DNA of 63,610 bases, counting the filler, from Reticulomyxa filosa (taxonomy: Eukaryota > Protista > Foraminifera): assembly GCA_000512085.1 (NCBI GenBank). It is 22 parts of 22 records of this genome, joined end to end, with 100 filler letters (N's around TTAATTAATTAA, not from the genome) between each part and the next. Parts side by side here need not be neighbours in the genome. Positions count along the whole stretch, not along the records: positions 44,133 to 51,314 come from ASPP01010504.1; 21 more parts are not named here. One strand, given 5' to 3'. The notes beneath the pieces were generated by a model, which did no database searches, had not been told where the DNA came from, and was given only the letters and a program-made list of their open reading frames with translations. This document shows, piece by piece, positions 1 to 63,610 of this stretch. A program made the position numbers and the translations under genes. Within the stretch, counting starts at the first letter, position 1. Every line of letters begins with the position of its first letter.

Positions 1-26
1 GAATAATAATAATAATAAAAAAAAAG

Positions 27-1856
27 TATAAAGAACAAATTGCACAAGCAGAAGAAATTCGGAAAGCACTGGTAGAGGAACACGAAGAACAAATGAAAAT
101 GCTGGACGTAGAAAAAGAAAAGCAAGTGGAACGGCTGGACACTGACCAAAGCCGGACTCAGAAGGAATTGGACAAAGTGATCCACGAGAACATGGAATTG
201 CACAAAGTGTTGGATGAGAGGGAGACGACAATGTACAAGCTGCAACAGCGAGTGAACAGCTACACCTTGGTGACACAAGAAAAGAAAGTGCTGGAAGCCA
301 AATACGCGACCTTGCAAAGGGAGCACGAACAAGTGATTGAAAAAGTCGACAAGCTGCAGACGCTTTTACAAAAAGTTGAAATGGAAAACCAACAGCTTAA
401 CGAAGTCAAAGAGGAACTCGAAGAATTCCATTCAGATGCCCCTAAGTCACCTCAAAATTTGTTGCTCACGCGTGTCCATTCCAAAGAAGACCCAAGTTTT
501 GCTTGAGTTTATGTACAAAGATATATATATATGTATATGTATATATATGTACATATATGTATATATATATGTATATGTTTATATGGTATTTATGTATACG
601 TATATACTTATATATACTTATATATACATACATATGTATCTATTTTTTTCTTCCATTGGGGGGCGGGGGAGTGTAGATGCGGTACATCGTAGTCAACCTA
701 CTATGGCAATGCACGCGATTCATTCGAACGCGATCCCGAACTTGGAAGAGCAAATGGTCGCGAGTGAAGCACATGCACGTAAGTCTTTGGAAGGGGACGA
801 GTTTGAACAAAAACATCGCGAAACGCCCCCTGCCTCTCCGTCGATTGCCTCTTCCCCGGAAAAAGCTACGTCCGCGAATCCAATTGACCCTTCCGATGTG
901 CCCGCGAGCGCTGAGCCAAAAGAAGAAGACAATGAAAACGTTGCTCCTTATCCTCAAACAGTTGCGCTTTTCTTGAATTTTGTATTTTGAATAAACATTA
1001 ATTATAAATATATACATATATACATATATACATATATACATATATACATATATACATATATACATATATATATGTATGTGTGTATTGTTACATATACGCA
1101 CATCTAAAAGTGGGACGAAATATTGAAATCGTTGAATAAAAAAACACGCAATGACCCCAGCACACGAAGTGGAGGGGCTTTGAGTGTGCAAAGCAATTAC
1201 AGTGAAGAACAGGTCGGAGATCGATTGGATGAAATTGAAGAAGAGCTACAGCAGATTAAGGACATGCTCAAGCAGGTGTTGGACAGTAGTGACCCAGTCC
1301 ACGTTGTCCAAGAGATTCGACCTTTGGAACGGTTAATTCGACAATTGCATATTAAATTGGATGGAAGGGTAGGGGGACATGAGTCACAAAATAAATCACA
1401 ACATATCCCCGTTCAATCCACATATGGAATTCTTTCTTCCCCAATGCATGTCAGTCCGGGTGCGGCGTCCAAAGGAGCCACTGCTGAAGCTTCCATTGAA
1501 AATGCATCCAATGCTGACACTACATCGTCACGTCACAGAGAGTCGACCAGTTATTGCTTTGTTTGTTTGCTTGTTTTTTCTCTCTTTTGAAAGTACGGTA
1601 TTCCCACACACACACACACACACACACACACGTCTTTACTTTTGGTTGATTAGAACCTTCCAACGCCAATCGCAATTATTGGTATGATACATTGCTAAAT
1701 GATTTGGGCTTTGACAACAAAGCGAGAATCACTGCAACCGAATGGGCAACAAGCTTCGGTTTGTCTGCCTTGTTACTTAGTCTATTATATTTGCTTAGAC
1801 AGTATCACCAATCTATCAAATTAAGAAATCCTCGAGTTTTACAAAACAGACCATAA
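27..1856 (+). CDS. Coiled-coil protein with C-terminal transmembrane anchor (golgin-like), 5' partial
   Basis: Frame-consistent GT-AG introns at 496-676, 961-1110 and 1550-1653. Long E/K/Q/L heptad region. The last exon encodes WATSFGLSALLLSLLYLL near the stop at 1854-1856. Confidence 0.6.
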
Positions 1857-4329
1857 TCATGTTCTTCTTTTCTTTTTTTTTTTTTTCTTCAATGATGATG
1901 GTCAAAGTATTTATGACTATAATAAACAACAAAAAAAAAAAAAAACATCGACAAACACGTAATTTTCCTCTATCTTCTTCTATTTTTAGTGCGCTTAGTC
2001 AGTGGGTTTTTTCCATTTCCAAAGTGAAGGTTACAAATGATTTTTTATTTTATTTTTTTTTTAGTTGTTTGGTTTGTTTTAAATCATACACTTATTGTCC
2101 GTTCAAAGTTTCACTTGTAGTATAAAATTCGTGGAAATTGTTTGGGGTTTTGTTTGGTTTGTGTTTGAGGTGGACTCCATATCTCCGGTGCCTTTCTATA
2201 TTTTTCACTTTTTTCACTATAAAAACTTGTCGATGGAAAATTTCTTTGTATCGAATATTCCAACATTCTAACCTTCACTAACACATTGGCTCAAAATATT
2301 TTTAAGATTGGAAAATACTGCAAGAAATTTCTGTAATTTTCGCGACTTTTCTAAAAAAAAAATTTGTTGACTATGTATATTTCAAGACCGAGACAATTGC
2401 TCTTATAAATTATATAATTTATGCAAGAGTACTCACACAATGCTTAGAGTAAGCATAACTACATATCACAATTAAAATTTTGAGTTTATAAAGTTTTGGT
2501 TATCAAAAAATTCAGTTTATTGAAATTTACTTAATGGAATTATTCGTATTACACCAAGCTTTTTTCAGTTGGCAGATACTTGCAACAAGTGAAATTTAGT
2601 CCAAAACTTGTGAATTCCTTTTTTCACAATCACACAGCTTGGTTATAGTGTAAGTCACGTACTAATTGTAAAACGAAGACAACTTTTTATAAAGATTATC
2701 GACATGTTCCGTACGCAGACTTTTCCTGGTTAATTTAATGCATAATTACTCCATTTGAAATGCAAGTGAAATAAAAATTTTTTTTTTATTATGGGTCATT
2801 TCTTATTTTTTTTGAACCTGTTTTTAAAAATGACCCAGTTTTATTCAAACAAATTAAATAATGTTTTTTTCAATCAAATATTCACTAATTAAGTCAGTTA
2901 TTGTGTAATTCATCTGTTTTTGTCAAATCAAAAATATATCCAAAAATCAATTATATCAACGAGTTACAAGGGGGAACGTAGTCCCTTTTTTCAAATTTTT
3001 TCTATGTCATGGTTGGATGCGAAGTTATTCTTGTAATGAAGTCATTTTTCCCTATTTTTGAAAATGGAAGTAATTATGAAGAATTCCGCGTTTTTTTGTT
3101 GGTTAAAAGTTATTTTTACGTTTTACACAAGACAAGTTCTGTTATTATTTGCCACGCGACTACTCATTTGTAAAAGGAATATTTTAGATTGTCTATTTTT
3201 TTGTTCAGCAAAATAATTCGTTTTGTGGCGATGTAGTAGTGAGATTAAAGTTATTTCACTCTTTGTATAACGTATAATTATATAAATCATTACAAACACT
3301 TGATTGACATAATTTAGCTGTAACTTTTTTAAGAAAGAACAACTCCGACAAAGATTTTTGTACACCAAACGGATTAGAGTTATATGAGAAAAAAATTTGT
3401 GTACACACTTATGACTCTTTAATGTGGCCTTATTGATCGCTCAAAGAGTTTAATACATAAGCTATATCTTTGAAAGTTAAAATTGACTTCTAAACGAACA
3501 TCACATATCACGTAGGTTTTAATTTGTCGCTCAGTGACAATTTGAAAAAAAAAGTAATCACGTAATGTTGACGTCTACCCAATATCTTTGATAGAGTTAC
3601 ATAAAAGCTAGATTATTGCCTCGAAACACATATATGCACATTGCTCAAACTGCTCAAACCTCTTTTTCGTTTACTCATTTGTAAGTTTGCAATAGCATTA
3701 TTGAAATTTGTTTTTTTTTTCAGACATTGCAAAATTGATTTCTTTGATTAGACAATAAGCAAATTGTCATTTGTATATTCACTTCTTTATTCGTAAAGCA
3801 AATATTTAAGACTTCAACAATATTATCAGTTCTGTCCTGACAAAAAAAAGAAAAAAACAATTCTGCGAAAGAAGTTACACCAAGAGAAAACAAAGATAGT
3901 AAGTTAGATTCATTAACTGAGCGATAATTCAACTTGTACTTGTTAGCAAACAAGGCATTACAGAGAAAAAAAAGAAAAAAATGGAACTAACCCCTTGTCT
4001 TAGAAATGAAAATGTACTTATCTGTTTTGCATGAAAAAATCAAAACCCATGCTGTGTTAATATTCTACTGAGTGAATTTGTAGAAAATCAATAGTTGCCT
4101 TACCTTTTATCTGATTAAACGATTTTTTGGATATCATGTAAAAATGCAATAATTTATTTGAAATTCCAATTTTTCAGAATCGAATTAGAATGTACAAACT
4201 GAATCAGCCAATGGACAGTTATATGTTATCACATTTTTCAACTGAATTTGGAATGGGAACAAATAATTTTCTCTTTTAGAGTTTGTTCCAGCTTTTTTTT
4301 TATCTTCTTCTTTTCTCTATCTTGTTTTC

Positions 4330-4429
4330 NNNNNNNNNNNNNNNNNNNNNNNNNNNNNNNNNNNNNNNNNNNNTTAATTAATTAANNNNNNNNNNNNNNN
4401 NNNNNNNNNNNNNNNNNNNNNNNNNNNNN
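4330..4429. other. Artificial contig linker N44-TTAATTAATTAA-N44 (first of 21)
   Basis: Identical 100-nt six-frame-stop spacer also starts at 6353, 7495, 13225, 17983, 19192, 21125, 23073, 24292, 25507, 26794, 29942, 31877, 34551, 42534, 44033, 51315, 53522, 58106, 60508 and 62014. Confidence 0.98.
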
Positions 4430-4469
4430 ATTGTATTGAAACACACACAAATATAATAATGCAATGTAA

Positions 4470-6351
4470 GTAGGTCTTTTTTTGTTGGTGCTGTGACTTG
4501 GAAATGTTTCTTACATCGTAGTTATTGGTCCATTAATCATCGAGTTCGATTCACAATATTTCTTTACCACAACTAAAATCAGCCACGCCAATCCAATTCA
4601 ACACGATCGCCAACTTTGATGTTTTCGCTTCTTGTGTCGATCATATCATTATCACGGTCGGCAACTCGTACGACTTGAATTTTCCGTCATGGCCCCCTTG
4701 TGTATATCGAGCAACTCCAAAACAACCACTTTGCTAAATTTTGCCACGAGCCCAATCCCAAGCAGCGAAGCCCATACTCAAAGTTTCATATCCATTTTGT
4801 CAATGTGAATGAGCAAAAAATTCTTTAAACACAATTATTTACATAGTGCTGCCACTTACCCAACTCAATGCCAATGGCAATTTGGTCTTTGGAGAAATCG
4901 GTTTTTTTCTAAGAAGCAAACGGCCCCAATCACGCAATCTCTTGTTCGAACATGGTCTCCAATTAAGGGTATTCTGGTCAATCGTCCGTGAGCAGCATCC
5001 AATGATATTCCCCAGTTAAACAATAGAGTCACGTTTTCTTTTTTTACTCACAATTGTTTCTTTTACTTCTTTTTATTATTGTTACACTTTCACTTTCATC
5101 ATCGTTTTTCTTGTACGTATTTGGTCGTCTTTACCACTAGGCCGTTGAATTTCGTCACGCTTTGCAAGCCTTTCAATTTCGCACAGCGCCTTTTGTATGT
5201 GGATTCTCACTTCATTGGAGATTGCCTTTCTGCACGCAAAATACCAATTGGTTATATTATAAATCAAACATCGCTTTTTCGCATTGCTTCTGTCTTGTGT
5301 ATTACATCATTGATCACAAAAACAAATTAATTATAAATGGTACTAACAAGTATACATATAAAGATATAAGTATATATATATTTGTTTGTTTATTATTACA
5401 AGCAAGAAATAACACAAAACCCAACGCAAATAATTTCACTAGTGCCAGTTGTATTGATTGTTTCAATGAAACGAATGCCAATTTTGCGATGTGAAAGCTG
5501 AATTTTGTTTCAGACTTTGAAATGAAGCGAAAGTCTTGATAGTCAGCTTCGTCATCCTGCTCAGCGATTTCTTGTATTGCCAATTGCAGCACTGATCCCA
5601 AGTTTTGACAATATGGGATATGCAAGCGAAATAACCGCGTCACAACATACAATCAAAATAAGTAATGCAATTGACACTACAGTCGGCTGCATATGATTCC
5701 ATCGGTCCAGTTCGACTCCAATCAGCACACCGCTTGAAAAGTCCACGTGCTGTTCGCACTCGAGCACCAATTTCTGACATCACTGACAACGATTTTTTGA
5801 TCGAACAAAGAATTCGCGATCTTGCCTGCGGTAAAGTATCTCTTATGCTCAAAGTGCCATCGTGAGCATTGTAATGCCAATTGTCCAACTGCAATTTGAG
5901 CCACTTGATATTATTTGACTTGAATACACCCCGTTCGATTTCGACTGCGACCAATTTTTTTTTTGACTTTTGCTTATCGGTCGCCAGTATCGACTTCAGT
6001 GCTTCTCCGAAATCTTTTCAGTGACTTTGATGCTCCGGAAGGATATGGCTAGTTTTTCACTGTCGACAAAGTAATTTTATCCACGAACGTTGCTGTTGTA
6101 CCCATTTGAATCACATTCGCCGACGATCAAACTCGTCATTTCTTGGGGCGAAAACTTGACTTTGATGTGGCCAATTTGAGCTCGTACTTTGAAAAGCAAG
6201 ATAATGTGACCACAAGTGACGAGCACAAAGGAAAAGTGGATTCATCGGCAAAGTTTTCAAATGCCATAGATCGTGTCAAAGTATTGCATCACATTCAATG
6301 ATCCGTCATTAGCGTTCACACTCCAAATTCCAGCTCCACTCCAATCATTTG
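4470..6351 (-). pseudogene. Degenerate multi-CAP-Gly domain gene
   Basis: Repeated fragments KVGDRVELD, HVDFSSGVLIGVELDRW, LQLDNWHYNAHDG and WSVNANDGS, broken by stops and frameshifts. Confidence 0.65.
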
Positions 6352-6452
6352 ANNNNNNNNNNNNNNNNNNNNNNNNNNNNNNNNNNNNNNNNNNNNTTAA
6401 TTAATTAANNNNNNNNNNNNNNNNNNNNNNNNNNNNNNNNNNNNNNNNNNNN

Positions 6453-6833
6453 TACTTTTAATTCACTAATAAAATTTCTTGCTGTTTGTCCTTTCATATA
6501 ATTACAATGATTATGATTTCCAATTGGACATTGATTATTATGTTCATTTAAATATTGTTTCAAACATTTCTCTCCAATAAGTACTGCTTCTTTGCGATCT
6601 TCGTGTTCATTACATATTATCTCCATTGCATTATTTGCAATTTGTTTGCATAATAAACATTGAAGGTTTCTCAAAAGTCTTGGTTTATTTGAAGAAGAGA
6701 TCCAGTCCTTGTCATAACATCCTTCAAAAGAGAAGGTTTTTAGTTTTTTAGCTTTAGTTTCTTCTTCATGTAGCACTAACATGCTAGTCAGTTTTTTAAG
6801 GTTTTTTTTAGGCGTGTAAAAGGGGCCACACAC
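6453..6833 (-). CDS. TRAF-type/degenerate RING zinc-finger protein, N-terminal fragment
   Basis: CLLCKQIANNAMEIICNEH...GEKCLKQYL...QCPIGNH...ARNFISELKV resembles the TRAF N-terminal RING. Truncated by the contig end. Confidence 0.65.
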
Positions 6834-7166
6834 GCAAATAACGAATATTCTAAAATTTTACACAAGACAAAGCAGATTTATTTCTTTTTTGAAAAATAAC
6901 TTGATTTTGTGTTACGAAAAAAAATGTTCGGAATAATCTTATTTCGATCTTTTTTTGGAAAACGATTCGAATGTGGAAAAAAATTGATTTATTACAAGAA
7001 TATTCAAAAGACTTAAGTTATCTTTATTTTTAAAATTTAAGTTAGAACAAATTTCATAATCTAAAATTAATAAATTTAAGGAAACAAAATAAATTTTTTT
7101 AAAAGTTTCACAAAAAAAAAGGATACATATAAAAAACAATTTTTAAATTTACAAGACTTAATCATA

Positions 7167-7494
7167 ATGAAAACAATAATCAAGAACATGTTCTTAGTCA
7201 CACGTTTATACAACAAACCGACTCTCACTCCCATTTTTCTCAACTCTCTACGACTAAAAAGTCAACATGAAACTCGGTTAGAAGAACAACACAAGTCTAC
7301 TGAAATAAAGAAAAAATTACAAGGACAAAAAGGAGCATTGACAAAAACAAAACCACCTCAACAATCACAGCATGAAAGATCATTGATTAAAGAAATGGCA
7401 ACCACAAATGAGATTATTCAATTTCTGCAAAATACTCATTATCAGGATACAAGTATTCATGCTGCTGCAATTAAAAGATGTTCTGAATTAAAAC
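7167..7494 (+). CDS. Possible mitochondrial PPR protein, N-terminal fragment
   Basis: Basic, hydroxylated presequence-like N-terminus. DTSIHAAAIKRCSELK resembles the start of a PPR repeat. Truncated. Confidence 0.35.
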
Positions 7495-7594
7495 NNNNNN
7501 NNNNNNNNNNNNNNNNNNNNNNNNNNNNNNNNNNNNNNTTAATTAATTAANNNNNNNNNNNNNNNNNNNNNNNNNNNNNNNNNNNNNNNNNNNN

Positions 7595-7631
<37 letters not shown>

Positions 7632-7645
7632 GCAAATGACAAAAC

Positions 7646-9487
7646 ATGGACTTCCAAAGGTTTTCAACTCCTCCACTTCTTGTTTGGTGAAATAAATGCG
7701 TGTTTTGGAGGGGCCATACTCAAAGTAGTTTTGAATGGAGAACTCGTCGAGAATGGTGCCTGTGTCTTTGCAAAGCCACTTGGTTTCAGTGACAAGCGGT
7801 TGATTGGTGCCTGCGTTCAGCCACACGGGCGAGTCTTTTTTGGCGGGACGTCTCGTGCAGTAGATCTGCACGGCGATATTGTGATCGCGTCCAATGGTGA
7901 AGGGGCACGACAGCAGCGATCGCTTCTTCACTTCCTTCACTCGCAGTCCATTTTCCAAGTCCGCAAATGTCGTCATCTGCTTCTTTACGTCGTTCGCAGA
8001 CGTCAGTTCGTCCACGTCCATCGAGCAGATCTTGTCGTAGAACAACGACATGTCAAAGTCCTCTTCTGACAACGCCAGCAGGTTCATCTCGATGCCTGCA
8101 TCGCTCATGTCATTCGCTTTCGCGATCGTCGCGTTCTCGTCTTTGCACCACGGCTTGTCGTTGTTCGTGAAGAAGAACACGCGTTTCGTTCCAAATTTCG
8201 TCCCTTGAATATCACTTCATGTTTTTTTTTTTCAAAAAAAAAAAAAAACAAGTTAAAAGTTGAATCATTTTAAATTTCTTTTCCAAAAAAAAAAAAAATG
8301 GACATTTTACACTTCTGAAAATAAAATCTGTAAGGTCCACAGCAATTCTCTGAAATCGCATTGTTTATCGCTTCCCAAACTGCCAATTGTCTCAAAGCTT
8401 TCCAACACATTGCATCAGTGATTCATGTATACATACACATATTCATTTATTTATTTATTTATTTATTGCATATAACTTTTTAAAATACCTCAGATGTTTA
8501 TTTAATTTTTTTTTAAAAAATAAAAACAAAAAAAGTGCAAGAGTCAAGCGGTTGCATGTGTGTGTGTGTATCAAAAAGCTTATAAACTTATTGGGTAAGT
8601 CTCTTATGTCCCGGATCACTCCTGCCGATGGCGGTTCAGGATCGGCAAAGACGAAAATATTGGCGTGATTCATGCTATTCTTCGTCTCTTTCTTTTTTTT
8701 TTTTTTGCCCCGACCCCCCCCAGAGCATGCAATTCCAAAAAAAAATTGAATGAGATTATCAATTTTTAACGATAATTTGTAGGGTTACAAAAAAAAAAAA
8801 GTTAGTGAGGACGAAAAAGAGGGTGAAGGGAGGGGAGAGGGGAAAAAAAAAAGACGTATACTAAACAGTATTGAATAAAACAATGGCGGCAAAATCCTCC
8901 CCCGATTTGATGATTTTTCTTTTGAGTGAATTGGTTACACAGTCACAAACACGTTGAAACACCTTTTTCAAGTCATCTTCTTTTTCGTCACTTGGTTTCA
9001 TACTTGCATCAAACATTTTCTATTTTACGTTTGTATCGCGGTTTTGGAAATAGTTCAATTTGATTATTATTTCATTTTTTTTTTTTTTTTAAGTGTTTGC
9101 TAAACTGAAGAACAATCGATTGCATAAATCATAAAATCTCTTTCATTCTCTTGTTGTGGCTATTTTTTTTTTTTAATCGTTCATTATAAAATTTCGAACA
9201 TTTTTTATTGAAAGAACGCTGTCCTTTTTAAAAAAAATTAAAGGAATGTCTTGCTGTTTAGTTATTTGAATCGCTGGCCCTTTTTCCCAACTTAACACCA
9301 AATCCGCTGTTGTCCTTGTTCTCTCCCTCAAGCCACCATGATAAGTCTGTGTCACGGCTTTTCCACCATGACGAACTGTCGCTGTTCTGTTGTTCCCGTG
9401 ATGAAGGTTCAGGGAACACATACAACAAACAATAAACATTTTAACACAAAGATACAAATCATTCAAATCAAAAACTCGACTGACCAT
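7646..9487 (-). CDS. XRCC6: Ku70 DNA end-binding subunit, multi-exon, 3' partial
   Basis: RDFMIYAIDCS, AIVLFNT|KETKN, KRVFFFTNNDKP, DAGIEMNL, FDMSLFY, KKRSL and IYFTKQEVEELK match the Ku70 vWA and beta-barrel. The start codon is approximate. Confidence 0.88.
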
Positions 9488-10070
9488 AATAACTCGCTTA
9501 CTATATTATATCTCTGTCGTTTCTTGAAATTTACAAAGTTTTTATGATGTATTCGTGAGTTTTTTGTTGTCCCGTTTGCCGGCTAAAAAAACAAAAGATT
9601 TTTCGATCAACGTGGATCGTGGGGCTATGTGCATTTTACACTAGAACTAAATACCTATAAAAATTGTTAAATCTGCCTTTTTTTAAAAATGAAGTATTTT
9701 TAACAACGAATCTAAATTACAAGTTGAAAAAAATCATTTCCACTAGCCTTATCCTTTATTAGATACACCAACAAGAATTTTTTCTATATTACATTTACCA
9801 CCAACACAAAGTGGATGGTAAAGATCACAGTAATTTGGTAAAACATTTAGGGACGACAATAATATATCAATCTCAAAGAGACTAATTAATTAAAGAGATA
9901 TTCAATTTGGTTATTCAAAAAAAGTGGGATTTGGTTAGGATAGACCTTTCATTTTTGCATTAACCTTTATCAGTTGTAAAATTTTTGTCTAATTCCATAC
10001 TTGAAACAATATCAACGAAAAAAGTCAAAGTGACAATAAGAACTAGCTTCTTTTAGCAAAACAGAACAAC

Positions 10071-11568
10071 TCATACAATTCTTTTGTTCAATTGTTCCAC
10101 TTTTTTTTTTGCTGCTAACGTGAAATTGTGCCACTCTCCCAACACGGTACTGTACACCTTCCATGCCGCTTCGTAATGTTTGTACGCAGTTTTATATTCT
10201 GCCTTTTTTTCGAAAGCATATCCCAAATCACAGTTTGAATCACCGATATCTCTATTTACGCTTCCAAATATGTCCTTCATTATTATCAGTGTCTTTTCAT
10301 AATATTCAATAGCTTTGTCGTATTGTCCTTTATTTTTATGAATGAGTCCTAAATTTTTGTATGAATTGGCGGTATGAACGTGATTACTTCCAAAAATTTG
10401 CAATTTAATATCCAATGACTTTTCAAAATATTCAATGGCTCTGTCGTACTGTTGTTTGTAATAATATACACTTCCCAAATTACTATAAGAAGCAGCGACA
10501 TGAATATGATTGGGTCCAAAAATATCTAATCTGATTCCCAATGCCTTTTCAAAATATTCAATTGCCTTATCATATTTTCCTTTATCAGCATAAATAGATC
10601 CTAGATTATTATACGACCAAGCGACATCCGCACGGTCAACTCGAAAGACATCTAATTGAATTTTTAACGACATTTCATAGTAATTGTTTGATTTTTCGTA
10701 GTGTCTCTTATCTTCATAAGGAAATCGTAAATTGCTGTATGCATTTGCAATTGCGAATTGTTTGATACTGATAATTAATAATCGGATTTTCAAAGACATT
10801 TGATAGTACTCAATTGCTTTATCATACACTTTTTTTTCTCCAAAAGCAAGTCCCAAGTTGTGGTACAACTGAGCGATACCAGGATGGTCGCTCCCAAAGA
10901 TTCTCAGTCTGATTTTCAATGATCTCTCATACTGTTCGATAGCTTTGTCATGTTGTTTTTTGCAATAATATGCAAGTCCCAAACTATGACGGAAATCGGC
11001 AATATAAGGATGGCTATTGTTGAAAGTGTTTACCGAAATTTGTAAGGCTTGTTGGAACAGAACAACAGCATCATCAAACTGATTTTTTGTCAAACATTGT
11101 TCGGCATTATCACGAAGAGTTTGCAATTGGAATGGAATATCATCATGTATTCGAGCATCCCATTGAATGGGTGCAATGCACGATATCAAATTTTGATCCA
11201 TAATCACATTTTTCGAAACAAATAACTGCATTGCAATAACAACTTTTTCCCGACATTGCATTTCACAATTTACTGCGTACACATTGCCAGCAATATTGGC
11301 ACCATCCAATACAATCAATTTACTTTTTATCACACACATCCAATATTCCCCAAATTGCTGTTTTTCAACTTTGTCAGTATTGGCCAATGCATAAAAGGAA
11401 CATGCATTACAATTCGTTTGATTTTGCCATGCATCCATATTTCTTGCAACAACCACCAATCCTTGTTCATTATCACGTATCATCTGCTCAACAATCTTTG
11501 CAGCTTCCACATTTGCCTGTTTCCAATCTCTGTTCCAATACGTCTTGAAATCCAAAGGTTTTGAAGAC

Positions 11569-11599
<31 letters not shown>

Positions 11600-12723
11600 T
11601 ACCCATGGATTGAGTTTCACATTTTGCTTCGTCATCATCACCAATTTGTCGATGAGAGGATCTGAGATCAAATAAAGGTCAGTGCAAAGAGTTGAAATCG
11701 TTTGGACGACTTCCCTTTCCAATGTTTGTCCACGAACAACCTTTGTCACTTGTTCCATAAGGGATTGGAAACTTTGATCCCAAGAACTTTGAAGAACCTG
11801 ACAAAAAATTTCGACAAAATAATATTTTCGTTGTTGGATTCTATTTTCGATCATTGGCTTTTCCAAAGAATTTGCAAGCACTGTGAACACATCTGGATTG
11901 AGGTCATATTGACGAGTCGCGATAGGACGGGATATCCCTTGGCCACCATAGGCAACTTTGATGAATATTTTCGGTTTCCCTATAAAATACTTTGTTCGAA
12001 GTGCAAAGTCATCTTCTACATCTTTGAAATCTTTTCCTTTATTATCACTCGTAATTAAAGTGTCGCCATTGTTTTCAAATCCTCCATATCCACACCACAC
12101 AAATATCAACCCGTCATAATTGTCCTTATCATCACTGACATTACCTTTCAAAATTGAACACTGCTTTGCAATAAAGCTTTTCAAGTCATTCAAAGTCAAT
12201 GATTCCGTATCCACATTTTGAGGCGTGAATGTTGTAATTACTTTGTATCCCAACTTCTTTTCAAACAGTGTTTGCAATAAAATCACATCTTGTTTTGCTT
12301 CTTCCAAATAGGGCCGCTGTTCATATTGCATGGCCCCGGTTAGCAATACCAGTGGATACTTTAGTTCATGGATTGTTGTTTCTGTTATCTTTGGGGTACT
12401 TTCTTTTTTTAAAAGTTCTTGTTTTTTTTAATTGTTATTGTTATTCATTTTGTACTTTGCACTTGAAAGTACAAGGAAAGCAAAAAAAAGAAACTTGGCC
12501 GAAAATGAACATTGAAAAATGCAGAATCGCCTTCAAATGAAGCAATCACATTCTCATCGGATTCAACACTACAGCCCTTTGCATCAGTAATCACAGCCAG
12601 TTCGTCGGTTCGTGACTGCTGAGTGGCTTGGTTGATTTGATGTTTCAAATGTTTCATTGTTCGTTCTGTCAAAGTTATCCTATGCATTTTTGAACCATCA
12701 TATACATATGCTTTGAATGACAT
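10071..12723 (-). CDS. PB1-like + caspase-fold (C14, inactive) + TPR array protein, with a frameshift near 11665
   Basis: Exon 1 is ubiquitin/PB1-like. Intron 12403-12494. Caspase motifs DGLIFVWCGYG and GKPKIFIKVAYGG. About 8 42-aa TPRs (SYNNLGSIY..KG.YDKAIEYFEKAL). A single-base frameshift lies between the two large ORFs. Confidence 0.8.
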
Positions 12724-13356
12724 TGTTCTGAACTAGCCCTGTTGGAAATTTCCAGAAAAATTATCGTGTTTTTGGTTAAACTTTTTACTTTTCCTGTCCC
12801 TTAAAAAAAAATATCGGAACAAGAAAACCCATTTATTCCAGTTAATATAAAACTGGAATGAGTATCACATCATCACTTTTTTTAATTTGTAGACCTAACA
12901 AATGTCAAAGAGCTTGAGTTTTCAATCTTTACGTTTACAGAAAGGGATCCTAAGAAACACTTCAAATTATTATTTTATTAAATTATTTGTGCTGTTTTAG
13001 AATTGGAATGTACCTCTCAGCTTTCGAATTAAAACTTTTTTGAATAAAATTACAATAAAATTATACGAATTTTTCAGGATAAAGTTGTTTAACTTAAGTT
13101 GGTGAACACTATGGATGACAAGGATTAGTTAGTGATATTTTCTGTGATAAATCAAAAGTCAGCCGAGCGAGGGGAGGAAACTGAGTAAAAACATTTCCAA
13201 GGAGACAGCATAATTTATAATTGTNNNNNNNNNNNNNNNNNNNNNNNNNNNNNNNNNNNNNNNNNNNNTTAATTAATTAANNNNNNNNNNNNNNNNNNNN
13301 NNNNNNNNNNNNNNNNNNNNNNNNTATATATAACATTTGTGTGCAATACGTTTTAG

Positions 13357-14437
13357 AAATTGGCAGGAACTCCAAAGCAAAGTATTGCGCTCGTTTAAGA
13401 AGCGCTTGTTGCATTCAGGCGCGCAAACAAATGCAATTGTGGATATGTATATATCCACGATCAAAACTCTTCGAATACTGGACCCTTGTGGAGTGGTTAC
13501 AATGCATGTCCACACAATGACAACTGCTTTTGGGTTTCATATGTGAAGGAGGAGGAGGGAGGAAGGAGGAAGGAGGAAGGAGGAAGGAGGGGAGAAAAAA
13601 GAGAGCCTAATTGATAACCATGATTGAAATCATGTATGGCCGGACAGACGTTGCAAATTGTCGGTGAGCCGATCGCATTGTATTTGCGTGGCCGAGAAGA
13701 CGCAATTCGATGTGTTGTGAACAACCTGTTTCACGATGAAATGAATGAGAAGAAGCAAGTTTTACGAAAAGGCCTGCTGCGAGAATACCAAGAAAAAAAA
13801 CTGTCACGCCATTTTGGAGGCGTGAGCAATAATAACGGTGGTCACTTGAACGACCAAGCGCAAGGTGCCAATTCCAACAACGACGCAGCTGACAATGATC
13901 ACGACGGTGTTGACGGGAACGACCACGACGACCATGAAGATGAAGATCAACCTATTGATATCAAACAACTCACGTCCACAGGTTTGTATTCTCTTTTTAC
14001 ATATATATATACATATATATATATATGTATATATATGTATGTATAATAAAATGGGAATGGAAAAAGGAACAACAATATCAACGAACGCACTGGAAGATGA
14101 AATGTATCGCTGGCAACCCGACCCAATGGACAGCGACTTGCGCACGAATGCTGTATCTACAAGCAGTGCAAGAACCGCCGATCCGAGTGCTGCTGGCAAT
14201 GTTGGGGCAGCGCCATCAACGTCATTGGTCAGCATTTTTCGTCGCGACGATATGGATATCATTGAAATGCTCGTCAAAATCTTTGGTAACAGTGACATTT
14301 TCGTGGAAGAGTACCGCAAACTTTTAGGAGATCGCCTGTTCCATTCCAGGTGCAAGGTGTCCAATGTTGAGGCCACTAACAAAGAGGTCGAATATCTTGA
14401 ATTAATGAAGCTCAGGTATATAACATGCAACACATAC

Positions 14438-14483
<46 letters not shown>

Positions 14484-15866
14484 GCATGTGTGTGTGTGTG
14501 TGTGTGTCCGTCCACTTTTCGGATTGGCTCCAAAGGTTTGGAGATAGCCACCTACAACACTGCGACGTGATGATTAAAGATCTTGAGCAGAGTCGTCGAT
14601 TGAACTGCAATACTGACTTCAACAGGCAGTTTAAGTATCGACTGGACGAAATGGCAGTTGCCTTTCCTCCGCAGTTCGATGCCAAGATTATATCTGCGCA
14701 TTATTGGCCCTCGCATATCATCGACACCGATGACGATCGAATGAAAATGCTAGAAGAGCACTCGGATAGCATGTACGACCATTGGCTGCGATTGGAAGAA
14801 GATCAGCACAAAGATGAAAAGGATGGCAAAGATGAGGCTGGCGACAATGCCAATGAGAAGGATAACAACAATGACAATGACAATGATAATGACAATGACA
14901 ATGACAATGACAATGGTAGTGATAAAGACAGTAACGAAGACGATGCCAATGCAAATTTGGTATTCAAATTGCCAAAGACGATCCAACATCTTCACAACGC
15001 CTATGAGGCAGCATATCGTCTGATGAAAACACCTCGGAAGTTGATTTGGCTGCCAACGTTTGGAAATGTGGAATTGGACCTGGAATTGGCGGGCAAGCAC
15101 GTGGATTGGAATACGTCTCCACTATTTGCTTCTGTCTTGATTTTTATGCAAGTTTGGTCTCAGTACTTTTTTTTTTTTTTTTTTTTTTTAAGAAAAAGGT
15201 TCTCTCCAAAATTGGTGTTCATAACCAAAAAAAAAAAAAAAGGAATATTTTGAAACCAAAGACGCTGAGACCAAAAATACTCCCAATGGAGTCAGTGGTC
15301 AACACATTAAACGCGAGCTGAAATTGACTGATTCTCAGTTATTTGAAAGTTTGACGTATTGGCAACGATGCGGAGTGATTCGAAAGTGCGCGGGAAATGT
15401 GGCGAATAATGAGAACCTGTATCGTTTATGCAATAGTAAGGAAGAGGAATTGCAAGCGTACAAAGTGATGGCGAAAGTGATCAACACAAAAGGACTGGAC
15501 AATGGCAGCGATGAAAAAGGACATGCCAATGCCTCGAGTGACCTTTTGGTGGATGATTTGGCAGACGAGTTGTTCCTACTGTCCACACAAAGCTCTTATT
15601 CGCGCAATCTGCATGCGCAGTACACCGAAGAAGAAAAAGCAAAGTTACAATTGGAATTTGAAACATGTGTATTGCAAGTGCTCAACCCATTCCAATCTCA
15701 ATCTGTCGAAAATATTTTCAAACTACTCAAACAATTAAAACTAAGTCCACAGTTCACCAAAATTAGTATACATTACTTACAAGCTGTTTTGGACCAAATG
15801 GCCGCTGACAATCGAATCATTCATGCTGACGGCATGTACAAAAGGCAGACCCGTCAACCGCAATAA
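13357..15866 (+). CDS. ANAPC2: Anaphase-promoting complex subunit 2 (cullin-like), 5' partial
   Basis: RLLHSGAQTNAIVDMYISTIKTLRILDP, WQPDP, FVEEYRKLLGDRL, LELMKLRFG..HCDVMIKD, IISAHYWP and KTPRKLIW. Introns start at 13496, 13982, 14416 and 15152. Confidence 0.93.
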
Positions 15867-16238
15867 TTTTTTTTTTAACTTTTTTTACTTATCATTGTCA
15901 AAAAGACTCTTTTTTTCGTTTTGTTTTCTTTGGGTGGGTTTCTGGGACTCTCTATTTATAATACTTCTGCTTGCGTCAACAGAGTGAATCACTATCAAAA
16001 TATACTCCACTCTAAACTTTCTTGTTTTGCAAACTTATCACAAACGAGTTACTGACTACAATAAATCAAACAAACATTAACCAAATAAATTTGAGTAAAT
16101 GTGCCAATGCCAAAGCAATCACTGAGCATGCCAGTGATCATGCGCACTTCCATTATGAGAAACATTAAACTTTTTTTTTTTGCGCTCGGATTGACTTTAT
16201 TCAAATTCAAAAAAGAAACAAGTAACGTACAAGCCGTA

Positions 16239-17240
16239 ATGACAACCTTGCAGTCAAAGCCAAAACTATCGAAGGAAGAAAAAGACAAACTCTCGGGTGG
16301 TAAGTTCTCAAATAAAGTAGTGATTTCGTTTGATATTGGATCAAACGTTTTGTTTCGATTCCAACTAAGGTAGCAAAAAATAAAAAAAAAGGGAAATTTA
16401 AAAAGGTAATTGGGAAAGGTGGGGCCAGCTCGTCCTTGGCTAAGCCAACCCCAAAAGAAATCCAATCTCCACCCAGTGCAAACGTTTTCAAAAAAGCGAC
16501 CAATGTCACAAGCACTGAATTTCGTCGGTTTTATGACAGAGGCGATTTACCATTGCAAGTATCCTTTGGCGGAATTCGTAAGGTGGCATGGAAAATTGAT
16601 ATCGAAAAATTAGATTATCATCACTACTTACCAATATTTTTCGATGGGCTACGTGAAACAGAAGAACCTTATCAATTTCTGGCAACAGAGGGTACAAAAG
16701 ACCTTTTGGCTGAAGGTGGACAAAAGCTGTTGCCAGTAGTCCCTCAATTGATCATTCCAATCAAACATGCATTCAACACCAAGTTAAGGATTGCAAATAT
16801 TCATCAGACGGCTTTGATCATGCATGTATCTACTGAACTTTTTTCTTGTGTTCATTTGTAAAGGGATCCAGTGGTCATAGGTAGGATGCTCAAAATTATA
16901 CAAATACTGGTGAAAAGTGGAGATATGATCGGAGAGGCCTTAGTTCCATATTATAGACAAATTTTGCCCATATTCAGCTTATTTTACTCCAAAGACAGTT
17001 AAAAAAGTTGGCACCATTGTGCCCAAAAGCCTCGATTTTTTTTCAGATTGCCATATATTACACAACAATATCAAAACAGTTGACTGTGACGATCCTCTGG
17101 ATATGAGTGTCAAAAAAGGCCACAGATTAGGCGCACTTATAGAAGATACACTGGAAATTTTAGAAGTTCATGGAGGCGAGGATGCATTTATCAATATTAA
17201 ATATATGATCCCACTGTATGAATCACATGTTTTTAAGTAA
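16239..17240 (+). CDS. PACRG: Parkin co-regulated gene protein (axonemal)
   Basis: [39 protein letters not shown] and [18 protein letters not shown]. Introns start at 16317, 16783 and 16998. Confidence 0.95.
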
Positions 17241-18369
17241 ATAATCATTCATGAACATTTTGGTGAATTCTTATGAAATGTACCTGTAAAACATAAAAAA
17301 GAAAAATTTTGTAGATTGGAAAAAAGCATTGTAAACAAATTTTATTTAAAAATGTACTTTGTTCCAAATTAACACTGTGCAATATTATCTATTGTCCTTT
17401 TTGTTTAAGATATTTCATGTTCCAATAAAAAAATTTTTAGGAAATTTATGACCAGTTTCGCTTCGAAGTTAGCTTTAAAAAAAATGAGATTTGTTTTCAC
17501 ACTGTAATAAAATCGGTTTATCAAAGCTGAGACGCTACTTTTTTGTTATTGTTTTTTTTAAAAGTGCGTAATTGTTAATTTTCTATTTATATGATTATCC
17601 ATTAACTAATAAAATGACGAGCTGATAAACTATATGAATTTCAGTAGAGAGAACCATTTTGTGCAAGGAGGGAAAAAGGGTTACTCCTTAAATAAAATAT
17701 AATAATAGAGTGAAAAAGAAAACAACTCGTGAAGATGTGTGGGTATGTACACTAAAAGTTGTAACTGTTTTGTCTGATTGCGTACAAAAGCGTTAGAAAA
17801 AAATAATAATTGATTGTTGTTGTGTCTTTCACAATTCATACTTTTGGGGAAAACAACAAAAAAAAGGATAATCGCAAGCTTTTTCGGATCATGTTGTGCC
17901 AGCATGTGCTGTCGTGCATGTGGCGAATGTAAACCAGCGAAGACGGGGTATGTGTAATGGGCATATTCTATATACGTGGAATNNNNNNNNNNNNNNNNNN
18001 NNNNNNNNNNNNNNNNNNNNNNNNNNTTAATTAATTAANNNNNNNNNNNNNNNNNNNNNNNNNNNNNNNNNNNNNNNNNNNNTAATACTTCAATTTGTGG
18101 ATAATCTTTGCAGATTTGCTTCATTCATTTCTCAATTCGATGATTTTCTAATACATCCTCTTTCCCCCTTCCCCTTCCTCCTACGATAGCAAAGTCTCTT
18201 CTTTCGGAATTGTGCGTATGGTCTTGAGGTCTTACAGGAAAAAAAACTGGAAAGCGATAGAAGGAACTAGAAATGGAAATTACTCAATGCAAAAAAGAAA
18301 GTTGCATTGACTAGTTTAAAAAAAAAAAAGGGGTATGATAATGCAACATGTGTCATTTGGTTTTAAGTA

Positions 18370-19147
18370 TTGCGAATTAAAATTCAATCGGAATGACTAT
18401 TTTGAGTCAAAAGAGGCCAATTTAGAAAACGCGTTGTCATCAGGAGAGCTGAAGACAATTGAGAAGCCAACAGACGAGGGAATGACGAATGAAAAGAAGG
18501 AAGAGCAAGACGCAAAGAGATCAATATGTGAAGACGACGATAAAAACAGAAGAAAGCGAAAGAGAAGAAGAGCAGATATAAATGGAGGCATGACTGTAAA
18601 TGATAGTGAGGACGAAGAGAACGAGGGGATAAAGGCGATAGAAGAACTAGACAAGAACGGCGTGGAAAGCATTGTGAAGAAAAGCCGAGCGGAGATATGG
18701 GACAAATATATTCAGTCATACAACGCAAAGAACAACTTGCAGAACGACTTTGTCACGGGTTTTATGAAATGCAGCGAGTTCAAGTTGTTTTCTTGGGGTT
18801 GGTGGTGTGATTCGAGTTGTCGATTGGCCAGGTATTATGGTATGATATTTCTTTTTTTTTTTTTGACAAACAAAAGGGGGGGAGTGAAAAAAAATTGTGA
18901 AATTGAAAAAAAAAATTAAAATTTTTTTGGGGGGGGGGGAAAAAAAAAGGAAATCGACGAAATAAAAAAATGTACCACATGCACCCATGGCATATGGGGA
19001 TTGAGATTCCGTTGATCGCGCCGTCAAACTTTGACACAATGAGCATTTATGGCAAGGTATCGGAAGTAATGCTATCTAAACAATGTTGGTCATATCGACG
19101 AAGAGATCCCACGCAGTCCGAGTCTTTTGACGAAGATAAAGATGAAG

Positions 19148-19181
<34 letters not shown>

Positions 19182-19191
19182 TAATGATAAT
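18370..19191 (+). CDS. Hypothetical protein fragment
   Basis: Charged ORF 18335-18919 is joined by a GT-AG intron (about 18840-18949) to ORF 18970-19191. No family recognised. Confidence 0.45.
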
Positions 19192-19292
19192 NNNNNNNNN
19201 NNNNNNNNNNNNNNNNNNNNNNNNNNNNNNNNNNNTTAATTAATTAANNNNNNNNNNNNNNNNNNNNNNNNNNNNNNNNNNNNNNNNNNNNA

Positions 19293-21075
19293 TTGGCAAA
19301 GAAAACTCAGGCAAAAGTTGTCAAGCTTTTGCAGCGTATGTTATTGCAGTACTCTGAATCGCAGCGCGTGAAACAATATTTATTTGCAGTGATCTCTTCC
19401 AATATGGACAATGACGTAGCTGGGGCGCTGAGGCTATTTCATCTCGAATGCACTTTTGGTGAAAGCATACACTTATTTGATGTGGAAGAGGAGCTATATA
19501 CCAAGCAACTAAGTTTATTTTTGCATGACAAAAGTAGTCGAAAGCCTTTTATCCAATTGTATGAGTCGAACAATATTGGAATGGGAAAAACGTGGAAAAT
19601 CCAAGCAGATATTGAAGAATATCAAGAGGAATGCAAAATAGAAAAGATTTGTGTAAGATTCAACAGTAGTGCTATTGATTGGAAATGGATAGTAAACACA
19701 TTTTGGCAATATCATCCCTGTAAATTTGATCATACTTTGGAAGACAACGTGAACAACATTCGAAAAAAGAAGAACCAAACAACATCACCTGAAGATACTT
19801 TGGTGATTTATCACTTGGATATATCGTCTTGTATCAATGAAGATATGAATGATTTCCTGTTTCAATTGCTGTACTTGCAACATATTGACACAGATTGCTC
19901 CAGTTTTCACGTGAATCCAAATATGGCCTTTTTCATTGAAATTCCATCACAATTTGATTCGTTGAAAGGCGATGCAAAAGATATTTTGTATACTTTATTT
20001 CCCAAGTCTAATTTTCCCACGATCACTGTAAGCAAATCCAACAATCCATTCTACTTTGGAAAGGAGGCACAATATTGCGTTAAATGGATAAAAGAACTAG
20101 ATGAAATATCAAAGTTATGATTTTTTTTGTTGTTTTTGTCTCTTCATTTTTCTCTGTATTTGCTATTTATTGTCCTTTTTTCCTCGATAGATCTGCAAAT
20201 TCAGGCTTTTGGGGTTGGTTCTCTTCCTCTTCAAGAATTTCTCCTGAGACATCTGACATTGATCCGGATATCATCAACGATTTAAGCCGTGAAGATATGA
20301 TTAGTTTTATGGAGTCTTCTTTTGAGCAATTATCACATCCTTTGAATTACACGATTCTCTTCAAGTTTCTATTCACTCAATTCAAAATTCTAGCCAATTC
20401 TAAATATCTTACCAACAAGCAGCAATTTCAATACAAGCAGGAAGCGACCAAATATGCAACTGCAATTGCTCAAGAACTTTTTACGAATACAAGCATCAAA
20501 GAGGATGACACTCAATTCTGCTTGTGCAGAAAGTTGAACCGCTCTGAGTCATTCTATCTGATCAATCATGATGGTATTGATATTTAAACAAGTATTTTTA
20601 TTGTGTCAACATTTTTTTGTAATACAAATTTGTGATTGTAAAAAGGATCTCTTTCATTACTGGTTCCAAATGAAGATGAGGTGAATAAGAAAATGCGTGA
20701 AGATTTAATACAAGCAAACATTGTCTTTATCTCTTGGAAAGAAGAGACAAAGAAAATGCGGGACTTATTTTTCAGGGTAATGAGCATGCATTTCTTTTTG
20801 TAAAAAAAAATGTGATCAAACATAGATGAAATGAAAAATGAATTGTGATGGAATAGAAACCAAACATGGGTGTCCCAGATACCAAAAGCATTCTTGAAAC
20901 AAAGCAAGAACGTATTGAGGTATTATGTCGTGCGGTGGGTACCCCAATGGAAAAGAGAGACGACATTAAGAAGAAATTGTGTGAAGGAGAATTTGAACAT
21001 TATGTATTGACTTACGATAACATTCTGAAAATGGTGGCCATTCTTCTCAATATTAGATCCGATCTCCCGGTATTG
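19293..21075 (+). CDS. RNF213/mysterin-like dynein-related AAA+ protein, internal fragment
   Basis: SNNIGMGKT, IYHLDISS...DFLFQLLYLQHI...FFIEIP and YVLTYDNILKMVAILLNIRSDLPV match the RNF213 AAA region just before its GETGCGKT Walker A. Three introns. Confidence 0.8.
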
Positions 21076-22586
21076 CATTATATTGAAAGCAAATGCATTT
21101 GATTCTTTATTTCTCAATACAAACNNNNNNNNNNNNNNNNNNNNNNNNNNNNNNNNNNNNNNNNNNNNTTAATTAATTAANNNNNNNNNNNNNNNNNNNN
21201 NNNNNNNNNNNNNNNNNNNNNNNNCACATACACAATATACGTATATCGATTTTATGTATTTTGATGTTAGTGTTATTGATTATAAAAAAAAAAATAGTTA
21301 AACTTTTTCGAATGATGGACCCAACACGATTTGGATGACAGAAAGTGGAAAACGCAATTATACAGTCAATGATTTACGCCATTCGATTGATCAATTATAT
21401 ACATCGACTTGTGCGTCTTCTTTGTCGAGGTTCAATATTTTGACGACTGTGACGCTTCCAATATGCTTTTTCCTTGTGGCAACGAGATCTTCGCACTTCT
21501 ACTTTTCCTTTTGCCCAAGTTCTTGTGGCAACTTCATAACGCTGTTGCTGATGCTATTGCTATTGCTGTGGTCGATAGTAAGCATAGCACATAACATTTT
21601 TTTTAATCGTCGATTCCATCATATACGGGTAGTTGCGACAGCTACTGATACGCATATCAACATAAAAAATTTTTGCGTGATCTTTTTTTTGCTTATATTC
21701 GTTTTGATGACCCTTTTTGGTTCAGGTAACGACCTTTTCTATCAAGAGATTCGACGATTGTGTAAAGCCTATTTTTATGTTTGTACATGTAAGTTTTTTT
21801 TAAAGAAATTTTTTGTATAATCACAAAAACACAAATTATTTATTTAGAACAACTTTGGACCTTTCTATGTATTGAATAACAACAATACACTAGACCACAT
21901 CATCCTTCATTTTTGGCCACTCGAACGACTTTCGTTGGCAATCACATTCCAAAATTTTGCGACGATTACCACACTTTTCCGTTTGCTACTTGTCACCAGA
22001 GAACTTTTTAATGTGCGAAGACGAATCCAATTGATAATACTTGCGAGATCTCAAGTTTTGCCAAGAATTAACGTGTCATTGGAAATAACAAAAGCACATG
22101 GTCATACGCGCGCAATCTGATAGTGATAAAGTATGAAGGTGACTGTAGAAATATTATATTTGATTTGAATGTAGCCGAAGTGATCTGGAGTAATTGAGAT
22201 TGAACAAGACTGTCATTTGACGTATAATAGCTTGCGTTATCGTAATGCACATTAGTTTTCATCTCCACAAAACGCAAACGCAGTTTTATGTGGGTTTCAC
22301 CAACTGTTTCAACACTTTTCTGTCAAAATGCTGACGAATGTTCTAACGATTCATCCACATCTTCGCCAACACGTATACAGCATTTTCTACGTCCTTTTTC
22401 TCTATTTTTTCCATTTCATCCTTTTGATTACAAATTACATATACACACAGACAAGTATCCAATTATATACATGTTATTACATATAAAAAAAGGTATTTTA
22501 TACGATTTACCGCAACTTTTACGGCAAAATGAATAAAATTAATTTTGATTATCCAAATACTCACACTCCAATACCGAAAATGGCAA

Positions 22587-22705
22587 CTTGACAATGACCA
22601 GGAACACAACTTGCAACTACTACTAACGACCAATAATGCAGCTTGACAATGACCAGGAGCACAGCATTTAATGACATGAGCACAACTTTCAATGATCAGG
22701 AACGA
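22587..22705. repeat. Short imperfect direct repeat CTTGACAATGACCAGGA(A/G)CACA
   Basis: Copies at 22587 and 22642, plus a degenerate third copy near 22689. Confidence 0.6.
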
Positions 22706-23949
22706 AACTTGTCAATTACCGTGAACACAACATCGACAACTGGGACAACTAAACGTTCTAAATTGCACCACATCCAAAGTCAACAGCTGACTATAATTAC
22801 AACGTTGACCATACTCCAATTGATAAAAATGTATATAACTTTTCTCAACGAACAGGATCAGACAGCAACCTATTTTTACGTATACACCACATCGATCATT
22901 TAAATGTTTTTTTTAAAAAATAAAGCACAAATAGAAAATTTATACTTAACTTAAAAATTTTTAAAAAATCAATTTTTTTCTTTTTTTTTTCATTTTCATT
23001 CTTATTATTTTTCTTTTTTCTTTCATTTTTCTTCTTTTTTTCTTTTTTTCTTTTTTTTTTTTTTTTTTTTTTNNNNNNNNNNNNNNNNNNNNNNNNNNNN
23101 NNNNNNNNNNNNNNNNTTAATTAATTAANNNNNNNNNNNNNNNNNNNNNNNNNNNNNNNNNNNNNNNNNNNNTGTTTCATGTTACATATCAATTAAATCT
23201 TTTAATTTCCCTTTGATGAAAAAACATCTGGAGTGATTACATGTGATTTCAGTTTCATTTGATATCTTCTGCTCTTGTTCAAATTATCTTATGCAAATCT
23301 GTTAAATCACTAATTTGTCTTCATGCTACACTACTTTTTGAATATTGACAATTGTTATGAAGTTGAATATTTGTAGTTTTCAAGAAATAATTTCTAAAAA
23401 AAAGGGTACAAATACTTAGTATGGTAAAATTATTATTTTTGGAAATCTTTTTTTTGATAAATGGATAATTAAATGAAGAATGTAGCTCGCTGTTCCTACA
23501 TGTATATGATGCCCAACTTATAAAAAGATAAAATATTTAATATGTGTTGGATGTGTTTTAATTTACCTTAATTTATTTCATATTACAAAACGGGTAGAGT
23601 AATTTTAAAATAAACTGTGCAGTTGTTGTTCATCTTTAAATAATTACAGTAAGATAAAAAAAGAAAGTTGAAACCTAAAATGCCACCTTATAGAAATGAT
23701 TGGTTTCTCCATGAAAAAACAACATTTAATCAAAATTTTTTTAATTAAAAAAATATCTACGAATCGTGTAGTTTTTAAATATCATTTTTTTTATTAAGTC
23801 TTTCTAATTTTTTAAAAAAAGTCGACAATCGTATTTTTCTCGTAGTTATGAAATTTGTCAATCTTTTTTTAAACAATTTTTAATGTTTTCCTTTTTTTTT
23901 TTTTTCAGATGTTCGATATTGATTTTTGTCATTTTGATTATTTTGTTAC

Positions 23950-24291
23950 CAAATATTGATTGACAACCATTAGATGAAAATTCCATAACAAGAACAAAAT
24001 TTGGTGGTGGAAGAATTTTAGTCTGGACATGTTTTGAAGCATTAGGAATATGTTACGCTTGGAAGGTGGAAGGTGGAGTAAATACTTATATACATAAAGA
24101 AATTTTATCTGGTGAAATCTAAAGAGCGTCAATTGCTGCTCAGAAAATAAAGAAAATTGGATTTTCAGCAAGATAATGCAACATGCCATAAATCGGAAAA
24201 AATTGTGAAATGGTTAAAACAAAAAAAAAAACAATAAATTTCCTGCGAATTCACATGATTTAAATCCAATTGAAAATCTTTGGTGGATAGT
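23950..24291 (+). mobile_element. Tc1/mariner (IS630-like DDE) transposase relic
   Basis: WIFQQDNATCHKS...VKWL...FPANSHDLNPIENLW is the Tc1 DDE motif. Frameshifted and truncated. Confidence 0.88.
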
Positions 24292-24391
24292 NNNNNNNNN
24301 NNNNNNNNNNNNNNNNNNNNNNNNNNNNNNNNNNNTTAATTAATTAANNNNNNNNNNNNNNNNNNNNNNNNNNNNNNNNNNNNNNNNNNNN

Positions 24392-25466
24392 TTCTTTATC
24401 CCTTTCTCGATCTCTACCTCTATCTCGATCGCGGTCTTTGTCTCTGTCTCTTGTTCTTTCGCGATCGCGTGAACAGCCATTCTCTCCTTTTTGTTTCGAC
24501 TACACATGTTTTAGCAAACAAAAAAAAAAAAAAGGGAGGAGTGTGTTTTGTTGGACTTTGGCATTGTCATCTTGACACATACACAACATGTCATTGAGAA
24601 TTGAGAATTGAAAAAAAAAAAGTAACTTCGCCAATGTCGGCATGTGCGACTTGCACTTGCAAGTTGACGCCATCCCACGTCGAGTTTTTCAAATTGGCTA
24701 AGGCGGTATTGGTGTGGTGGAAATTGACAAATTCGGCAAAGCAATAATTGCCTTTCCAGCGGAACTCTTTGATGGGCACTTTGGCCAGCTCCTGCAGCTT
24801 CTCGCGACATAGGTCACTCGAGTTGATGGAAGGGGGTAAGTTGCGAACGTACAATGTGCACTTGCTCAACGACAATGTCACACGAATTGGTTTACCCTAT
24901 CATTTATTATTTATTATTTATTATTTATTATTTATTATTTATTATTTATTATTTATTGTTTGTAAAATAATGTTTGCAATAACATGAATGACTTTGCCTT
25001 GCAACTCTCGCACAGCTCTGTCACGATCTTTGAATTGGGCATAATGGACAAACCCATAGCCTTTGGACCGACCGGACTTGCGATCCAGTATGATATTTAG
25101 CGACACCACATCTCCAAACTTTGGTTTTGTTTTGGTGGTATGGTTTTGATCCGCTCAAACACGGAGTCCTCCTCTCTTCTCCTCTCCTCTCCTCTCATAA
25201 CACTTTCAACACAAAAAGAAAACTTTGGAAAATTCGCGGTGCAAGTCGTACGCTTTGGTCATCGAGTGCAGATTGGAAACGTGTAAGTTATATGTTGGAA
25301 CGTCTCTACGTGCTGGGTCGTCGATTGCGTCGGACAACATCGCCTCGCTATCGACCTCCCAGCCACGTTCTCTTTCCCTGTCTTTGCTTCTGTCTCGGTT
25401 TCTGTGTCGATCTCTGTCTTTTAGTCGTTCTCTCTTTTCTTTGGGTTTGTCTTTGTTTCTATGCAA
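24392..25466 (-). CDS. Two-RRM RNA-binding protein with RD/RS-rich tracts, partial
   Basis: NLHVSNL and SKGYGFVHY (RNP1); TLYVRNLP and KGNYCFAEF. RDRDRSR low-complexity regions. Three introns. Confidence 0.85.
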
Positions 25467-25506
<40 letters not shown>

Positions 25507-25624
25507 NNNNNNNNNNNNNNNNNNNNNNNNNNNNNNNNNNNNNNNNNNNNTTAATTAATTAANNNNNNNNNNNNNNNNNNNNNNNNNNNNNNNNNNNNNN
25601 NNNNNNGGTGTGTCATGACAACAA

Positions 25625-26360
25625 TATGGCAGAACAGACAACAACAACAACAACAGCAACAAAAGACCATTTCAATAAACATGTTCAAAATGTTGACACG
25701 AATAAAGATAAAGATAATCTCTCGTGCAATGAAGAACTCAAAACCATTGCGAGTGTGTCATCTTTTGCTTCTTACTCTACTTCCAGTTCCAATTCCAATT
25801 CCAATTCCAATTCCAATTCCAATTCGACGTCAAATTCTCCTCGAAAACGCCCTCGCAAAAAATCGCAAAAACACAATAGTATGAATAAGCATTCACCTGG
25901 TGACAAAGAGGACGAAACGTACAACAAAGATTCCAAGTGTGTGACAAGCACGAATAGTCAACCTAATTCCAATTCCAATTTCAATTCCAATCCCAAACAG
26001 CATAAACGTCTTCCGTCAAATGACAAGACTTTGAAAAAAAACCAAAAGAGAAAAGTTGCCCCAAATGCGACCGACTTTGCACCGCAATTGCTGTCGTCGT
26101 TCTCGTCATCTTCCTCCTCCTGCTCTTCTTCGTCGTCCCCCATGACACTCAAGTTACATCGGTCCAGACAGTCGATCGACACCACCGTCACCACGTTTGC
26201 CAACTGTCTTCACGACGCAAATACTTGTCCCCGTCAGGAAAACACAGGTGCTGCTCACGCCAATCACCATCGCAAGCCATTGCACTCCAAAGGGTTGCAT
26301 CGCAGATATGGCAGCGATAATCCAGTCGATTTCCTAAACAAATTCCATCACATCGACAAC

Positions 26361-26411
<51 letters not shown>

Positions 26412-26630
26412 GGCTACAATCAATCCGTTCAACACTTTGTCGATACCAATCCTTCCATTCCTCGTATCCCGTCGTTGCCTCAATTGCACAATCGAGTATC
26501 GTCAATGAATCCAACGACAGAGAACAGAGCTGAAGCGAGGAACACAAAATCATACGAAACCGGCGATTGGTCTTGTTCCCTTGCATCTGTTTCTCTTTCT
26601 CATCAATCCGATCAAAAAAAACCTGAATTC
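25625..26630 (+). CDS. Low-complexity Asn/Ser-rich protein exon
   Basis: ORF of about 1 kb with (AAT)n and (TCCAAT)n coding repeats. No domain recognised. Confidence 0.5.
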
Positions 26631-26691
26631 AGTTTTGCTTTTATAATAAGTACATATAAATGTATGTATGTATGTAGACTTGAAATGGGAA

Positions 26692-26733
<42 letters not shown>

Positions 26734-27823
26734 ATTCTCTGTGTGTTGGACAGAAATGAGAAAACCACCAATACCTCCAAGTGGAAGGAATAANNNNNNN
26801 NNNNNNNNNNNNNNNNNNNNNNNNNNNNNNNNNNNNNTTAATTAATTAANNNNNNNNNNNNNNNNNNNNNNNNNNNNNNNNNNNNNNNNNNNNTTTTATT
26901 GAGCACTTTTTTTTCCACTATTGCTTTTTTTTATCTTTTTCCAATTACCACCAAAGAAATTATACATACATACAAGTCTTTTTTTGCTGCACCTACTTAT
27001 GTGCAGATATAAACAAACATATACTTTATAATTTTTTAAAAGACAAACAAAAAATATTCATAACTATTATGAGCTGGCACGATCCAAGCGCAAATTTCTT
27101 TTTTCCTATTGTAAGGCGCTTTACATCCGTTTGTTTTTTTTAAGGGATTGGGCAAATACACAAATATAGGTTTTCATTTGAGGGGGAATTCCTATTCATC
27201 ACGAGCACAAACACATTTCATAACAAAGGTATAAATACATAAATAAAAAAAACATATACAAACCTTTTTTGTTTTTTTTTAAAACGGGGTAGACTTCAAC
27301 CCCATAATTCTCATTTTATGTGTGTGTGTGTGTGTGGATTGGAGTATATAAATTAATCTTGGCATGACGGAGGAACCTATATCATAAACATACCAACATT
27401 TGGAATATATTTTAAAAAAAAGCAAATAGAACAAACCAGTTTTTCTCCTTGCGGAGACGGGGGTGGTTGCTACCCCATATTCTTTTTCTTCATTTCATTA
27501 TATTGTGCTGCTCTATTGCAATTAATCACACAAGACATGTTATACATTGAATATGAAGCAAAATAAAAGAATTTACCTTCTATTGGCCATTTGTAATCTC
27601 ATTGCAAACCCCATTGTGGTTATAGTATTCATTTTATTCCAACACTATTTGCTCCATAATATTTGCAATGCCTTCTTGACAAGTATTGCTATATCAAATA
27701 ACAAGCAAAAAATAATGCATATTATTGAACAACATAAGAAAAAAACAAGAATAACTTGGCAATATCAGTGGCATCGTCGAAGTTTGAATTGACAATAATT
27801 TGAACGTAGTATTCCACGAATGT

Positions 27824-29130
27824 TTATATTTGATTTAGGTCAATATGTTGATGAATATGATTTGCAATGATGGCCAATTTGTCCAAGTGCCATATGATAT
27901 CAATACTTTGATAATAGGATGCTGGTTGCATAAATGATGATAGGCACCACGACCAACTTATTCGTCGGCTGCGTTGTCGCCTATTTTCATCATTTGCGCT
28001 AACAGCCCCTATCACATCAAAGGCTTGTTTGGAAAATATAATGACAACGACGTATTTGCCGTTACAGTTTGCTCCAGCCATTGCAGCTGGTTGGACAATT
28101 ATTTCAAGTGTCATCATTTTATTTTCTTTTTATCAACGACACTGCGCAGTCGCATTATCTATTTTTGTTTATTTGTTTGTTTGTTTTTAAACAAAAAAGG
28201 GAAGTAAAGAACTTAACATTGCAACATTGGAAAATATTTTCAAAATTGTGGCGAAGTTGTGGAGACTTAGAAAAAAACAATCTGCAGTGACTGCATGTAG
28301 TGTTGGTATTTGTGGCTGCATTGTAACAGAATAATTCACAGACAATGTTCACAGCCGATATTCGCTCCAAACTGTTGCACGATCTATTCAATGATTGCGT
28401 GCTTATAATTACCTCCACTTTTCCATTTTTCAATATTCTGTTATTTTTGTTTTTTTTTTTAAAATTATTTCTAAATAAAATCAATAACATACGCAATTCA
28501 TTATCTCAATTTAATATTTCTTGATATACGTAAATCTCCCCTCTTTTTTTAATGATCATTTTTTTTTTCAATTTAGTCTTTATATCAATGCTATGTACCT
28601 GAATGTCGCTGCTGTGAATGTACATTTGTGTGTTGTTTGTTTTATAGTCGAAGTGGATATGAATGCACGCATTGTCAACGTTTTGGAGGGTAAGTCCTTT
28701 TTGGACTGCTTTATGTTGGCACTCAGAGTGCTTTGGAAAATACGTATAATTTTATTTATTGATTGCATCAACTCATTGTTAAAAATTTGCAATGAGGATG
28801 CGCTCGCCGTGTTGTTGCATAATTGTGGACATTGCACACATGTCAACGCTTCCAATTTCCACATGTGATTGAGCAACATATCACGTGATATTGCCAGCAT
28901 GTTCATATTGATATATTGATTGAAGTGTTTTTGCTTGTTCGTAACACTTGTACTACTCTCACTTGTGTTTAACATTACAGCGAATACATTCAATACATGT
29001 AACGCCACCAACACCAACGACGATTTCATGTTGCTGTTAACTAACCAAAGGTTTTCGCTCAATATTTTCTCCACTGTTTGTCCCCTCCACTTCTACTGGC
29101 ACTGGAACGGAAGGACATTCAATGAATAAT
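27824..29130 (-). CDS. Hypothetical multi-exon helical protein (possibly degenerate)
   Basis: Successive minus-strand ORFs (28580-29074, 28155-28420, 27824-28117) separated by intron-like AT tracts. Confidence 0.3.
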
Positions 29131-30041
29131 AAAGCCACTTTAAGATAAAAATAAAAAAAGTTTATGGCAAACGAATGCATTTGTAAAACTTTAAATGGAT
29201 TGCAAGCGATTTATGCAAATACTAAGTTGGTTGGAAAATGAATTTGTGTACATTCATTGTAGCCAAGGCGAAAATAGTTGGTCCTTTTGTAATTTTAAAA
29301 TTATTTTCACTTAAGAAGATAAATATACATAGAGTAAAAAAAGCACGATTTCCAATCAAAGAAAAAAAATTTAAATGGAAAAAGTAGCTACAGTAAATGC
29401 TTCAACGATTTCCGAAAAAAAAACAAGAACAAAATGGTTGAGCGGCCAGGCATGCAAAAATGCCACTTAGCATTTCCTCCATCTTTAATATAATCAAATT
29501 TATATCTGTGTGTATATCGCAATCGTTTTACACTTTATTTATTTTATTTTGATTGGTTAAAAAGTAGATCATCTGAAAAAAATTGATTGGTTGTACTTTG
29601 ACTTGTAGACTAGTGAAAAAACGAGAAACCCCTCCAAAAAAAGATACCTGTACAACTCCAATCTCTTGTAAATGCGTTTGTCGTTGTCTCGCGCATCCCA
29701 ACATAACTGTCATTTGATGTTGTTTTTTAATAAATGTAATCGGGCTGAAACAAGCGTCACAAGAGAAAGAATGTTCTTTGAATTAAGCAAACATTTCCCA
29801 AACTTTGACATATTCATCAAGATTCCTCAAAAAAGTGAAAGACTTGATTCTCGACATCTTTCCGATATCATTACCCAAGCAACCAACTCCAATGGTGGTC
29901 ATTACTTTTATGAAGTAAGGGTCCATGTGCTTGAGGATTGANNNNNNNNNNNNNNNNNNNNNNNNNNNNNNNNNNNNNNNNNNNNTTAATTAATTAANNN
30001 NNNNNNNNNNNNNNNNNNNNNNNNNNNNNNNNNNNNNNNNN

Positions 30042-30390
30042 TCTTCTTCTTCTTCTTCTTCTTCTTCTTCTTCCTCCTCTTCTGGTTCCGTTTCTCCTCC
30101 TTCATCCAAGTCTTCTTTGTCTGGCGTTGCACACTCGCCGTTTCTTGCACTTGACTTCTCTTTACTCTCCAATTGCTCAATTAGAATCTTCTGCTGCAAT
30201 GGCAAACAGTAACACAATAAATATCGCCATGACACGCTCCTGTACTTCAACAGCTGCATCAGGTAACGCTCTGTTTCCACTGTTATCACTGGCTTGCCTA
30301 ATGACCCTTCCTTCGATGAGGAAGCAAACATGCCAACATTGCCCGAAGGCAAGTCGGATTGCTTCGATTTTTCATCCATTCTTTGGGAAT
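30042..30390 (-). CDS. Hypothetical protein exon ending in poly-Glu, partial
   Basis: ORF 29990-30379 with (GAA)n. Truncated by the linker. Confidence 0.4.
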
Positions 30391-30680
30391 TATTAACTGA
30401 CGCTATTTCACATATATATATATATATATATATTCACGTAATTTTATTTTTTTTTTTTGTTGATTTGACCTTATCTCATTTCTTCTAATATGAAAACAGA
30501 AAGATTCAAATGGAAGCCACTTTTTTGACAGATTTTGATTGGTACTAGTGTTTTGTAGACAATTTATTTTGAAAATGATGATACAAGGAAAGCGACAGTG
30601 CAAATTGTAAAACATTTGAAGGTAAAGTATCGGAGATAAATGTTTTTTTCAAAAGTAACAACTAACTTTATTTACACCAT

Positions 30681-31770
30681 TTACAACTGTCTCCACAACC
30701 GAATCGTCCCGTCATCAGAAGATGACACTATCATACTGTTGTCCGGCGAAATATCTACTCCAGTTACAGGACCACAGTGTCCTTCCAATTGTTGTGTGCC
30801 AATTTCAAACTGCAAGTCCCACAATCGGATTGTGAAATGATTTGAGCAAGATAAAATAGTTTGACCATCAGCAAAGAGTTGAAGATCGTTTACGCCTTTA
30901 AATTCCTTTATTGTTGTCATTTCTTTTCCTGATGCCACATTCCATATACGAATTGTATTATCATCAGAGCATGAAATGATGGAGAGATTGGCAGGAGAAA
31001 ATCGTACTCTAGTTACAAAACCTGAATGTCCTTTCAATTCTGTCATCATTTTACCTGACATCACATTCCAAACGATTATTGTTTTGTCATCTGAAGAAGA
31101 TATAATAATCTGGCCATCTGGTGAAAATTGTACATTATTTTACTCCATCGGAATGTCCTTCTAGTCTTCTAATCTCTTCTCCAGACTCCACATCCCATAG
31201 TCGAATTGTTTTGTCAAATGAGCTTGAAGCGATCATTTTCCCATCTGGAGAAAATTGATTTGATGTAACACAACTTGAATGTCCTTCTAATTTTTGTATT
31301 TCAAAGTTTGATTGAATATCCCACAAGCGAATTGTTTTATCATTTGAACACGATACAATTAAATTTCCTTCTGGTGAAAATTGTGCATCATTAACTTTGT
31401 CTGAATGTCCATCGAACACATGAATTGTTTTTCCACGTGATGTATCCCATACACAGACTGTTTTATCATCGGAAGATGATATTAGCTTGCAGCCATCAGG
31501 TGAAAATTTTGCACTGTTTACGCGACCAGAATGCCCTTGAAATGTTGCTACTGATTTAAAAAATTTTCCTATTTCGTGTTTGGCAATTGAATATATGTTC
31601 AATCGCGTAGATGTAACAACAACAACAACAACAATAGCAAAAAATATATATACCAAAAGATAACGAGAAATGATTATAGCAAAATCATCTATCCATCCCG
31701 TATTAATACATAATGACCTTTGCCAATGATCGATAATTTTTTGAATCTCTCTTTGTCTCTATTTTTTTGT
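30681..31770 (-). CDS. WD40-repeat protein (about 7 repeats), with a frameshift near 31138
   Basis: GH....V....FSPDG....SSS.DKTIRLWD repeats. One extra base at GTAAAATAAT breaks the frame. N-terminal IIDHWQR...GWIDDF motif. Confidence 0.88.
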
Positions 31771-31832
31771 CCACTTTACGAGTTGGTTTATTACTTTATT
31801 TTAAATTTTTCCTATTTATAATCATTTCATAC

Positions 31833-31865
<33 letters not shown>

Positions 31866-32026
31866 TAATTTTTTTTNNNNNNNNNNNNNNNNNNNNNNNN
31901 NNNNNNNNNNNNNNNNNNNNTTAATTAATTAANNNNNNNNNNNNNNNNNNNNNNNNNNNNNNNNNNNNNNNNNNNNACATTACCTCTCCTCTTTAAAAAA
32001 AAAAAAAAAAAAGTTTCGAGCATCAG

Positions 32027-32362
32027 TGGATGAAATGTTAACAAACAAATCAACTGACGTGAAAACAAGAACGCAGCAAATAATAGAAATGGCAGAGAAA
32101 CATCAAAGTTCATATGTTAATATCGTTCGACCTTTGCAACTATGTTCCAGTACAATCCATTTCCAATGGGATATTGATAAATACTCTACAGTTGCTCTTC
32201 ACTCTTTTGTTGTGTGTGTGTGTGTGTGTCTTTTTATCGTTCTTTAAAATATCTTGTCAACTTTGTACTTGATTTATGTATTTAAATATGTCTATTGTTG
32301 ATATGTTTATACATACATTAATGTATACACATATGTATGTATATGCATACGTATACACTCAC

Positions 32363-32396
<34 letters not shown>

Positions 32397-33787
32397 AGGT
32401 GCTCTCATTTGGTAATGTGCACACAGAAGATGTGGGACAGTTGGAGTTGGAAGTAATGGACAAAACGGATAAATCGATAACAGTGAGATGGCATTGGAAA
32501 AATATGGAAATGAAGGCAAAGGAAAAAAAGATGGAAGAGTCGATAAAAAAGAAGAAAGTGAATTGGAGTCATTTGCGCTTGAGTATAAAATAATAATGGC
32601 AAATGAAGGAAAAAAGAAAGAGCAGAAGTAGATGCAGATGCAGATGCAGAAGAAGAAGAAGAAGAAGAAGAAGAAGCAGCAGCAGCAGAAGTGGAAGAAA
32701 AAAAAGAGTCGATTGAAACAACAGAGTGGGTATCCATTCCCTCCATCTTTTCTCAAGTCATGGCCACTATCGACTCTCTTCGCGACAACTCACTCTATGT
32801 TATCCGAGTTAAGCACTCCGTTCGCTCCTCTCGCTCTTGTTCGTCGCTATATTCCAACACTATTCAATGTCGAACTGGTTCGAAATCTTTTTCTGTCGTC
32901 ACAAAACATACTGTCTTACGTCATAATACATTACACAAAGAACTCTCTATCTTTGTACTATAAAACATATATATATATATATATATACAAATGAAAAAAA
33001 ATTCAACTCAAAATTATGCAAATTTGATCGTCTCAAGCTATCTTCCGAGGAGCGTGCCACCTTCGATAACGACCAGACTTTGTTACGACATTCTTCTCAT
33101 CTGAAAGAATGCTCGGCAGCTTTGGCGGATAGCCATGCTGTCACTGCCGGTATTCATTGCTGGCGTGTTAAAGTTATTCATTTGTTTATTTTATTTGTTA
33201 TTTTTTTTTGGATAGTTTTTTTTTTTTTTTTTTTTGGATTGACTGACAGAAATCGGGACGTGATGATCCAATAATTGGTTTGGGCAGTTCCACACAAAAT
33301 TATCCGGATAGATGTTATCAACAGAAACAATGTTAAGAACGTATACGTTATATATTTTATAAAATTGTAATGTATACGTTTTTTTGCTGGCTTGTTTTGT
33401 ATGTGTGATGTGTATGATATGCATGATTTGGATTGGACCGATGGAAATGCTCGAAATACAGTTTGGGGATATGGACCGACTGGACGACACTACATCGATG
33501 GAGTTTCCACCACTTCCAGGGGCCCGTTGGAATGGTCCAGAGACGGCGAAATGCTAATCGATATGTATGTTGATGTTGAAAACAGGTTTATTCAATGGAA
33601 AGAAGTAACCAATGAAGCCAATGGCAAAGAATTTGTTATGAGAGATCTCTCCTTCCATTCTTATCCTAAACTCTCTTTGGTTCCCATTTTCAATACTTTT
33701 TATCAAACTACTACTGTTCAAATCGTTTCCATACCTATTCAAATGTATGGCAAACGTTCACGACTGACCAAGGATATCTTTAGTTGA
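32027..33787 (+). CDS. TRIM-like coiled-coil + FN3 + SPRY-like protein, 5' partial, with two A-run frameshifts
   Basis: End of coiled-coil (RPL..STIHF..VLSFGNV), FN3 (SITVRW, FALEYK, SLRDNSLYVIRVK..YS) and SPRY-like (GIHCWRVK, IDMYVDVE, LVPIFN) segments. Intron 32191-32395. Confidence 0.65.
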
Positions 33788-34729
33788 TTTTTTTTAATGT
33801 GCTTCTCTTTTCAGTGGATTGTTTACTTTCACTTGCTTTTTTCAAATCATTCAGCGACAACTCAACTGCATCTTGTGTTTGTGATGCGTCCTTTGACTGA
33901 CCACAACAGTTTTTAACTGTAGATTTTCAAATAAAACTTATTCTTTGGCTTCTTTTTTTTGGAGTGCATTTTTTTCATCCGAGTCCATCCGTTACAGAAT
34001 TAGCATTACATTAAAGTAAACCTTAATCATTCAAAAATCAATGAAGTTGATATCTTAGTGCAAGATTGCGAGTGAATCATGATTTGTATTTTCTTGTTAA
34101 TTTAAAATAAACTTTTCAATACGTTTCTACATTTTTTAAAATGCACAAGTAAGGGTTAAGCTCACAATTTTGGCATTAGAACCACATAATAGTTTTCGTA
34201 ACTTATTCAATGTAGTAAAGATAAATTTCATCGTTTGCGTAGACAATTCATCGTACACATATTGCAAGATAATTTGTTTGATATATATTATCTTAATGTC
34301 TGACCATTGAAATACATTAACTTAAAATTTACTATTGACAAATGATAGTTTTTGCAAAATAAAATCATAATTATCGTGTAAGTTATTTCATACAATAGGT
34401 TGCAAAGAAAACTGAACGCCTAAAACGATATCATATGATGATAATTGATTTTTTCCATGAAAAATCAACATTTAGATCTAATTTTTTTAAGAAAAAATAT
34501 CTACAAATCTTGTAGTTTTTAAATATGAAATTTTTTTTAATAACTTTTTTNNNNNNNNNNNNNNNNNNNNNNNNNNNNNNNNNNNNNNNNNNNNTTAATT
34601 AATTAANNNNNNNNNNNNNNNNNNNNNNNNNNNNNNNNNNNNNNNNNNNNTATTTGCTGTTGTCTATTGTGTTTTTATATGTATGTATCTGTACTCATTT
34701 TTTCTTCCACGTCAAACAATGGTGTTTCA

Positions 34730-36073
34730 GCGATTTCGGTCGTCGGTGAAGTAGTTGAACAATTGAAGCGAGAAAACGTTGCAATTGTCTCCAGTTTTGT
34801 TTCCTTAAACTTTTTTATTGCACACGCTTGCAGTAAATTTTTTTTTTTTTCCCTTTCGACACATCCCCCCCCCCTCCTCCCCTTCCCTTTTGTCTAATTG
34901 CTTTTTTGATTGGCTTGGCAGGAATTGAAACTGACTTGGCAGAGTATAATCAAGAATTTGATGAGTATCGACCTTTAGTAGAAATTTACCTCAAACAAGG
35001 CGAATATGGACATGTTTTATTTTGTTTTTCTTCTTTTCTTTTCTTTAGTACATTGCAAAAAAAAAAAAAAGAAAATCTTTTGTTGTATACGTACTTTGAA
35101 ATAGTTGTTTTCCCACTTTTGTGTGTATGCGTATTTCCATTCCCACAAACCTCCCTTTCTTTTTTTTTGTTTACGAAATCCTAGCTGGTGTCTGACTTTC
35201 GTCGTCGTAAGGTGATAGAGATATTTGAGCTGCATGATAAGGAATTGAAAGGTGAATTGTCAGTCAGTGTCATTGGCAAGGTCTGTTAACACTTCCCTAT
35301 TTTTCCTTCCAACAATTTCGATTTAGTTTATTATTGTCTTTTTTTTTTTTTTAGATGAACCTTCCGGAAAAGTTTTACGCCAGCACAAACCTACGAAAAG
35401 AAGCAGAAACGTTTATCAAAGATAAAACGATGCTTAATTTGCCAGGTCGAAAATTGTCCATTTTTGTTGTTATAATTTTTTTGTTTGCACAGGAAATAGG
35501 AAAAAAAAAAAAAAAACAACAAATCACAACAAACAAAACCCTTCACGACAAATTGAAGAGTTTGTTTATTATTGTTCCATTTTAATTCATCCCTTGCTGC
35601 TGGAGTTTCACTTCAAATGTGCCATCCTCGCATTGAATGGAAAGGTGGATTTACACGATGGCCCTTTACCAGCGGTCAGCTCTGAAGCTGAGCAGTCAGT
35701 GCTTGTGCCTGCAGTCATTGGACGAGAAAAACCTTCCAAACAGAGAGAACATTTGTTCGATGATAACAGCGAACAAGAAACCAATTCGTTATCGAGTGAA
35801 CAAGACAACCTTGTTGACGACTACGACCATGAGGAAAGTACAGTCCGTCAACAACATGCTTCCGAGCAAAAGAAACGCCGAAAATTTATTGGAATTTGGA
35901 AACCAAAGCACATTGACGAGAGCAATAAGGATATCTCTGCTGGTGAAAACCAAAGCAAGCCAGCTGAACCTCCAGAGATGGAAAATGACACGCTTGAACC
36001 CCTTTCTGAACCTTTCGTGAAGCACACTAACACGCCTGTCGAAAGCTACACAACCGATGCTAGTCAGTTGTAG
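34730..36073 (+). CDS. EF-hand-like hypothetical protein, 5' partial
   Basis: Spliced exons give IFELHDKELKGELSV and KDKTMLNLPEF (intron 35446-35558). Stop at 36073. Confidence 0.5.
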
Positions 36074-36798
36074 TTTTCTTGCTCTAAACTTTTGTAAACG
36101 CACGAGCACAACTATTTGTCAAACGACACAGCAAATTCGAGGAATGTCCAGTTTTTTTTTCTTAAAATTAATATGTTTTGTTTGCTTCCCTTCTTTTTTT
36201 TCTCTTTTTTTTTTCTTCTGCTTTTCTTAAAGTATCAAAGAGATGTAGGAACAAAAAAAACACCTTTGACTTATCAATACATGTAAAGTACTGTTTGCGT
36301 GTGTACAAAACGAGCAATCAAAACAAAATAATTGAGGAGGAATAAGTTTGAGATGTTTCTTTTGTACACGTATGCCGCCAAGGAAAAAAGGATGTTTGAT
36401 GTATTTTTGTGTGTTGTTTTCTCTCAGATAGAGTCGAACTTTTGTTTTGTTTTGATAAGTGAACTATTATTAAAGATAATAGGATGCTCTCATAACGGTA
36501 TTGCCTTGCATTGATCCAACAATCTATTCACTTCAATTAGTTTTGTGCAGTTTTTATTGATTTAAAACTAAACTATGGTTAAACAAATTATTGCACAATT
36601 AGTCACAATTTTGTTAAAATTAAGCTCGAATAATGTTATCAAAAACAACTACGTGACGTTTAAATAAAACCACTAGTCCCAAAAAACAACATACATAAAT
36701 TTACCATTAGTTTATTCATAGAGAAGATTGGGTATGTCTTTAGTACGTACGCTTTAGCTTTGTTGGCACTTTTTTAAAATAAATACTCATAACAGGAT

Positions 36799-38191
36799 AT
36801 GAGCGAAAGTAAAATAATCTCATCCTCTTCAAAAGAAAATAACCATTCTCGCAAGAGAAAGAGAGAAGATATTTCAAATGACAGTAGTGGTAGTAGCAGT
36901 GAGGAAGCGAGCAAGAAGAAAGAAATAAAAAAAAAGATCAGTTGAACACGTACCAAAACGAGCAAAGCTAAACTCAGAAAAAGAAGAGAGAACAAAAAAG
37001 GACAGATCAAAGAAAAAAGAAAAAAAAAAAAAAAAGAGAAAAAGAAAGAAAAGCGAAGAAAAAAAGAAAAGGAAAGGGAAAAGGAGAAAGAAAAGAAGAA
37101 ACAAAAGAAAAAGAAAGAGGAAGAAAATAATGGAGAAATGTTGACAGAATGCAAATCATTATTGTTAATGTTATTAGAAATGGATGACGAAGATTTTATG
37201 AGTGAGTTATTACAAATTATTGTGACCGAATTGGACAACAAGCAAACAGTATCGCTAAAATCTGTACCGATTGACCTGCAAAAGTATTTGCACATGTTAT
37301 TCACTTTTTTAAAATTAGAAACAAAGGTAAGTTTGTTTTTTTTTTAGGGGGGGAGGGGGGAAAAAAAGAGGGGAGGAAAGGGGTTAAAACAAAACAAAAA
37401 AAAAAATGAAGGATGAGATTCACTTCAAAAAAGGGAAAGATAGTCAAATAAAGTTATTGGACTTGTTAAATTCAGTAATGAAAAAAGAAAAGGCCAATAA
37501 AAAGACACAAGCAAGTGCAAAGGAACAAGTGGACAATGAAGAGACAGCCATCGGTCCAACCATGCCCCCACCACACATTTTGGAAAGAATACGAAACCAA
37601 AAAATGCAAAATCCTCATCAAAACAAAAACGAAGAAAAAGCTGCGAATGAAGTGGCGAAAGAAGAAGGAGATGAGGGTGATGATGAGGCGAATATGATCG
37701 GTCCTTTGCTTGCAACGGCTCATAGTGATGCTAAAGATAATACAGACAATGCTATTAATGACACTGACAATAACGCTAAGAATACTAACGATGCTGACAA
37801 TATGATTGGACCACAAATTCCGTTAGACATTTTGGAAAAGCGAAGAAATGCTTTGTTGAACAAAACGGAAGTGCCAGAAAAAGACGGAGAAAAACGGGAA
37901 AAGAAAAAGAAGAAAGTTTTGACATACGAACGATGGAAACAAAAAGAAAAAGAGATGCAGGATGAAAAGATAAATGAATTGGGGTTGAATGATCCCAATC
38001 GACCCAAATCCTTGCTTGAAATGCATCAAGAGAAACGGAAACAGCAATTTGACTTGGAAATGAAACGATGGAAAAAAAATAAACAAGGACCAATGCCTGT
38101 TTGGAATGAACATTCTTCCAACGGTGACAATTTCACTGACAGGCTCGAATGGCAATTCGCATTTCAACTTGGTGGAACTGCACCTTTATAA
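36799..38191 (+). CDS. GPALPP1/DUF3752-like lysine-rich protein
   Basis: Three IGP motifs (IGPTMPP, IGPLL, IGPQIP) and RPKSLLEMHQEK. Intron 37327-37411. Apparent A-run frameshift near 36930. Confidence 0.65.
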
Positions 38192-38844
38192 TCATCATTT
38201 TTTTTACTTTTGCTTTATTCCTTCATTTCGCTATAAGGGAGGAGAGGAAAAGAAAAAAATGTGAGAAATATATCATTCTATGATAATATTGTTCTTTTTA
38301 TTGCCATCGTTATATCACTTCTCCAAAAACCCAATTTTCTCAAGTGTCAACACAAAAAATTGCCAATGATAAACACTTTTCAAAAAATACACAAAAAAAT
38401 CACGCTGTGCGTCATTTGAGTTGTTTATTTTTAATGATTATTATGTCTCAAGTTTCCACATTTGATCAAATCGACTATTAACTAATCTACTTGTGTTCAA
38501 ATATATATTTTGTACACACAAAAGATGCATCTTACTGTTATTTAATGTCATTTTTCCTATAATTTCTCAATAAAAGATATATTTTTGTAAAACTTGGTGC
38601 TAAACTCAATCTCAATAGATTCCCCTCCATCATCCCAGTACTACTTAATACAAACAAGCATAACATGTCAAATAATCTTTTTTCTTTTACAAGTTTTTGA
38701 AAGGACTTACAATAATAAAAAAAGAATATTACGACCTTTGCCACAGCAAGGGCCGTTCAGACAAAAAAATGATAGAGTAAGTTGTAGGAGAAGTATTGAT
38801 TGGATATAATTGGAATTATAAGAGGTTTACTTTTGATTGTGAAT

Positions 38845-40199
38845 ATGCAGATAAGAGAAAGACTAGTGAAATTACTTATATTTTTGACTGAATGGTCCCA
38901 AGCACATCCACGTTACTCGTCAGTGGCGTGTCTGTGTGCACTCTATATGATTGGAAGATGGCTGTCTTATTGCGCAGCAAAACCAAAATCGCTGAAAAAC
39001 CGAGTGATTTTGATAACTGGAGGAGCGAGTGGTTTGGGTCGTTTGGTGGCGTTAAAGTGCAAGCAAAAGCACCACGCGACAGTGATAGTCTGGGACATCA
39101 ATGAAGCCAGCATAACCGACATGAAAGATCATATGGATGCCGCCATGGTATGCAACGTGACCAATCGAGAAAAGGTGAATGAATGTGCACAGCAGGTATT
39201 CAACCAGTTTGGAGCCGTAGATATTCTCGTCAATAACGCGGGTGTTGTTTCCGGGAAACCTCTCTTGGAGCTGTCGGAAAAGCAAATTCGCCAAACTTTC
39301 GATGTTAACATCATATCGCAATTTTGGACTGTGCAAGCTAAGAAAAAAAGAAAAATCCTTCTTTTTTTTTTTTTTCCTTTTTTCAAAAATGTTTAAGAAA
39401 ATTCTGTCTCCCTTTGAACACACATATAAAAAAAAACTTCCCCCTCTTAGGCCTTCTTACCAGCTATGCTAAAAAAAAGGTCCGGGCACATTGTTACCAT
39501 TGCGTCAAGCGCAGGCATTTCATTTCGCATTTTCCTTTTTTTTTTTTTTTTTTGAAAGCAATTATACGTATATGTGTTACAATTTTTGTCCTTGTTTGAA
39601 ATGGGTTCAAAATTGAGCAAAGGGAGAGTAAAATAAAGTGTGTTTTTCCGTACATAACAGGGTGTGTTGGCGTGAGCCACTTGACTGACTACAGCGCTTC
39701 AAAGTTTGCTGCACGTGGATTTGACCAAGCACTTCGTCGTGAGTTGATGGACCTAGGGTACCAAGATTGTATCAAGCAAACGATTGTCAATCCTTATTTT
39801 ATCAACACAGGCAAATTATCTGTTATTTTCCAAAAACTGTTTCTATCCATTATCTTAAAGGGTCCTTTTTTTTTTTTTTTTTTTGGAATGCAGTAAACAT
39901 ACATGCACGTATACACATGCAACTTGTGAAAAGGAATGTTCACTGGCGTCTCAGCGTCAAAAGTAAACGTTGTGGCATTTTTCACTGGAAGTGAATTCTT
40001 GGATTCCAATTACGTTTGTAATGAAATCGTAGACGCGATTCAATATGAAAAGCGCGATTTGATACTGCCCTATCGAATGGGAAAGGTACTTCGATTGGAA
40101 CATTTCCTTCCCCACTGGCTGCAAGATTGGATGATCGTCAAAGCATCCGATATGAGGCAGTTCAAGGGACATGGACATCAGCAGAACCGAACTCAATAG
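38845..40199 (+). CDS. Short-chain dehydrogenase/reductase (SDR16C, retinol/17-beta-HSD type)
   Basis: N-terminal TM helix, TGGASGLG, NNAG, VTIASSAG, YSASK and PYFINTGMF. Introns 39337-39450, 39515-39660 and 39811-39933, all GC-AG. Confidence 0.92.
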
Positions 40200-40789
40200 G
40201 TCTTTTTGCAACAACGCTCAAAAAATTTTTCAATCTTCCAGTAGAGCATTTCCATCCAGTTCTAATCTTATGTTGTTGAACATTACCTTTTTTTTATTTT
40301 GATGTCGTTCTCTCTTCTTTTAATACTTTTTTCATTATACTTTTCGCAAGTCACGTGTATTAAAACATTTTTTTTTTGAAATTGCGATAATACAATATCA
40401 TATCTCAAAATTACACTTTGCACACCAACTCCCCAAAACTCTCATGGAAGTGGATCAACACCTTACTTCCCTCTCTTTCACAAAAAGTCCCAAAACCGTC
40501 AAGGAAGGAAAAATACAATATGTGTAGTGTTGTTGCTGTTATTGTCACCACAAAGCAAAAAATGTTAATTCAATCGCTTCACGTCTCACAAACAACATTT
40601 ACAGCAACCCAGAGCACATTTGATCAAAAAATAGAATTAGCTTTCTGTCAGCAGCATTTTTTTTCAAAAATATTTTTAAAATATCAACAACTTTCTTTCG
40701 TTTTTATTCGCGTTTAGAAGAAAGTAAAACGTGTTGCACGAAACGTTGTATAATGTACACGAGTCAAAGTAGTACTGCTAAATTTGTTG

Positions 40790-40891
40790 TCTGTATTTTC
40801 AAGCCCTTATTGAAACCTGTCTAGCCCTGACATGGAGAGATCTGTATTTTCAAGCCCTTATTGAAACCTGTCTAGCCCTGACATGGAGAGA
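40790..40891. repeat. Perfect 51-bp tandem duplication
   Basis: TCTGTATTTTCAAGCCCTTATTGAAACCTGTCTAGCCCTGACATGGAGAGA occurs twice (40790-40840 and 40841-40891). Confidence 0.95.
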
Positions 40892-41368
40892 AAGGAGCCG
40901 GCTCGATTTTCTCGGACGGGTTGTGGGTTTACCTTTTTTTTTAAAAAAAATATTTTGTTTCATCATTGAACGTTTGTGTTAAGGTAGAAAGAGGTAGCTC
41001 TGTCGTTAACTTAGCACTAATCCAAATGTTTCTAAATTTCTATTTTTTTCATTTGCACACTTTTTTGAGTGAGTATATCTAAAAATTGGACCTGCTGATT
41101 ACAAGATGAAATATTGCAATATAAAAAAAATTTATTTTTGAATAATGGTAAATATGAAAAGTTGTATTCCTTTTGTCGGCACTTTTCGAATGGAATTGAT
41201 TAAGACGCGCTTTAAGGAGTGATTGGATAGATATAAAGGAGATTATTGTTAAAAAAACGAAGTTTAAAAAAGTTTCATTGCGAGGATTTGTGTGTGTGTT
41301 TTTTTTTTTGTCCTCTTCCATTTTCACATTGCATGTTCTGTGTTGAACATTACACCTAAATTTGCTCA

Positions 41369-42068
41369 TTACGTCTGTTCATAATTATTGTTTATCCGAT
41401 GTTTCAATGTCACCTTCAACATTTTCCTGATTGTTATTTTCTGCTTCTTCGTTGTTCTCAGCATTGTTTTCATCTTCACTTTGAGATGATGCGTCAGATT
41501 CTTCATCTGAACCTTCTTCCGCTTGTTTTTGTTCTGTTTATTATTATCATTATTATAATCATTACTAACTCCTCTTTCATCAGTTAAGTGATGGAAAAGA
41601 GGAAAAAAAAAAAAAAAAACAAAATCAAAAAGCAAAACTCAATATTTTGCGGATTGCTAGCGTGGTGAGATATTCCAATTGGTCAAATTGCGGCTGAATA
41701 TCTCTCTTTAAGTCCCAATTGGCTTTTTTAGGGGTGATTTCATGCGATGCGTGATTAAGTATTTTCGAATTTTGAATCAGTTCTTCAAAATCTTGGCTAA
41801 ATTCAATTGGTTGTGTGGGCTCAACACAATATCTTTTCAATTGGTCGTCTTTTGGAATGTAGTTTCGAAATTGCATTCTTTTGTGGCGCTTTTTCTTTTT
41901 TGTTTTGCTCTTTTGTTCATTTTTTGGCTCGTCTATTTGGTTTTCTTTGCCGTCTTGGGCCTTGTCAATGTCCATGCCCTCTGCAAAAGAATTTTTTGCT
42001 GAGGGCTCGGTATCTTTCATTATAATATCATTTGGTTGGTCTGAATGCAAAGTATTTATCTCTGACAT
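41369..42068 (-). CDS. CCDC12: Spliceosomal protein Cwf18/CCDC12
   Basis: MQFRNYIPKD and ITPKKANWDLKRDI..QLEYLTTLAI match Cwf18. The 3' exons are uncertain and may extend to about 40858. Confidence 0.85.
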
Positions 42069-42633
42069 AACTAATGAATGCTCGAGCCGATCACAAAAAG
42101 GTGCTCAAAAACTCTACAAAATTGGCAAGACCATTTAACAGTAGTTTATTCGATTTAAGGCTGAAGACAAGCTGCAAATCTAAATTGCATCACTTAAAAT
42201 ACAAAATAAATTCTTACAGTTTTCTTCATAGAAACTAAAGTTTATTTCTCTTTTTTCGCAAACTGTTCAAAAGCTTGAAGTACCAATTGAGAGAGGAACA
42301 CTGCACACTAACACAACATGGAATCAGTTTTACAGTTGTTTTTTTTACAGTAACTAAGGAAACTTTTTGCTGTTTCATTGCTCTTTCAAAAAAAATCGGT
42401 GCATATGAATGAATATCCAAATTTAAATCTTCCAAGACATTTTTTTGATCACAAATTCAGAAATTTGATGTAATTCAATACTTTCAATAAAAAAAAAACA
42501 TGAATTTAAATTTAATTCAAATTGAAATTGCTCNNNNNNNNNNNNNNNNNNNNNNNNNNNNNNNNNNNNNNNNNNNNTTAATTAATTAANNNNNNNNNNN
42601 NNNNNNNNNNNNNNNNNNNNNNNNNNNNNNNNN

Positions 42634-43560
42634 CACAGTGCTCGTCCGCGTATGATAGAGATGGATTGAAAGTAAGAATGTATTGGTGGTTGGACAGTTT
42701 CCTCAAAGACAGAACTGGATAAGTTGTGTTGAATGGAATCAGTTCCAGTTACAATCAAGTTTGGTAGAGTGGGCATAAGACCCAGTCGATCACATTCAAG
42801 ATGAAGAACAAAAAGAAATACCCAAAGATGAAATTGAAACTGAATGGAAATAACATGTCAAGTATTTGTGATTGATCATACATTCCAGCATCACATCAAC
42901 GTGTATGGAAAGGCAGCAAGGAAATTGGGTGATACACTCCACGTCATACGACACCGTCATCTCGCCAGAAATATGTCAAGTGGAGCAAAAAGTTTCCTGA
43001 GCATAATTTGACAATGGAGTATCAATTGTGGAAATCGAACCACGAGTTCAAAGAAGATGAAAAATTCTGTTGGCGTGGAAGTTATCAAGGGCGTGCATCC
43101 ACGGAGCATAAGTCAAAATGCAAAGTGTTCAGTCAGATCACAACGACACCGGAACAAGCCACGATTAAAGGAATCACAACAATGATTGAAAGTGAGATTG
43201 GGGCAGTTCAAGAATATTACAAGAACAAGGATAACAGAGTTGTTATTCTTTCTGATTGTAAATCTGTTGTGAACTCAGTTCTCAACAAGTGCAATTCCAG
43301 ATTGATCTCTATCAAAGCCAGATAAAAGCGCGTCGTGGACTGAACACGCTCTTCGTGGAATGGAACAGACATTGAACGAATGAAAGAAATGAATTACAGC
43401 CGCACAAGTACACGAAACGATATTTACACAATCTGATTGAAGCCCATTTGAAAAGATTATGCTCCACAAGTTGGAAGTACACGAACGCAGATTACATGAA
43501 AAGTGGGGTTGAATTGATTCCTGTTCAAGATTAAACGATCACAGACAAATGGTGTGAAGA
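42634..43560 (+). mobile_element. Degenerate non-LTR retrotransposon (RT + RNase H fragments)
   Basis: WWLDSFLKDRT*VVLNG and HVKYL*LI (LINE RT motifs); VVILSDCKSVV (RNase H). Many stops and internal deletions. Confidence 0.75.
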
Positions 43561-44132
43561 TGAAGAAGACAAGAATAAAAGGAACTTTCAAAGTTCATCT
43601 TGGTGACTGGAAGGAAGATTTAAATATTTTGATAACTTCATATTTTATTTTCGTTTCCTTTTTTATTTGTGCCATGACCATCTAAAAAAAAAAGCATCAA
43701 TCAAGACATTGTTGCCAAATCCAACACATCGAACCTGAGAAGTTTAGTGATTAGAACAAGACATGGAATCCCGAAACTTTCAAAGTTCGTTGTTACAACT
43801 GGAAGGAAAATTTAGATTGTGTCATTCATTGAAACTTTTTCAACATTTTGATTGTGTTTTGATGCAATATGTTTATGTTTTTCTTTTATTTAGTGCTATG
43901 ACCTATTTTGGTCCAGGAAAAATAATATATATATATCCCCTTATCATCATTGGCGAACTAGGGGAACAAAGCCTAAGTCTTAGTGAAGTGACAAATGTCC
44001 AAATACATCTCCCATGGCAAAATGGCAAAAAANNNNNNNNNNNNNNNNNNNNNNNNNNNNNNNNNNNNNNNNNNNNTTAATTAATTAANNNNNNNNNNNN
44101 NNNNNNNNNNNNNNNNNNNNNNNNNNNNNNNN

Positions 44133-44265
44133 GCTATCTCTGCCAAGGGCGAGCACTCCATCCAAAGCTTGATTGAAAAGGATGCTCGGATTTGTGGTGG
44201 CTAAACCAAAGTATTGATGTGGCAATGCTATGTCACTGCCCAAGTATACTATGTCATAGCCCCTT

Positions 44266-44296
<31 letters not shown>

Positions 44297-44710
44297 TGTG
44301 TAGTGTTCTTTGGTATACATTCAATATCAACAAATGACATGAAATCGAACTGAATTGAATTTGAAGAAAACGGGAAGGGGAAGGGGGGGGGGGGGGGAGG
44401 AGGGGAAGGGGGAAAGGGAAAAAAAAATGTCTTTTTTGTTAATTTGTACCATTGACCAATTCGCCATAATAACTCCATGAAAAGGACCCCAATGACGCAT
44501 TTTTATAAGTAGAAGACGATGTATATGCATATGTCTCTTGTCCGCTGCTCAGCTTTGATGAGTCTATTGCTGGACTTAACCAAAATGACTCTGCGTTTAC
44601 ACTGTCCAATAACACTGTCAGTGCTTGCATCGCTGATCCTACTTTTATATCCAACGTCGCGTAGTCGTTATTTGTTTTTGTGTTTACGCTGCTTACACTG
44701 CTTCCTAGCC
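44133..44710 (-). CDS. Pepsin-like (A1) aspartic protease homolog, N-terminal lobe, partial
   Basis: IKVGS..QALTVLLDS, SSSTY, F...Y, G.DIV.LG, Q.FGLAT and LDGVLALG. Intron 44273-44449. Confidence 0.7.
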
Positions 44711-45387
44711 CACATCTTTTATTTTTTTAAAAAAAAAAGATTTTTTGTTTCAAGTCTATCGTTTTGCTCTCTTAGACGTTCTGACACAATTGTTCGTCAT
44801 TGTCTTCATCTTTGTATCATACAAATAGACCAAACAAAACTTCAAATGATAGATCAAAATTAATAACGTTGAAAATTGGCCCAACATTTAAGACTTAATT
44901 TGAAGCCTAATATTTTTAATATTTTAAATAGTTTTTTTTCCCGTCCCTCCATTTCTCAACTTTTGGACAAAGACTTTTTCAAAGACCAAACCATTTTTTT
45001 TTTACTACTGTTTGTCTTATATTTTCACTTACAACAAAAACGAACTAGCAAATAGTTAAGTAATGTTAGATTAAAAACGGCTGTCTTATTGGTATGGCAA
45101 TTATCTTGTAGTTTATATTGTTAAAAAAAGGCTCGGTGGTGATTTCTTGCGAACAAATGCAACAGATGATGAAATATTTGTATTCCTCTTTTTTTTTCAA
45201 TGAATATTAGGAGATGGACCCAATAAAAGTTTAAATAAGATGGGGGGGGGAAAAAAAAGAAACAAAAAACAAAACAAAAAAATGTAATATTCTTTCAACA
45301 ATTTGTTTAGAATAGATTTCAGTGATTATGTCTCCTTGACTGAACATTGAAACGCAAAGCACCTAATATCAAGTGAGTAATTGTCAT

Positions 45388-46345
45388 TTAAGGCGTATTG
45401 AGACTCTCTTCAGTCGATACCGTGTTTACCGTATTCCAAAGATTTCCAGCACTAGCATCTCTTTCCCATTGAGTAATCCATACAAGCCAAACGCATAACG
45501 TGAACATCAACAAAATGATTATATACACATATGTATATATATATAAGAGTTCGAATACCTTTCGTCGTCCTGTTGTGTGTATTGACTTCTTGATTGGGAA
45601 GACGAATCTCTATGATCACTCTCTTGTTTATGTTCGGTTTGATTTTTGTCTAGACTGGACATTTCATAGAAAAGATCCAATGTCTTGCACATTGTATAGC
45701 GAATCGAAGCGAGTTCACATGCTCCAATGTTTTTGAGCTAAAATTGTCGACAAAAAAAAAAAAAAAAAATTATATAAAGATAACATTTTTGTTTTGGTAA
45801 CAAACGTTTTAACTCCGATCACATATGAACTTGGCTGAATTTGTTTTAAGTTTGCATTCATTTTGTTTTTTCGAATTTCTTCAATGTCTTTGATCAATAC
45901 GCGGATACTCGTTGCATCGGCGATATCGTCTTCGCATTCACATAACAACACCTTTGCGATTTCACGGTAATAAAACGGCAACTGTTGAAACGGCCCTTGG
46001 TGCTTCTCCTTTTCAATACACTGTTTCAATTGCTCTGTCTTTAACCAACGCGGTGCCTTGATCCGACATTTTTTTGCTTTCTTTAATGCCACTGCCAACC
46101 ACAAGGGTACTTCTATCTCTGTTCCTGCCGCAAATGGACCATATGTTCCCTTTGTTCCATTTTTGTTTACTTAAATTGCTCACTCATCAAAAAAAATAAT
46201 TCGCCGAGAACAGAAAGTAATCACACTTAACGTGGATTAACTCGAATTTTGATAAAGAAAAGGATGGTACAATGGATATGAGTTCACTCTCTGCTAAGAA
46301 TTCGTTTTCATCTTGTGGTCCAAAAAGCTTCTTTCGTTCCATCAT
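45388..46345 (-). CDS. GINS2: GINS complex subunit PSF2
   Basis: EFLAESELISIVP, GTYGPF...EVPLWLAVALKK..KCRIKAPRWL, LPFYYREI and IRVLIKDIEEIR. The 3' end is approximate. Confidence 0.93.
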
Positions 46346-46751
46346 CTGGCAAGAGTGGGGTGTTTTTTTAAATTTTATTTTACACAAAGTTTATATTGAA
46401 AAAAGACGTTAGTCAAAATTGTAAGCCTGCAGTCCAAATACGCAGCACTTTTTGTTTTTATAGCTGCGATTTGAATTTACGTTGTCCTTTTTATTAAAAT
46501 TTTTTTAAAAAGTCTTTTTATTGTCAATATTTGTTATTTTCGAGATTGTTGGCAAACTGTTTCCTTTATTTGGCATTTGCATTCAGTTTCAGGCCAACTT
46601 TAGTGGACAACGACATACTTCTTGTCGAGAGATAGCTTGTGATAGTGCAACGATAAATGCAGAATTAGAAGAAAAAAAGCAATATTGGAAGAATGTCGAA
46701 AGACTAGGAAGAGAAAACAACAGTGCAAGAAGTAGGGCCGAGTTAACAAGA

Positions 46752-48796
46752 TTAACGTTGTTTCTGAAAGGCTTTCATTTCAAGATCAGGAATGGAAACA
46801 TCAAAGAGATCAATATCGCAAGGATTTTCCAGACCTAGTCCTTTTTTTGCGAAGGCTAAGAAATAAAAGGATCCAACACAGACAATGATTTCTTCTTTTT
46901 GTGATAAGTTACCTTCACGTTGTCTACCAAAGTTTGCTTTGGCAGCCATGTCGAACGCGACCCTAGCCTCAAGATCGGGTACCCCTTGACAACTATCATG
47001 GATGACCGGAGGTGGTCGTTGCACGCAGTGTATCTGCTGCGACTGCAAAAGGTGATTTTTCAACTCGGGTATTTTGATGGACCGATAATTGGGAGCACTG
47101 ACCAGATGGATATGATCGGCAAACGTGTTTAGCACTTTCAAGCACCGTTCAATCTCTTGACTGCTTCCGCCTTTTTCGGTGTTGTGTATATGTATTGCAA
47201 GTGTTTGATTGTGAAATCGATTCCAATTCTAGCGAATTGGTATGGACACATTCAAATGCAAATATAAATACAAATGCAAACAGAAAGGTATGAACAAATG
47301 AGACAAAACGAGACAATCCGGTGATAATACGATAGGAATATTGAGTTTTCGGATATTTGAGTTGCAGCGTTTCAAAGAAATTATTGATTGCAACATCATC
47401 ATGTCCGACATCGAGAACACAATGCAAGTTGTTTTGATATCTTTATTTTTTATTTTTTATTTTTTTATTTTATTTATTTTAATAATATAATAATAATGAT
47501 AATGCTATATAATGAATGATAACGAACAACAAATATTTGTTTGTTTGGAGTAACTCGGGATGAACAAGGGTATGCTCTTCAAAACGACATGGAGGTCGAA
47601 TAGACAACAACTGGTCGATTTGTGGCATGATCTTATCCAATCGAGCTTCTAGTCCTTTCAATTCATTGGCTAATACTTTCAAACACAACTTCGCAGTATT
47701 CTGGTTTTCTTCGTCGTATGGCACAAATCCTTTTTTATTCAATTCCACCGAAAATACTTCACTTTGGGTTTTTTTCGCTTCCTTTTGTTGTTCCCATTAG
47801 TAATGTACATCATATGATATATACGCATATATGCATATACATATATACATATATATATATACATATATATATATGTATATATGTATATGCATAGGTTTAT
47901 ATTTGATTGTGTTTCCACAAAACTCGATAAATAATCTCTTTTGGGACAGTGGGACCAATGACAACTGGCCGCTTTGGTTTGATAATCCCCGCTTTTTCAA
48001 AAGCTATCTCTTCAATTGTATCTCCCAAAATATCTGTGTGATGCAATGATATCGACGTTATTACTGATAGCAATGGATCTTCAATTATGTTTGTCGCGTC
48101 AAATCGTCCTCTTTTTTTTTTTTTAAAAAAATAAAAAACGCTGCACGTTAAATAGATGCATGTACATTATATAAACATATATATGTATACATATATGTTT
48201 ATATAATGTGCACATGCAAGAATTACTCAGTCTTACCCCAATCCAACTTCGATTACTCCAATATCTACTTTCTCTCTTTTGAAATGCTCAAATCCCAAGA
48301 CTGTAATAAATTCAAAAAAAGATACGTTTTGGACATTGAACTTCTTTTCCATGTCCAATAATGTTTCAACACAGTCAATCATCGCCTCTTGACTTATCAT
48401 TTCTTTTTTATGGGTTTTACTGTCCATTGTTACCAAACGCTCTCGCAGTGAACATATGTGTGGAGATGTCATCAACCCTACTTTGTATCCACAATGGCTT
48501 AATACATTCCCGAGCTTCCAACATACTGAGCCTTTCCCATTGGTTCCTGTCACATGGATACATGGATACGCTCGCCAAGGATAACCCAGCACTTCTCCCA
48601 AACGAAAGGGAGTCTTTAAGGACAACTCGGACTTATATTCTTTACTTACGAGAGCTTGACGACGATGTATAAATTTGTTCACGCAGTCTTTATATTTCTG
48701 AAGAGTAGTAAACGACATTATCCACCATGAGAATTTTCTGAGGAAATTACTGTCCCAAAACGAAACGTTCAAACATATTTCTTTTGAAAATAACAT
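46752..48796 (-). CDS. Folylpolyglutamate synthase / dihydrofolate synthase
   Basis: [25 protein letters not shown]|[27 protein letters not shown] and GSFY. Confidence 0.93.
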
Positions 48797-49217
48797 TTAT
48801 CTTTATTAACTTGCGTTGAATGTCTATTTGAAAATTTCAAAAGCATATCACTTAAAATATTTTGTTTTACTCCGTTATTGAAATATTTTACTTTTATTAT
48901 TAAGCCAAGGTATATGGACCCTGAGAAATGTTGGCATATCCCATTCCAAGTTGTCCATATTCAACTTTGAACAATCTTTACTTCGATTCCAAAATAAAAA
49001 GCAATATGATGAAAGTAAATTTTTTTTTGCTTTTGTATTTTCTTGTTTGTTCAATCATATTTGGAAAATTTTGTTCAGCAGCATCTGATCTTTTTTTATG
49101 TTTAATTTTTGATTTGATCAGCAACACAGAAAAATGCTTTTTTTTTTTTTTCAATGTTTGTAAAACGATGAATACTCCTTTCATTTTTAAGTAAAAAGTA
49201 ATGGTGATCTTATTCGT

Positions 49218-51192
49218 ATGAAAACGGGGTAAGTGGTACTTTTGGTTTTCCTCTTTTTTAAAAAAAAAAAAAACGCAGCTTGTAGGGAAAAAAAAATAAT
49301 GGCAGCAAAGAAGACCAAGCAAAATCCACCCACAGATGATGAAACCGAACATGGAGACATGGTGGACAAATTATTAGATTATACTCTTCCGAACAAGTAT
49401 ATCTTTAAAAGACTAAAAAAGGCAGACGACGAAAAAAAGGAGGAGAAAGAGAGGGACGCAAGATGCGAGAGCAAGGTGGATACATCTATGGAATTTAAGG
49501 ATGTGGACAAGATATGTACGCAAGCGAACATATTAATACAAGAACTGTTGAACAAGTGTCGAGACGAAGAGCAAGATAAAGCATGTGATTTTTCGCACGT
49601 GTATGGAGTGGTATTGGGAGGAAGTTTGCAGAAGCGTTTAGCGATAGGAAAGAAGTACGACGGAGATTTGGTATTGTTATGTCAAATGGGTAAGATGAAG
49701 GTATCAGAGGCACGAGAGCGTAAGCAAAAGATATTGGAGTGGATAACAAATACGGTGACACGTTTGCAGCGAAGTAAGGATAGTAGGGTGTTGCAAGTGC
49801 CAAAGAAGTGTTTATCAGTGAAATTTGAAAACTATGAGTTCGACCTGTTGGTGGCATTTACGTATGAAAAAAGATTGTATTGTACATTTGATTACAAAAG
49901 TCTGGGGACGCACGTATACTTATTTTCAAAGGAAGAGCTGGAGATGACTGCGGAAGATTTGATGGAACATTACTCATCATACCAAGACGCGATCGACAGT
50001 GCCAATGCAGACGAAGTGGAGTTTTTGAAGGAAAATATGAGTGCGGCATTGACTTTATTAGGGACGTATTACTTGAGAGAAGAGTTGATTGGTAAAAACG
50101 CATTGCGAGCTATTTTGCTGCTGAAAACGTGGAAGTACGACTTGCAGCAAGAATACCCGAACTTGAAAACTCTTTGCATCAAAAGCACCACCATCGAAAT
50201 GTTATGCGTTTATGCGAGGGAATTTTTGCGCAAGCGGTTGAAGAAAAAAAAAACAGATGTGAGCATGCTTTCCATCATCCAACAGGTTATGCGCATTATC
50301 AACTGTCTCAGCGATTGTGCCAACAAAACTAGCGGCTGCATGTTGCGCTGGCCTTATGAAGAAAAGCCTAACAACACTTTGATTCGAGAGGAGGATATTC
50401 GAAAGTGGGCACTCAAACAAAGCTCTTCCATTTTGAATTCCGTGCTTATCATGGATAATATCATCTTACGTTTGGTCCAACTGCAGCTTTCTCTGTGACA
50501 AAAAATGATGACTATATATATATATATATATATACATTATTTTTTTAATTTAAAATAGAGTCTTTTTTTTTTTGTCCTCTTTTTATTTTCACTCCACTCC
50601 AAAAAAAATAACTGGTTTACTGTATATACAATGCACACAAATAAATTACTACGTATGATATATACATATGTAATATACGTGTACATATCACTTAATGGCT
50701 CTTGTTTTTTGTGCTAATGGTTTTAACACAGAAAAGGTTGAGAGAGATGCAACTCCAACGGTGTGGAGTGACCTTAGCAAACAAGCTTTGAAGGCCAAAG
50801 AAGAACTGGCCACAAATCCTGAGGCGTGGATCGACGACTTGCTTCGAAACAAGGAGCCCCCAAAAGAGCAAGCGAAAGATAAGATAACAATGCTTGACTT
50901 AGACAAGCATACTCTCACAATGAGAAAATTTTGCCTTGAACAGTGCTTCTATAAACTAAGCGTGGAAAAAAAACCCTTGAAAATTGCCTCGCACGAGCTC
51001 TTTGATAAATGGAAAGTGTTGTATCACAATTCATGTCCTTCGAATCTGACGATTATGGAGCGTGACATGAGACAACTCGTTAGCAAAGATCAATTAAAAA
51101 TTGGGTATGCCGGAAATGTTCCCACATACACTTGGATTGGTGAGCCACAAGACAAATCTCAAGACATTAATAAACTTCTTGGGCTTTCCTGA
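49218..51192 (+). CDS. 2'-5' oligoadenylate synthetase (OAS)-like nucleotidyltransferase with C-terminal winged-helix domain
   Basis: LGGSLQK...DGDLV, EFDLLVAF, AILLLKTW, IEMLCVYA, VLIMD and WSDLSKQA are collinear with OAS1. Frame-consistent introns 49229-49285 and 50470-50731. Confidence 0.85.
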
Positions 51193-53621
51193 AAGGAATA
51201 TCAGAGGATATCGGGATTAATTTTTTCCTTCACAACTCGCAAAATACAATTTACTTCAGACTAAAAAGATGTCTTCTCTCTTCAAAAAGTGAACAGCAAT
51301 TGTCTTTTTTTTTTNNNNNNNNNNNNNNNNNNNNNNNNNNNNNNNNNNNNNNNNNNNNTTAATTAATTAANNNNNNNNNNNNNNNNNNNNNNNNNNNNNN
51401 NNNNNNNNNNNNNNAATTGACTTCAAGTCCAGTTTCGCATTGTCTTTGCTTTTTTTTTTCTCCATCTTACTCAGTTTCTTCCTTTTGGCTTTTGGTTTCT
51501 TAATTAGATGATGTATATAAATTGATTCTAGAGTTTTCCTTTTTGAAGTTTTTTTGAACTGGGGAAGTTTTGTTGTGGCCAACTCTATTTTTTTGGTACA
51601 AAAATTACATCATTTGAAAAGAATTCATTTCAAAAGTTGTTTTCATTTTTAAAAATTAAAAAAGATCGTATATTCTAAATGCTAAAATCATGTGAGAAAA
51701 CATTTATTGTTGAAGATGAAAGTAAAAACAGATTTCATTTGAAAATTTCACGCAAAAAACGAATACAAAATATTTACCTTTATTTAAGTGGGTTTTTTTC
51801 TTACTTGGTTGTTCCCTACAAAAAGGGGAAACTTTAGAACTTTTCAATTCAAACAATTTAAAAGTTCAATTGCAGAAAAGGATTAAAAGTAAAAAACTTG
51901 ACGCAAGTACAACCTTTGAATAGTATTCTCTTTTAAGAATGAAACGAGATTGCGCCATCATTTAAGAACTGAGAAAAGAGAAAAAAAGAAGTGAGTTATT
52001 TTTCTAGAAAAGAGTATTCAAGATTATCTCAAGTTAGTTTAAATAATATAGCAAAATCAAAAGTAATATAAAGTATTCAGATAAAAAGCAAAGTTTTATC
52101 AAATAGCAATCATTGTACAAGTAATATTTTATTTGTAATTTTGTTGAAAATAACAGAAAAAGAAATAAATGTATTGAATTGTTTGCTTTTGAATGTTCTA
52201 TTTGGAGAGATGCACTTGTTTAAATGATAAATATTTTCAACAATTATTTCATACCAATGAAATTCAATGATATTTTCTTTTTTCCTTTTTTATTTAGATC
52301 AATTGATAGTCATTGAACACTGTTATAAATAATGAAAAAACAATTAAAATAAAAAGTAATGATATTCAAGAGAGTATCGATCTATAACTATCCAAAATGA
52401 CAAAACATAATTGGAGAAAAAAACACATTGAATAAATTAATGAATATAAATGTTGTTTAATTTAATGACAGAACATTGTTTGAGAAAAGTAATCTCACAT
52501 ATACAACATTTTATGTGACTTTTTATATTTTATTGAAGAGCCTTTTTTTGTTGTTATGTCCAAATTCAAAATACAAACAAAAAATCACTGAGTTAAACTC
52601 TTTTTTGCAAATATATACAGAAATATTTCTCTCATTATTTTCAATTCATTGTTTTCTTCTGTTCTATTCAATATACAATCACAAACATTCTGAAAACATT
52701 ATTTTTTTTTGTGCTACCATAAGACCTTAACTTACTGATGTCGTAAGTAGAAGAAGTGTCTAAATAAATTTGATTAAATTGTTTCCATTTTTCAAAATGA
52801 TTGTTTTATCCATCTTATTGCTAAATACTTGTAATAATTGTATTACACTGCAGTTGTTGTTGGTAAGTTGTGATATAATTGATGTATTAGTTTGAAAAAA
52901 GGATATTTGAACAATTTTTTTGATTTGCTTGCGTTAGTTGAACTCTTTGTAAAGAATTATCTATTTGCATATTTATGACAATGAAATGAACAATGATGAC
53001 TTGCAATATTGTTAAGAAAAAACAAAGTAAATGTCAATTTTACGTTAACAATTTGTTTAAGTTTATTTTTTTGATCAAAAGAAGGAAAAAAAAGCAAAAA
53101 ATAAAACATTTGCCAAGCGAACCCTTGCTTAGCTGGTAATTTTTTTTATTTCTCTTTTTTTTTTTACCTTCGTTTTTTAATTTAATGTTTTAACTTTAGT
53201 TTTGTATTTGGTGTATTTGTCGTTTAGTAGTAATTCAGCAAATATCATTGAAGAATGAAATGAGTTTATTAATATTTTATTTATTAATTTGTTTTTTGTT
53301 ATTTTTTTGAGATTTATTTTATGTTTTGTTTGTAATTTGTTATTAGTGCTGTTGATAAAAGTTTTTTTTGTTGCTAGTGTCTTGAAAGTATTTCAAAAAT
53401 TTATGTTGGGTTTAAGTGCAATGGCTTTTGCAATTAGTGGAATATATTCTATAATTTTACATGCACAATTTGCAACACTGTATTAAATTGTCGTTGTAGT
53501 TATTGATAATATACTTTTACCNNNNNNNNNNNNNNNNNNNNNNNNNNNNNNNNNNNNNNNNNNNNTTAATTAATTAANNNNNNNNNNNNNNNNNNNNNNN
53601 NNNNNNNNNNNNNNNNNNNNN

Positions 53622-54807
53622 ATATTTTCAAACCACTTTTCAAGAACAATTCAATTCTTCATTCACACAATTACATCAACAAGGAAAACAATTCATTAAT
53701 TTGAATCTGAGAGAATTGCTTAGTAAAGAAAATCAACATTTTGGACATTTATTTGATTCAATTGACAATAAAATAACAGAACAAGAAGAAAAAGAAGGAG
53801 GCAATAAAATGAACAGTCAAAAAAATAAATTGATTGAATCATGTTTACGAAGTATGTGGAGTTGTGTATTATCAAAACCTTCTTTAAAACCTTATCCTTT
53901 GAAATTTGCTTCAAATCTTCAATTAAATCGTGAAATTCAATCTAAAAATATTAAAATTGCAAAAGAATTTTTAGGGAACAACGATGACTGCGATAGTATC
54001 GGCTATTTCATTTGGCCATCCTTAATCCGATGCGACACTAATGAGTTATTACATATCCCTATTACTGCCTGTTACACGAACTTCGATGTTATTATATTAA
54101 ATAAAAATAATATTTTGCAAAGTAATATCAAACCTAATCATCAAATTACTTCAGAGGATCAAAAGGGAGCAAAAACCGAACAAGTTGAAACATTAGAGAA
54201 TTGGATTAAACAGTACGATATGATACGGGAAACAAGCATTTCAGTTTGGCTCATTTCTTATTTATTTATTTTGTTATATTACAATTTTCTTTTAATTCCT
54301 ATTTTTTTGTGAAGTTGGCTGAGCAGCTTAACGAAACAGATGTAGCGAAGAGACATTGCAAATCCTGGTGCTACTATATCCTATTTTGCATTGCGGATAG
54401 CGCTTATGAAGTTGCGTATGGTGAGATCATTGATAAAAAAAACATTAAGAATGTATCAGAAAATATTCAGAAATTAGTGTTGCAAAATGCAAAATTCGAC
54501 ACTTCAGCAATACAGCCAACAAAGTTGAAATCTATTTAGTAAATCACAAAACTTAAAAAAAACAAAATAAACAAAACAAAAAAGACTTAAAGAGGAAATT
54601 ATGGCGTACGCATGTGAAATCTACAAGCTATTTCGGAGGGGATTACAAATCAAGCCAAAATTGATGTTGCTTAACAGGAATTTCTTCAAAAAAACTGCAA
54701 ATATCCAACAATCAAAAATGATTATTTATGTTTGGTCTGGTGTTGGTGCTTTTTCTGGTAACACACTTGAGCGTTTGTCTAGGTCTATTACATACGAATT
54801 TCATTAA
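53622..54807 (+). CDS. Mieap/SPATA18 C-terminal-like protein, 5' partial (paralog of 56236-57990)
   Basis: CLRSMWSCVLSKPSLKPYP...IGYFIWPSLIRCDT is shared with the paralog. Two introns. Confidence 0.55.
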
Positions 54808-56235
54808 TTTTTTTGTTTTTTTTAAATTCCTCCTTGCAATAAACTTGGAAAAATGTTGAAAAAATATTTGGAATTAAGTGCTTGAAAAACACAACACGTA
54901 AAATTTCTCTTTGAATATCGCAACTGATTTCTCTTGTCCTGATTTAGGCAATTTTTTATACCTTAAATCTATTTTATTTGAACCAATTGGAAGGAATAAT
55001 TTTACAAATCAAATGTTGTTTTGCTACCTTCAAAAATATTATCATTTTATTTTTTGTAAACTTGAGCTAAACATTGTCTTTGAGACAGTCATGTCTCTTT
55101 GTCTATGTGATTGCTAAAAGGAATGGCCTTCATTGAAATAGTCTCTATTTGTGAGTGGCTTTTCTTTTTCGTTAAGAGGTTGATTTTGGAGAATCTTGCA
55201 CGTGCATTTTGACGTCTTTACTAACGAATATTTCAACACCATCTTCAAATCTGTACTCATTCTTCATCGCTCCTCGGTTCCTTGTTCGTCTTGATCTTGT
55301 GCTTGTAAAACTACGCTCATTTTAAGAAGAATTTTTGGTAACAATCAAACTGCGTTCAAGTAATTAAAACAGCGAAATTGGCCACTTCTCAAGTGATTGC
55401 TGTATTTTTCCTCTAAACATCTGTTTATGTCACTTCAATTACTTTTTATCTCTGATATATTTGTATTAGAATGCGGCCATGTTTTTGCTCCTTTCCAAGT
55501 TTGGTAATTTAGATCGTCTTTACTACTGATTACAAATTGTTTTATACATAAGCTCCAACGAAATCAAACAGAAAAATCAAAATTAGACTAAATGTTGTTT
55601 TTTAGCTCTTTTACAAGTTAACATGTAAAAAGAGCAAAACGCTAAGACGTTTAAACAATAAAAGATAAATCTTTATCAAATTTGTTTATTTTAGCACATG
55701 TTTTAATATATACTTTAAAAACATGGGAGTCTACTGTGGAGAATCTGCACTAAACGTAATACGAAAGGAACTTAGTTCCAAAAGAACAATTTCAGTAAAA
55801 GGAAAGTAAATTAAAGATAATAATGACAAAAGGAAAGTAAGAAAAGACAAGGAAGTAAGAAGTAGTTAACTGAGGAAGTTTAACCCAAAGGGAGCTCCTC
55901 AGTTCCATACGAGTTCAACCATGTGTGATAAGGGCTTGCCCTACAAACATTATAAAAATGTTACACAAGACAGAATTGTTCTGCGTGCTTAGTTGAAAGT
56001 AGTGTTTTGATTTGTAATAAAGATATTTGCCACATCTGAGGCTATCAAGCGAACTTAAAAAAAGTGAATACGAGAAAACAATATCTATCACATCAATCAA
56101 AAGAAAAAGTACTTTTAGCTTAGTATTCGTTAACAAAATAGATGGACTTCCGTCGTCAATCAAATCAAACCAAAAGCTTTATGAAACGGATAATTATCAA
56201 TTTTCAGCTTTTCATTTTTTTTTCCTTTTCATAAA

Positions 56236-57990
56236 TTAATTCCTTTTTCTGTGGTTATATACAATAGACTGTGATAAAGGAGTAATTTTGCCATCAGAAA
56301 ACACGCCAACACCAGACCAACTAAAACAAATACTAGTTCCTTCTTGTTCCATCTTTAAAACCATATCTGTAACATCGTCTTCATGTTTTGGAAGAAAATT
56401 TCTGTGACGTAACACCAGTTTTGATTCTATTTGTAGTCCTTTCCGAAATTGCTTGTACATCTCACATCCATATTTTGAAATTATCTCTTTAAATCTTTTT
56501 TGTTGTTTGTGTGCATTTTTTTTTTTGAGTTTCGTTTATTAAAAAAAATTTTTACCTTATATCTTTCTGCAATGTCGTTATTATTTTTTTTTTCAACAAC
56601 TTCTCAATATTTTTTGATGCGTCGTTAGCATTCTCGATCTTGTTAACTGCAACTTGATAAGCGCGGTCTGTGATCCAAAACACAGTACGGCGGGCATATT
56701 GCCTGATTTGTCCTTCATCCCATTCGCTAGTTTCCTTCAATATTTCTTCAATCTCTTGAGCCGACTTTCACAAAGAATATAAGTAATAGAAAAATAATGT
56801 AAACAAAAGAAAAAATAATGCACTTAAAACTGTGGTGCTCATGGATTGCATCTTATCATACTCTTCAATCCAATCTTTTAATAAATCGGATTGATCTGTT
56901 TGTTCAACTTTCGTTTCTTCACCAATCTCATCCTTGAATGAATGATGAATTTCCTTGGATAGTTTTGATTTCTGATTTATTTGATTGTTTAAATTATTGA
57001 AATTTTTTAAATTAAAAAAGGAAATAATATACCTCTTGGATATCTTCTTCGTCTTTGACATTGTCAGCTGCTTTTGCATTGGAAGTAATTGAATTATTTG
57101 ATGGTGAATCATTTTTTAAAAGATGTTGATCATTCGTTTGATTGACATTGAAACGAGCACAACAAACAGCAATTGGAATATTTAATAACTCTTGAGTATC
57201 ACATCGTATTAAAGTAGGCCAAGTAAAATAGCCAATATCATTACAACCACTCTCTTTTCCTAATATTTCTTTGTTGATTTTCGCTTTCTTTGATTTGATT
57301 TCATCATTTAATTTTGAACTGGAATTAAATTCCAAAGGATAAGGTTTTAAAGAAGGTCTTGACAACAAACAACTCCACATACTTCGTAAACATGCATCCA
57401 TTAATGCATGTTTTTTTGTATTTAATTTATTATTATCTTTTTTTTCTTTTTCTTCTTGTTCTATCGTTGTATTAAAAATTGAATCTGATAAATACTTAAA
57501 GTTTTCATTTTCTTTAATAAGTTGTTCTTTTAGTTTTGAATTAATGAATTGTTCTCCATGTGGAAGTAATTGTATGATTGAAGAAGTAAATTGTTCTTGG
57601 AATACAGTTTGAAAGTATCTTTGTGCAGTTTCTTTATTTAATCCAAATGGTTTTTGCAAATTTTGTAATTGTGTATCCCAATATGATTGTATGAATTCAT
57701 AAGATAATCTCAAAATTGTGAATGATACACAATGTGCAAATCTTGCCAAAAGTGCTGTATCAAATTTTTTGGTTTCCTCACTACTTTTTAATTGTGTCAT
57801 TATTTCACTTGTATAACTTACTCGATAGTTATCGCGTATTGCATCGTAAGCTGTCACAATTTTATTCATTGCAGGGAATTCGCTTTCGATTCCTACTCCT
57901 ATCGTTAACTCACAAATTCTTCCTCGCAAATCTTTCACTTCATCAGACAATCGGTCAGCTGTGCTACATTATTACATGAGACCCATTGAC
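56236..57990 (-). CDS. Mieap/SPATA18 C-terminal-like protein, 5' partial
   Basis: 312-aa exon plus three downstream exons. C.R..W..L..P and I.YF.WP.L motifs. Confidence 0.55.
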
Positions 57991-58205
57991 CATTTTATGA
58001 TTTTTGTTTTCTACCATAAAAATGGGATTTTTTTTAAAAAAAAAAGGAGTAGATAAGTAGATAATGATCACTCGATTGTGTTTTGTTTTTTTTTTTTTTT
58101 TTTTTNNNNNNNNNNNNNNNNNNNNNNNNNNNNNNNNNNNNNNNNNNNNTTAATTAATTAANNNNNNNNNNNNNNNNNNNNNNNNNNNNNNNNNNNNNNN
58201 NNNNN

Positions 58206-58243
<38 letters not shown>

Positions 58244-58245
<2 letters not shown>

Positions 58246-58845
58246 GTCACGGCAAGCCCAGTGTATAAACCATCGAGATCAAATGACTTTGAACATGGTC
58301 CACGTTTCAATGCAACAAATGGTAATAATTACAGAGGCGCGGTGCGAGGCCAATCGCAGATGCTGAGACGGAGAGGCGGCTTGAACACGGGCATACGTGG
58401 AATCAAGACTGGATTTAGAATTGGAAGTCGAGGCGGAGGGATGAGGGAATCCCCAGTGGCAAGAATCAACGCGGACAGAAAAACTCCGATCCGCGGCAGT
58501 AGAGGTCGAGGCAGAGGTACAGCCTTAGCTGCGGCCAGAGGAAGAGATCGTGGAAGTGCGACTAAAACAAAAAGCTCATCGGGAGGTGCCTTGACGGAAA
58601 AACAGCTGGACAGAGAATTGGAACGATACTATGGAAATAAGGACCCACAGAAACTGAAAGAGATGAAAAATGATCAACTGGACAGGGAAATGGATGAATA
58701 TTGGAAGACACAAGACGAAAATGGACACAGTGAAACTAAAGGCAGCAAAACTGACAAAGCCGAAAATAGCAACAATGACAACGCACAAAGAAACAAAGCC
58801 AAAAATAATACTAGTGACAATGTTTCAAAAAAAGGCTCAGAGTAA
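58244..58845 (+). CDS. RGG-rich protein with duplicated FoP/Chtop C-terminal motif (mRNA export adaptor-like), last exon
   Basis: RG/RGG tract followed by TEKQLDRELERYY and DQLDREMDEYW. Confidence 0.75.
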
Positions 58846-59329
58846 GCCAAATCTAATGAAGAATCAGCCAAGTACAGACTTTTAAATCAAAGAGAAAAAA
58901 AAACTCATTGCAAAAAGAACAAAAAAAAAAAAAAAAAAAATCAATCGGGCGATATGGCAGACTTGGGGAGGGGGCATTTTTTTCTCTTCCTTGCTCTTCT
59001 TTCTTTTTTTTTATACAGCGACAGTGGCACATTCCTAATTTGCTCTGTTGTGCCAATCAAAAACAAATTTCTTTGCGCATTACCCTACTTGTCAATCATT
59101 TTTTTCCCCCTTCTATTTGAAATTTTATTGGACGACTGTTTCGATTTGCTTTTATCAAGGAACTGAAAAATTATATGTTTAAAAAAATCGTGCAGGTTTC
59201 TGCCCTAAATTGATTTTCGCTCACCAAAAACTTGATTACAATACTGAAAAGATATGACGCAACTGTCTTCCCAAATGTGTTTTGTTCGCAGCTACGATAT
59301 TCGCTGTGAATCTCTAGTTGTAAAATAAA

Positions 59330-60182
59330 ATGGAAAATAGCATAACTGATCATTGCAATGACAACGACAAAGATTCGGCAGGCGAAATCAACATTACCGA
59401 TTTATTAGCTCAAATGCGCGAAAAACGAAAGCATTTGAGAGATGCACTTGACACAACATTGCAACAACATGAATTAGTGTCTCTGCAAATCAGTGATGAC
59501 GCAACAGAACAAGTTAGTGAACGTAGTAACAGAGAACTCATTGGATATAATATAACAAAATCGTCAAAGGAGAAAACGGACAAACTTTTGAGTTCGTTCA
59601 CTCCAACTTATCAAATCGAAAGTAACTTAGCTCTCTTAACCACAATTACAACAGATAAAGAGTTAACATTTCAAACAATACAAGCAGATTATCAAAATGA
59701 TTCCAAGAGCGCAGAATTTGAAACAAGTAATCTAGAAAGTACGTTGGAACCAAAAGGGGCTTCTATACAAGACTTTGGCCGAGTAAATGAAAGCAACATC
59801 CAACAAGACGGTTTATTGCAACAAAACAAAGCTTTGCCACGGGTGTGTTGCTTTAATAAGTTTCAAGAGAATATTTTTTTGTAGTATATCCACAAACAAA
59901 TAAACAAAGTAGATTAATATCCAACCGGCTGTAGGTGATAGTTTACAGCCCACGTACAAACTAAACATGCCAGAAATGACTGGTTTTCATTTCCAGCGAC
60001 AAGGAGCTAATATAGCTGAAGAATTAACTACTTCGCATCTAGAAATAAACCAAGACGAAGGTTGTTTAACACTCCAAAGTCCTTACGTACCTCTTTTGTG
60101 CATTAGCTTCCTACATATACGTACCGCTTCTGACAAAATACAACAATACAGAAGAAATCCGAAAAAAGCTGATCTTAAATGA
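59330..60182 (+). CDS. Hypothetical protein
   Basis: 184-aa ORF plus a probable downstream exon. No family recognised. Confidence 0.4.
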
Positions 60183-60469
60183 TCTTCCAGATAATATTCA
60201 AATTCAAAATTTTCTTTTTTTAGATGCCATTTCGTTGGCACATCTTTGTACTGTTTCTACAAGATGGAGACGCATTATTATAGATACAGCTAGATATCTG
60301 TTTTCCCTTGTATTTCGCTTGTACCCAGAAAAAATGCCAATAAAAAGCATGTCAGTTAATATGATGGATTTAAAATCTAACAAACCAAAACTCGGTTGAC
60401 ACAAAAAACTTTTGAAATTTTATCAGATTATTATTATTACAAAAAATATGGAGCCACTCTATATTTTTA

Positions 60470-60501
<32 letters not shown>

Positions 60502-61396
60502 CATTTTNNNNNNNNNNNNNNNNNNNNNNNNNNNNNNNNNNNNNNNNNNNNTTAATTAATTAANNNNNNNNNNNNNNNNNNNNNNNNNNNNNNNNNNNNN
60601 NNNNNNNGACAATACGATCCGGATATGGCAGTAGCAAAAAAAAAAAAAAAAATACATACATTATATATTTTTATGATGGACATAGATTCTTTCAAAAAAC
60701 AACAAACTTGCTTGGACTACTTTTTTAATAATATCAGTCTGTCTGTATCGTTAGCATAATTTTTGAACAACTGATCGTTTGGCGTTTTAACAATTTTTAA
60801 GTATAGCATTTCTTTAATGCATGAACCAGATTTAAATTGGAATTATGTCCATAAAGTATCATAAATAGATGTGCAGATTATATGAATTGCTCGTTAAACA
60901 ACATGATAGAATTTTGATCTTTTTGTTTTGCTATTGGTTGTTTACTTCTTAATAAAATTCGTCCAAGTGTTTAATTTTTGATGGACTTTCAAACGCTCTT
61001 TCTTTTAAATACTTTTCTACTCGGCAAAATGTTTTTTTTTTTTTTTAAAGATTGAAAAGATAATACATTATTGTTAATTTTTGACAAATTATCATCATAT
61101 TAGCGTGTGATACTCTATTTACACAATATACTAGCACTCAAGTTTTTTTGAACGACAAAGACAACAGTGATTTGTTGCGCATGAACTCATTAGTACAATC
61201 GTGAAAAGCAAAAAAAAAAAAGCAATACACAGTTGTACACTACAAAACCGTATCTTTTCTTTTATAAGTCACGTTTTACCAAAGCGGACTAAAACTGGCA
61301 AGGAAGGCGCCCCCTTTTGTTTTAAGTATTTTTTTTTTTTAGTCATTCTGTCTCAATATTTATTTATTTCACTCAGTTGAATAAAAAAAAAAACCA

Positions 61397-61903
61397 ATGG
61401 AAGCTGTGGCCAAGAAACGACAAGAGCATAAGAAGCAGTTTCGCGAATTTGTAGACAAAGTAGAACCGTCGACAACTTGGAAGGCGTTCCTGAAAAAGTA
61501 TAGAATCGACAACATAAGATTTGACGTCCTTTCAGGATGTCATTACGAGCAGGCAGTGACGCTGTTATGTTTCCAGTTCAGCATGTACGGCAACGTGACA
61601 AATCATGTATCCTTCAACGTATCCATCGAAGACAACTTGCCACGATTCTGTCCGTTGGTGAAGTTTGCCATCCGCATGGGTACCTCTATGGTGGCCTTGG
61701 AACGCGCTACCAACCGAGTAGTGGGAGTTGCTATTACCCGTGACATTTTGGAGGCAGACGAAGTCGAGCAAGAGAGCAACAACAACAACGACACACTCTC
61801 AATGCATCCCTTTCACTCCTTGCGCAAACAAATTGTAAACGAGGCCATTTTAAGTCTTCCCGAACTTGCAAATTATTTTTCAAAAGATATGAAGCCATTA
61901 AGG
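61397..61903 (+). CDS. GNAT acetyltransferase (arylalkylamine/dopamine NAT-like), first exon
   Basis: IRFDVL...YEQAVTLLC..F and GTSMVALE..TNRVVGVAI fit the GNAT N-terminal strands. Confidence 0.6.
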
Positions 61904-63610
61904 TGATTTTTTTCTTTTTCTCCTTGCATCCCCCCTCTTTTTTTTTTTTTTTTTTTTTTAGATACGTAAATAGGTATGCATATATGTGTGTACATATGTA
62001 TATATTTGAATATNNNNNNNNNNNNNNNNNNNNNNNNNNNNNNNNNNNNNNNNNNNNTTAATTAATTAANNNNNNNNNNNNNNNNNNNNNNNNNNNNNNN
62101 NNNNNNNNNNNNNTTGCAACCGTATATTTAAATCTATTTCAATCTCAAAGTTTTATTAATCGTGTTTTTTATGCTTTATTTGTTTATTTTGTTTCCTCTA
62201 GTTTAAATGGATCATTTCTCAACTTTTCTGTTGATTCTATTTAGTATATGTTTGCACACACACACATTTCTTTTTGTTAAAACCTCTTTGGTACTATTTG
62301 TTCCTCTTCCTTCACATTATTTTGATGCCAATTAACCTGTTGTCGTATTAAGCATTTTTTTTTTACAAAATGTCCGAAAAATACAAATCTTTACTTTTGA
62401 GAACAGAGCTGAGTATTTTCAAAATCCATCAAGTAGAGAAGAAACCCTTGATTGTCGTTGTTTAAAACACGACAAAATTGATATATCATTATTAGATAGT
62501 GTTTTGTATATTTATAAGCTTTATCTCAATGAAAATATTGCATTAATTCATATAAATAACTTAGTTTCCTTTGCACCAAAATAGCAAACGAAAAAGCACA
62601 TAATACAAATTCTCAAATTTCTTTACGACAAACAGTATTTGAATAACTAATCAAACAAAGTATGTTTGATTTTATGATACTATGTTAATTGATGTGCACT
62701 TTGGTAAAATAATCATTTTTTGCTTTTTTTTTTTGAACTGATGAATTATTGATTTTTTTTTCGAAAGTGGATTGTAAAGCTTCGTGTTTTGTACACAAAA
62801 CGTTGTAATCATTGTAGAGACATCATTTTGATTAATTTCATCTCTTGTTTCCAAAGATTGTATACATGTTTGTGTAAAGATACATGTTTTGGCTGGACAT
62901 GATTCGAGTGACAGTAATAATGAAGGGAAAAGAATATGTTGAACATGAACGTGGATATTGATTGATATTAATCGCTTTCCATTTTTTTTCCCACTTTCTA
63001 CTTTGCAAAATGTCGTGTTCTTCCAATGTACTGAAAACATTGTTTGAGCCAATGTTTAATTTTTTTTTTTAGTTGTTTGAAATAAGAGGATGAGGGGAGA
63101 AGAAGACTGAGCGATGCACGATCCACAAAATTTTGTAATAAGTACAAGATTTCGGCAAGAATTCCTTATCATTTTTTTTTTCCTCTTTTGAACTATAAAA
63201 CAATCTTTCTTTTGGACTCAATAGAGCTTTTTGTTCCGTCCTTTTCATGCAAAAAAAAAGATCATTTGCTATATACCTCTCAAAAGTGCATGTTTTGGCA
63301 TTTTGTCTATCTCAATTAAGAATAAAAACTGGTCCGTCGTTTTTAAATTTTTATTTACAGGCCAAAACCTTGGATAAAATTGTTTATTTATATTTTTATC
63401 CAAAATTTTTTCTACTCTTTTGTAAAACAGTTAAAAAGTATTCTTTTTAACAAGCAATAAAACGACATTGTTTAGAACACATCAACAAAAAGACTAGAAA
63501 TTGTTTTTAAAAAACTAGCTAATTTTTTTTCAGTCTGATGTGTACTTAGTTTGAAAGAGAATTTCGCAATAGTTTGATGATTAATAGGCAAGCTACTGAC
63601 CAATTACAAG

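Follow-up and report, generated by a model that had tools for sequence, protein, structure and literature searches.

The window analysed here is a 63,610-nucleotide stretch of joined pieces of the Reticulomyxa filosa genome (GCA_000512085.1), and the piece at 44133-51314 carries, on our reading of the sequence, a two-exon gene on the plus strand that runs from an ATG at 49299 to a TGA at 51190-51192. The same piece holds two neighbours on the minus strand, a GINS subunit Psf2 gene with introns at 45715-46387 (Pfam PSF2_N, E 1.8e-7; Sld5, E 2.9e-5) and a multi-exon folylpolyglutamate synthase (FPGS) gene at 46752-48796, which was identified by phmmer against PDB FPGS (E 6.8e-20) and gave weak Mur_ligase_M matches. 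The nearest proteins are R. filosa hypothetical proteins of the same assembly. A conserved intron, together with FPGS and Psf2 as neighbours, marks this as a genuine eukaryotic gene, and the locus is an ordinary nuclear foraminiferan one, neither a contaminant nor a bacterial fragment. The original prediction was right in placing the gene in a non-animal eukaryote.

Exon 1 is coding over 49299-50469 (390 codons and the first base of codon 391) and specifies an N-terminal extension of about 48 amino acids followed by most of an OAS-like core; its open frame ends ..ATC TTA C|GTTTGG, and a second open frame occupies 50695-51192. Between the two we place a spliceosomal intron of 262 bases at 50470-50731, in phase 1 and containing a (TA)n run, with GT at 50470-50471 and AG at 50730-50731. 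Its removal joins C (50469) to AA (50732-50733) as CAA, a Gln codon, after which translation stays in the frame that the 50695-51192 ORF uses. The start of exon 2 (50732-50847) encodes the end of the OAS C-lobe, namely the W-DL-..A helix that follows the (I/V)L(I/M)D strand, and here the profile aligns ilDn...W.dla with the PVILDP...W..L..EA of OAS2.

Five lines of evidence agree that this predicted intron is real, as had been proposed from the reading frame when the two ORFs were first joined. The GC content is 41-42% in the exons and 26% in the intron. Elsewhere in this genome, two paralog loci (L001 and L002) are likewise interrupted, GT..AG, at the identical codon position and phase, reading ..TTG C|GTTTCG .. 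ACAG|AA or ATAG|GA. An environmental homolog, P0014, which is 48% identical over the shared part, reads ..VLIMDNIIL-Q-NVERD.. unbroken across the predicted junction on its contig L005. The OAS alignments also span the junction, with the (I/V)L(I/M)D strand set against PVILDP and the W-DL-..A helix against the W..LA.EA helix. Finally, the public calls split the gene into a 399-aa protein (P0001, 49299-50498), which extends into the intron by nine residues, and an ORF of 165 aa called on its own (P0028, 50695-51192), the expected outcome of an unrecognised intron.

The comparison loci have features of their own. L001 and L002 carry a second intron that is absent from the window's gene, and the P0014 frame (L005 153-1064, JGI sample 3300030627) is unbroken over both intron positions of the R. 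filosa paralogs, which fits either a cDNA-derived contig or an intronless relative. Reading the conserved protein from L001 (about 3150-3230 and 2415-2568) and L002 (about 700-850) requires frame changes near poly-A runs; these may be homopolymer sequencing errors in the assembly or may mark decaying copies.

The corrected gene model, with a predicted product of about 543 aa, is new relative to the public record, whose 399-aa model stops short of the final helix that completes the catalytic core and lacks a conserved C-terminal domain. The start at ATG 49299 is that of the public gene model, is also backed by the paralog alignment, and is preceded by an A-rich stretch. A start at 49218 had originally been put forward. 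There is indeed an ATG at that position, but the frame meets a TAA at 49230 unless a 57-base GTAAGT..TAG intron at 49229-49285 is removed, which would leave a 5' mini-exon (ATG AAA ACG GG) at 49218-49228 on the plus strand. Such a mini-exon, adding eight in-frame residues, is speculative, being a matter of frame arithmetic, and the paralogs offer nothing in its favour; 49299 is the supported start.

The conceptual protein consists of the 48-aa N-terminal extension, the OAS core, a short charged linker and a C-terminal domain of about 100 aa. The extension is likely structured and about 48 aa long, because residue 4 of OAS1 aligns to residue 49 of the model. When the translations of 49299-50468 (+) and 50734-51189 (+) were read for the OAS motifs quoted in the original prediction, all were found and in order: GGSLQKR from residue 107, YDGDLV from 120, YEFDLLVAF from 179, NMSAALT from 246, LLLKTWK from 273, IEMLCVYA from 299 and CMLRWP from 347, with VLIMDNIIL closing exon 1 and WSDLSKQA within exon 2. 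The residues expected of a Pol-beta-type nucleotidyltransferase are in place, as judged by alignment to OAS and by comparison among paralogs. The G-S motif, G107-G108-S109 (49617-49625, +), aligns to the GGS found both in human OAS2 and in an OAS2-like domain from a lizard. The first two catalytic aspartates lie in D121-G122-D123 (49659-49667, +), aligned to the DAD of OAS and kept in few paralogs only, and the third, D182 of YEFDLLVAF (49842-49844, +), is aligned to FDVLPA. In LLLKTWK, K276 (50124-50126, +) is the counterpart of the Lys in the LVK(H/Y)W helix of OAS in both the hhalign and the hmmsearch alignments, and it may have the ATP-binding role of its OAS1 equivalent. One departure seen by hhalign is a Thr where OAS has a Tyr beside the conserved E-L-L motif.

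Identity to OAS1 is just 18-20%, and at the level of Pfam neither exon product matches a family: OAS1_C (PF10421), NTP_transf_2, SMODS, PAP_central and PAP-associated domains are all missing, and the Pfam-level search of the protein gave only a chance PTPS match. The protein is accordingly a divergent one. No OAS1_C match rises above the gathering score; the profile-level similarity to OAS is significant nevertheless. When 1.84 billion representatives were searched exhaustively by profile, 26 proteins matched, of which 20 were looked up and five others were left without look-up. These 20 comprise 16 R. filosa paralogs, three environmental proteins (P0014, P0020 and P0025) and one reptile OAS2-like protein (E 1.1e-4), the sole match among them with a family name. 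Searched against all PDB sequences, a family profile of 25 sequences found human OAS2 as its only significant match (E 1.6e-10), where a single-sequence search had found OAS2 weakly (E 0.0034). By hhalign, the family alignment matched the lizard OAS2-like domain (91% probability, E 1.1e-6); the match covers 281 columns and brings every motif into register. The OAS-family identity first claimed from motifs is thereby upheld by matches far beyond chance.

The exon products were searched and modelled separately, so the exon-1 model excludes the last core helix. AlphaFold gave a confident model of the exon-1 product (pLDDT 89.3, pTM 0.87), with a Pol-beta-type N-lobe and a helical C-lobe of the OAS1_C type. 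The first ~38 residues of exon 2 complete this C-lobe, and the helices at 8-27 and 29-38 of the exon-2 model are of low confidence. In structure comparison the exon-1 model scored highest with OAS1 (21.4-20.6 over 277-281 residues at 20% identity), followed by OASL (19.4), OAS3 domain I (18.9), yeast poly(A) polymerase (18.0), OAS2 (17.9), CdnC (17.1) and CdnD (16.8), with NF45/NF90, cGAS and TUT7 at about 15 each. A shape search of the ESM Atlas returned chordate OAS for all four nearest clusters (TM 0.60-0.62). The original prediction had named a TUTase, a poly(A) polymerase or an NF45/DZF protein as the best structural match that would speak against it; TM-scores favour OAS1, and the motif set is complete. 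Profiles and predicted structure together establish that the protein has an OAS-superfamily nucleotidyltransferase core with a complete predicted active site (GGS, DxD, D).

This kind of protein was already known. From a search of EukProt, Culbertson and Levin (2023) describe OAS-like proteins for 8 of the 12 supergroups of eukaryotes and consider that they probably go back to the last eukaryotic common ancestor (PMC10732462). Their alignments include EP00480_Reticulomyxa_filosa_P025644, in the truncated 399-aa form; it matches the window's protein in its aligned residues and in its full-length start. Their published hmmscan table lists for it a chance PTPS match only, as we found (PMC10732462). 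In the main tree it and a further four R. filosa sequences group together; dinoflagellate, chlorophyte and animal OAS stand alongside, and the bacterial clade C CD-NTases adjoin (PMC10732462, S2 File). Alternative published trees shift the R. filosa clade somewhat. The species table enters R. filosa with OAS = 1, and the name R. filosa is absent from the main text, the protein being catalogued there with neither discussion nor experiment (PMC10732462). With this exact protein already placed in the survey's OAS superfamily, the original interpretation holds as to an OAS-type family in a non-animal eukaryote, and the finding is not new in kind. What we add to the published record is modest: the model of about 543 aa, the conserved C-terminal domain and a pseudoenzyme-rich expansion, all as predicted from sequence. 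As a separate matter, in the Catalogs sheet of S1 File the genomes list enters EP00480 as STING = 0, yet a later list there shows a 1 for it in the fourth column; no R. filosa sequence is among the STING files (PMC10732462).

As to function, we put the probability at roughly 0.6 that the enzyme is active and would, by analogy with animal OAS, act independently of a template, linking NTPs (ATP being the most likely) through 2'-5' or possibly mixed linkages into short oligonucleotides that serve as a signal. It might be switched on in one of three ways: it could be constitutive like sponge OAS, sense nucleic acid by means of the core, or be controlled through the C-terminal domain. To our knowledge, a product, trigger or effector has been reported for no protist OAS-type enzyme. 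OAS-type enzymes outside animals are a known group, biochemically untouched, and the locus adds no new kind of system to it; the intact active site and the corrected full-length model make the window's copy the natural choice for expression and assay.

Comparison with animal systems gives some guidance. Relative to vertebrate OAS1 (human 4IG8; porcine 4RWN and 4RWO), the R. filosa protein is 20% identical, gives no Pfam OAS1_C match, carries in addition the 48-aa N-terminal extension and the ~100-aa C-terminal domain, and has no known RNase L partner. Sponge and other invertebrate OAS are closer to human OAS1, at 23-31% identity (PMC6307210) against 18-20% for the R. filosa protein, and their activity has been demonstrated, where that of the R. 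filosa enzyme is predicted. Lower Metazoa possess OAS but neither RNase L nor interferon (Hu et al. 2018, PMC6307210). The sponge OAS is active without dsRNA and makes mixed 2'-5' and 3'-5' products, so dsRNA activation is not universal to OAS (PMC6307210). By analogy, sponge OAS is a plausible model for the behaviour of the R. filosa enzyme, and nucleic-acid sensing with an antiviral function, as originally envisaged, is possible.

The alternative that survives best, although we consider it improbable, is that the protein binds or scaffolds without catalysis in the manner of DZF, Mab21 or OASL proteins, or that it has no expression at all. Two observations lend this idea some weight. The first is that the DZF domain of NF45/NF90 (4AT7-4ATB) shares the fold, and the DZF domain of NF90 has the best Foldseek E-value (7.7e-7, a near tie with the 1.5e-6 of OAS1). 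We rejected DZF as the best match, given this near tie, TM-scores that favour human OAS1, and the fact that a DZF protein of the NF45/NF90 type combines an OAS-like fold with lost catalytic residues, whereas the window's protein retains G107-G108-S109, D121, D123 and D182 in alignment with those of OAS.

The second observation comes from the paralogs: in most of them the GS, DxD and D residues are gone, while fold and C-terminal domain persist. Of the 20 matches looked up, at least 16 are R. filosa family proteins (P0002-P0019 and P0022 in alignment A2). The usual losses are GGS to SGC, DxD to CGY, NSA or ESS, and the third Asp to His or Asn. The full catalytic set is present in the window's protein and P0002, and a partial set in P0010 (ExD) and in P0019 and P0020 (NGD). 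With catalytic residues gone and the fold and often the C-terminal domain kept, most paralogs look like pseudoenzymes, paralleling OASL, OAS2/3 and the mouse Oas1 pseudoenzymes of mammals. This cuts both ways: the window's gene becomes one of few candidates for an active enzyme, and the family as a whole may chiefly serve a role that does not depend on catalysis. We regard the apparent lineage-specific, pseudoenzyme-rich expansion as a new observation and a modest addition. Two members, RFI_05369 (P0017) and RFI_05373 (P0015), share one 9663-base contig, which suggests local duplication.

Slightly less probable again is that an active enzyme would make cyclic oligonucleotides, for example a cyclic trinucleotide, as the bacterial clade C CD-NTases (CdnC) do, instead of linear 2-5A. 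Weak N-lobe matches to CBASS cyclase models fit the published nesting of OAS in bacterial clade C; the CBASS_cyclase_a match reaches 25.4 bits against a cutoff of 200, and there is no SMODS match. Bacterial CdnC proteins (6P80, 6U7B) are encoded in CBASS operons alongside HORMA/Trip13 and effectors, and their products are cyclic; the R. filosa gene, in contrast, is solitary, intron-bearing and nuclear, lying between FPGS and the contig end. The weakest alternative, that the protein tails RNA 3' ends as poly(A) polymerases and TUTases do and makes no signal, is quite unlikely, as poly(A) polymerases reach 9-10% identity and rank under five OAS-type entries in structure comparison, the PAP_central or PAP-associated domain and RNA-binding module of a poly(A)/poly(U) polymerase find no match, and the sequence profiles find OAS only.

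Beyond an active, linear-product OAS-type synthase, the family-specific C-terminal domain (50890-51189, +) invites a wider, tentative reading. It is about 100 aa long, has an (I/V)EHCF-type motif (LEQCF in the window's copy) and a predicted helix-helix-helix-hairpin-helix order, and is kept in paralogs, catalytically dead ones included. Searches for relatives were largely empty. The domain matched nothing in Pfam, PDB sequences or fold libraries, with two chance-level Pfam matches for paralog pieces only, and the profile against PDB sequences gave a marginal mL45 match (E 0.05) and no other. A protein-atlas feature search returned only unnamed, DUF3874 and Pox_D5-like clusters, under the feature-sharing level of true relatives, and the exon-2 alignment against 5.8 billion clusters yielded no homologs of similar length besides the window's own 165-aa ORF. 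The predicted shape, three helices and a hairpin, is faintly winged-helix-like. It is conceivable, though we would not bet on it, that the domain is a new module binding a ligand, nucleic acid or a partner, and that Reticulomyxa and its relatives have a lineage system of their own, in which OAS-based sensing would involve few active synthases, many pseudoenzymes as regulators or decoys, and a reader unrelated to RNase L.

Among the environmental homologs, P0020 comes from marine metagenomes. Scans of IMG/VR with P0020 and with alignment A1 brought up no relatives, and no gene on its contigs, L003 and L004, has a Pfam match. It is an intronless homolog of 675 aa, encoded at 8001-10028 on L003 (a TARA Oceans scaffold) and at 2184-4211 on L004, and it reads GGS, NGD and FD at the third-Asp position. 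L003 has a GC content of about 22%, and on both contigs the genes are dense on both strands; an AT-rich protist and a giant virus are candidates for the source.
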